In this document: positions 1 to 64,000 of the stretch, piece by piece
How the letters are laid out: each line of letters starts with the position of its first letter
How positions within the stretch are numbered: the stretch's first letter is position 1
Assembly: GCA_964350245.1 (NCBI GenBank)
Contig: CAYGJC010000002.1
Coordinates: forward strand, 69,473 to 133,472
Direction: 5' to 3'
From: an uncultured bacterium
Lineage (GTDB): Bacteria > Chlamydiota > Chlamydiia > Chlamydiales > JAAKFR01
DNA length: 64,000 bases
The notes under the pieces: generated by a model
The model's database searches: none
What the model saw: only the letters and a program-made list of their open reading frames with translations
Told to the model about the DNA's origin: nothing
Made by a program: the position numbers and the translations under genes

Positions 1-18
1 ATTTTTAATGGACCGGTC

Positions 19-903
19 GTGCCGATGAGTGAGCATGTTTCCATTTTAGTGGAAGAGTATCTCGCTTTTTTTGCCGAAAAAAAAATTCGACGTTTTGTTG
101 ATGGAACGGTGGGTGCCGGAGGCCATGCATCTGCTCTCTTAAAGGCGCATGGCGAAATCGAGTCGTTCTATGGGATAGATCAAGATCCGGAGGCTCTGGA
201 GATTGCGCAAAAGCAACTGGAGCCTTTCAAAGAGAAGGTCTCTTTGATTCAGGGTAGTTTTTTTGAGATCGATCAGCTTGTTGATGGACCACTTGAGGGG
301 ATTTTCCTCGATCTGGGAGTTTCATCGATGCAGTTGGATCGTCCTGAAAAGGGCTTTAGCCTCTATAAAGAGGGACCGCTTGATATGCGGATGAACCCGG
401 AGATGAGACTTGATGCTGCAACGGCAGTGAATACCTTCTCGGAAAAAGAGCTGGAGCGTATTTTTCGGGAATATGGTGAAGAGCCACGTGCGCGTGCGGC
501 TGCAAAAGCAGTTGTTGAAGCGAGGCGGAAAAAAAAGTTCAAAACGACAACGGATTTGACAGAGGCGCTCAAACGGGTCTTGACGTGGGGTGGGCGGCGA
601 GGCAAAAAGATTCATCCCATGACTCTGGTGTTTCAAGCGCTTCGCATTTATGTGAACAATGAGCTAAAAGGATTGGAAGAGATGCTGCCTAAAGGAGTGG
701 AGCTGCTGAGTTCCGGAGGGCGATTTGGGATCCTCACGTTTCATAGCTTAGAAGATCGGATTGTCAAACATACCTTTCGACAACTGGCAAGCGAGAAAAA
801 AGTGACACTACTGACAAAAAAGCCGCTGATACCGGGTTTGGAAGAGATGCAGCGTAATCCCCGTAGCCGTTCAGCTAAATTGCGTTTTGTGGAAAAGTTA
901 TGA
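19..903 (+). CDS. rsmH: 16S rRNA (cytosine1402-N4)-methyltransferase RsmH/MraW
   Basis: 294-aa ORF with SAM-MTase motifs DGTVGAGGHA and DLGVSSMQLD. Heads an rsmH-ftsL-ftsI-murE cluster. Start is GTG at 19 or ATG at 25. Confidence 0.93.
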   Translation: MPMSEHVSILVEEYLAFFAEKKIRRFVDGTVGAGGHASALLKAHGEIESFYGIDQDPEALEIAQKQLEPFKEKVSLIQGSFFEIDQLVDGPLEGIFLDLGVSSMQLDRPEKGFSLYKEGPLDMRMNPEMRLDAATAVNTFSEKELERIFREYGEEPRARAAAKAVVEARRKKKFKTTTDLTEALKRVLTWGGRRGKKIHPMTLVFQALRIYVNNELKGLEEMLPKGVELLSSGGRFGILTFHSLEDRIVKHTFRQLASEKKVTLLTKKPLIPGLEEMQRNPRSRSAKLRFVEKL

Positions 904-1193
904 ATAGTGGAATCTTTATCCGTCTTTTTTTATGCATTTTGATGATCGGGGTTTTCCTTTATGCGTATATCAACAAGCAAAACCAGATAACCGAGCTTAG
1001 GCTACAGATTCCGGTTGTTGCCCAGCAGCTACAGATCGTGCAGCAAGAAAATACGGGCTTGCAGTTTGAGATCGATCAGTTTGAAAATCCACTCCATTTA
1101 ATGGAGCTCGCTCGACTTCCACAGTTCAGTCATCTCAAACATCCTCTTGTGAATGAGATTATCACGATTCAAGTTCCTCAGGAGGAACCGTGA
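900..1193 (+). CDS. ftsL: small bitopic coiled-coil cell-division protein, FtsL-like
   Basis: 97 aa with one N-terminal TM helix (IFIRLFLCILMIGVFLYAYI) followed by a heptad-like region. ATGA overlap with rsmH and GTGA overlap with ftsI. Sits in the canonical ftsL position. Confidence 0.65.
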   Translation: MNSGIFIRLFLCILMIGVFLYAYINKQNQITELRLQIPVVAQQLQIVQQENTGLQFEIDQFENPLHLMELARLPQFSHLKHPLVNEIITIQVPQEEP

Positions 1194-3250
1194 AGCAGAA
1201 AAAACGGTTGGTGATCATCTCAATTGGGATTTTTTTCCTCTTCTCTTTACTGATTGTGCACTATTTCAAGATTCAAATTTTAGAAGGTGAGAAGTGGACA
1301 CGTAGGGCATTAGCCCAGCATGAGTGTGTGATTCAAGAACCTTTTAGACGGGGCACTTTTTATGCAAATCCCTCATTGAAACAAGGGCATCCGGAGGCAC
1401 CCCAACCTCTCGTATTTGATGTAACCAAATTCCACCTATATGCCGATCCACTTTCGATTCCAAAAGAGTATCGTGATGAAGTGGTAGAGGGGTTAAATGC
1501 ACTTGTGGCAGTCGATCAAAAGGAATTAAATCGAACGGTACGTAGTCGTGATTTCGCTCACTGGATTGCTCAAGAAGCAAAAGATGGCGTGCAAGGCTTT
1601 GGAAAAGTAATGACAGTCGATCGGGAAGATTTGAATCGAAAAACGCGGAGTCGACGTCTTGCCCTTTGGCTCGATCGAGAAACAAAGGAGGCCATCTTGG
1701 AGTGGTGGCACCCTTTTGCCAAGCAGAGAAAAATCCCGCGTAATGCTCTATACTTTATCACCGATTACCGCCGCTCTTATCCTTACGGAAAGATGCTCGG
1801 CCAGGTTCTGCACACCATTCGGGAGATGAAAGATGAGACGACCTATGAGGGACTCCCAACAGGTGGGTTAGAGGCTTATTTTAACTCTTATCTCAAAGGA
1901 AAGATAGGCAAACGGAAGCGGCTGCGCTCTCCGCTTAATCAGTTGGAGATCGATCAGGTCATTGAGGAGCCGGAGGATGGAGCAGATGTGTATCTCACGA
2001 TTGATCCCTGTGTACAGGCGATTGTGGAAGAAGAGTTAGAAAAAGGGGTGTTGGCAGCGCAAGCAAAGGGAGGATGGGCTGTTATGCTCAATCCGCACAA
2101 TGGGGAGATTTTGGCGCTTGCGCAGTATCCTTATTTCGATCCCTCTCGTTATCAAGATTTTTTCAACGATCCTGAGAAGATGGAAGATGCAAAAGTCAAA
2201 GCAGTTTCGGATGCTTTTGAGCTCGGGTCTATCATGAAGCCGATCACAATTGCCTTAGCAATGAAGGCAAATGAGGAACTAAAAAGTGAGGGAAAAGCAC
2301 CCATTTATGATCCGCACGAGAAGATAGATGTTAACCGTTCGAGCTTTCCCGGAAGAGCCTCCCGTCCCCTTTACGATCTTCCACGTCATAAGGCTCTGAA
2401 TATGTATATGGCCCTACAAAAATCTTCGAATGTATATATGGCTCAGGTGATCGATCGCGTGATCGCGGCCCGCGGAAGTGAGTGGTACCGCCGTGCCTTG
2501 GTGGAGACATTTGGTTTTGAGACTAAATCGGGCATTGAGCTTCCCGGTGAGGCGTATGGGCTTGTGCCCACCCCTGGTAAGATGCATCCCAGTGGAGCTT
2601 TAGAGTGGTCCGTGCCCACGCCCTACTCTTTGTCAATTGGCTATAACATGTTAGCTACGAGTCTGCAGATGCTCCGTGCGTTTGCCGTGTTTGCCAATGG
2701 CGGTTTTTTGGTCGATCCCACCTTGGTGAGAAAAATAGTGGGTAAAGAGGGCGTGTTGATGGATCATACGCTGTTTGCCAGCAAGCGGCGTGTATTAGAG
2801 GAACAGATCGCTCACGAGGTCGTAAAGGGGATGAAATTCTCCACAAAACCGGGAGGAACCGGACGCTTAGCCAGCGTGAGTGGCTATTCTGAGGCAGGAA
2901 AAACGGGGACTGCAGAAAAAATTGTTGGTGGCGTTTATTCCAAACAACGCTATATATCTTCGTTTATCGGTATGGCTCCTGCAAATCAACCCCGTCTTGT
3001 ACTCATCGTGACACTCGATGAACCCAAGCCGATCCGTCTTGAGGGAGGGGTCAAAAATTATGTGGGGGGAAGGTGTTCGGCCCCGGTATTTGCAGAAATA
3101 ACAAAGCGGACACTGGAATATTTAGGAGAGCCTCCTGATGATCCCTACGGATACCCTCCGGGAGATCCCCGCTATGATCCGGAGAAAGCAGATTGGATGA
3201 AAGAAGTGCGTGAGCTAAAACTCCTCTACGAACAATGGAATCGACCATGA
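1190..3250 (+). CDS. ftsI: penicillin-binding protein 3 / peptidoglycan D,D-transpeptidase FtsI
   Basis: N-terminal TM anchor. Transpeptidase motifs SIMK (SxxK), SSN (SxN) and KTGT. Lies between ftsL and murE. Contains an internal 35-aa tandem duplication (see findings). Confidence 0.93.
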   Translation: MKQKKRLVIISIGIFFLFSLLIVHYFKIQILEGEKWTRRALAQHECVIQEPFRRGTFYANPSLKQGHPEAPQPLVFDVTKFHLYADPLSIPKEYRDEVVEGLNALVAVDQKELNRTVRSRDFAHWIAQEAKDGVQGFGKVMTVDREDLNRKTRSRRLALWLDRETKEAILEWWHPFAKQRKIPRNALYFITDYRRSYPYGKMLGQVLHTIREMKDETTYEGLPTGGLEAYFNSYLKGKIGKRKRLRSPLNQLEIDQVIEEPEDGADVYLTIDPCVQAIVEEELEKGVLAAQAKGGWAVMLNPHNGEILALAQYPYFDPSRYQDFFNDPEKMEDAKVKAVSDAFELGSIMKPITIALAMKANEELKSEGKAPIYDPHEKIDVNRSSFPGRASRPLYDLPRHKALNMYMALQKSSNVYMAQVIDRVIAARGSEWYRRALVETFGFETKSGIELPGEAYGLVPTPGKMHPSGALEWSVPTPYSLSIGYNMLATSLQMLRAFAVFANGGFLVDPTLVRKIVGKEGVLMDHTLFASKRRVLEEQIAHEVVKGMKFSTKPGGTGRLASVSGYSEAGKTGTAEKIVGGVYSKQRYISSFIGMAPANQPRLVLIVTLDEPKPIRLEGGVKNYVGGRCSAPVFAEITKRTLEYLGEPPDDPYGYPPGDPRYDPEKADWMKEVRELKLLYEQWNRP

Positions 3251-4701
3251 ATCTCAAACAGTTAATTGCAAATCTTCCCATTGAAGTCTACAAGGGGACA
3301 AAGGATATACCCATTTCAGGTCTGTGCGCGCATTCAAAGCTAGTTGCACCTGGAAACCTATTCATTGCCAAAAAGGGGATGAGCGATGATGGATCAAAGT
3401 ATCTAGAGGAGGCTTTGGCCAGTGGAGCCAGTGCTCTTTTGACTGATATGCCCAATCCGTTCCTGAAAAATGTGACGCAGCTGATCACCCCTGATGTACG
3501 CGCTCTAGAAGGAGAGTTAGCCGCTCGTTTTTTTGGCTGGCCTTCTCGTTCTCTTTTTATGGTCGGTGTCACAGGGACTAACGGCAAGACCACAACAGCC
3601 TATCTGATCAAGCACCTCTTCGATCACCTTCACATTCCGTGTGGCCTGATTGGAACCATTGAGTACATTATCGGTGGGCACCACTTTGCTGCTGAGTTGA
3701 CCACTCCTGAGGTGATTACCAACCAGAAACTTTTGCGAGAAATGGTAAAACAAAAATGCGAAGCGGCCGTTATGGAGGTCTCTTCGATCGGTTTAGATCA
3801 AGGGAGGGTCGCGCAGATTGATTACGATGTTGCTGTGTTTACCAATCTCTCACCCGAGCATCTAGACTACCATGAAACGATGGAGGCCTATGCGGAGGCA
3901 AAGGCTAAGCTGTTCCGTACTCTTGAGCCTCAGTCAACAGCTCTTTTTAATGTAGACTCTCCATGGGCGGATACCATGCGTAAGGGGTGTCTTGCCCAGC
4001 AATTGACTTATGGTTTTTCCGATACAGCAGATCTACAGGCACATTCGCTTGAGCTGCTACCCGATCAAACCCGCTTTGCCCTGACCTATCAAGGGCAGAC
4101 ACTCTTTTTTTCATGGAATTTGATTGGCAGATTTAATATCTACAACTGTTTGGCTGCGGTGGGAGTGGCTCTTGCCAAAAAGATTCCTTTTGAGAGCTTG
4201 CCTAAGGCAATCGCTTGTTTTCCTCCTGTTCCCGGTAGGTTAGAGCGAGTCGATACTCCATCTGGACTTCATATCTATGTTGACTACGCCCACACCCCAG
4301 ACGCTTTAGAAAAGGCGCTTCTATCACTACGTGAGGTGAAACAAGGAAAAATTTACACAATCTTCGGATGCGGAGGCAATCGGGACAAAATGAAGCGGAC
4401 ACTCATGGCAGAGGTTGCTGAGAAGGGGAGTGATTTTACGATCGTAACTTCCGATAATCCCCGATCCGAAGATCCCTTAGCTATCTGTGAGGACATTGCG
4501 CGAGGGTTTAGAGGAAAGCACTTTTTAATTGAGGTCGATCGCCGGATGGCCATTGAGCGCGCAATTGAGTTAGCTTCGGTTGATGATCTGATTTTAATTG
4601 CCGGTAAAGGGCATGAAACGTATCAGATATTTGCTCATCAAACACTGCCATTTGATGATTGCCAAGTAGCAAGAGAAATTGCGAATAGGGTTACAGTATG
4701 A
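3247..4701 (+). CDS. murE: UDP-N-acetylmuramoyl-L-alanyl-D-glutamate--2,6-diaminopimelate ligase
   Basis: Mur ligase P-loop GVTGTNGKTTT and the meso-DAP-type DNPRSEDP motif. ATG at 3247 forms an ATGA overlap with the ftsI stop. The ORF-track start at 3235 is the alternative. Confidence 0.94.
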   Translation: MNLKQLIANLPIEVYKGTKDIPISGLCAHSKLVAPGNLFIAKKGMSDDGSKYLEEALASGASALLTDMPNPFLKNVTQLITPDVRALEGELAARFFGWPSRSLFMVGVTGTNGKTTTAYLIKHLFDHLHIPCGLIGTIEYIIGGHHFAAELTTPEVITNQKLLREMVKQKCEAAVMEVSSIGLDQGRVAQIDYDVAVFTNLSPEHLDYHETMEAYAEAKAKLFRTLEPQSTALFNVDSPWADTMRKGCLAQQLTYGFSDTADLQAHSLELLPDQTRFALTYQGQTLFFSWNLIGRFNIYNCLAAVGVALAKKIPFESLPKAIACFPPVPGRLERVDTPSGLHIYVDYAHTPDALEKALLSLREVKQGKIYTIFGCGGNRDKMKRTLMAEVAEKGSDFTIVTSDNPRSEDPLAICEDIARGFRGKHFLIEVDRRMAIERAIELASVDDLILIAGKGHETYQIFAHQTLPFDDCQVAREIANRVTV

Positions 4702-5399
4702 GAGCTATTGTATTATTGTTGTTAGTCTTAGTTGTATCGGGGTGTAGTTATCGAGGGATTTCTCCTGAAATTTCGAGGCTTTCTGAAGAGAAACAGACGC
4801 GCTTTACGCGCCATCACAAGCCAGAGGTCATCGTTGTTGATGCGGGGCACGGAGGAAAGGATGGGGGGACAGGAAGTGCGCGGTACGATTTCGAGGAAAA
4901 AGAGCTGACTTTAGAAACTGCACTTTTGATCCGTAACTGTCTACATCAACTTGGATATAAAACAGTGATGACACGCACGCATGACATCTATGTTCCTCTG
5001 AGCAAGCGTGCAGAAATTGCCAACACTGTTGGAGGCGATCTTTTCGTCAGCATTCACTACAATCATGCGGCGAGCAAGGAAGCGAAAGGCGTAGAAGTGT
5101 TTTACTATAAAGAGGGCAAAAGTTCTCCTTCGCAGCGTGTTGCTGAATCCAAGAATTTAGCGGGCAGTATCTTAAAAAGAGTGATCGCCAATACAGGGGC
5201 GGAATCGCGTGGATTGAAAGAGGCGAACTTTGCGGTGCTCCGTGAGACGGAGATCCCGGCTATTTTGATTGAGGCGGGTTTTCTTTCGAATCCAATCGAG
5301 CGTGAGCGAGTTCGAGATCCCAAATATCAGCACTCGATTGCATGGGGGATAGCGCGAGGTATCGACCAATACTGCGAGGCTCTTCGTGGCAAGAAATAA
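4698..5399 (+). CDS. amiA: N-acetylmuramoyl-L-alanine amidase (Amidase_3), lipoprotein
   Basis: Lipobox-like LVVSGC. Amidase_3 motifs VVDAGHGGKDGG, SIHYNH and EAGFLSNP. ATGA overlap with murE. Confidence 0.9.
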   Translation: MRAIVLLLLVLVVSGCSYRGISPEISRLSEEKQTRFTRHHKPEVIVVDAGHGGKDGGTGSARYDFEEKELTLETALLIRNCLHQLGYKTVMTRTHDIYVPLSKRAEIANTVGGDLFVSIHYNHAASKEAKGVEVFYYKEGKSSPSQRVAESKNLAGSILKRVIANTGAESRGLKEANFAVLRETEIPAILIEAGFLSNPIERERVRDPKYQHSIAWGIARGIDQYCEALRGKK

Positions 5400-5439
5400 A
5401 TCTTCTCTTTTGAGTTTTTTTGCTCTACTTGACAGATCT

Positions 5440-5598
5440 CTCGCTCGGTGTATCCGTTACACTACCTTCGCTCGAGATCTATCAATTTGAGAAAAAATTC
5501 TCAAAAGCTCCTTTTTCCCCTCTCTTAGAATTTTTGGGGATTTTTGTTCTAGTTGGAATAGCGCGAGCGAAGACAGTGTAAACGATACGGCGAGCGAG
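5440..5598. repeat. 159-bp element bounded by 34-bp imperfect inverted repeats (28/34 matches)
   Basis: Arm 5440-5473 (ctcgctcggtgtatccgttacactaccttcgctc) matches the reverse complement of arm 5565-5598 (ctcgctcgccgtatcgtttacactgtcttcgctc). The only differences are three dinucleotide mismatches. The arms enclose 91 nt with an internal AT hairpin, ttgagaa-aaaa-ttctcaa, at 5487-5504. Confidence 0.8.
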
Positions 5599-5656
5599 CG
5601 CTCTTTCGAATAGGACAAAAAGCCTACAAAAACCCACCCAAGAATAATGGAAAAAA

Positions 5657-5730
5657 TGTCCCCGGCGCGATTCGAACGCGCGACCTGTTGCTTAGGAGGC
5701 AACCGCTCTATCCTACTGAGCTACGAGAAC
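5657..5730 (-). tRNA. tRNA-Arg (anticodon CCT)
   Basis: 74-nt cloverleaf read by hand on the minus strand: GTTCTCG TA GCTC AGTAGGATA GAGC G GTTGC CTCCTAA GCAAC AGGTC GCGCG TTCGAAT CGCGC CGGGGAC A. The T-loop is TTCGAAT, the anticodon loop is CT-CCT-AA, and no CCA is encoded. Confidence 0.93.
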
Positions 5731-5838
5731 GAAGGAAGCAGTTTACACCACCCAAGAGTTAAATTTAAGGAAATTCTAGACTCTCTCCTCTCCTAATGCT
5801 ACACTCCGGCCAATCAACACATTGAGGAGGAGGAGCGC

Positions 5839-7290
5839 ATGACACAAGCAGATATCGGTCTGATCGGCCTGGCCGTGATGGGACAAAACCTGGTTTTGAA
5901 TATGAACGACCACGGCTACACCGTTGCCGTCTATAACCGAACTGTATCTAAAGTGGATGATTTTCTAGCAGGACCAGCAAAAGGAACCCAGGTAATCGGA
6001 TGTCACACTCTGAACGAGTTTGTTCAAAAGCTCAAGCGTCCTCGTCGAGTAATGCTCATGGTAAAAGCGGGTGCTCCGGTTGATGAGTTCATTCAACATC
6101 TAGAGCCTCTTCTTGAAAAAGGGGATATCATCATCGATGGAGGCAACAGTCACTTTCCCGATACGAGCCGTCGTTGCCAGGAGCTAAAAAGTAAAGGGAT
6201 CTATTTCATTGGAACAGGGATTTCGGGTGGAGAAGAGGGAGCGCGTCACGGCCCTTCTATTATGCCGGGTGGACATCCTGAGGCGTGGCCCCATGTTAAG
6301 AAAATTTTCCAAGACATCGCGGCTAAAGTGGAAAGTGGTGAACCCTGTTGTGATTGGGTAGGAGATGAGGGTGCCGGTCACTATGTAAAAATGGTGCACA
6401 ACGGGATTGAGTATGGAGATATTCAATTGATCTGCGAAGCGTATGCTTTGATGACTAAAGTGTTAGGACTTTCTGCTGATGAAATTGCCGATATCTTTGA
6501 TGATTGGAATAAGCGGGAGTTAGACAGTTACCTAATTGAAATTGCCAGTCAAGTTTTCCGCACAAAAGACGCGGATGGGACGCTGCTTCTCGATAAGATT
6601 CTTGATGTGGCTGGTCAAAAAGGGACGGGAAAGTGGACGGCAATCAACTCTGTTGAGATGGGCATTCCGGTTACATTGATTGGAGAAGCTGTGTTTGCAC
6701 GCTGTCTATCAGCTCTAAAAGATGAAAGGGTTGCTGCGAGCAAAAAACTGAAAGGTCCATCTACGCAATTCACAGGGGATAAAAAGGCCTTTGTGAATGA
6801 TATTTTCCATGCCCTTTATGCGTCTAAAATGATTAGCTACGCACAAGGATACATGTTGATGCGTGAGGCGTCGCACGACTACAGTTGGCATCTCAACTTT
6901 GGTGGTATCGCGCTGATGTGGCGTGGAGGTTGCATCATTCGCAGTATTTTCCTAGGCAAAATCAAAGAGGCCTATGATAAGAATCACGATCTGTATAATT
7001 TGCTGCTCGATGATTTCTTCCTAGGAGAGATTACAAAGTGTCAAACCGGGTGGAGAAATGTGGTGGCTCAGGCTGCTCTTGTGGGTGTGCCGATTCCATG
7101 CTTTAGTACAGCGCTCTCCTTCTATGATGGGTATCGCTCTGAGCGTTTGCCTGCGAATTTGCTGCAGGCGCTACGTGACTACTTTGGCGCGCACACTTAT
7201 GAGCGCATCGACAAGCCGAGAGGTGAATTCTTCCATACAAACTGGACAGGAACCGGTGGAAAAGTGAGCGCCTCCTCTTATTCGATATGA
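5839..7290 (+). CDS. gnd: 6-phosphogluconate dehydrogenase, decarboxylating
   Basis: 483 aa with the N-terminal NADP fold [16 protein letters not shown] and full-length similarity to Gnd. GGAGG RBS upstream. Confidence 0.96.
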
Positions 7291-7991
7291 GGCTTTTAGC
7301 CGTTCTTTTTGTTTTCAGTACGCTCTGTCTCGATGGGTCTATCTACGAGACAGAGCGTGCCTATTTGTGCCCAGTAGAGTCAAAATATGTTCCTATTTTA
7401 CATGCGCGTCTTTTTTCTGATCCTAAGGTGATGTCTTCATTTGGGTTGGGAAAGCCCTACACTTACCAAAAAACCAGAAAACGAGTGGGGCAGCATATAC
7501 AGAGATGGAAGAAGAATTATCCCTTCAGCGGCTTTGTAGCTCTTTCAAAAGCGACGCATAAGTTAGTGGGATATGTAGTATGTGGAAACAGTTCTCTAGA
7601 GGGGCATACAGAAATTATTTATTTAGTCCCGTCACATTTATGGGAGCAGGGGTGGGGCTCTGAGTTGGCAGAATTTCTAGTAGATCGCTATCTGCCAAAA
7701 CTTTATGAAAAAGAAGTCTGCGTGCGATCTGGAGAGTGTTTTGAACTTTATCCGCTCATTGGTGTAGAGGCGACGGTACGGACCGATAACTTTGCTTCCA
7801 TAAAAATCCTAGAAAAACTTAAGTTCAATTTCAGCCAGATAGTTGAAAGGCATGGAGCCAAACGTGCTCTTTATCTTCTTTCACTAGAAAACAAAGGAAA
7901 AAATAATGAATCTTGTTTTACATCCCTTAGCTTTTTCGATCGTTTCACTCATCTTTGGGGTTTTGATTTTAGTCTTCCCCAGGCTTCTTAA
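7287..7991 (+). CDS. GNAT family N-acetyltransferase (RimJ/RimL-like) with hydrophobic N-terminal leader
   Basis: [10 protein letters not shown]...LFSDPKVM...[13 protein letters not shown]...IKILEKLKF follows the RimJ-like GNAT pattern. ATGA overlap with gnd. The first ~19 aa are signal-like. The last ~28 codons overlap the small ORF at 7906. Confidence 0.75.
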
Positions 7992-8055
7992 CTATATCGT
8001 CGGTATCTATCTTTTGATTGTCGGCGTTCTAGGTCTGATTAACTACTTTAGTTGA
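7906..8055 (+). CDS. 49-aa two-TM small membrane protein, DUF3096-like
   Basis: Below the ORF-track size cutoff. Hand translation: [49 protein letters not shown]. The [16 protein letters not shown] core resembles the DUF3096 family. AAAGGA lies upstream of the ATG. Confidence 0.55.
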   Translation: MNLVLHPLAFSIVSLIFGVLILVFPRLLNYIVGIYLLIVGVLGLINYFS

Positions 8056-9036
8056 GTCTTTTAGGCTCACTATCAGTGACATCATAACCACTATCAGAGG
8101 GGAGGCAAGAGCTAAGCCAAGCCCTCCTATCAGAACAAAGAGTAAAATCTGTCCCATGATTGTAAGCGCAGGTGGGATAGAGACTGTCTTTTGTTCAATG
8201 ACAGGGGTGATTAGATAGCCCTCGGCTACATGCACACCGATATACAGAATGAGTACGTAAAAGGCGGAAAGGGGTCTGTCTGCGAATGCAATCAAAAGTG
8301 CCGGAATGGCAGCAAGAATGGGTCCAACATAGGGAATAAACGTCAGTAGACCGGCTAGGAGGCCTAAGATAAAGGCCAGAGGAATATTCAAAAACCAAAG
8401 TCCTACGAAAGTCAAAATCCCGATCGCGATCATGGATAGTACTTTTCCTAAAAGCCAAAAACGGATGGCTTGTCCCATTTTTGTGAGCACTTCTCCTACG
8501 CGTTCGTAGCTTTTGTCAGGAATAATAAAAAGAGCTCCTTTCAAGTAGCGCTGCGGAAGAATGGCTAGATAAAAACCGACGATCAAAAAAATCACAAAAC
8601 TCACAATCGAGCCAACTGTTGAGGAGAACAGGGTGTAGGCTTGACTTAAAATTTTCTGGCTGTTGAATGAAAGTTCTTTACGTAACGACTCTCCTGAAAT
8701 CAATTTCTCATTGAGATAGGGAGCAAGCGTCTCTCGGAGGTTAAGAGCGGCGTTAGGGAGCTCTTTGAGAAGTCGCTGAAACTGTCCGGCAATCAAAGGT
8801 GAATAGAGCCAGAAAATAAGAACAAAGACACCTGTTATGCTCGTTAGGGCGATCATCAGAGAGGGAAGATAGGGAAGCCGGATGAGTTTCTGGGCCCACC
8901 TCCCGATCGTAGTAAATAAGATGGCTAGCAGAATGGCAGCAAAGCTCAGTAAAAAAACATCAATTGCTGCCCATACGATTAGAGCGCCGGCTACAAGAGC
9001 AAAGGCAAAAAAAATCTCTCTGTAGTGTGCCTTCAT
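8029..9036 (-). CDS. AI-2E family transporter (PerM/YhhT, UPF0118)
   Basis: Multi-TM protein with the PerM-like C-terminal half (IPYVGPILAAIPALLIAF...EGYLITPVI). ATG at 9036 gives an ATGA overlap with the sugar-porter stop. The ORF-track start is 9054. Confidence 0.85.
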   Translation of the reverse strand: MKAHYREIFFAFALVAGALIVWAAIDVFLLSFAAILLAILFTTIGRWAQKLIRLPYLPSLMIALTSITGVFVLIFWLYSPLIAGQFQRLLKELPNAALNLRETLAPYLNEKLISGESLRKELSFNSQKILSQAYTLFSSTVGSIVSFVIFLIVGFYLAILPQRYLKGALFIIPDKSYERVGEVLTKMGQAIRFWLLGKVLSMIAIGILTFVGLWFLNIPLAFILGLLAGLLTFIPYVGPILAAIPALLIAFADRPLSAFYVLILYIGVHVAEGYLITPVIEQKTVSIPPALTIMGQILLFVLIGGLGLALASPLIVVMMSLIVSLKDSTKVVNQT

Positions 9037-18262: not shown

Positions 18263-19035
18263 ATGAGCCTGCCTTTTCAGTCCAGCAGCTCTCAGTAAAT
18301 TATGAGAAGACACCCGTTCTCTGGGATCTTTCTTTTGAAATTCCCCAAGGTAAGCTTGTCGCTATTATCGGCCCTAATGGTGCAGGAAAAAGTACGCTTT
18401 TGAAAACCTCTCTCGGTTTGGTGAAACCGATTTCAGGTCAGGTTACTTTTTTTGGGCAGCCCTTGAAAAAATCTGGACAACGCGTTGCCTATGTACCACA
18501 GAGGGAGTCGGTCGATTGGGATTTTCCGATTACGGTATTTGACCTCGTTTTGATGGGGCGTTATGGACGGCTAGGCCTTTTTAAGCACCCCTCTAAGGAA
18601 GATCGACGTGCAGTTGAGCGCTATCTGGAAAAAGTCGGATTAGAAGCATTTGCGCATCGGCAAATCAGTCAGCTTTCTGGTGGCCAGCAGCAAAGAGCTT
18701 TTTTAGCCCGTGCGCTGATTCAGGAGGCCGATTTATACCTCATGGATGAGCCTTTTATCGGGATCGATGTTGCATCTACACAGACAATAATAAACATTTT
18801 GCAGACGCTGCGCGATGAGGGTAAGACGTTGCTTGTTGTTCACCACGATTTAACTACAGTAGGACAGATTTTTGATTGGGTCACTTTGCTCAATATTTGT
18901 CTGGTAGGGTGTGGGAGCGTGGCGTCAGTCTTCACTCCCGAGATGATACAAAAAACATACGGAAAAGAAACGCTACTGCTCGATGAAGCGACCAAACTTT
19001 CGCAAGAGAAAAGTAAGGGTTTTGTCACGTCATGA
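18259..19035 (+). CDS. ytgB: metal ABC transporter ATP-binding protein (YtgB)
   Basis: Walker A GPNGAGKST, signature LSGGQQQR and Walker B LYLMDEP. ATG 18259 gives an ATGA overlap with the ytgA stop. The upstream part of the ORF track is an out-of-frame shadow of ytgA. Confidence 0.92.
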   Translation: MNEPAFSVQQLSVNYEKTPVLWDLSFEIPQGKLVAIIGPNGAGKSTLLKTSLGLVKPISGQVTFFGQPLKKSGQRVAYVPQRESVDWDFPITVFDLVLMGRYGRLGLFKHPSKEDRRAVERYLEKVGLEAFAHRQISQLSGGQQQRAFLARALIQEADLYLMDEPFIGIDVASTQTIINILQTLRDEGKTLLVVHHDLTTVGQIFDWVTLLNICLVGCGSVASVFTPEMIQKTYGKETLLLDEATKLSQEKSKGFVTS

Positions 19036-20339
19036 ATTTCTGGGAGTGCTTTACAGATCCTGTGGTGCGTGCCCCCATGATTGGGTCCATGTTGATGTGC
19101 TTGGTAGCGGCGCTCGTGGGTGTCATTGTTTTTGTTCGCAAACGTTCTCTGCTTGGAGAGGCGCTTTCACACTCCACCTACCCAGGCGTTACGGGCGCCA
19201 TTTTGTTCGCTGGTCTCTTCTCGCTAGACGATAGCCTTTCGATTTTGATTCTTTTAGGTGCTACACTTCTCGCTTTTGCTGGTTATTTTTGCATCGATTT
19301 TCTTGAACGCAGGCTAAAAGTTACGGACGATGCAGCGCTCTGCTTGGTTCTTGCCCTCTTTTTTGGTCTCGGAGTGACCATTGCCAGCTATGTCCAAAAT
19401 GTCTATAGCCCCTTTTATCGCCAAATTCAAGGCTATCTATATGGGCAAGCGGCCACGATGACCGACTTGCATGTTTTGATTTATGGCGTACTAGCACTCT
19501 TCGTGATCAGTGTGATTTTCTTTTTCTACAAAGAAATTTTAGCACTCGCTTTTGATCGCTCCTTTTGTCAAGCTTCAGGCATGGCTGTCACGCTCGTGCG
19601 CGCTCTTTTTACCTGCCTGATTGTGAGCGCTGTTGTGATCGGAATTCGCAGCGTGGGCGTGATTTTGATGTCTGCAATGTTAATAGCTCCCGCGACTGCT
19701 GCCAGACAATTTACCCATCGCCTCTCGCGAATGTTCATTTTATCGGCCCTTTTCGGACTTTTTAGTGGATGTATGGGTACCTATCTCTCACTTCTTTTCC
19801 CCGGTATCCCTACAGGCCCCGTAATCGTTCTTGTGGCTGGCACGATCGCCTTATACGCCCTTTTGTTTGCACCCGAAAGAGGTCTGTTTATGCGCTATTG
19901 GAGAGTCGCGCGCTTTCGTTCTTTGCGGATGCAGGAGAATCTACTCAAATTGATGTGGCATCTCAGCTACAAGGGGGAGACATCTCTTCCGTTTCAAACG
20001 ATTGCTCAAGGACATGGTCTGTCAAAAGTTCGCCTCATCATTCTCCTTTTTCAACTACGTCTTGCAGGTTGGTTAAAGAGAGGTGATGCACACTACCTAC
20101 TTACACCGGAAGGAATAAAAAGAGGGGGGCGCATTGTGCGTCTTCACCGCCTTTGGGAGGTCTATTTGGTCAACGCTTTGGGACTTGGCGTCGAGCGGGT
20201 GCATAAGAGTGCCGAGGAAATGGAGCATATTCTTACACCAGAGCTTGAGCGTCAATTGACCCAGCTCTTGGATGATCCCCAAAAAGATCCACACCAGCAG
20301 CCTATCCCTTCCCAAAAGGAGGTGATGAGCCATGGTTAA
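19032..20339 (+). CDS. ytgC: metal ABC permease fused to a DtxR-family repressor domain (YtgC-YtgR)
   Basis: N-terminal ~290 aa form an ABC-3 permease. The C-terminal ~140 aa have a winged-helix and DtxR dimerisation look (LTPEGIKRGGRIVRLHRLWEVYL...AEEMEHILTPEL). Confidence 0.88.
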   Translation: MNFWECFTDPVVRAPMIGSMLMCLVAALVGVIVFVRKRSLLGEALSHSTYPGVTGAILFAGLFSLDDSLSILILLGATLLAFAGYFCIDFLERRLKVTDDAALCLVLALFFGLGVTIASYVQNVYSPFYRQIQGYLYGQAATMTDLHVLIYGVLALFVISVIFFFYKEILALAFDRSFCQASGMAVTLVRALFTCLIVSAVVIGIRSVGVILMSAMLIAPATAARQFTHRLSRMFILSALFGLFSGCMGTYLSLLFPGIPTGPVIVLVAGTIALYALLFAPERGLFMRYWRVARFRSLRMQENLLKLMWHLSYKGETSLPFQTIAQGHGLSKVRLIILLFQLRLAGWLKRGDAHYLLTPEGIKRGGRIVRLHRLWEVYLVNALGLGVERVHKSAEEMEHILTPELERQLTQLLDDPQKDPHQQPIPSQKEVMSHG

Positions 20340-21312
20340 TCCTTATACCGGACAAGATTTGATTGGGTTTTTTGGTGTCTTTTTTCATCGGTTATGGGGG
20401 TTTATCTGTGGATCCATCCCTTTTAATTCTCTTGCCACAGATGAAGTACAATTACTTGTTTTAGGATGCGTCGCGGCTTCAGGAGCTCTGGTTGGTACGT
20501 TTTTGGTGTTAAGGCGGATGGTGATGCTAGCCAATGCTCTTTCGCATACGATTCTACTTGGTATTGTCTCGGCGTATCTTGTTCTGCGCCTTTTCTCCAC
20601 TACAGCCGACCCTTCAGAACCCCTTTCCATTTCTGTTCTACTTTTAGCCGCCTTTGCTACCGGGATTGTCACAACTTTCTTAACGGAATTTCTTTCTAAA
20701 GTCGTGAAATTACAAGAAGACGCGAGTATTGGCCTTGTTTTTTCCGTTCTTTTTGCAATGGGTATTGTTTTGGTGACATTTTTTTCACGCAATCTGCACA
20801 TGGGAGTTGAACTTGTGATGGGCAATGCAGACGCACTACAGATAGGCGATGTTAGAGATGTTGTGATGCTACTCGGGATCAATCTTGCTCTTTTTGTGCT
20901 TCTATTTCATGGATTTAAAATCACTACATTTGATCCCTCTTTAGCTCGGGCATTTGGGTTTTCTCCCTTGTTTTTTAACTATTTGTTGATGGTGCAGACA
21001 TCGGCAACAGCAATTGGAGGGTTTCGAGCGGTAGGGGTTTTGATGATCTTAGCTTTTTTTGTGATTCCGACTTTAACGGCACGCATGCTCACCAATCGGC
21101 TCTCCACATTGATTGGAATGAGCATGGGAATCGGTGTACTGGCAGCTTTTTTGGGAGTCGCTTTGTCTCGTCACATTCTCACCTACTATGGTGTGGGGCT
21201 ATCGACAGGTGGCCTTGTCGTCTCCCTCCTTGGCTTGATTTACCTCTGCGTGATCGTTTACTCACTCATGACCCGCCTTTCTCACAGACGCAGGCTGATT
21301 AACATCAATTGA
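20332..21312 (+). CDS. ytgD: metal ABC transporter permease (YtgD)
   Basis: 326-aa ABC-3 family multi-TM protein. 8-nt overlap with ytgC. Confidence 0.88.
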   Translation: MVNPYTGQDLIGFFGVFFHRLWGFICGSIPFNSLATDEVQLLVLGCVAASGALVGTFLVLRRMVMLANALSHTILLGIVSAYLVLRLFSTTADPSEPLSISVLLLAAFATGIVTTFLTEFLSKVVKLQEDASIGLVFSVLFAMGIVLVTFFSRNLHMGVELVMGNADALQIGDVRDVVMLLGINLALFVLLFHGFKITTFDPSLARAFGFSPLFFNYLLMVQTSATAIGGFRAVGVLMILAFFVIPTLTARMLTNRLSTLIGMSMGIGVLAAFLGVALSRHILTYYGVGLSTGGLVVSLLGLIYLCVIVYSLMTRLSHRRRLININ

Positions 21313-21364
21313 CAATTGCCTGAGTACACGGTATGATCTTTCCCCTTTAGTAAATTCTTTTTTC

Positions 21365-22501
21365 ATGAAAAAAATAGCCATTCTTGGGAGCACCGGATCG
21401 ATAGGTACAAGTACATTGCGTATTGTACAGCACCTCTCGGACTCTTTTTCAGTTAGCGTTCTCGCTGCCAATCAGAATATCGATTTGCTTTCGGAACAGA
21501 TCAATCTGTTTAAACCCGAGTTGGTCGCTGTTTATGACTCTCAAAAGGCAAGAGAACTAAAAAAACGATTTCCCTCTCAGAAAATTGTCTGTGGTGATGA
21601 GGGTTTACAGGAGGCGGCTTCCCACTCTTCTGTCGACTTTGTTGTCATGGCCATTGTTGGCATGCGCGCCTTAAAGCCTACACTATCTGCAATTCGAGCG
21701 GGCAAATCCATTGGATTAGCCAGTAAGGAAGTGCTTGTCTCTGCAGGGGAGCTAATAGGAGAGATGGCGAGCGAGTCTGGTGTGCCTCTTCTTCCTATCG
21801 ACAGTGAGCATAGTGCTCTTTTTCAGTGTTTGGCAGGAAAGAAGCTCTCTGATGTACGCCGCCTGATCCTCACGGCTTCGGGAGGTCCTTTTCGCTCTTA
21901 TTCATCAGAACAGCTCGCAGCAGTTACTGTCGAGGAGGCCTTGGCCCATCCGACGTGGAAGATGGGACCAAAAGTGACAATTGACTCCTCTACTTTAGTG
22001 AATAAAGGTTTGGAGATGATTGAGGCGCGGTGGCTCTTTGGTATTCCCCCTGAAAAGATTGAGGTGGTGATTCATCCTCAGAGTATTGTTCACAGCTTTG
22101 TGGAGTTTATTGATGGGTCTATCTTAGCGCAGATGAGCGAGCCGGACATGATCTATCCGATTCAGTATGCCTTAACCCATCCTGATCGAGCACCCGGAAT
22201 GTTTCCCCCCTTTGATTTTGTGAAAAATAGTACATTAGAATTCTATCCCCATTGCAGCAAAAAATTTCCGGCCTTAAACCTTGTTCAAAATTCTCTTCGG
22301 ACGGGTGGGAGTGTTCCGTGCTTTTTGAATGCTGCCAATGAGGTTTTAGTAGCCCGTTTTTTACAAAAAGAGATCTCTTGGCGTGGGATTGTAGAGAAAT
22401 TAGAAAAATTAATCAGTCGACATAAGATAGTCCATCCCCTTACTGTGGAGGAGGTACTAGAGGTTGATCAAGAGGCAAGGCGCGCAGCGCTTTTAGTATA
22501 A
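21365..22501 (+). CDS. dxr: 1-deoxy-D-xylulose 5-phosphate reductoisomerase
   Basis: ILGSTGSIGTSTL NADPH fold, LPIDSEHSALFQC and NKGLEMIEA motifs. Confidence 0.96.
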   Translation: MKKIAILGSTGSIGTSTLRIVQHLSDSFSVSVLAANQNIDLLSEQINLFKPELVAVYDSQKARELKKRFPSQKIVCGDEGLQEAASHSSVDFVVMAIVGMRALKPTLSAIRAGKSIGLASKEVLVSAGELIGEMASESGVPLLPIDSEHSALFQCLAGKKLSDVRRLILTASGGPFRSYSSEQLAAVTVEEALAHPTWKMGPKVTIDSSTLVNKGLEMIEARWLFGIPPEKIEVVIHPQSIVHSFVEFIDGSILAQMSEPDMIYPIQYALTHPDRAPGMFPPFDFVKNSTLEFYPHCSKKFPALNLVQNSLRTGGSVPCFLNAANEVLVARFLQKEISWRGIVEKLEKLISRHKIVHPLTVEEVLEVDQEARRAALLV

Positions 22502-22513
22502 TAGGTTGAATAT

Positions 22514-24463
22514 ATGACGATTTTGTATTTTGTTTTAGCGGCGCTGGCCCTAGGAATCTTAGTTTTTATCCATGAGCTGGGACACTACTTTGCGGCTAAA
22601 ATGGTGGGCATGACGGTTGAGACCTTTGGGATTGGCTTTGGTCGGCCCATTCTTAAGTGGCGCTGGAATCATGTTGATTGGCAGCTAGGCTGGCTTCCCT
22701 TTGGTGGTTTTGTCAAAATCAAAGGGATGGAGTTTGGAAAAAAAGAAAAAGAGAAATACAAAGAACCCTACGAAATCCCCGACGGTTTTTTTGCCAAAGC
22801 ACCCTGGAAACGGATGGTTGTGGCCATTGCGGGGCCTCTGGCCAACTTCATTCTCGCCTTTTTGATTTTTCTTGCCATTTGGGCAATTGGGGGACGCGAG
22901 AAGCCCTTCTCCGAGTTTACTCAAATTGTAGGATGGGTCGATCCCCAGTCAGAAATCTATGCGCTTGGGCTGCGTCCCGGTGATATGATTACCGAGTACA
23001 ATGGCAAACCGTTCACCAACTCTAAAGATCTTCTTTATGCGGCCATGTTAAATGGAAAAGAAGTGACCTTCAAAGGAATGCATGTTGATTATGCAACTGG
23101 AGAGAAGACGCCTTACTCCTATACAATTGAGAGCTATCCTTCTCCAGCTTCGTTAGATGGAATTATGACCACGGGTGTTACAGCTGGCGCACGCTATTTG
23201 ATTTACGATGCACTTCCAGGAGGTGCTCCTAATCCATTAACTGAAGGTTCTCCCATGAAAGGGAGCGGAATCGAATATGGAGATCGGTTGGTTTGGGCAG
23301 ATGGAGAGGTGCTTTTTTCCCTAGATCAACTCAGCGCTATCCTCAACTCCGAATCTTCGTTAGTCACAGTAAAAAGAGGGCAGGAAACGTTTCTGAGCAG
23401 ACAGCCGCGCGCGCTGGCGAGCGACCTGATTCTTCCTTCTTATGTGCAAAATGAGTTGATCGATTGGCAATACGAAGCCGATCTGAAAGAAGTAGGGCAG
23501 AATCTCCGCGTGCTCCCTTATGTGATCAGCGGCGAGGGGTATGTAGAGGCTCCGCTTGACTTTATTGACAAAGAGAGCCGAAGGCAGGCCTTTCCACTCC
23601 ATCCCTATTCCTCCTCTTTGGAGCAACCTTTAGAGCCTGGCGATCGTATCCTTGCTGTTGATGGGACTTCGGTAACTAGGGGGTATGATATTTTGAAGTT
23701 GGTGCAGACCCACCAAGTACAGCTGATGGTGGAAAAAAATGTGCCCGCGCACACTTCTATCAGTTGGCGGGGGGAAGATCAAGTGTTTCAGAAGGGCATT
23801 CCCTATGCTGGGATTCAACAACTCGCCTCTCACGTGGGCGTACGTCATGCAGATAAACAGCTCAATCGTCTGGCCTTGCTCAATCCGGTAGAGCCCAAAC
23901 CACTGAATCAATTTGTTCTTTCTGAAGAGGTGCAAGAGCGTCTTAAGAATGAAGTTCAAAAGCAGAGAGAAGAAATTGAGGCGATCCGCGATCAAGAAAA
24001 ACGTTCTCAAGCACTGAATTATTTAGAAGAGAGTCAGCAAAAACTGCTTTTGGGCATCTATCTGCAAGATCGTCCTGTCCAGTATAATCCCAATCCCTTT
24101 GCAATGCTTGGCAGTGTTTTCACCGAGACCTGGCAGACCTTAAAGGCGTTGATTTTTGGCTACCTCCATCCCAAGTGGATTAGTGGGCCACTGGGGATTG
24201 TGCAGGTGATTCATCATGGCTGGCAGCTTGGTGTATCAGAGGCGCTCTTTTGGATTGCAGCGATTAGTGTGAATCTAGGATTTTTAAATCTGCTTCCGAT
24301 ACCTGTTCTCGATGGAGGGTATATCTGTCTTGCGCTTTGGGAGATGGTGACCCGTCGCCGCTTGAAATCCAAGACCATGGAACGGCTGATTGTACCATTT
24401 GTGGTTCTTCTGATCGGCTTACTAATATTCCTTACCTTTCAAGACATCACCCGCCTTTTTTAA
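22514..24463 (+). CDS. rseP: RIP site-2 metalloprotease RseP (M50) with extended PDZ region
   Basis: HELGHY zinc motif in TM1 and NLLPIPVLDGG near the C-terminus. Conserved dxr-rseP adjacency. 649 aa, so a long periplasmic PDZ insert. Confidence 0.92.
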   Translation: MTILYFVLAALALGILVFIHELGHYFAAKMVGMTVETFGIGFGRPILKWRWNHVDWQLGWLPFGGFVKIKGMEFGKKEKEKYKEPYEIPDGFFAKAPWKRMVVAIAGPLANFILAFLIFLAIWAIGGREKPFSEFTQIVGWVDPQSEIYALGLRPGDMITEYNGKPFTNSKDLLYAAMLNGKEVTFKGMHVDYATGEKTPYSYTIESYPSPASLDGIMTTGVTAGARYLIYDALPGGAPNPLTEGSPMKGSGIEYGDRLVWADGEVLFSLDQLSAILNSESSLVTVKRGQETFLSRQPRALASDLILPSYVQNELIDWQYEADLKEVGQNLRVLPYVISGEGYVEAPLDFIDKESRRQAFPLHPYSSSLEQPLEPGDRILAVDGTSVTRGYDILKLVQTHQVQLMVEKNVPAHTSISWRGEDQVFQKGIPYAGIQQLASHVGVRHADKQLNRLALLNPVEPKPLNQFVLSEEVQERLKNEVQKQREEIEAIRDQEKRSQALNYLEESQQKLLLGIYLQDRPVQYNPNPFAMLGSVFTETWQTLKALIFGYLHPKWISGPLGIVQVIHHGWQLGVSEALFWIAAISVNLGFLNLLPIPVLDGGYICLALWEMVTRRRLKSKTMERLIVPFVVLLIGLLIFLTFQDITRLF

Positions 24464-24714
24464 GGAGGACTGAATTTATAGGACGAAAGATTTTGACTGG
24501 AAATGAAATGCAGAGATTGCAGTTGACTTTTGTAAGTCAACGAGATCAAGCATAATATTTCGAGCCAAAAGATCCGGGTGAATTTGTAAAATATCCAACT
24601 GATTCTGCAATAGCTTTGAGGAGTGGCCGCGCTTTCATTTTAAGAATAGCGTGCTTGTTTTGCAGCTTTAATGTATAACGCTTGCTAATTTCAAAAGAGC
24701 ATTTCAATATTATT

Positions 24715-25041
24715 ATGTCATTATTCCCACTTAATACGGTTCTTTTTCCCCGAGAGCAATTTGGGAGCAAACAGACAGCTTTGCACCACTACATAGCGCA
24801 TCGTAATAAGGCCAATTTTGATACATGGCTGGGCAAGGTCAAAGACAAATTCCCGGAACTTCTAGATGCCCGCGATCCAAACTATGGGTTAACTCCTCTG
24901 GCTGTAGCTGTTATGGCAAAAGATCTAACCAAGGCCAAGGCACTCCATGCAGCAGGAGCTTCTCTTGAAACGCGAGATTGTCGCCGGTGTACCTTATTGC
25001 ACTGGCAACAACATAGTTCTAAAAAAACCCCGCTCAAATGA
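24715..25041 (+). CDS. short ankyrin-repeat protein (about 1.5 repeats; possibly a truncated remnant)
   Basis: NYGLTPLAVAVMAKDLTKAKALHAAGASLETRDCRRCTLLHW matches the ANK consensus (G-TPL-A...LL-GA...D..G-T-LH). The ORF ends in the middle of the second repeat. ATG at 24715. Confidence 0.55.
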   Translation: MSLFPLNTVLFPREQFGSKQTALHHYIAHRNKANFDTWLGKVKDKFPELLDARDPNYGLTPLAVAVMAKDLTKAKALHAAGASLETRDCRRCTLLHWQQHSSKKTPLK

Positions 25042-25051
25042 GCGAGGTTTT
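25024..25051. terminator. bidirectional hairpin terminator between the ankyrin gene and dnaK
   Basis: aaaaccCCGCTCaaatGAGCGaGGtttt, an imperfect stem flanked by an A-run and a T-run. On the minus strand it is followed by T7, right after the dnaK stop. Confidence 0.5.
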
Positions 25052-25061
25052 GCGTTCAAAC

Positions 25062-26990
25062 TTACTGCTTGTCGTCGTCGTCAATTACTTCGACATCAGC
25101 TTCTTCAATCGACTCATCTTCGTTCTTAGACTCCGATTGAGCAGGACCGGCTCCCGGAGGAGGTGTCGCTCCACCTGCAGCTGCACCTGCTTTCATCGCT
25201 TCACCGATCTTCTGCATATGTGTATTCAACTCTTCTTTAGCGGCTTTAATTTTATCAAGATCCTCGCCCTTAAGAGCCTCACGTACGGCATCAATCCGGG
25301 ATTGAATGTCACTCGCGATGTCAGCTGGAATCTTGTCTTTGTATTCTTTTAAAGACTTCTCTGCCTGGAAAGCAAGGCCATCTGCTTCATTGCGGATTTC
25401 AATCTGCTCTTTACGCTTACGGTCCTCTTCCTTGTGCATCTCAGCATCTTTTACCATGCGGTCAATGTCCTCTTCACGAAGACCTGACGCGGCTTCGATG
25501 CGGATTTTTTGCTCTTTTCCAGAAGAAAGGTCCTTCGCAGAAACATGCAAAATTCCGTTGGCATCCACATCAAAGCTCACTTCGATCTGTGGCATACCGC
25601 GTGGAGCAGGAGGGATCTCGGTCAGATCAAACCGTCCAATCTCCTTGTTATCACGCGCCATGGGACGCTCTCCTTGAAGCACCACGATGGTTACAGCCGG
25701 CTGATTGTCACTAGCGGTAGAAAAGACCTGCTTTTTCTGTGTTGGAATGGTAGTGTTGCGCTCAACAAGTGGAGTCATCACGCCACCCATTGTTTCAATT
25801 CCAAGTGTCAAAGGAATGACATCGAGAAGCAAGATGTCTTTCACATCTCCACCTAGAACGCCTCCCTGAATAGAAGCACCTAGAGCAACCACTTCATCGG
25901 GGTTCACCCCTTTGTGTGGTTCGCGCTTGAAAATCTCTTTTACAATCGCCTGAACGGCAGGCATCCGAGACATTCCCCCCACGAGCAGCACATCATCAAG
26001 CTGATCAGGAGTCAATCCGGCATCTTTTAGAGCACGGAGGCACGGTTCACGTGTACGCTCAATGAGATCATGGGTTAAAGATTCAAGTTGCGCACGTGTG
26101 AGTGTAAGGGCTAAGTGCTTAGGTCCACTCGCGTCCATTGTAATAAACGGCTGATTGATTTCGGTGGAAGGGACACCTGAAAGCTCCACTTTTGCTTTCT
26201 CAGCTGCATCGCGCAAACGTTGCAGGGCCATTTTGTCTTTACTCAAGTCAATGCCTTGCTCTTTTTGGAATTGCTCAAGCATCCAGTGAATGATAGCGTC
26301 GTCAAAATCGTCTCCACCAAGGTGAGTATCTCCATTCGTAGAGAGCACTTCAAACACACCCTCACCAATCTCAAGAATCGAAATATCGAAGGTTCCACCA
26401 CCCAAGTCAAAGACAGCGACTTTTTTATCACCGCCTTTGTCAAGGCCGTAGGCCAATGCTGCTGCCGTTGGCTCAGGAATGATGCGTTTAACATCGAGAC
26501 CAGCAATACGGCCCGCATCCCGTGTGGAAGCGCGCTGAGAGTCGTTAAAGTAAGCAGGAACAGTGATGACCGCCTCTGTAACAGGCTCACCGAGATACGC
26601 TTCAGCTGTCTCTTTCATTTTGACAAGAACTTGAGCACCGATCTCTTCAGGTGTAAGTTGTTTTCCGTCCACTTCAAAGACAACATCGCCTTTATCGTTG
26701 GAAGTGACTTTGAAGGGAACGGTTTTAATTTCTGAGGCTACTTCATCATACTTACGCCCGATGAAGCGCTTGGTTGAACAAAGAGTACGGTCTGGGTTAG
26801 TGACGGCTTGACGCTTGGCGGGGATTCCTACTAACCGCTCATCTCCTTTATAGGCGACAATAGAGGGTGTAGTGCGTCCTCCTTCTGCGGAGGCGATTAC
26901 TTTGCCCTGGCCCCCCTCCATCACGGCAACGCAGGAGTTGGTGGTTCCAAGGTCAATACCAATGATTTTACCTTTTTTTTGTTGTGTCAT
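25062..26990 (-). CDS. dnaK: molecular chaperone DnaK (Hsp70)
   Basis: [18 protein letters not shown] and the full Hsp70 architecture. ATG 26990 ([15 protein letters not shown]) lies 4 nt after the grpE stop. The longer ORF-track N-terminus overlaps grpE. Confidence 0.97.
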
Positions 26991-26994
26991 AGCT

Positions 26995-27519
26995 CTATCC
27001 TTCTTGTTTTTCTTCTGATTTTTTTTCTCCAGGAGCTTTGGCAACGTTCACGCGTGCCACACGGATGGGACGCTCACCCATCTTGTAGCCGCGCACGAGC
27101 TCTTCGACGACCACTCCCGGTGCATAATCTGTTGTTTCTACCATCTCCACCGCCTCGTGAAGGTGAGGATCAAAGACCTTCCCAACCGAGTGGTACTCTT
27201 CCACTCCGTGATTGTTGAGGATCTGTTTAAATTGGTTTAAGAGCATTTCAAAGCCTACAGCCCATGTGCGCACCTCTTCGGACATGCTCTCAGCAAAATG
27301 TAATGCCTTCTCTAGGTTGTCGAGGGGGTGTAAAAACTCTACCAAAATCCCCTCGATGGCATATTTCGTCGTATCGTGCCGCTCTTTTTGCATCCGTTTA
27401 CGGGCATTTTCCGATTCAGCAAGCACGCGCAAGTATTTATCTTGAGCCTCTTTCAGGCTCTCTTTTAATTGCTCGACCTCATCGACTTCCGTCAGGCTTT
27501 CTTCTTCTTCTTCGGACAT
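26995..27519 (-). CDS. grpE: nucleotide exchange factor GrpE
   Basis: GrpE pattern (acidic N-terminus, coiled coil, FDPHLHEAV). AAGGAG lies 5 nt upstream of ATG 27519. Part of the hrcA-grpE-dnaK order. Confidence 0.93.
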
Positions 27520-27521
27520 GA

Positions 27522-28646
27522 TCACTCCTTAATTTCTAATAGGTGTTGGGCAGCCTGATCGATTTGGGTATAAGAACTTGTGCTGCGTGGCTGACGGAAA
27601 GAGAGTTTAAACTTGAAGAGACTTTTCGTCAGGGATTTACTTAAACCGTCTGCAAAAAACTGCAATGAGGCAAATAAAGAGCGATAGGGCATTCGGCAGG
27701 GGCCTAGAATCCCAATGGCACCCGCCGCTGTTTGACCCACGTGGTAGGGGACTGCAATCACCGAGCACCCTTGGGCAGCTGAGGCGTAGGGAGCTAGGTC
27801 ACTCCCAATCCAGTATCTTAAAGAGCCCTCGCGCACGCAGTCATTGAGGAGCAGTCGCATATGCGCAGGATTTTCAAATAAAGAGAGACCTGTTGCCAGA
27901 GCTACAGGATCGTTAAATTCCGGATAGGAGAGAAGAGTGGAAAATCCGGTGCGGTAGACGTCTTCATCGCTGAAATTGGAGTAGCGCACTAAATAGCGTA
28001 CCATGATTTCATTGTAGAAATACTGAGCAAGCGTTTGCTCGTCAGGTGTTAGATTTTCAGGTTTTTCGCCCCCTTTAATCCGCCATTGAATGTGCGATTC
28101 GATTCTTTTTAACGAAAACGCGCTCAGTTTTTGATCAATGGGGAGCACCTCAGTGAAAATCTGACCAAAATCGGTGACCATCACACATAAAAGACGATCC
28201 GGATCAATCCCTACCAGCTTGATATCAAGGATGAAGTCGTGATCAAAGCGGACAGAAGTAAGGAAAACGGCATATTCTGTTAAAGCGCTGAGTTTTTCTG
28301 CGCTCTTTTGGAGGTAGCGCGCTAAATTGCGCGATTCTCCAAGGTCAAGATTCGCCAGTTTCTCTTCAGCGCTAGGCTCTAATTGAGGAGAAGTAAGTGC
28401 GTGCGCCGCATAAAGACGAAACGCTTCATTGGTAGGAATCCGCCCTCCTGAGGAGTGGGGTTGCTGAAGAAAACCCTGTTTCTCCAGCTCTACAAAGTAG
28501 TTCCGAATAGTTGCCGAACTTAGGCTCTGAAATCCATGCTCTTTAAGCGTGTTGGAGCCAATTGGCTTGTTCGTCTCTAAATAAAGCTCCACAAGGCCAA
28601 GTAATACCTGGTGCGCGCGACTCTCTTTTTTTGATGGTTTCTTCAT
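27522..28646 (-). CDS. hrcA: heat-inducible transcription repressor HrcA
   Basis: N-terminal winged helix (RAHQVLLGLVELYLETNKPIGSNTL) followed by the HrcA C-domain. ATG 28646 lies ~45 nt downstream of CIRCE. The ORF-track GTG start lies inside CIRCE. Confidence 0.92.
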   Translation of the reverse strand: MKKPSKKESRAHQVLLGLVELYLETNKPIGSNTLKEHGFQSLSSATIRNYFVELEKQGFLQQPHSSGGRIPTNEAFRLYAAHALTSPQLEPSAEEKLANLDLGESRNLARYLQKSAEKLSALTEYAVFLTSVRFDHDFILDIKLVGIDPDRLLCVMVTDFGQIFTEVLPIDQKLSAFSLKRIESHIQWRIKGGEKPENLTPDEQTLAQYFYNEIMVRYLVRYSNFSDEDVYRTGFSTLLSYPEFNDPVALATGLSLFENPAHMRLLLNDCVREGSLRYWIGSDLAPYASAAQGCSVIAVPYHVGQTAAGAIGILGPCRMPYRSLFASLQFFADGLSKSLTKSLFKFKLSFRQPRSTSSYTQIDQAAQHLLEIKE

Positions 28647-28690
28647 TTGCCGGCCATTATATCCATAGCCCTCTCGAAAATCAAGCTTTT

Positions 28691-28717
28691 TTAGCACTCT
28701 AGGTCAAAGAGTGCTGA
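28691..28717. promoter_or_regulatory. CIRCE operator (HrcA binding site)
   Basis: TTAGCACTC-taggtcaaa-GAGTGCTGA compared with the consensus TTAGCACTC-N9-GAGTGCTAA, with one mismatch. Immediately upstream of hrcA-grpE-dnaK. Confidence 0.92.
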
Positions 28718-28762
28718 TTATTATGTAAAGCTTTAATTAATAGTGATTTAAATATTAAAATA

Positions 28763-28771
28763 TGGTATAAT
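28763..28771 (+). promoter_or_regulatory. extended -10 promoter element for the 132-aa orphan gene
   Basis: TGgTATAAT at 28763-28771, followed by AAGGAG (28783-28788) and ATG 28797. Confidence 0.45.
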
Positions 28772-28796
28772 GTCTTCTTAACAAGGAGTTTAGACC

Positions 28797-29195
28797 ATGG
28801 CAGTGCCAGGTATTTCACCCCAGATCATTTCGGAGGCCTTTCTCCAGGATTCTCCCCATGCTGAGAAAAGGCTGGCAGACCAAGCCTACTTTCTTGTGAT
28901 GCTACACTTTTTGAACCAGATACATAGGTCGATTCGCTCCTCATGGGAAAGTATTCGAGAGAGCCGGATTGAGCATAGCAAGCGTCATGATGATGCAACG
29001 CGCACACGCGGAGTCCAGGCTCAGCAGACGGAGATTTCTCGTCTAGAGGGGCAGCGTCGTCATGTGGAGGCGCGTAAGGTGGAGACTGAAGAGGACACGC
29101 CTCTTCATGCCGGGAGACGTCATCGTGCTAAGCGCCGCTTTCATGAGGGTGGTTACACCCAAGACGGCCACCGCCAGCTCAACCTTCCGGTTTAA
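28797..29195 (+). CDS. hypothetical highly charged basic protein (132 aa)
   Basis: Strong RBS and an extended -10 upstream. Arg/His/Glu-rich C-terminal half with the basic cluster GRRHRAKRRF. No family recognised. Confidence 0.6.
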   Translation: MAVPGISPQIISEAFLQDSPHAEKRLADQAYFLVMLHFLNQIHRSIRSSWESIRESRIEHSKRHDDATRTRGVQAQQTEISRLEGQRRHVEARKVETEEDTPLHAGRRHRAKRRFHEGGYTQDGHRQLNLPV

Positions 29196-29704
29196 ACATG
29201 AGCTTGTGCTAGATTAGTGGCTTCTGCACAGCGCACAACATCATTGATAGTTCCAAAGACGATTACTACCAAGTTCGTTATGAGAACGGCGTCGGAGCGA
29301 CCACCATTCCGATCCTGTTGGATGGCTTGCCATTCTTGAGGACTAGGAGCAGGTCTCTCAACGTCATCTGGATCTCCGCTGCGTGCCATCACCTCTGCCA
29401 TTTGAACAGCGAGTTGTACAGCTGGACTAGCTGGTGCTGCATGCACCATTTGTTCCACTTCCTCACTGAAAGTTCTGACTGTCGCACTCAAAGCACGCGC
29501 TGTTTCAAGGATATCAGCATGATCCGCATCGGCTGCTATGAGCCTTTGGGCAACTGCATCTACTCTAATCATCAGATCGCGTGTCCTTACGAAGGGAGCG
29601 AACCGGCTAGACTGTGCTCCTTCAGCGTTAACCAGAGGATCTGTCAGTAAGCAGATCAGCGTTTTACAATTGGTGGCTCTAGCGGCAACAGATTGTGCTG
29701 TCAT
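29192..29704 (-). CDS. hypothetical Ala-rich protein (170 aa), translationally coupled to the M16 peptidase
   Basis: TAATG stop/start overlap with the upstream peptidase gene. Shares a TTAA double stop with the convergent 132-aa gene. No family recognised. Confidence 0.55.
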   Translation of the reverse strand: MTAQSVAARATNCKTLICLLTDPLVNAEGAQSSRFAPFVRTRDLMIRVDAVAQRLIAADADHADILETARALSATVRTFSEEVEQMVHAAPASPAVQLAVQMAEVMARSGDPDDVERPAPSPQEWQAIQQDRNGGRSDAVLITNLVVIVFGTINDVVRCAEATNLAQAHV

Positions 29705-32589
29705 TATAAACTCTCCTGGGCAGGTCGCCCTTTGTATGCGATTTCATCACGGATTTTTTCCGGTGTCGTGATCTGCTTGTAGGAGAGACGACCCGCTGCA
29801 GGCAATGCACCATTCACAAAAAGCGCAAGCCTCCTAGGGTTTTCTTTTCCTAAAAATTCCTTTGAGTAAGCAAGAAACTCTTCATAGGTTAAGGCGCTAA
29901 TTGCTGCTTTTTTCTGCTCCAACCAATCAAAATCGGCATCGTAATCAAAAGCAATCATATGCAAAAGAGCACCCATTTTAGGTAGGGTTTCTGCCGGATG
30001 ATCAAGCTTATCGACGAGCGCTGCCTGAATCGCTTCAAATCGCTCTCTGGGAATGACGCTCTCTTCTAAGTGCTGCACACTGTTTTCTAAAAAGAGCTCA
30101 AAACGGGCCAATAAATCGCGTGTGTCGTGTGAGCTGGATTGAATAGCAAAAAAAGTATACAGATGGCGCTCTAGCTCTTGTGACCAGTTGGCTACAAGAT
30201 AAGCCGTCTGTTGTTTGGTACGTAATTCGCTGAAAAAGGGTTCTTCTAACCCTTTGGCCAAAATTTCTTGCGCAGCCCGTCTAGGAAAGGTGAATTCACC
30301 GCAATCAGCTGTTAAAATCAACGCATTTGCGGGGTGCTCACTATCAATGATTAGATAGGAGGGATGCTCACGTCCAGGTAGAGTAGCCAGTTCCTTTCGG
30401 GGATGACGGCTGGGAGGGAAGGGCACTTGTGCAATTGTCTGCTGAAACGATTCCCACACTTTTGAGGTGTCGCCATTTCCATAGAGCATCCCCTCAATAT
30501 AGGAGGTGTTGAAAAGGGACTGGTTGAACGTGTTAAACTGCTTAAATGTCATGCGATTGAATAAAGCACTCCGTTCGCCCATTCCTGCGTACTCTTTGTA
30601 GAGAATCTTCCACAGCTGCTCACTTCCTTGCTTGATCGGAGAGACGTTGGCTTGGTTAAAAGTGGCTCTGGCTAGCTGGGCACGATAAAGAGCAAACTGT
30701 GCTGCTGTCGGATGCGTATTTCGCATGGTAGTCAAAATCGTCTTTAAAAATGCATCGGCTTTATCTTGATATCCCGTCAAGGTTAATTCTAAACCGGTCT
30801 GAGTACTTTTTAGCGAATACGACAGGCCGGCCATCATGGCTTCATAAGCTGTGGCATTGAGTTTCTCATTGACGGCGTGACAATAGAGGTCGGCCAAAGC
30901 GATGCTTTTAGGATCTGCAGGTGTTACAGAGAGAGTTTTGATGTTGAAGGTCCAAGTCACTTCGGGAACCATATAACGCTCATCGGCACAGGCATATATT
31001 TTTCCTAAGGGCGCATCCACGATCAGAGTCGGATGTGGGAGTCTTTTTGTATCGGTGTGCGTCCCGCTCACTTTAAGGGTTTGGGGCAAGAAAGGATTGG
31101 GACGGGGGATCGACATGTGGAAGTGGGGTTGAGCTTGTGCCCACTGATCGAGTTTCTCCATGTTGATTGTGCGTAGTGTGTAGTCGACACCCAGCCACTT
31201 CTCTTTAACCGTTGGCTTGAGTTTAGAGAGTTGGGGAGGGGCTACAAGGGTGAATTGGCAGGCATGCGGTGTCATGCAAGCAAGCAACTCTGCCACTTTT
31301 TCAGGTGCATATCGGGAGGGGATCAAGGTCTGTCTAGGAAAGGTCTCGATCGGCTCGTCAACAAGCTGGACAACAAGATTGGTCACAAGCTCAAAGACGC
31401 CCTCACGTGACTGGAAACGGTATTTGAGTTCTTCTAAATCAGCGATTTCATCGTAGATATACCGAGGAATGCCGCTCTTGCGTAGGGTGGCAATCGCTTC
31501 GAAACACCGCTCAATGACAGTCTCATATTTTTTGACTCCCTCTTCTGTGAGGTGAACAGATAGAGTAAAAAGGCTCTGATCTTTTCCTGCTCGGTGCGCA
31601 CCTGTGCTTACCGATTCAGCTAAATTTTCACGCTTAAGCTGAGCCAGTAAGCTAGTCGCTCCTTCGTGTCCAAGTACGTGGCTCACAAGCTTGTCAGCGT
31701 GGGTCTGCTTATCTATTCCAAAAAAGCGGGGAAGCTCCCAGTTGAGCTCTAAAACTTGTAAATCTTGGACAGGAGCAATGGCGATCATTTGATCACAGCT
31801 CTCAGAGCAGTGTATGGAAGATGAACATGGGATAGGAGCATGCTCTGTACTCTTGACTTCAGAAAAAACAGAGACCACTTCTTCTTCTAAAGCATCTAAA
31901 TCTTGAGAGGAATACACAACAAGGTGCATCAAATGAGAGCTATAGTGCCTCTGGTACCACTCTTTGAGCTCATCCTGAGAGATTTGTGCCAAGGTGTCAC
32001 GATTTCCAATACAAAACCGATGGAAAGGATGGTCTTGGTTGGCAAGCGCTTTTTTAACATAGTGAACACGCCATGGATCAAGAGGAACGTCCTTGCAAAA
32101 CTCCTGGTGGATGGCTTTGCATTCTCTGTCGACTCCTGAGGGACTGAAAAGGGGAGCCACAAAAAACTGCCCAAATCGATCCAGAGCGCCAGTGAACCCA
32201 TTATTATTCACGGAAAACATGTAAACCGTGCGATCTGCCATGGTAAAGGCATTACGTGAACCGCCGTGCTCATCTAGAAAGCGGGTATATCCCTCTTCTT
32301 CTGGATATTTTTGCGTGCCCAAAAAGAGCAAATGTTCAACAAAGTGCGCCATACCCGGACGATCAATCGGATCATCCCAACTCCCCACAGCAACTGCGAG
32401 GGCGGCACCCGATTGGTTAGTACCCGGATCAGAGATCAACACAGCCTCTAGACCGTTTTCAAGGCGTATTTTACGCATCTCTCTTTTAGCCAGGGCAGGG
32501 GTTTCGATTTTTAAGTTCGATTGATCCTCAATCACCTCATGACAAAAACCTGTGGTGAGAAGAAGAGCTGAGATGAGAATCTTGTTCAT
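29704..32589 (-). CDS. M16A pitrilysin/insulinase-family zinc peptidase, secreted
   Basis: Inverted zinc motif HFVEHLLF (HxxEH). ~960 aa with four M16 half-domains. The signal peptide MNKILISALLLTTGFC starts at ATG 32589, which forms an ATGA overlap with plsE. Confidence 0.9.
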   Translation of the reverse strand: MNKILISALLLTTGFCHEVIEDQSNLKIETPALAKREMRKIRLENGLEAVLISDPGTNQSGAALAVAVGSWDDPIDRPGMAHFVEHLLFLGTQKYPEEEGYTRFLDEHGGSRNAFTMADRTVYMFSVNNNGFTGALDRFGQFFVAPLFSPSGVDRECKAIHQEFCKDVPLDPWRVHYVKKALANQDHPFHRFCIGNRDTLAQISQDELKEWYQRHYSSHLMHLVVYSSQDLDALEEEVVSVFSEVKSTEHAPIPCSSSIHCSESCDQMIAIAPVQDLQVLELNWELPRFFGIDKQTHADKLVSHVLGHEGATSLLAQLKRENLAESVSTGAHRAGKDQSLFTLSVHLTEEGVKKYETVIERCFEAIATLRKSGIPRYIYDEIADLEELKYRFQSREGVFELVTNLVVQLVDEPIETFPRQTLIPSRYAPEKVAELLACMTPHACQFTLVAPPQLSKLKPTVKEKWLGVDYTLRTINMEKLDQWAQAQPHFHMSIPRPNPFLPQTLKVSGTHTDTKRLPHPTLIVDAPLGKIYACADERYMVPEVTWTFNIKTLSVTPADPKSIALADLYCHAVNEKLNATAYEAMMAGLSYSLKSTQTGLELTLTGYQDKADAFLKTILTTMRNTHPTAAQFALYRAQLARATFNQANVSPIKQGSEQLWKILYKEYAGMGERSALFNRMTFKQFNTFNQSLFNTSYIEGMLYGNGDTSKVWESFQQTIAQVPFPPSRHPRKELATLPGREHPSYLIIDSEHPANALILTADCGEFTFPRRAAQEILAKGLEEPFFSELRTKQQTAYLVANWSQELERHLYTFFAIQSSSHDTRDLLARFELFLENSVQHLEESVIPRERFEAIQAALVDKLDHPAETLPKMGALLHMIAFDYDADFDWLEQKKAAISALTYEEFLAYSKEFLGKENPRRLALFVNGALPAAGRLSYKQITTPEKIRDEIAYKGRPAQESL

Positions 32590-33593
32590 GAATTGAGTCC
32601 TTGCTTGATGTGTGCGTAATCTTGTTTGACGAGGTTCCAAATATGCATGGCGCGGGCGCTCCGTTTCGCATGTCTGTCATGTATATCTGAGCCGGGAAAC
32701 TGCTCCATATCAATTTCGTCTCCAAACGAAAAGAGAATACCTTCGCGCTTGGTTGTACGCTCTTCTCCCAATTCTGTTTCCACTGTTTGAGGGGGTGGGA
32801 GGATGTCATAGGTCGCAAGTGCCAATGGGTAAAAATGAGCGGGTTTTTTTGACTGTTTAGTGATGAGACGGAACATCTCAATGCTATCAGGGTCAAAGGG
32901 AGCCACAACAACCTCACCCTCTGCATTGGGACGATCCCGTCCTCCACTTGGAGCCACGTAGACGCACTTACCGCCTTCTGTAAATAGCTCTCGAAGTCGG
33001 CGCATGGCTTTTTGGTTGTGGTGTTGTTTGTCTGCTTTTTCCTCAGGAGGGGTGTCAATATGACGCTTAGAGTAAATACAAAGCAGATTACGTCCCATAC
33101 TAAAGGGAATGGCCATAGGGTCGGTAACGACTCTGTGTCCTGCAACAAAGATCACTTCAGATCCAATTTCAGGGTAGGTATCCTCCAGAGCCAAACTCAT
33201 GAGCTGCGGGTCGACCTCCGTTTGGTGATTAGCGAAGAAGATAACATTTTCTCCACGCTTCAGTTGTTCAGCCGCTTTTTTCACGTTGTTGAGATGGTAG
33301 ACCTTGGAGCGACTCTCGTCGATCAAAGGGCGTAAAAAGTCGAGTCCAAAGGCAAAGTAGTCGTTTGGTTCCGTGATTTTTTGGTGGTATGGTTCAAATG
33401 GATGAGGGTTGGCGGATTGTTCGCAAACAAATTGGAGAAGGGCGATAAAAGTGGGCTCGTAATCGGCCATATTCAATCCGGCCTTTTCAACAGACTGTAC
33501 ATAGCTTTCATAGAGGCTGAGCACGTTACCGGCTACCTTTTCACTAAGAGCTCCTTCTTGTTTTGCCTGCTCGAATTTACTAAGAAACGTCAT
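32586..33593 (-). CDS. plsE: soluble plant-type glycerol-3-phosphate acyltransferase (chlamydial PlsE / ATS1-like)
   Basis: H(X)4D box NHQTEVDP in the context FFANHQTEVDPQL, typical of plastid GPAT. No TM segments. Adjacent to the insulinase gene, as I recall for Chlamydia. Confidence 0.8.
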   Translation of the reverse strand: MTFLSKFEQAKQEGALSEKVAGNVLSLYESYVQSVEKAGLNMADYEPTFIALLQFVCEQSANPHPFEPYHQKITEPNDYFAFGLDFLRPLIDESRSKVYHLNNVKKAAEQLKRGENVIFFANHQTEVDPQLMSLALEDTYPEIGSEVIFVAGHRVVTDPMAIPFSMGRNLLCIYSKRHIDTPPEEKADKQHHNQKAMRRLRELFTEGGKCVYVAPSGGRDRPNAEGEVVVAPFDPDSIEMFRLITKQSKKPAHFYPLALATYDILPPPQTVETELGEERTTKREGILFSFGDEIDMEQFPGSDIHDRHAKRSARAMHIWNLVKQDYAHIKQGLNS

Positions 33594-35137
33594 ACTTCAA
33601 TCAACTCTTTGGTTACAGAAGAATATAATTTGTAGTCATTAAGATGTAATAGATCAGAGACTTCAAATTCAACCTTTGCTTTCAGCTTTTTGGCAAAAGA
33701 CTCCATGTGGCTGAACTCGCCGCCCTGCTTCATGTAACGAAGTAGTTCGGGATGGACAACCAAGTGTAGTCCAAATTGCTGATGGGCCAAAACAGCTTTT
33801 TTAAGAGCCCGCTCAATCTCTATCACGACACTCTCATGGGTTTTGATCAGAGCGCTCCCATTACAGTAGGGACAGGCGGTAAGCATCGTTTGGACTAGAG
33901 ATTCTCGATTTCTCTGTCTTGTCATCTCAACAAGGCCAAACTCACTCATACTCAAAATGGTACATTTAGCAGGGTCCTCTTTCATAAACTCTTTGAGTTT
34001 CTCAAGAACGCGTCTCTGATTTTTACGCATGCGCATGTCGATAAAGTCAACAATGACAAGACCGCCAATATTTCGGATGCGGAGCTGGCGGGCAATTTCT
34101 TCGGCAGCTTCGAGATTGATGCGCACTAAAGTCTCTTCCACATTACCTTGAGTTGTCGTGCTCCTACCAGAGTTCACATCGATAGTGAACATTGCTTCGG
34201 TACGGTCAAAATAGAGGTAGCCGCCACTCGGCAACCAGATCTTGCGTCGCAATGCTTTATCGATTTCTCGCTCAACATTGAACCGCTCGAACATGGGAAC
34301 TTTATCTCGGTAGTACTCAATTTTTAAAGGGTGTTCGAGGCTAAAATTTTGGTAGAGCCGTTTACATTTTTGAAAGGTGCTGTAGTCATCTACAAGCAGA
34401 CGATCAAATTTTTTATCCACACAGGCCATCACGGCGCGTTTGATGATATCAGACTCCTCAAAAAGGAGAGTGGGAGTAGATGAGTCGTTGAATTTCTTCA
34501 TCACATCCTGCCAGGTTTCCAGCAACTCGTGCGCTTCACTGATCAGCATGTCGGTGGTTGCTTGGCTACTAGCCGTACGACAGATAAGCCCCATGTCATG
34601 GGGCATTTCAAAGGCCCGAATCAGCTTTTTTAGCCGCTCGCGGGCGCTGCGATCTTCGATTTTTCGTGAAACACCGCGGTGGGGAGAGTTGGGAAGTAAA
34701 ACAAGGTAGCGTCCGGCTATGGATACATTCGAAGTGAGCCGGGCTCCTTTAGAGCCGATAGGTTCCTTTACAACCTGCACAAGCACAGGTTGATCAATTT
34801 TCATCACTTCTTCAATATTGAGTTTCCGTTGTTTGCGTACGTCAACCGTCTGAATATCGTAGTCTAGATCAAAATCCATATCAAACATCTCTTCATACTT
34901 TTTCGTATTTTCAAGAATGTCTGACATGTGGATAAATCCGTTTTCACCCTCATCAATATCGATAAAAGCGGATTGGATGTTGTGTAAAATGTTGGTTACA
35001 CGCCCTCTGTATATATTTCCTGTAAGTTGGCGTGCTTTTTTTCGTTCTAAAATTAAGTCACGTAGCTGCCCGTTTCGCAGATGGGCATAGCGGATCTCTT
35101 TAGATTCCACATTGAGCAGAATGTCGTCATTGTCCAT
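33590..35137 (-). CDS. rng: ribonuclease G/E family endoribonuclease
   Basis: N-terminal S1 domain (GNIYRGRVTNILHNIQSAFIDI), the RNase E/G catalytic core and a zinc-link CPYCNG. 515 aa. Confidence 0.9.
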   Translation of the reverse strand: MDNDDILLNVESKEIRYAHLRNGQLRDLILERKKARQLTGNIYRGRVTNILHNIQSAFIDIDEGENGFIHMSDILENTKKYEEMFDMDFDLDYDIQTVDVRKQRKLNIEEVMKIDQPVLVQVVKEPIGSKGARLTSNVSIAGRYLVLLPNSPHRGVSRKIEDRSARERLKKLIRAFEMPHDMGLICRTASSQATTDMLISEAHELLETWQDVMKKFNDSSTPTLLFEESDIIKRAVMACVDKKFDRLLVDDYSTFQKCKRLYQNFSLEHPLKIEYYRDKVPMFERFNVEREIDKALRRKIWLPSGGYLYFDRTEAMFTIDVNSGRSTTTQGNVEETLVRINLEAAEEIARQLRIRNIGGLVIVDFIDMRMRKNQRRVLEKLKEFMKEDPAKCTILSMSEFGLVEMTRQRNRESLVQTMLTACPYCNGSALIKTHESVVIEIERALKKAVLAHQQFGLHLVVHPELLRYMKQGGEFSHMESFAKKLKAKVEFEVSDLLHLNDYKLYSSVTKELIEV

Positions 35138-35444
35138 GGGTTCACCTTATACGTCTGCTGCGGGAATAGAGATGCCGGGAAGTGAAGCCGTAAAATTTTT
35201 TTCAGCAAAAGGAAAATAGGAGGGGAAAACTGTAGAACTAACACAATTTTAAAGATCTCTTCCGGGGACTGTGAAGGAGTAAAGCATTTCATCATTATTT
35301 TGGGGAAAACTGCCGTGCACTCTTCTATTCCGCGCATTCAAATAAATATTTCTGTAACGTTGTCCAAGAGTATAGGATAAATGGGCGAACTTTTCTACAA
35401 AAAACTGGCTTTAAAACCCATTTTTCCCTAAATTGGTCTCCCAA

Positions 35445-35858
35445 ATGAGTGATGCGTTTAAGATTTTCGTCTCCAGGTTAAGGGACGGGCAAAAAGAGAT
35501 CATTGACGAGAGTTTCTCCCCGACTTTTTTAGAAGTCCACGAAGAAGAGCTAGCCTTCTCTGTTCCGGTGGAGGTTCATGGAGAGGCTGAATTAGCTCAG
35601 GATACATTGGTGTTACGGTTAGATATTGTGACCGAAGCCACAATGCCCTGCGCGATTTGTAACCAGGATGTTCAAGTGAAACTAGAGATAGCAGATGGTT
35701 GCTATACGGTTCCGGTTGCGGAGATAAAAGGAGATGTGTTCAATCTTAAAGGCATTTTACGAGAAGCGATTTTACTAGAACTTCCCTCTAGGGCTGAGTG
35801 TTGCCAAGGAAACTGCCCTGAGCGTGAAGTGTTATCAAAGTATTTTTCTAGGAGTTAA
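35445..35858 (+). CDS. yceD: YceD/DUF177 family protein (23S rRNA accumulation)
   Basis: Cys pairs CAICNQ and CCQGNCPE. Conserved position directly upstream of rpmF-plsX. Start is ATG 35445 or TTG 35433. Confidence 0.8.
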   Translation: MSDAFKIFVSRLRDGQKEIIDESFSPTFLEVHEEELAFSVPVEVHGEAELAQDTLVLRLDIVTEATMPCAICNQDVQVKLEIADGCYTVPVAEIKGDVFNLKGILREAILLELPSRAECCQGNCPEREVLSKYFSRS

Positions 35859-35863
35859 GAATC

Positions 35864-36046
35864 ATGGCAGTACCAAGAAGTCGGTCGAGCAATCAGCGCA
35901 AAAATACGAAGCGGGCTCACCACGCAAAAAAAGCAAAACATTGTATTCCTTGTACCAATTGTGGAACGGCGCGCCTTTCGCACCGGATCTGTCCCTCTTG
36001 CGGGTATTACAACAATCGTTCTATTCTAAGACAGGAAGCAGAATAG
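35864..36046 (+). CDS. rpmF: 50S ribosomal protein L32
   Basis: MAVPRSRSSNQRKNTKRAHH... with zinc-ribbon cysteines CTNCG / CPSCG. Confidence 0.96.
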   Translation: MAVPRSRSSNQRKNTKRAHHAKKAKHCIPCTNCGTARLSHRICPSCGYYNNRSILRQEAE

Positions 36047-36056
36047 TAGGTTATTT

Positions 36057-37016
36057 TTGGGTCTCCGCGTAGGCGTTGATTTAATGGGAGGCGATCAACC
36101 TCCCGAAAATATTTTTGAAGCTGTCTTAAGCGTGGCTAAAAATGCGGATGTGCATTTTGTCGTCATGGCCACGCATGCTTATTTCTCGATTTTGTCAGAA
36201 AAATCGCATTCCCCCATTGAATTTGTCACAACCGAAGAGTTTATTGAAATGGATGAATCGCCCTTGTTGGCGGTCCGTCGAAAAAAAAATTCCTCAATGG
36301 CAGCAGGCATGCGCCTTCTTCGGGAAAACAAAATTGACGCGTTTCTTTCTACCGGAAGTACAGGTGCTTTGGTTGCCACTGCCACGCTGCACCTCGATCC
36401 ATTGGAAGGCATAGAAAGACCCGCTCTTCTAGTGACTATGCCCACGGCCAAAGGAGAGGTGGTCGTTTTGGATGTAGGAGCCAATATTCAGCCTAAACCT
36501 GAACACTTGGTTGCCTATGCGCGACTAGGTGTTTTATTCAGCACCTTCTATCAAGGCCTGAAAAGGCCCTCTATTGGCTTGCTCAACATCGGCGCGGAAG
36601 AGCAAAAAGGAACCAAGGAGTTGAAAGAGACATATGCCGCTCTCCAGGAGGTGTTTAAAGATCGATTTTTGGGGAATGTGGAAGGACGGTCTGTCTTTCG
36701 AGGAGACGTTGATGTTTTGGTGACCGACGGGTTTACGGGGAATGTCTTTCTTAAAACCTCGGAGGGAATCTCCCGCTTTTTAGCAGAGTATTTGACTCAA
36801 CACTTTGAGATTCCCGAAATCATCGCCCACCTCAATCAGCGCTTTAATTACGCAGAGCATCCCGGGGCTTTTTTGTGCGGAGTAGACGGTCTTGTGGTCA
36901 AGTGTCATGGAGACTCTGATCAGCAGGCCTTGATGAATGGAATTTATGGCGCTATTGACTTAGCTAACAGCCAGATCTTAGATAAGATGAAGCAGCATCA
37001 AAGGCGTGCTTTGTAA
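36057..37016 (+). CDS. plsX: phosphate acyltransferase PlsX
   Basis: VGVDLMGGD N-terminus, full-length PlsX pattern, TTG start, and the rpmF-plsX order. Confidence 0.93.
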   Translation: MGLRVGVDLMGGDQPPENIFEAVLSVAKNADVHFVVMATHAYFSILSEKSHSPIEFVTTEEFIEMDESPLLAVRRKKNSSMAAGMRLLRENKIDAFLSTGSTGALVATATLHLDPLEGIERPALLVTMPTAKGEVVVLDVGANIQPKPEHLVAYARLGVLFSTFYQGLKRPSIGLLNIGAEEQKGTKELKETYAALQEVFKDRFLGNVEGRSVFRGDVDVLVTDGFTGNVFLKTSEGISRFLAEYLTQHFEIPEIIAHLNQRFNYAEHPGAFLCGVDGLVVKCHGDSDQQALMNGIYGAIDLANSQILDKMKQHQRRAL

Positions 37017-37375
37017 CACCAACATTCTCCCTCCTTACCAAAGACGCTCCTTTCTGTGAAGGAGACATCCTTTCCACCTTGCTGCAGCTCGGCCCGAAAG
37101 GTAACCGTCTCTTCTTGTGCCTCCAAAATTTCCAATCCTATAAATTGAGTTGCCTGGCAAAACGCCTCGATCTGCGCTCTCCATTCAGAAGGAGCTAGCT
37201 GTTTGTCTGGATGCTCAGAATGGGTTGTGCGCATGATGTAATCAACATTGCCAAGAGCATAAGCGCTATAGCGCGCGCGCATCAGTGCTGTTGGATTGGG
37301 GGGAGATGCTCCCTTGTGGTAGGGTTCACAACAGGTGGAGTACTCTTTTCCGCTGTGACAGGGACATGGTGACAT
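36998..37375 (-). CDS. ychJ: YchJ family protein (SEC-C motif, UPF0225)
   Basis: N-terminal SEC-C metal-binding motif CPCHSGKEYSTCC followed by an NTF2-like body. Convergent 19-nt overlap with plsX. Confidence 0.82.
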   Translation of the reverse strand: MSPCPCHSGKEYSTCCEPYHKGASPPNPTALMRARYSAYALGNVDYIMRTTHSEHPDKQLAPSEWRAQIEAFCQATQFIGLEILEAQEETVTFRAELQQGGKDVSFTERSVFGKEGECWCYKARL

Positions 37376-39147
37376 TTGATCAGCGCCTCGATTGTTTGTG
37401 CCGCCTTTTGGCTAGCATTTTGATTGAATAGACGGGTGCGTAGTTCTTGGCATGCCTGTAGGCACGTCTCTCTGTTTTCATCCAGTTTACGCAGCGCGTC
37501 TGCAATCTTTTCGGGGGATAAAACTTTATGGATAAACTCAGGAAAGACCTCTCGTTCACAAATGATATTCACAAGCGTGTAGAAGGGCAGCCGAATGCGG
37601 AAAAGCAAGCCGCCTATAATCGAGTTGAAGGTCGAGAGTTTATACGTTGTCACCGTGGGAATGCCATGCAATCCGATTTCTAACACAATGGTCCCGGAAG
37701 TAGCCAGAGCAAGGTGAGCAGCACGCATCAGCTCATAGCGCTTCTCTTGGGGGACAAGATAGGCTGTAGAGTCGACATGTTTGCGTATTTCATCCATGAG
37801 CTCAGGCCGTGCTACAGAGATCACAGGTGTGTAGTCCGGAAAGGCTTGGGCTGCTTTCCACTGCAAGGGAAGGTTGTGGGCAATTTCATGCCGTCGACTT
37901 CCCGGGAAAAGAGCTAAAATAGGTTTTTCAGTGGGCAGAGGGTAGGTCTCGTCGTACGTATACTGATCGATAGCGGCGACAAGAGGGTGTCCTACATATG
38001 TCACAGGCAGCGTCGTCTTTTGAAAACACTCCTTTTCAAAGGGGAGGATGGAAAGGAGGCTGTCCAGTGTTTTAGCCAGCGAGTAGACACGTTTTTTTCT
38101 CCACGCCCATACAGAGGGGCAGACGTAGTGAATCAGCTTGCCTCGGTATCCTTTTTTACGCAGAGAACGTGCTAGCAACATATTGAACTCAGCGTAATCG
38201 ATGAGCACAACACCTGCCGGCTGCTCTTTCAAAATCTGGTTGCGGATCGCATAAAAATCACGTGCCAGCCTGGGGAAGGCTAAAAGCACGGCTGAAAACC
38301 CCATCACCTGGAACCGCTCCATCGGATGGGTGATCTTCATCCCGGCAGATTGCATTAAGGGACCTCCCACCCCGGAAATAGGGAGAGAAGGGTTCCTTTC
38401 ACGAAGCGCTTCAACTAATTTTCCTCCAAGAACATCTCCGCTCGGTTCACCTGCAAAGAGAAAAAGGCCTTCTTTGGGTTCCTGTGGCTCTTTTTTGATC
38501 AGCATTAAGTTACGGATATAAGGAAGCAAGCCCATGCTATAGCCGAGGATGTTCACCAGATCTCCCAAGCGAGCAAAATAGATTAAAGAGAGCGCAGCTC
38601 CAAACAAACTTGTCCACCAGAAGGAGCGGCTGAGATAGCTCTTTTGGTTTTTTTCAGCTAGCCACCACTGAATCCAAAAACGGCTGGCAAACAGAATCAT
38701 TCCCCCAAGACCCACCACATGCCAGAGAAAGGAGGCCTTGGCTGCATGTGTTCCGCTCCACGGCATCGTCGGAGGACGCATCCACTCAAGCGAATGAGAA
38801 ATGAGACTTTGAGTCAAAAAAAGTGCAGAGATGAACACAGACGTGCACACCATCAAAATCACGGTTTTATTTTTTGTTGAGGGGCGGTGACTCATGAGGT
38901 TGAGATTACGCCAGGCAATCACAGCGTTGAGCGCTTGAATCAAGCAGACGGGATACTGTAGTTGAATCCAAGCATGAAAACATAAAACAGAATTAGCGCT
39001 CAGGGACAAAATCCAGAAAAGAGGCGAAACTGTACTCTTTTGTTTCTTTTCACTCTCTACCCATTGGATCAAAAACCTAAGTCCAAACAGAAGATTGGCC
39101 ACAAGCCCAAGGGGATATAGAACGGAACGTAGGGTATCCATATTCAT
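37282..39147 (-). CDS. lpxB: lipid-A-disaccharide synthase LpxB with N-terminal LAB_N membrane domain
   Basis: The first ~220 aa are polytopic with a duplicated motif (FGLRFLIQWVESEKKQKS / ASRFWIQWWLAEKNQKS). A GT19 core follows (FAGEPSGDVLGGKL). The C-terminal 31 codons overlap ychJ. Confidence 0.9.
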   Translation of the reverse strand: MNMDTLRSVLYPLGLVANLLFGLRFLIQWVESEKKQKSTVSPLFWILSLSANSVLCFHAWIQLQYPVCLIQALNAVIAWRNLNLMSHRPSTKNKTVILMVCTSVFISALFLTQSLISHSLEWMRPPTMPWSGTHAAKASFLWHVVGLGGMILFASRFWIQWWLAEKNQKSYLSRSFWWTSLFGAALSLIYFARLGDLVNILGYSMGLLPYIRNLMLIKKEPQEPKEGLFLFAGEPSGDVLGGKLVEALRERNPSLPISGVGGPLMQSAGMKITHPMERFQVMGFSAVLLAFPRLARDFYAIRNQILKEQPAGVVLIDYAEFNMLLARSLRKKGYRGKLIHYVCPSVWAWRKKRVYSLAKTLDSLLSILPFEKECFQKTTLPVTYVGHPLVAAIDQYTYDETYPLPTEKPILALFPGSRRHEIAHNLPLQWKAAQAFPDYTPVISVARPELMDEIRKHVDSTAYLVPQEKRYELMRAAHLALATSGTIVLEIGLHGIPTVTTYKLSTFNSIIGGLLFRIRLPFYTLVNIICEREVFPEFIHKVLSPEKIADALRKLDENRETCLQACQELRTRLFNQNASQKAAQTIEALIKCHHVPVTAEKSTPPVVNPTTREHLPPIQQH

Positions 39148-39863
39148 GATTTATGGGAGATCTCTTCCCGAATTTGGTGTTTAAGTGCGCGATGACGCAT
39201 CCAGCGCACCACAAACATGTCGACAATAGGACCAATCGAGCGGTTGAAAAAGTGGTATTTGGTTGTGCCTTTGGCGCGCTCCCTGTGATTGACAGGGATC
39301 TCTTTGATGCGAAAGCCTTCGATTTTAAAAAGGGCCGGTAAAAAGCGATGCATTCCTTTGTACATTTTAATTTTTCTGAGCGCCTCTGCGCGGTAGATCT
39401 TTAAGGAGCATCCTGTGTCGTGCATTTCATCACGGCAAAGACGGCTGCGCACCCAGTTAGAAAATTTCGAGACAATCCGTTTTTTCCATGGATCGCGCCG
39501 ATTGACCCGCCATCCAACAACGAGGTCACAATCGACAACAGCCGCTGTGAGTTTGGGAATATCAGCCGGATCATTTTGACGATCCCCATCTAAAGTGATG
39601 ATCAACTCACCCCGGGACGCTGCAAAACCCGCCGCAAATGCGGCTGATTGACCAAAGTTACGCGTGAATGTCAAGACGCGCAGGTAGTCCTTTTGTTGGC
39701 ACAGGTCTTGCAAAATTAGAAGGCTTCGATCGGTAGAGCCATCATCAATGCAGATCAGCTCCCACGGCTCGCCTAGCCCTTCCATTACCGGTTCAACTTC
39801 TGCGATTAGATCGGCAATATTCTCTTCTTCATTTTTAATCGGGACGACGATTGAATAACGCAT
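39144..39863 (-). CDS. GT2 family polyprenyl-phosphate glycosyltransferase (DPM1/ArnC/GtrB-like, no TM tail)
   Basis: VVPIKNEEENI, DDGSTD and LDGDRQNDP motifs. ATGA-type overlap with lpxB. Confidence 0.85.
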   Translation of the reverse strand: MRYSIVVPIKNEEENIADLIAEVEPVMEGLGEPWELICIDDGSTDRSLLILQDLCQQKDYLRVLTFTRNFGQSAAFAAGFAASRGELIITLDGDRQNDPADIPKLTAAVVDCDLVVGWRVNRRDPWKKRIVSKFSNWVRSRLCRDEMHDTGCSLKIYRAEALRKIKMYKGMHRFLPALFKIEGFRIKEIPVNHRERAKGTTKYHFFNRSIGPIVDMFVVRWMRHRALKHQIREEISHKS

Positions 39864-39864
39864 T

Positions 39865-40632
39865 CTACCTCAGTAACTGTTCTTTCATCCAGTTGACTCC
39901 CTCTTCAAAAGTGCGAGGAGCAGTTCCATGCCCTTTATGCCCAATTGAATGGGTGATACTCAACTCAACATCCATATGACGCGCACGTATCTCGTGAGCC
40001 TTTTCTGCTAGCTTCCGAATGAAGTGGTAGCACGCATCGGTACTGACCCGCTCATCTCGATTTCCGATATAGAATCGGAGATGGTGGAGGTGAGTCAGCG
40101 CGTCCACAACTCTTTCTAAGTTGAGAGCCTGGGCGCGCAGTTTAACACGTTCTGTGTGTTCATCTGAAGTAAATTCGGTCAGGGCGTCCAGACGGGTTAG
40201 GGGAGCGAATCCTAAAATGGTTTTGATTCGGGTCTCTCGTGCAGCCACATGAGTGGCGATCAATCCCCCTCTTGAGAGGCCTCCGACTGCAACATGATTA
40301 GGATCGATCCATCCCGATTCGATCAGCCAGTCTATGGATTTCACGACTTTGTCAAAAAAAGTTTCGAGTAGATAGTTCTCTTGAGCCATCTGACCCGCCC
40401 AGTATTGAATCGCGTGGAACTTATCGAATCCGGGACCATGCCCGGGGATGGTCATCGAGAAGACTCTTAAGGGTGCGCCTTTAAGTAAGGCTGCAGGGGA
40501 GTTGTAGGGGTCCAGGGTTAGGCTTTCTTCTCCTGAAAGAGCGAAGTAGAAAAAGGCAGGGAGAGGGCCCGCTTCCGGCCCTAGGCCTTGATAGACAATT
40601 TCTTGCCCACTTGGGCTAGAGACTATTTTCAT
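39865..40632 (-). CDS. alpha/beta hydrolase (esterase / dienelactone-hydrolase-like)
   Basis: Nucleophile elbow GGLSRGG and a C-terminal catalytic His region (HSIGHKGH). 1-nt gap to the GT2 gene. Confidence 0.75.
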   Translation of the reverse strand: MKIVSSPSGQEIVYQGLGPEAGPLPAFFYFALSGEESLTLDPYNSPAALLKGAPLRVFSMTIPGHGPGFDKFHAIQYWAGQMAQENYLLETFFDKVVKSIDWLIESGWIDPNHVAVGGLSRGGLIATHVAARETRIKTILGFAPLTRLDALTEFTSDEHTERVKLRAQALNLERVVDALTHLHHLRFYIGNRDERVSTDACYHFIRKLAEKAHEIRARHMDVELSITHSIGHKGHGTAPRTFEEGVNWMKEQLLR

Positions 40633-40732
40633 AAGCGATACAAATAGGTTGGCTTATACCATTTATATACAACGCTCGCATTAATATGAAAAAGCCTTTG
40701 TTCACTTCGGACAGAGCTCTGATGGGACTGCA

Positions 40733-41140
40733 TCAAGGTTGCGCCGCTAAAGAGATGCCCATCGAGGGGATAAAGGGCGCACTTTTGCTTAAGGCAACAG
40801 CACGAGCTAAGTTGATCGCTTGCTGCTGAGTTCCGCTAAAGTCTACGGTGGCTATTCCCGTGATCAATCTAATCTTGTTAGAATGAAATTCTGCGGGGTA
40901 ACAGTTAGAATTATACTTGTAAACGGTTATGATGGGCTTAGTAAGGTTCAATACCTGGTGGTGGAAGGGAATATGGTGAGACTGTGCAAAGACGCGAGCA
41001 GCTGCTTGTGCAACCGCGATATCTGACTCTGCATGTGTAGAAATAAATCTTTTTTCGCTTCCCTCAACATGGACGGCAGCAAAACTATTTACGATTTGTA
41101 CAACAGCCGTATAGCTTCCTGAAGATGGTTCAAAACGCAT
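40733..41140 (-). CDS. hypothetical protein (135 aa) with an internal two-fold repeat
   Basis: AAGGA RBS 5 nt upstream of the ATG. Two similar halves end in Ala-rich helices (SDIAVAQAAARVFAQ / TQQQAINLARAVALSK). No family recognised with confidence. Confidence 0.55.
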   Translation of the reverse strand: MRFEPSSGSYTAVVQIVNSFAAVHVEGSEKRFISTHAESDIAVAQAAARVFAQSHHIPFHHQVLNLTKPIITVYKYNSNCYPAEFHSNKIRLITGIATVDFSGTQQQAINLARAVALSKSAPFIPSMGISLAAQP

Positions 41141-41403
41141 AAAAATCCTTGTTAAAACCCAGGCAATTCTAACAAGTTAGGCAAATTAAAAAAAAACTGA
41201 ATTAATCATTATGATTTTTAGTGAGCTTCCTTTTCATTCTTGTTCGTAAAAAACTCCTATGAGTAGACTGAGGAATCGCCTTCAGAGATCCGTTTCCGCT
41301 CCTCAAACGCCTGTGTCCGCTCTGCTAGAGTTTCGATGGTGATGAATGAGCGATCACTAGTATCAAAGTAAATTCAGCGGTCGAAGTTGAGCCATAAAGT
41401 GAT

Positions 41404-42024
41404 TTAGTGAATCACCTTCACTTCCACACCATACTTGCTCCTAAGTTGAGACTCATAGTCGTCTCTAGATAGGTAGTTATATTGGTAGTTTTCACCATTT
41501 TGTGTCCAACGGTGTGACCATGGCTCGCTACGCGCTTTCAAATAAAGATTTTTGGTTAAAAGTAGATCTTGCTGCTCTGCAGATGTTAAATTTCTTGTTG
41601 GTCTTTGAAACTCAACTAATACGCCATCTGATCTGGTATACCGAGGAAGCGGTGTCTCAACGCGTCGCAAAGTACTCGATGCAGCTGGAGGGGTGCTCTG
41701 TTGAGGTGGGGTAGTTTTTACGTCGCTTACGTGTACTAAGATGTACATGTCATTAAGGGTTTTTTCAGCCAGTGCTCTCCTGGGATCATTAGAGGCGTGC
41801 AAATATATGTTTTCCCATCGTTTAACTTTATGCTCTTCATGTGTCAGTGGACGACATCCATAGAAATAGACCCTTGTTCCGTCGCTCCTGGTTGCTTCGC
41901 GCTGGTACCCAAGCTGTCGACCTTCCTGTAGGCATTGACGCTGAAGATCTTGTTGAGTAAGTTGTGCTGTTAATGTAAAAGGTGCTAAACACAAAAATAA
42001 ATAAATGCATCTCATAAAAAACAT
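41404..42024 (-). CDS. secreted hypothetical protein (206 aa) with two TRSDG modules joined by a Pro/Thr/Ser linker
   Basis: Signal peptide (M)RCIYLFLCLAPFTLTAQ. Module repeat TRSDGTRVYF...NIYLHASNDP / TRSDGVLVEF...NLYLKARSEP. Alternative ATG at 42015 has better RBS spacing. Confidence 0.6.
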   Translation of the reverse strand: MFFMRCIYLFLCLAPFTLTAQLTQQDLQRQCLQEGRQLGYQREATRSDGTRVYFYGCRPLTHEEHKVKRWENIYLHASNDPRRALAEKTLNDMYILVHVSDVKTTPPQQSTPPAASSTLRRVETPLPRYTRSDGVLVEFQRPTRNLTSAEQQDLLLTKNLYLKARSEPWSHRWTQNGENYQYNYLSRDDYESQLRSKYGVEVKVIH

Positions 42025-42046
42025 CCCTTTAAAACGAACAATTTAA

Positions 42047-42075
42047 ATTTAACATTTAAAATAAATATTAGTCAA
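42047..42075 (-). promoter_or_regulatory. candidate sigma-70-type promoter for the 206-aa secreted protein gene
   Basis: On the minus strand: TTGACT (42070-42075) - N17 - TTAAAT (42047-42052), about 25 nt upstream of ATG 42024. Confidence 0.35.
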
Positions 42076-42182
42076 CTTTTTACTAATTCGTACTTGGCGG
42101 CAGTTTTTAGGTAATTGACTCTGAAAAGCCGGATCAAAGATTGAGTTTTTCTATGAACCCATTCTTATACAAGATAGATGTT

Positions 42183-43391
42183 TTACTCTTTTGCTTTCTC
42201 TTTCTCACCTCTCTTGGTGAGACGCTTCCAGTGTTCGTAGGTTTTGAAAAGCTCCGGGTGAATAAGAGCGCGTAGCTTGAGGAACGTAAGCGCGTAAATA
42301 AACCCTTTCTGCCTCACAATCCGGGTGCGGGGACGCCGCTTTTTATCAAGGGGGGTGAGCCGGTACTGCATGTGCAATAAAAAGTGGGCACGGAGGCGAA
42401 TCTTACGGGGAAAATGTGAGTAAGGTTCAAATAATAAATCCTGAATCAACTCATCCGACAGGGCCATCACATCTCCAATATGCACCGTTTTTTCTTGGTC
42501 CTGAAAACGTAGGCGGATCTCGTGCTCCACAATCGGATAGATCAAGGCAGCCGTGAGAATGGAGCGGTCCAAAGTTTGATAGCGCCCCTTTACATTCATG
42601 GAGTCTGCTGCTTTTAGATAGGCATAAAGCTGCTCACCCAATGGCTCAAGGAAATAGGCATTGAGGTGAGGAAAAAGTACCTCCAAAATCTTGGATTCAA
42701 CCAAGAGGCGGAAAAAGGCCTCAGAGGCGCCTGATTCTAGCATCCGAAACATCTCTTCCAAAACGCGGGCCGAAGAACTTTTTTTAATTTCATGGCGGCA
42801 GTTCTCAAGAGCTTCTAGAGCCTTAGGATCAGCGTGAAACCCAAAGCGAGCCCGGAATTTCTGCATGCGGATCATTCTTACAGGATCCTGCTTAAAACGG
42901 AGGTTAGGCTCACCGATGGTCCGTAAATAGTGTTGTTTTAGGTCTTCAAATCCACCGACGTAGTCAATAATCTTATGATCCAGAGGATCGTAAAAAAGGC
43001 CGTTAATAGTGAAATCACGTCGTAACACGTCTTCTTCAGGCGTGCCCCAAATATTGTCTTGAACAATTAATTCGCCATCTGTGGGATCACCTGCTCTAAA
43101 AGTAGCTACCTCAATGATATGCCTACCAAAGCGAATGTGAGCCAGCCGAAAACGGCGGCCAATCAAGAGGCAGCTGCGTTGAAAAAGGGCTTTAATCTCC
43201 TCGGGCTTAGCAGAGGTGGAAATGTCAAAGTCTTTGGGTTTTTTGCGCATGAGCAAGTCGCGTACGCCTCCACCCACTAAGTAGGCAGTGTACCCGGCTT
43301 CATGGAGCTTTTCTAGAACCTGAAGCGCCCGCGGGTCAATAAGATCGTTACGGATATGGTGGTCGTCTGATGTATAGATTTTTTCTTGCAC
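42183..43391 (-). CDS. pcnB: poly(A) polymerase / tRNA nucleotidyltransferase family protein (PcnB-like)
   Basis: YLVGGGVRDLLM ... DFDIST nucleotidyltransferase head, RRDFTINGL, and a long helical C-terminal body ending in a basic tail. Confidence 0.82.
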   Translation of the reverse strand: MQEKIYTSDDHHIRNDLIDPRALQVLEKLHEAGYTAYLVGGGVRDLLMRKKPKDFDISTSAKPEEIKALFQRSCLLIGRRFRLAHIRFGRHIIEVATFRAGDPTDGELIVQDNIWGTPEEDVLRRDFTINGLFYDPLDHKIIDYVGGFEDLKQHYLRTIGEPNLRFKQDPVRMIRMQKFRARFGFHADPKALEALENCRHEIKKSSSARVLEEMFRMLESGASEAFFRLLVESKILEVLFPHLNAYFLEPLGEQLYAYLKAADSMNVKGRYQTLDRSILTAALIYPIVEHEIRLRFQDQEKTVHIGDVMALSDELIQDLLFEPYSHFPRKIRLRAHFLLHMQYRLTPLDKKRRPRTRIVRQKGFIYALTFLKLRALIHPELFKTYEHWKRLTKRGEKEKAKE

Positions 43392-43405
43392 GGGCAGAGA
43401 CTATA

Positions 43406-44740
43406 TCAAATCACAACTTTATTGTGGATGTGTGGAAAGGCCTTTGTAGCAAAAAAAGTGTCGCGCAGAGCCAAATAGGCCGCTTCGTTATAAATGGAGG
43501 CGAAGGTCTTCCGGTCATAATACGTGTAGCTATACAACATTTTCCGTCCTCCGTATAGCGCAATTTCTTTTTCGAGCTTGGCTGAAAGCTGAGAGGTGGG
43601 CAGAGCGCTTTGGGGTATTCCGTAGATTCCGATGTTTAAAAATTTTTCTTCCCCATAGTGGGGAGCCAAAATTTGAGGGGTCTTCGTTCCTTTAATTGGA
43701 CAAAGCCAAATAGGGAAAATGTTCGTTTCCCGGGTAAAGTGGTCAAAAACTGCGTGGGCTTTTGAGACGGGCGTATAAAAATCATGCACAAAAAAGAGAT
43801 TTTCAGAAACCTCCCTGGGAACACGATGCCAAATGCTGTAAAGCCGCCTACTTGAGAGCGCCCATCCAAAAAAAAGGCGAAAGAGAAAAGGGGGGTGTAC
43901 GGAGCTTAGGTGGATCTTGGGAATACCTATATGGAAAAGTAAACGGAGCATGGTGGGAAGACTTAAGACGTAGCGCCCCATCCAAAAGGCGCCTCTGTCG
44001 ATTCGGAAAAGGTATTCTTTGATGTGCATGGTTTCTTGGACGGGATGGCTTTCGGTGATGTGTTGAATGTACCAAGGGGACCAACTCCACTTTTGCCGAA
44101 AGAGGGGACCCTTTGGATGCGCGCTCATGTTCCCGGTAATGGCGATGCCTTCGTCAGGGTTAAAGGCGATTCCTTCGACAAAATCTCCTTTGTGCTCTGA
44201 AGTTAAAAGAGTGAGTAATTCTTTAACGGGAAGCGGCTGGTAGGTTAGGCAGACGTATTTTTGGGCAGGAATGAGGCGTATTTTAATGCTGGTAATAATG
44301 CCGAGGGTGCCATATGAACCCGATAGTCCATAAAAAAGGGCGCTGTTTTCATCTGGGGAGGCGCGCACACACTCTCCGTTTCCCAAAATGACCTCATACT
44401 CCAAACAGGTGTCGCTCACCTGACCAAAGCGGTGAGAGCTGCTCTCAAGAGCTGCTCCCATGACCGCCCCGCCCACCGTAATCGAACTGAATTCAGGAAC
44501 AACGGGGGGGATCAGGCCTTGTTTAAGGGTCTCTTTGCACAGCTGCTGAAAGGTGACGCGTGGCTCAACGAGCACCCAGTCGGAATGCATTTCCAAGATG
44601 TGGTTGAATGAGGAGAGATCTAGGCCTTTTTGGGGCCGCTTTCGCAAGCAATTTGTAGTGCTGGAAGCTGAAAAGCAAAGCTCTGTTTCTCTATTATTTA
44701 CTGCTTTTTGGAGGCTTTTTACGCGCTCATTATGGTTCAT
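43406..44740 (-). CDS. FAD-linked oxidoreductase, DHCR24/DWF1 (Delta24-sterol reductase)-like
   Basis: Collinear with my recollection of human DHCR24: VLVEPRVTFQQL, PVVPEFSSITVGGAVMGAALESSSHRFG, YEVILGNGECVRASPDENSALFYGLSGSYGTLGI, RLIPAQKYV, FPIWLCP. AGGAG RBS 8 nt upstream of ATG 44740. The ORF-track start is 44809. Confidence 0.78.
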   Translation of the reverse strand: MNHNERVKSLQKAVNNRETELCFSASSTTNCLRKRPQKGLDLSSFNHILEMHSDWVLVEPRVTFQQLCKETLKQGLIPPVVPEFSSITVGGAVMGAALESSSHRFGQVSDTCLEYEVILGNGECVRASPDENSALFYGLSGSYGTLGIITSIKIRLIPAQKYVCLTYQPLPVKELLTLLTSEHKGDFVEGIAFNPDEGIAITGNMSAHPKGPLFRQKWSWSPWYIQHITESHPVQETMHIKEYLFRIDRGAFWMGRYVLSLPTMLRLLFHIGIPKIHLSSVHPPFLFRLFFGWALSSRRLYSIWHRVPREVSENLFFVHDFYTPVSKAHAVFDHFTRETNIFPIWLCPIKGTKTPQILAPHYGEEKFLNIGIYGIPQSALPTSQLSAKLEKEIALYGGRKMLYSYTYYDRKTFASIYNEAAYLALRDTFFATKAFPHIHNKVVI

Positions 44741-44819
44741 GGTGACTACTCCTGGAAAGAAATTCTTTTCTACTGTATCCTCCACGAAAAAGTACATGGA
44801 AAAAATCATCTCCTCTTCT

Positions 44820-46190
44820 ATGAATCAACACTCTACAAAATTATTTGGCACGGATGGTGTGCGTGGGCGTGCGAATCACTTTCCTATGACAGTGGAAGTA
44901 GCGCTGAAATTGGGAAAAGCAGTAGCCAAGGTTCTGCGTCGTCACGATGGAAAGCATCGCGTGGTGATCGGAAAAGATACACGTCTTTCGTGTTATATGT
45001 TTGAAAATGCTCTCATTGCGGGTCTTAACTCTATGGGTGTGGATACGTTGATGCTAGGGCCTCTTCCCACACCTGCAGTGGCTTTCATTACACGTGCTTA
45101 TCGTGCTGACGCCGGAATTGTGATTTCCGCTTCCCACAACCCCTACTACGACAATGGGATCAAAATTTTTACCTCAGATGGAGTCAAACTACCGGATTGT
45201 GTGGAGCAGGACATCGAGAAAATGATCGCCGAAGAGGATTTTGAAGATGTTCCAGCTGACTGTGACGTCGGAAAAAATAAACGGATTGAGGATGCAGGTG
45301 GACGCTACATTGAGTTTGTGAAAGCAACCTTCCCCAAAGGAAAAACACTAAAGGGGATGAAGATCTTTCTTGATTGTGCTAACGGGGCTGCCCACAGGGT
45401 AGCGCCTCTTGCCTTTTGGGAGCTTGATGCCCAGGTGGTTGTGGTAGGCAACGAACCGGATGGGATGAATATTAATCAAAATTGTGGCTCCCTAAATCCC
45501 TCACTCATCCAAAAAGGGGTCATTGAGCATCAAGCTGATGTGGGAATTGCCTTAGATGGTGATGGCGACCGGCTCATTATGGTCGATGAGAAGGGGCATA
45601 TTGTCGATGGAGACACCATATTAGCGATTTGTGCCCACGAACTGAAACGGCTTGGAGAGCTGAAAAACAATCGTGTTGTGGCGACCGTGATGAGCAATAT
45701 TGGAGTGGTGAAGTACCTTGAGTCTCTGGGTATTGAGGTCTTTTTGTCTAATATCGGCGATCGGTATGTGATTCAGGATATGCTCAAACACCAGGCTTTT
45801 TTGGGAGGAGAGCAGAGTGGTCACCTGATTTTTCTCGACCATAACTCTACCGGTGATGGAATTGTTTCGGCCCTCCAAGTCTTAAAAATCATGATTGAAA
45901 GTGAGTCAACGCTCTCTGATCTTGTTTCCAGCGTAAAAAAATATCCCCAGACGCTTGTGAACATCCCGATTCAACGCAAAATTCCTTTGGAGACCAATCA
46001 GACGATTCAACGAGCGATTCAAGAAGTAGAAGCGGAACTGAGCGATCAGGGGCGCGTACTGGTGCGCTATTCCGGAACAGAAAACTTATGTCGTGTGATG
46101 GTCGAAGGGCCCAAGAAGCATCAGGTTGACCTACTTGCTCAGGCCATTGGAAGCTGTATCGAAAAAGAGATCGGAGAAGGAGCAAAATAA
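44820..46190 (+). CDS. glmM: phosphoglucosamine mutase
   Basis: LFGTDGVRG and the active-site SASHNPYYDNGIK. Start is ATG 44820 or 44796. The upstream 80+ codons of the ORF track are antisense to the DHCR24-like gene. Confidence 0.93.
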   Translation: MNQHSTKLFGTDGVRGRANHFPMTVEVALKLGKAVAKVLRRHDGKHRVVIGKDTRLSCYMFENALIAGLNSMGVDTLMLGPLPTPAVAFITRAYRADAGIVISASHNPYYDNGIKIFTSDGVKLPDCVEQDIEKMIAEEDFEDVPADCDVGKNKRIEDAGGRYIEFVKATFPKGKTLKGMKIFLDCANGAAHRVAPLAFWELDAQVVVVGNEPDGMNINQNCGSLNPSLIQKGVIEHQADVGIALDGDGDRLIMVDEKGHIVDGDTILAICAHELKRLGELKNNRVVATVMSNIGVVKYLESLGIEVFLSNIGDRYVIQDMLKHQAFLGGEQSGHLIFLDHNSTGDGIVSALQVLKIMIESESTLSDLVSSVKKYPQTLVNIPIQRKIPLETNQTIQRAIQEVEAELSDQGRVLVRYSGTENLCRVMVEGPKKHQVDLLAQAIGSCIEKEIGEGAK

Positions 46191-48016
46191 TGTGCGGCAT
46201 ATTTGGCTATATTGGACCTAGAGAAGCTTCTTCTCTTGTCATAGAGGGAATTCATAAACTGGAGTACCGGGGTTATGATTCAGCTGGTTTAGCTACCATT
46301 TCTGAGGGGCTACTTCTATCTGAAAAAACGGTAGGAAAGGTCTCGTTCTTAGAAGAGGCCGTAAAAGCCAAAAAATGGCACACGCATATGGCGATTGCCC
46401 ATACCCGTTGGGCAACGCATGGAAAACCGACACAAGGGAACGCTCACCCGCACCTTGACGGACACACTCGGTGTGCTGTGGTTCACAATGGGATTATCGA
46501 AAACCATGATGCTGTCAGGAGTCTTCTCAAAAAACGTGGAATAGTGTTTTGCTCTGATACCGATACGGAAGTCATTTCGCAACTGATAGGTTACTTGTAT
46601 AAAGGAAATTTTTTACGCGCTGTTCAACGGGCGCTGCCTTTGCTTCAAGGAGCTTTTGCCATTGCGGTGATTCATCAAGATCATCCCAATGAGATTGTGT
46701 GTGCAGCAAAAGAGAGCCCTCTGGCTATCGGTTTAGGGCAAAATGAGATGTATATCGCCTCCGATGCCTCAGCTTTTTTAAAGTACACCCGTCGCGTGAT
46801 TTATTTAGGCGCCTCTGAGGTTGCTCTGGTCACGCAACACGGTGTGGAGGCATTTGATTCTCGCCTTGAGCCGATTGAAAAAGAGAGCGAAGATCTCACG
46901 CAGATTGCCGAAGAGGTGAGTAAGGGTAAGTTTCAACACTTTATGCTCAAAGAGATCAACGAGCAGCCGCAAACTCTGCAAAACGCTCTGCTCTCCCGCT
47001 TTAGCCGAGAGTATGGAACAGCTACTTTGGACAATCTCAATTTTACAGACGATGAACTACAAAAAATCGAGCGGGTGGTGATTTTGGCTTGTGGGACCTC
47101 CCTGCATGCAGGAATGATCGCCGCTTATATGATCGAGGAAATGGCGCGTATTCCCGTTGAGATCGAAATTTCGTCTGAGTTTCGGTACAAAAACCCCATC
47201 ATTAAAGACAATACATTGGCAATTGCCATTAGCCAATCTGGGGAGACGGCTGACACGTTAGCCGCGATGCGCGAGCTGAAAGAGAAAGGGGCTAAAATTC
47301 TGGGGATTTGCAATGTGCAAGGGTCCACATTAGCCCGTGAGGTGAATAGCTGTCTCTTTTTACGTGCAGGGGCTGAGGTAGGGGTTGCGGCGTCCAAAAC
47401 ATTTACCAGTCAGTTAATTGTCTTGGCTCTTTTAACGTTACGTTTGGGAAGAATGCGCCAAATGAGCCAGAAAGAGGGTGTCAAGTTCATCGATGCACTC
47501 ACTCTTCTTCCTGCCCAAGTGACACAAGTTCTTAAAGGGAGTGAGCAGATCCAAGAGCTAGCTCGGAAGTATGCTCAGTACGATAATTTCTTTTTTTTGG
47601 GTCGCAGGTACATGTATCCAACGGCACTTGAGGCGGCTTTAAAGCTCAAAGAGATTGCCTATGTAAACGCCAATGGCTATCCGGCGGGAGAAATGAAACA
47701 TGGACCGATTGCCTTGATCAATGAGATGTGTCCGACAGTTGCTTTTTGTAGTGACGCCTTCACTTTCCACAAAATGCTCAGTAACTTGATGGAAGTCAAA
47801 GCGCGTAGTGGACTTGTGCTCGCGATTGCGCCGGGAGGCTCTCCTGACATTGAAGCGATCGCGGATGATGTGATTTGGATTCCACCCACTTTGGATGAGC
47901 TTGCTCCTGTTGCCTCGACCGTTGTTGGTCAGCTGTTTGCCTATTATGTTGCAGCAGAACGGGGCACTGAAATTGATCAGCCACGCAATTTAGCTAAATC
48001 CGTAACTGTAGAGTAA
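46190..48016 (+). CDS. glmS: glutamine--fructose-6-phosphate aminotransferase
   Basis: MCGIFGY Ntn nucleophile, two SIS domains and the C-terminal KSVTVE. TAATG overlap with glmM. Confidence 0.97.
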   Translation: MCGIFGYIGPREASSLVIEGIHKLEYRGYDSAGLATISEGLLLSEKTVGKVSFLEEAVKAKKWHTHMAIAHTRWATHGKPTQGNAHPHLDGHTRCAVVHNGIIENHDAVRSLLKKRGIVFCSDTDTEVISQLIGYLYKGNFLRAVQRALPLLQGAFAIAVIHQDHPNEIVCAAKESPLAIGLGQNEMYIASDASAFLKYTRRVIYLGASEVALVTQHGVEAFDSRLEPIEKESEDLTQIAEEVSKGKFQHFMLKEINEQPQTLQNALLSRFSREYGTATLDNLNFTDDELQKIERVVILACGTSLHAGMIAAYMIEEMARIPVEIEISSEFRYKNPIIKDNTLAIAISQSGETADTLAAMRELKEKGAKILGICNVQGSTLAREVNSCLFLRAGAEVGVAASKTFTSQLIVLALLTLRLGRMRQMSQKEGVKFIDALTLLPAQVTQVLKGSEQIQELARKYAQYDNFFFLGRRYMYPTALEAALKLKEIAYVNANGYPAGEMKHGPIALINEMCPTVAFCSDAFTFHKMLSNLMEVKARSGLVLAIAPGGSPDIEAIADDVIWIPPTLDELAPVASTVVGQLFAYYVAAERGTEIDQPRNLAKSVTVE

Positions 48017-48018
48017 AA

Positions 48019-49212
48019 ATGGAATTATCACGTGGAGGAACCCTTTTTGGGGGTTCTCTTTTAATTGCTGGGACTGCCATTGGCGGAGGAATGCTCGCTC
48101 TGCCTGTCTTAACGGCTCCAGGTGGTTTTTTTCCGGCAATTTTTATTTATTTACTTTGCTGGGCGTTCATGACTTCAACCGGTCTGCTTTTGATGGAAAT
48201 TTTCTTGTGGGGAAAAGAGGAAATCAACATCGTTTCCATGGCCAAAATGACTCTGGGGACGCCTGGTAAGATTGTCGCTTGGCTACTCTATCTATTCTTG
48301 TTTTACTCGCTTTCAGTGGCCTACGTTTCAGGAGGTGGAAAGCTTGTCGAGGATGTGTTTGAAGCAATTGGTAGACAAAACTACCCCTCTTGGATGGGCC
48401 CCCTGCTTTTTGTGGCTATTTTTGCCCCTTTTGTCACAATCGGTGCCAAAGCTGTCGATCGCATCAATACACTGCTTATGGCAGGGTTAATTCTTTCCTT
48501 CTGCTTATTTGTTGTTCTGAGTATTAGCCATGTTGAATGGAACTTTCTCAAGAGGGGAAATTTTGGACTTGCTCTATTGGCTACGCCTGTGATGTTCACC
48601 TCTTTTGGCTTTCAAGGGATTGTTCCCACTGTCACTACGTATCTTGATCGGAATCCCAAGCGGGTCAAAAAGGCGATTGTGATTGGAAGTTTAATCCCTC
48701 TGATCACCTACATTATTTGGGAGGGATTGATTTTAGGTGTGATTCCTCTAGCCGGCTTAGAGGAAGCTTTAAATGAAGGGCTGTCAGCTGTCCATCCGTT
48801 AAAAAAAGTTGTGGACTTTCCGTGGCTATTTCGGGTGGGAGAATTTTTTGCTTTTTTTGCGATTATTACCTCATTTTTAGGCGTCACACTTGGTCTTCTC
48901 GACTTTCTTGCCGACGGGTTGAAAGTGAAAAAAACAGTGAGTGGTCGCCTGCTTCTTTCCATCCTGATCTTTGGCCCTCCTCTTGTCTTTGCCATGTTCA
49001 ATGCCTGCCTCTTTTTGAATGCTCTCCACTATGCCGGTGGGCTTGGGTGTGCGCTTCTTTTGGGTTTGCTTCCGATTTTGATGGTGTGGCGTGGCCGCTA
49101 CCGGCTTAAATTCAAAAGTGAGTATACGCTCTTTGGAGGGCGCATCACCCTTACGCTTTTAATTTTATTTATCCTTTTAGAGCTAACACTCATGTTGGTG
49201 AAAATTCTTTAA
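48019..49212 (+). CDS. tyrP: aromatic amino acid permease (HAAAP family, TyrP/Mtr-like)
   Basis: 397-aa 11-TM protein. The N-terminus GGSLLIAGTAIGGGMLALP is typical of TyrP/TnaB/Mtr. Confidence 0.82.
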   Translation: MELSRGGTLFGGSLLIAGTAIGGGMLALPVLTAPGGFFPAIFIYLLCWAFMTSTGLLLMEIFLWGKEEINIVSMAKMTLGTPGKIVAWLLYLFLFYSLSVAYVSGGGKLVEDVFEAIGRQNYPSWMGPLLFVAIFAPFVTIGAKAVDRINTLLMAGLILSFCLFVVLSISHVEWNFLKRGNFGLALLATPVMFTSFGFQGIVPTVTTYLDRNPKRVKKAIVIGSLIPLITYIIWEGLILGVIPLAGLEEALNEGLSAVHPLKKVVDFPWLFRVGEFFAFFAIITSFLGVTLGLLDFLADGLKVKKTVSGRLLLSILIFGPPLVFAMFNACLFLNALHYAGGLGCALLLGLLPILMVWRGRYRLKFKSEYTLFGGRITLTLLILFILLELTLMLVKIL

Positions 49213-49247
49213 GCGTATATAATCAGTCTCAAAATAGGAGGTCCTGT

Positions 49248-49949
49248 ATGAATCGAGGATACATTCAAGATGCGCAAGCAGTCGGCACGTTTTCAACCCG
49301 TGTTTATGGATGGATGGCCATTGGTTTAGGTGTGACAGCTGGGGTAGCTTACTCTATGTTTCGGACAGGTCTCTACCTTAAGCTCATGCCCTTTTGGTGG
49401 GTGTGGGCGATGGCGACTTTTGGTATTGCCATGGGAATCAGTGCAGGCTTAAAGAGGCTTTCGATTGGTGGGGTGATCGGACTCTTTCTTGCCTATGCGG
49501 GCTTAGAAGGGATTTTATTTGGTACGCTTCTGCCTGCTTTCGCCGCTGCTTTTGGTGGACAGGTCATTTGGGCCGCCTTCTTAACTGCCTCAGCCATTTT
49601 TGCTCTTGCAATGGGCTATGGCATGTTTACAAGAAATGACCTCACTAGCTTGGGGAGAATCCTCACTTTTGGTTTGATTGGTTTGATTGCTGTGACTTTT
49701 CTCTACATGATTCTCTCTTTTTTCATTCCGATGCAGTGGGCGCACCTATTTATTAGTTATTTAGGCCTTGTCATTTTTATTGGCCTGACAGCCTATGATG
49801 CACAGACGATTCGTCAGATGAGCATGCAAGTGGATGTCAACTCGACGGCTTCCTACAAGCTATCGATGATCATGGCATTGAGGATGTACATTAATGTGAT
49901 CATGATCTTCTGGTACTTGCTGCAAATCTTTTCATCGGGGCGGAAGTGA
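49248..49949 (+). CDS. Bax inhibitor-1/YccA family membrane protein
   Basis: 233-aa 7-TM protein with the BI-1 pattern (FSTRVYGWMAIGL ... TAYDAQTIRQM). GGAGG RBS. Confidence 0.85.
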   Translation: MNRGYIQDAQAVGTFSTRVYGWMAIGLGVTAGVAYSMFRTGLYLKLMPFWWVWAMATFGIAMGISAGLKRLSIGGVIGLFLAYAGLEGILFGTLLPAFAAAFGGQVIWAAFLTASAIFALAMGYGMFTRNDLTSLGRILTFGLIGLIAVTFLYMILSFFIPMQWAHLFISYLGLVIFIGLTAYDAQTIRQMSMQVDVNSTASYKLSMIMALRMYINVIMIFWYLLQIFSSGRK

Positions 49950-50054
49950 TGGTTAAACCGGTAGGCGCCCTGCACAGGAGGTTCAAGTTCAAAGGTTGAT
50001 GCAGAGTCTTCTCCTTTGCTCGTAGGGTCGCTCTGTCTGCGATCTCGGTTCTTA

Positions 50055-50139
50055 CATCGCCAGATAGAGAATCGATCTTCTTTTTAAAGAGCGCAAAGTC
50101 ATCTACACTTTTGCCTGTGCCAAACAGATTGATAGCATT
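50055..50139 (-). pseudogene. diverged duplicate of the ftsY 3' end (non-functional fragment)
   Basis: The minus-strand translation AINLFGTGKSVDDFALFKKKIDSLSGD aligns with the FtsY C-terminus IKYIGTGESMNDFALFNPKEFIDSLFD. Located ~40 nt downstream of the real ftsY stop, out of frame, with no start. Confidence 0.6.
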
Positions 50140-50179
50140 ATTTGATTGCCCCTTATATAGCCAGCCGCATCGTGTTTAA

Positions 50180-51037
50180 CTAATCAAACAGCGAATCGAT
50201 AAACTCTTTGGGGTTAAAGAGGGCAAAGTCGTTCATACTCTCTCCTGTACCAATGTACTTGATCGGAAGCTGCAACTTCTTTTGAATGGCAATGGCCGTT
50301 CCCCCTTTAGCCGAACCGTCGAGTTTTGTCAAAACCAAACCGCTAAGTGGCGTGTGGGCATGGAAGATGAGCGCCTGATCGACGCCATTTTGCCCAATGG
50401 TGGCATCCAGGATAAGCAACGTCTCATGCGGAGCACCGGGCAAAGCCTTTCCACACACACGCCGGATTTTTTCCAATTCCTTCATCAAATCGGTCTTTGT
50501 ATGCAACCGGCCCGCTGTATCCACCAATACAACATCGCTGCCACGGCTCTTGGCAGCTTCGATAGCATCAAACACAACCGCTGCGGGATCGCTCCCATGC
50601 AGTCCTTTGACTAAAGCGCAGCCTGTTTTATGGGACCATTTCTCTAGCTGGTCAATCGCTGCTGCACGAAACGTATCGGCTGCTGCAATCAAGACTTTTT
50701 TTCCACGTTTCTGATAGTAGGCGGCCAGTTTGGCCACAGTTGTGGTCTTTCCATTTCCATTGACGCCCACAATAAGAATGACATGAGGAGAACCTTCCGT
50801 AATTTGAGGAGAAGGTATCACTTCTAATTGCCGCAATAATTCGGCTTTAATTTCATTGAGAATTTCTTCACCTGAGGCATTTTTTTTGGAAAGAGTGCGG
50901 GCCATTTCTGCCAGCTCAGCACTAGTGGTTCCACCCAGATCGGCCTGGTAGAAAAGCTCTTCTAGCTCTTCAATGACCGTTTCGTCCACTTTTCTGGTGA
51001 AAAGCGCGCGCATCTTTTTCCCTAAAAACCGAAACAT
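50180..51037 (-). CDS. ftsY: signal recognition particle receptor FtsY (short form)
   Basis: NG domain with GVNGNGKTTT, DTAGR and TKLDGSAKGG. 285 aa, with no acidic A domain. Confidence 0.95.
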   Translation of the reverse strand: MFRFLGKKMRALFTRKVDETVIEELEELFYQADLGGTTSAELAEMARTLSKKNASGEEILNEIKAELLRQLEVIPSPQITEGSPHVILIVGVNGNGKTTTVAKLAAYYQKRGKKVLIAAADTFRAAAIDQLEKWSHKTGCALVKGLHGSDPAAVVFDAIEAAKSRGSDVVLVDTAGRLHTKTDLMKELEKIRRVCGKALPGAPHETLLILDATIGQNGVDQALIFHAHTPLSGLVLTKLDGSAKGGTAIAIQKKLQLPIKYIGTGESMNDFALFNPKEFIDSLFD

Positions 51038-51142
51038 AAATCTAAGCTCTCCTTAAGTGATGCGGGAGTGTAGCAAATGAGCACATACTTTGTAAATCGT
51101 CACACTTGAAGGAAAACAAGCGATGTCTCATAAGGGAAAAAT

Positions 51143-52312
51143 ATGTATATCCACGAGTACCAAGCCAAAAATCTGTTGCTCCGTTATGGAGTGCCTGTCC
51201 CTCCATTTGCTGTGGCTTCAAATGAAGAAGAGGTGAGAAAAGCGATTACTGAACTCGGCATTGATGAGGCCGTGATCAAAGTGCAAATCCATGCCGGTGG
51301 TAGGGGGAAGGCGGGAGGCGTTAAATTTGCCAAAACGCCTGAAGAGATTGCGCGCTACGCGAGCGAATTGATCGGCATGCGGATTACGAATAACCAGACC
51401 GGGCCACAAGGAGTTGTGGCTGAGCGTGTTTTAATCGCTCCGCCTGTCTCGATTAAAAAAGAGTACTATCTCGCAGCAACCATCGATCGGTCAAAGGGAA
51501 TCCCCATCTTGATTGCCTCTCCAGAGGGAGGAATGGAAATCGAAGAGATTGCTGTAGAGAAGCCTGAAAAGATTTTGAAAATTCCCTTTGGTAACAATGG
51601 TGCAGTTAGAGGCTACCATCTGCTTGAACTAGCCAAATTTATGGGATGGAGTGGGGATGTAGCCAAAGAGGGAAAACAGCTGGTGGCGCATTTGGCTAAG
51701 GCGTTTATTGAAACGGATGCCTCCCTTCTAGAGATTAATCCCTTGGTGCTAACAGATGAGGACTGTCTTTTTGCCATTGATGCTAAATTTTCTGTCGATG
51801 ATAACGCTCTTTATCGCCAGCCAGCTATTGCTCAGTGGTATGATCCTGCGCAGCAAACACCCAATGAGGTGATGGCAAAAGAGTTTGATTTAGCCTATAT
51901 CGGCCTCGATGGAGAGATCGGATGTCTCGTAAATGGCGCGGGATTGGCGATGGCCACGATGGATATTATCCATCACTATGGCGGCGAGCCAGCTAATTTC
52001 TTGGATGTGGGGGGAGGCGCTTCCAAGGAAGTGGTGGCGCATGGCTTCAAAATTATTTTGCTCGACCCTAAGGTCAAGGCCATCTTTGTCAATATTTTCG
52101 GTGGAATTATGGATTGTGGTGTTCTCGCACAAGGGATTGTGGAGGCGAGTCGAATCGATCAGGTCTCTGTCCCGCTGATTGTACGGATGGAGGGAACCAA
52201 TGTGGAAATTGGAAAGCAAACATTAAAAGAATCAGGGCTCAATATCATCACGGCAGAAACGATGGCGGACGGCGCGATAAAAGCGGTACAAGCAGCAAGG
52301 GAGAAAAGCTAG
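51143..52312 (+). CDS. sucC: succinate--CoA ligase (ADP-forming) beta subunit
   Basis: [13 protein letters not shown]-terminus, ATP-grasp and ligase-CoA domains. Confidence 0.96.
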
Positions 52313-53184
52313 TGGCGGTTTTGATCGATCAGGAGACAAAAATTATTACGCAAGGCCTGACGGGTAAAGCAGGCTCTTTTCATACAGAGCAAGGAATGGC
52401 CTATGGTTCTCAATATGTCGGTGGCGTTACACCGGGAAAAGGGGGAGGGACGCATCTCGATTTGCCCATCTTTGATACCGTAAAAGAGGCAAAAGCGGCG
52501 ACCGGTTGTACGGCCACACTGATTTTTGTCCCGGCGCCCTTTGCGGCTGAGGCGATTTTAGAGGCTGAAGATTCAGCAATTCCTCTCATTGTGTGCATTA
52601 CAGAAGGCATACCCGTACGTGATATGCTAGAGGTGTCTCATGTGATGAAGCAGAGCGCGACAAGTAGACTGATTGGTCCCAACTGCCCGGGCATCATCAC
52701 TCCCGATGCATGCAAAATTGGCATCATGCCAGGCTACATCCACAAAAAAGGAAAGGTGGGCATTGTTTCACGCTCGGGAACACTAACTTACGAAGCTGTT
52801 TGGCAGACGACTCAGCAAGGCTTGGGTCAGAGCACCTGCGTAGGGATCGGGGGCGATCCGCTCAATGGAACGAATTTTATCGATATGCTGGCACTTTTTG
52901 AGAAAGATCCTGAGACAGAGGCGATCCTCATGATCGGAGAGATTGGAGGAACGGCTGAAGAAGAGGCAGCTGAGTGGATTCGAGCCCATGGAACCAAGCC
53001 TGTTGTGGCGTTTATTGCAGGGCAAACAGCTCCCCCCGGTAGACGTATGGGACATGCGGGTGCAATTATTTCTGGCGGAAAAGGGACCGCGCAGGCCAAA
53101 ATAGATGCCCTCGAAGCTGCCGGTGTCACAGTTGCCCCCACACCAGCCGTGATTGGCGAAACTCTGCAAAAGGTTCTTGGATGA
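52312..53184 (+). CDS. sucD: succinate--CoA ligase alpha subunit
   Basis: [22 protein letters not shown] and the phosphohistidine loop GHAGAII. GTG 52312 overlaps the last base of the sucC TAG and is preceded by GGGAG. The upstream part of the ORF track is a shadow of sucC. Confidence 0.94.
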
Positions 53185-54329
53185 TTCGATTTCCCGGTAA
53201 AATTCCCATTTCCATTCACCCACTTTTCTGGCTGATCGCCTTTTTCATTGGCTGGATGTGGACAATGACGCTTACCGGGGCGCTTTTATGTGTTGCCATT
53301 ATTTTAATCTCTGTTCTCTTTCATGAATTTGGGCACGCTCTTACTGCTTTACTCTTTGGGCAAAAAACCCGTATCGAGCTAGCTGCTTTTGGAGGCTTTA
53401 CCTACCGGGAAGGAAGGAAGCTTAAATTGTGGGAAGAGTTTTTGGTTGTATTGAACGGTCCTGTTGCCGGCTTTTTTCTCTTCTTAGTCGCCTATACTGT
53501 GTACAAGCATGTACCCATTGAAACACCTGCTCTGCTTTTTGCCGTTAAATTTACCTTTGTTGCGAATCTATTTTGGACTGTGATCAACTTGGTTCCCGTT
53601 CTTCCACTGGATGGAGGACACCTGCTTAGCATCATTCTAGAGGGAATCTTTGGGTTTAAAGGGGTAAAAATGGCCATTATCACGGGACTGGTCATTGCCG
53701 TTGCCATCAGCGTTTTCTTTTTCGCTCTGGGCATGTTTCTGATTGGAGCCCTTTTCTTGATTCTCACCTTTGAGAGCTTCCGATCGCTACGCTACTACAA
53801 GATTTTTACGGAGCAAGATAGAGACAGCAGCTTACAAGATTTGATGAAAGAGGCAGATGCGGATTACCGAGCCGGGAATACCGAGCAGGCGATGACAAAG
53901 TTAGAAGAAGTGCGGAAAAAAACAGGGCAGGGCATCCTCTATACCGTAGCAACCCAGGAGATGGCTGAAATTTATCGGGATCAAGAGAAGTTTGAAGAGG
54001 CCTACGCTCTTCTCACACCTTTGCGTAAAACGCTATCGGGTGATCATCTGGCCACTTTTCACTTTCTTGCCTATATGAACGGCGACTACCAAGTAGTTGC
54101 TGAGGTTGGGAATAAATGTTTTCAGGATAACCCTTCGGCAGACACGGCTCTGATTAATGCACTCGCCTATGGCGCTCTTTCGCGAGCAGAACCTGCAATT
54201 GGGTGGCTTGAGTGCTCTGTACGTGAGGGGCTAACATCCATCAAAGAAGCCACTGCACGCCAAGAGTTCGATTCTATTCGTAATGACCCTCAGTTTCATG
54301 CTTTTGAGCAAAGTCATCAAGAGACGTAG
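53181..54329 (+). CDS. M50 family membrane metalloprotease with C-terminal TPR-like domain
   Basis: HEFGHAL zinc motif in a TM helix, the second motif [12 protein letters not shown], and a helical-repeat C-terminal ~170 aa. ATGA overlap with sucD. Confidence 0.85.
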
Positions 54330-54389
54330 AAAAGCCTTGCTCCATTTCTGACCCATCTGTTATTTAACTTCTCTTAACGGAGGGTTGCG

Positions 54390-54770
54390 ATGCGACAGTT
54401 TATCCTTTTTATTTTTGTTCTTGTCTTCACGTGCTCGGCTAGGCCGCCCCATAGTGTCAGCGATCTAAAAAGAGAGCTTGATAAGGCTCAAAAAGAGCTT
54501 TCAGTTGCCCAAAAGCGGGTAAAAAAGCTGGAGGAGGCGATCGCTTATCAGGAAATTCAACAGATTGAAGATGAAATTAAGAAAGTGGATGCGGCCGATG
54601 CAGCCACGTTGTTGCAATCGCGCGAGTTGCGACTCGCTTTCTTCTCAACCCAAAGAGAAACACTTGCTACGATCATTCATGATCATCCTGTTTGTGCAGT
54701 GAAAGCACAAGCCGTGCTCGACCAGATTCTCACGCTGATCACACATGTCAGCGATACCTTTATCGACTAA
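54390..54770 (+). CDS. hypothetical exported coiled-coil protein (possible lipoprotein)
   Basis: Signal with a VFTCS lipobox-like site, then a heptad-rich region. GGAGGG RBS 6 nt upstream. Confidence 0.6.
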   Translation: MRQFILFIFVLVFTCSARPPHSVSDLKRELDKAQKELSVAQKRVKKLEEAIAYQEIQQIEDEIKKVDAADAATLLQSRELRLAFFSTQRETLATIIHDHPVCAVKAQAVLDQILTLITHVSDTFID

Positions 54771-56224
54771 TTGAAGTGAAGAGCCACAAAACGGACAGCC
54801 TCTCCTTGACGAATCATTAAAAGCACGCGCCCGGTACCAGATGACTCCCGCACAGCTTCAGTAAACTCCTCAACGTTGGATATCTTCTTGCGATTGACTG
54901 CTAAGATTAAACTTCCCGCTCGCAAAGAAGCCTCTGCCGCTGGACTCCCTGCTTCTACTTTTGAAATCATCACCCCTGTCTGCTCGGCATACCCAAACTT
55001 CTGTGCATACTCGGGGGTGAGCTTCTCTACTTTAAGCCCCAGCTTTTGAACAGGGCTATTCGGTCCCGAAATTTCTTCCGGAACACGGGTAATCACGACA
55101 TCCACCTCTTTTTCTTTACCTTCGCGGATAACCTCGAGATGGAGCTTGGAGCCAGGAGCTAGAAGTGAAACATAATTACGGAATGCACTTAAGCCATTTA
55201 CCTTTTTGCCGTTGTATCCCAAAATAATGTCTTCTTGCTTCAGGCCTCCGAGATCTGCAGGTGAACCTTTGATCACATCAGCCACAAACGCCCCTTTAGT
55301 CGACTTTAATCCGTAAAAATCAGCTAGATCAGCGTCCACTGGCTGCAAAGAGACCCCTAGAAAGCCGCGTGTAACCTGTCCATCGTTGATGAGCTGGTTG
55401 ATGATTTGCTTGGCCATGTTACTTGGAATGGCAAATCCAATTCCCATATACCCACCCGAGCCACTGACGATTGCAGTGTTGACTCCAATGACCTCACCGT
55501 CAACGTCGAGGAGAGGACCTCCCGAATTGCCGGGGTTAATAGCAGCATCTGTTTGGATAAAATCTTCGAAATCAGCAATGTGTAGCTGGCTGCGTCCCTT
55601 GGCGCTCACCACACCTACAGTGACAGATGTCTGTAGACCAAATGGATTTCCAATGGCGATGGCCCAATCTCCTACTTCGAGTGTTTCGGAGTTACCAAAA
55701 GAGAGGAAAGGGAGTTTGTTCTCATCGATTTTGATGACAGCCAAATCGGTTTTCGGATCGGTGCCGACAACCTTTGCTGTGGCCTTTTTTCCACTTTGAA
55801 ACGTGACAGTGACTTTTGCGGCACCATCGACCACATGGTTATTGGTTACAATATACCCATCTTCAGAGACGACAAAGCCCGAGCCGCGCACCATTTCTTC
55901 TTGTCTTTTAGGAGCTTGCTGCTTCTGGCTATAAGGAAATCCGAAGAAGTTATTAAAAAAGTCGTCGTTGAAGTTGTCAAAGGGGTTCTCAAAAAAACCT
56001 CTATTTTGCGGTACCCTAGGTGTCTTTTCTGCGGCATGGCTCTCAATGTAGACGACAGCTGGCGTGGCCTTTTTTGCGACTGTGGAAAAACCCTTAGAGA
56101 TTTGCTTCAAAAGAGCTTCGTTCACACTAGAGGTCTCTTTTTTGGGTCGTTCAGCGGCATGAGCCGTTGTTAGCAAGACAGATCCAACAAAAAGTGAAAA
56201 AAGATGTTTAAATAGCATTCTCAA
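54767..56224 (-). CDS. htrA: periplasmic serine endoprotease DegP/HtrA (two PDZ domains)
   Basis: Signal peptide, catalytic triad context (TNNHVV, D, GNSGGPL), and two PDZ domains. Confidence 0.95.
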   Translation of the reverse strand: MRMLFKHLFSLFVGSVLLTTAHAAERPKKETSSVNEALLKQISKGFSTVAKKATPAVVYIESHAAEKTPRVPQNRGFFENPFDNFNDDFFNNFFGFPYSQKQQAPKRQEEMVRGSGFVVSEDGYIVTNNHVVDGAAKVTVTFQSGKKATAKVVGTDPKTDLAVIKIDENKLPFLSFGNSETLEVGDWAIAIGNPFGLQTSVTVGVVSAKGRSQLHIADFEDFIQTDAAINPGNSGGPLLDVDGEVIGVNTAIVSGSGGYMGIGFAIPSNMAKQIINQLINDGQVTRGFLGVSLQPVDADLADFYGLKSTKGAFVADVIKGSPADLGGLKQEDIILGYNGKKVNGLSAFRNYVSLLAPGSKLHLEVIREGKEKEVDVVITRVPEEISGPNSPVQKLGLKVEKLTPEYAQKFGYAEQTGVMISKVEAGSPAAEASLRAGSLILAVNRKKISNVEEFTEAVRESSGTGRVLLMIRQGEAVRFVALHFN

Positions 56225-56283
56225 CAGTCTCCTGTTAACTAGAATCCGGGAATATAACTGGTAGGTAGGCGCTCGGTCAACGA

Positions 56284-64000: not shown

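Follow-up and report, generated by a model that had tools for sequence, protein, structure and literature searches.

A gene for a DHCR24-like FAD oxidoreductase lies on the reverse strand of a 64-kb stretch of DNA (referred to as the window), between a poly(A) polymerase family gene and the divergently oriented pair glmM-glmS. The features of the locus are listed below in window coordinates.

42183..43391 (-): gene of the poly(A) polymerase/CCA-adding family (PolyA_pol, PolyA_pol_RNAbd), downstream on the same strand, with a GTG start
43406..44740 (-): coding sequence of the DHCR24-like FAD oxidoreductase, 444 aa, with the start placed by homologue starts, a public gene call and a ribosome-binding site (RBS)
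Domains of the 444-aa protein: FAD_binding_4 at residues ~1-190 and a DHCR24-type cap/substrate domain at residues ~190-444
44504..44510 (+): G7 homopolymer (C7 on the coding strand), coding for part of Ile-Pro-Pro in the conserved GLIPPVVPEF
44741..44809 (-): in-frame 5' extension of the maximal open reading frame, 23 codons, containing AGGAG; homologues start at 44740
44741..44820 (no strand assigned): intergenic region of roughly 80 nt from which the DHCR24-like gene and glmM diverge
44821..48016 (+): glmM-glmS (phosphoglucosamine mutase; glutamine-fructose-6-P aminotransferase), divergent, conserved in ~17 related loci

The longest open reading frame at this position, 43406..44809 (-), is uninterrupted and encodes 467 aa when counted from the first ATG. 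Three lines of evidence indicate that the coding sequence is most likely 43406..44740. The best 120 database homologues are 444-446 aa long and align from residue 1-3 of the 444-aa form, a separate gene prediction for a public contig of identical sequence starts at 44740, and an AGGAG motif (about 44749-44753) sits 8 nt 5' of the ATG at 44740. The original prediction had named both the open reading frame at 43406-44809 and an RBS-supported ATG at 44740, and this evidence agrees with it. A start at 44809 would leave only ~11 nt between this gene and the start of glmM, and the 23-codon extension is probably left untranslated.

The 1.6-kb stretch containing the gene showed zero differences among four independently assembled biofilm metagenome runs. 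The G7 run that had been pointed out within the coding sequence is present and corresponds to the Ile-Pro-Pro codons. Relatives encode the residues of GLIPPVVPEF with other codons, and the run is not kept at the DNA level. We considered phase variation at this site and rejected it at the level of assembled contigs, because those of the four assemblies are identical and the DNA is not conserved among relatives; rare variants may still occur.

The GTG start of the PolyA_pol gene lies only 14 nt past the stop codon of the DHCR24-like gene, so the two genes are probably co-transcribed. A terminator scan of the gap between them yielded no terminator-like site, with scores no better than those of shuffled sequence, and the same was true of a promoter scan of 44741..44820. 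On the other side, transcription is divergent from glmM-glmS, as had been noted before; given this orientation, glmM-glmS and the DHCR24-like gene do not form an operon. The rest of the window is typically chlamydial in content, with an NTT/TLC nucleotide transporter, dxr, mur genes, lpxB and hrcA-grpE-dnaK.

Relationship to DHCR24 and to other flavoenzymes

We compared the 444-aa protein with human DHCR24 (DHC24_HUMAN/NP_055577.1, whose sequence was verified by exact look-up). BLASTP aligned residues 3-442 of the query with residues 67-510 of the human protein at 29% identity (E 5e-59). The alignment therefore runs end to end and begins just past the hydrophobic N-terminus of the human enzyme. 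Collinearity with human DHCR24 had been proposed from five pairs of matching peptides, all of which are found in this alignment. By domain, identity amounts to 38% for the FAD part and 27% for the cap. Across bacterial-type and canonical sequences alike, 39 columns are conserved, of which 21 fall in the cap domain; these include PIWLCP, the Y-x-x-R-x-x-R-x-x-x-W region and Tyr403 (human Tyr471). The sharing of 21 family-wide cap residues with canonical DHCR24 suggests reductase chemistry like that of DHCR24.

We also examined human residues R94, R103, E191, N294, K306 and Y471, which we take to be the desmosterolosis positions of DHCR24 at which mutation abolishes activity. Half of the six are conserved family-wide, namely R103, E191 and Y471 (R33, E116 and Y403 in the window protein). 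R94, N294 and K306 have no conserved equivalents in the window protein.

The resemblance to eukaryotic DHCR24 and plant DWF1 (DIMINUTO; K09828, EC 1.3.1.72) extends to the motifs ITVGG..G..ESSSH, RLIPA.KYV, Y..R..R..FW, LFGW, PIWLCP and MLY, and to a collinear catalytic region. The Pfam architecture is likewise shared: FAD_binding_4 (PF01565) was detected at 54.2 bits (cut-off, 26.4 bits) as the sole Pfam domain, as in human DHCR24. The C-terminal domains Cytokin-bind, FAD-oxidase_C, BBE and ALO gave no Pfam match to the window protein even at E<=1, and the ERG4_ERG24 family gave no Pfam match.

The window protein differs from the eukaryotic enzymes in lacking an N-terminal anchor, in falling outside the canonical clan described below and in carrying an additional cap insert of ~24 residues. 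In addition, unlike eukaryotes with DHCR24, the window organism has no known sterol pathway. The absence of an N-terminal transmembrane anchor, already proposed, was borne out by hydropathy: no 19-residue segment of the protein reached a Kyte-Doolittle value of 1.5 (maximum, 1.40), whereas human DHCR24 has hydrophobic segments within residues 1-53 with a value of 1.99. The insert (~257-283) is hydrophobic, is modeled with lower pLDDT and has no counterpart in human DHCR24. It may compensate for the missing anchor.

An AlphaFold2 model built from 29 homologues adopts the VAO fold with high scores (pLDDT 89.8, pTM 0.90). When the model was searched with Foldseek, the nearest solved folds were cytokinin oxidase (CKX) and DprE1 (probability 1.00, E 1e-19 to 1e-21, TM 0.62-0.69). 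Sequence relatives in the PDB, comprising cytokinin oxidases, DprE1 and D-lactate dehydrogenase, matched the FAD domain only (E 1e-16 to about 1e-7; for DprE1 and cytokinin oxidase, 1e-8 to 1e-16). The PDB matches, whether by sequence or by fold, included no DHCR24 structure. Matches in a viral structure library were limited to generic FAD oxidoreductases of giant viruses.

These matches bear on whether the protein could instead work as an oxidase or dehydrogenase, as the majority of VAO/PCMH enzymes do, on an alcohol or amine of a lipid-linked or small substrate. We consider this unlikely. DprE1 and cytokinin oxidase share the two-domain VAO/PCMH fold with the window protein and act on prenyl-bearing substrates, but they are oxidases with cap-domain families unlike its own. 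The best NCBIfam and PDB sequence matches are indeed to DprE1, sugar-lactone oxidase, GlcD and cytokinin oxidase, and one homologue (P0030) is annotated as a DprE1-type oxidase in its metagenome-assembled genome (MAG). However, these matches are weak and cover the FAD domain only. The NCBIfam models for DprE1, GlcD and sugar-lactone oxidase scored ten-fold under their cut-offs; the DprE1 model (NF053785) reached 46.9 bits against a cut-off of 500 bits, and only over the N-terminal stretch. The cap domain, in contrast, matches that of DHCR24, and Pfam detects no C-terminal domain of the oxidase type. Two further observations favor an oxidase. A short-chain dehydrogenase (SDR) gene directly upstream in one related locus (L048) is reminiscent of the DprE1/DprE2 pair, and Bombyx DHCR24 has a reported gulonolactone-oxidase-like activity (PMC9602106). 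The adjacency of the SDR gene is confined to L048, however, with its relatives lying a few genes off in two other loci.

Best matches among generic oxidases of the GlcD or VAO type would have pointed away from DHCR24, but the best of these had an E value of 1e-16, compared with 5e-59 for human DHCR24. No other VAO/PCMH flavoenzyme comes nearly as close to the window protein as DHCR24 does. We conclude that it is a two-domain VAO/PCMH flavoprotein of the DHCR24/DIMINUTO-like branch.

Distribution, neighborhood and phylogeny

To describe the distribution of the family, we scanned one genome per GTDB species. Relatives were detected in many families of environmental Chlamydiota (Parachlamydiales, Simkaniaceae, Rhabdochlamydiaceae, Waddliaceae and others without a name), in many Patescibacteria (CPR; Saccharibacteria, Nomura-, Morani-, Levyi- and Taylorbacteria) and in one Woesearchaeote. 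The relatives from Saccharibacteria include a complete chromosome and contigs of >400 kb. Legionella busanensis and an Andersenbacterium joined the list once unlabelled representatives had been looked up. Two copies are present in several genomes, in some cases as adjacent pairs, and proteins of roughly 900 aa contain two modules in tandem. When 1.84 billion cluster representatives were searched exhaustively, 459 matches fell below 1e-30. Identity of the window protein to its prokaryotic homologues ranges from 33 to 83%.

The closest genome is MAG O_S4.2_2 (S4CHLAM2), with 83% protein identity and the same gene order. Dharamshi et al. (2022) placed this MAG in Ca. Sororchlamydiaceae (PMC9666466). 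Its gene S4CHLAM2_05800 (K09828) is the same orthologous gene, and the shared gene order is found on contig L001. Genome GC content is nearly the same (46.7% here and 46.65% for the S4CHLAM2 MAG). The window organism is nonetheless a different species, from biofilm metagenomes as opposed to a sponge.

The family has been reported before. Dharamshi et al. (2022, ISME J, PMC9666466) listed "Delta24-sterol reductase K09828" in all Ca. Sororchlamydiaceae genomes that they examined, and in their K09828 tree the chlamydial sequences branch with bacterial and eukaryotic homologues. On K09828, that study describes presence and a tree but no function. It also covers K09828-annotated "sterol reductases" of Simkaniaceae and reports DHCR7 (K00213) in two Sororchlamydiaceae MAGs. 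Many homologues have, moreover, been automatically named Delta24-sterol reductase by the JGI pipeline. Because K09828 is already reported across Ca. Sororchlamydiaceae and these names are already in place, the gene is a new member of a published family and not a discovery. What our analysis adds is a clear distinction between this gene and canonical DHCR24, a view of how widely the family occurs in CPR, DPANN and Legionella, and caution on the sterol label.

We then surveyed the neighborhood of the gene by clustering the open reading frames of 80 related loci and annotating 30 neighbor families with Pfam. Adjacency of the DHCR24-like gene to the poly(A) polymerase gene is kept in 18 loci. A larger block, glmS-glmM / DH-pcnB-S9 hydrolase-GT2-lpxB (DH, the DHCR24-like gene), recurs in ~18 loci, among which identity of the DH proteins falls as low as ~41%. 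This block is restricted to the closest chlamydial clade, and outside that clade the neighbors are unrelated housekeeping genes. Sterol genes were absent from the 64-kb window and from the conserved neighbors in the 80 loci. Among the Pfam-annotated neighbors of these loci, no lipid-related neighborhood was conserved across the wider family.

Some genes adjoin the DHCR24-like gene sporadically and offer weak leads to its function. An FNR-like reductase does so in 5 loci and a P-type ATPase in 6 loci.

Phylogenetic relationships were assessed with unrooted neighbor-joining (NJ) trees with bootstrap support, built from 275-286 non-redundant sequences. The canonical DHCR24/DWF1 set (n = 12) comprised seven land plants, four vertebrates and one protist transcript. 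Its members were retrieved with a profile of human DHCR24 and a DWF1 sequence, the latter serving as a seed only. A Chrysoparadoxa sequence (P0238), considered as a canonical eukaryotic DHCR24, was ruled out because it proved to be a bacterial-type copy.

The 12 canonical sequences form a clan at 200/200 bootstrap replicates, with a stem of 0.46 substitutions per site. This clan leaves out the window protein together with all chlamydial, CPR, DPANN, Legionella, Pezizomycotina and stramenopile sequences. Outside it, the deep nodes of the unrooted trees are weak, with bootstraps mostly <30. The window protein belongs to a 70-member group in which every labelled sequence is chlamydial, and an inner clade with the sequences of loci L002 and L003 has 95% support. 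On these trees, the diverse and largely prokaryotic bacterial-type set is sister to the eukaryotic Delta24-sterol reductases and not nested within them, where "sister" denotes clan separation in unrooted NJ trees.

The position of the window protein outside the canonical clan bears directly on the origin of the gene. The composition of the gene is native (GC 0.479, GC3 0.52, both within ~1.2 sd of the other genes of the window). Taken together with the conserved synteny and with a canonical clan that excludes the window protein, this leaves a recent capture from a host unsupported. We therefore favor a gene that has long been resident, and is probably vertically inherited, in a Sororchlamydiaceae-like chlamydia. 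Recent capture from a eukaryotic host (an animal, sponge, alga or amoeba), followed by loss of the anchor, is very improbable in our estimation. It draws on the overall similarity to DHCR24, on automatic names such as "Delta24-sterol reductase" and on the precedent set by Coxiella, Legionella drancourtii and Protochlamydia, whose DHCR7/ERG4-type reductases came from hosts (PMC2817430, PMC2667531). Against it stand not only the native composition and the 200/200 canonical clan on its long stem but also the lower identity to human DHCR24 (29%) than to prokaryotic homologues (33-83%), and synteny that is kept down to ~41% identity. Furthermore, no named canonical eukaryotic DHCR24 scored above E 1e-51 among the matches listed from the 1.84 billion representatives. 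The description "eukaryote-like DHCR24/DWF1" in the original prediction is thus apt for the specific full-length affinity, including the C-terminal motifs, but not as a statement of host derivation.

A broader scenario would reverse the direction of descent. Desmond and Gribaldo (2009) placed DHCR24 in one large family with bacterial FAD dehydrogenases and described extra DHCR24 copies in Pezizomycotina. The DHCR24 fold could be an old prokaryotic family, concentrated among lineages that depend on hosts (Chlamydiota, Patescibacteria, DPANN and Legionella) and used there for saturation of a terminal isoprene, from which the eukaryotic copies descend. This prokaryotic pool would then be the source of DHCR24/DWF1, of the stramenopile algal copies and of the "extra" DHCR24 in Pezizomycotina. 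The prokaryotic substrates would be scavenged, with chlamydiae using sterols, and CPR and DPANN using polyprenyl or archaeal-type lipids. We regard this scenario as quite improbable, though conceivable.

Candidate substrates and their implications

Our preferred reading, to which we assign about an even chance, is that the gene encodes a resident, bacterial-type, DHCR24-like flavoprotein that uses FAD to reduce the terminal C=C bond of an isoprenoid, with host sterols as a plausible substrate. The protein would be soluble or peripherally associated with the membrane. NAD(P)H would reduce the FAD, and hydride would then pass to a trisubstituted C=C bond at the dimethylallyl terminus of an isoprenoid chain enclosed by a hydrophobic pocket. 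In a chlamydia, Delta24 sterols from the eukaryotic host would be the most plausible substrate, with a non-sterol isoprenoid nearly as likely. We thus give sterol Delta24 reduction on host sterols and the same chemistry on a non-sterol isoprenoid roughly equal weight, and an oxidase function like that of DprE1 or CKX would take a smaller share than either.

Two reports make host Delta24 sterols obvious candidates. The gene family is enriched in sponge-associated chlamydiae, whose hosts are sterol-rich (PMC9666466), and a sterol methyltransferase of a Chlamydiae MAG methylates desmosterol in vitro (PMC10070321). The latter also provides a precedent for chlamydial modification of sterol side chains. 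A functional analogy is offered by Stmp1 of Coxiella burnetii (CBU1206), a Delta24(28) sterol side-chain reductase in an intracellular bacterium that does not make sterols. Stmp1 complements yeast erg4. However, it is unrelated in fold, being an ERG4/ERG24-type integral membrane protein with nine transmembrane segments and no FAD_binding_4 domain, and unlike the gene described here it is clearly eukaryote-derived.

Several observations were counted against a sterol reductase. The cap domain is only 27% identical to that of human DHCR24, conservation is lacking at half of the six disease positions (R94, N294 and K306), the 64-kb window contains no sterol genes, and the annotated loci of the wider family show no sterol or lipid operon beside the gene. 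Furthermore, to our knowledge, the known hosts of Patescibacteria and Woesearchaeotes are prokaryotes without sterols, which counts against a sterol-specific role.

These considerations lead to an alternative in which the reductase chemistry is the same but the substrate is a non-sterol isoprenoid of bacterial or archaeal type, and the link to sterols is an ancestral resemblance only. The enzyme would then saturate the omega-terminal isoprene of a polyprenyl phosphate carrier, a quinone side chain, or a squalene- or hopanoid-type lipid. We consider this possible, if somewhat doubtful. It would fit a family that is widespread in Patescibacteria, including complete chromosomes of Saccharibacteria, and present in a Woesearchaeote, lineages without an obvious sterol source. 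The genome of the window also makes its own isoprenoids, as dxr is present. The nearest solved folds, those of DprE1 and cytokinin oxidase, bind prenyl groups, and the radiation of the family is star-like and deep within prokaryotes. However, the gene shows no consistent linkage across the family to an isoprenoid, quinone or cell-wall operon, and the adjacency to glmM-glmS is limited to one chlamydial clade. The enrichment in chlamydiae of sterol-rich sponges (PMC9666466) also runs counter to a non-sterol substrate.

The biological meaning of the gene depends on which substrate is used. If the substrate is not a sterol, the K09828 label "Delta24-sterol reductase" would be misleading on hundreds of chlamydial and CPR proteins, and the family would represent an uncharacterized lipid-remodeling enzyme of host-dependent prokaryotes. 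If Delta24 sterols are truly reduced, as our preferred reading allows, environmental chlamydiae would possess a second tool for editing the side chains of host sterols, beside the sterol methyltransferase. Such an activity would bear on how intracellular bacteria tune host membranes, and on the use of side-chain-modified steranes as biomarkers of eukaryotes or sponges.

Neighbors of the DHCR24-like gene in related loci

In one Parachlamydiales-like clade, a gene for an FNR-type reductase adjoins the DHCR24-like gene or lies close to it on the upstream side (loci L019, L022, L023, L030, and L075). The reductase combines FAD_binding_1 and NAD_binding_1 domains without a flavodoxin domain and could act as an electron donor. 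At locus L048, a short-chain dehydrogenase gene (5180-5923) touches the DHCR24-like gene with a gap of zero, an arrangement similar to that of DprE1/DprE2. Directly adjacent to the DHCR24-like gene in six loci (L019, L043, L046, L047, L061, and L077), representing both Chlamydiota and Patescibacteria, is a P-type (E1-E2) ATPase gene. This adjacency may be the sign of a mobile segment common to these loci.

Additional and eukaryotic copies

Two tandem DHCR24-like modules occur within single database proteins of roughly 900 aa, and several chlamydial and CPR genomes carry DHCR24-like paralogues as adjacent pairs or as two dispersed copies. These tandem modules and paralogues (proteins P0122, P0124, P0126, P0127, and P0128; loci L024 5833-8800, L028, and L065) hint at heterodimers or two-step chemistry.

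Bacterial-type copies were also found in some stramenopile algae and ascomycete fungi. Despite their placement outside the canonical plant/animal DHCR24 clan, the stramenopile/algal copies (P0238, Chrysoparadoxa; P0268, Phaeothamnion; P0267, MMETSP) and those of Pezizomycotina (P0232, P0244, and P0247) are labeled "Delta(24)-sterol reductase" in UniProt. They may be prokaryote-to-eukaryote transfers or misnamed paralogues.

Other genes in and beside the window

9033-10370, minus strand, MFS sugar transporter
10390-12120, minus strand, Glyco_hydro_64 protein (beta-1,3-glucanase family)
40733-41140, minus strand, ORF between pcnB and the S9 hydrolase
41404-42024, minus strand, ORF between pcnB and the S9 hydrolase, N-terminus signal-peptide-like
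49248-49949, plus strand, Bax inhibitor-1 family membrane protein
L083 1-3853, just past the right end of the window, ribonucleotide reductase large subunit, 1444 aa

Neither ORF between pcnB and the S9 hydrolase had a match in Pfam. Because the hydrolase directly follows pcnB in most syntenic relatives, the pair looks like a lineage-specific insertion. The Bax inhibitor-1 family gene is kept in the syntenic block among related chlamydiae. For the ribonucleotide reductase subunit, its length together with a faint LAGLIDADG match suggests an intein. In this chlamydial genome, the Glyco_hydro_64 gene neighbors the sugar transporter gene, and the target of its product could be glucan from a eukaryotic host or prey.
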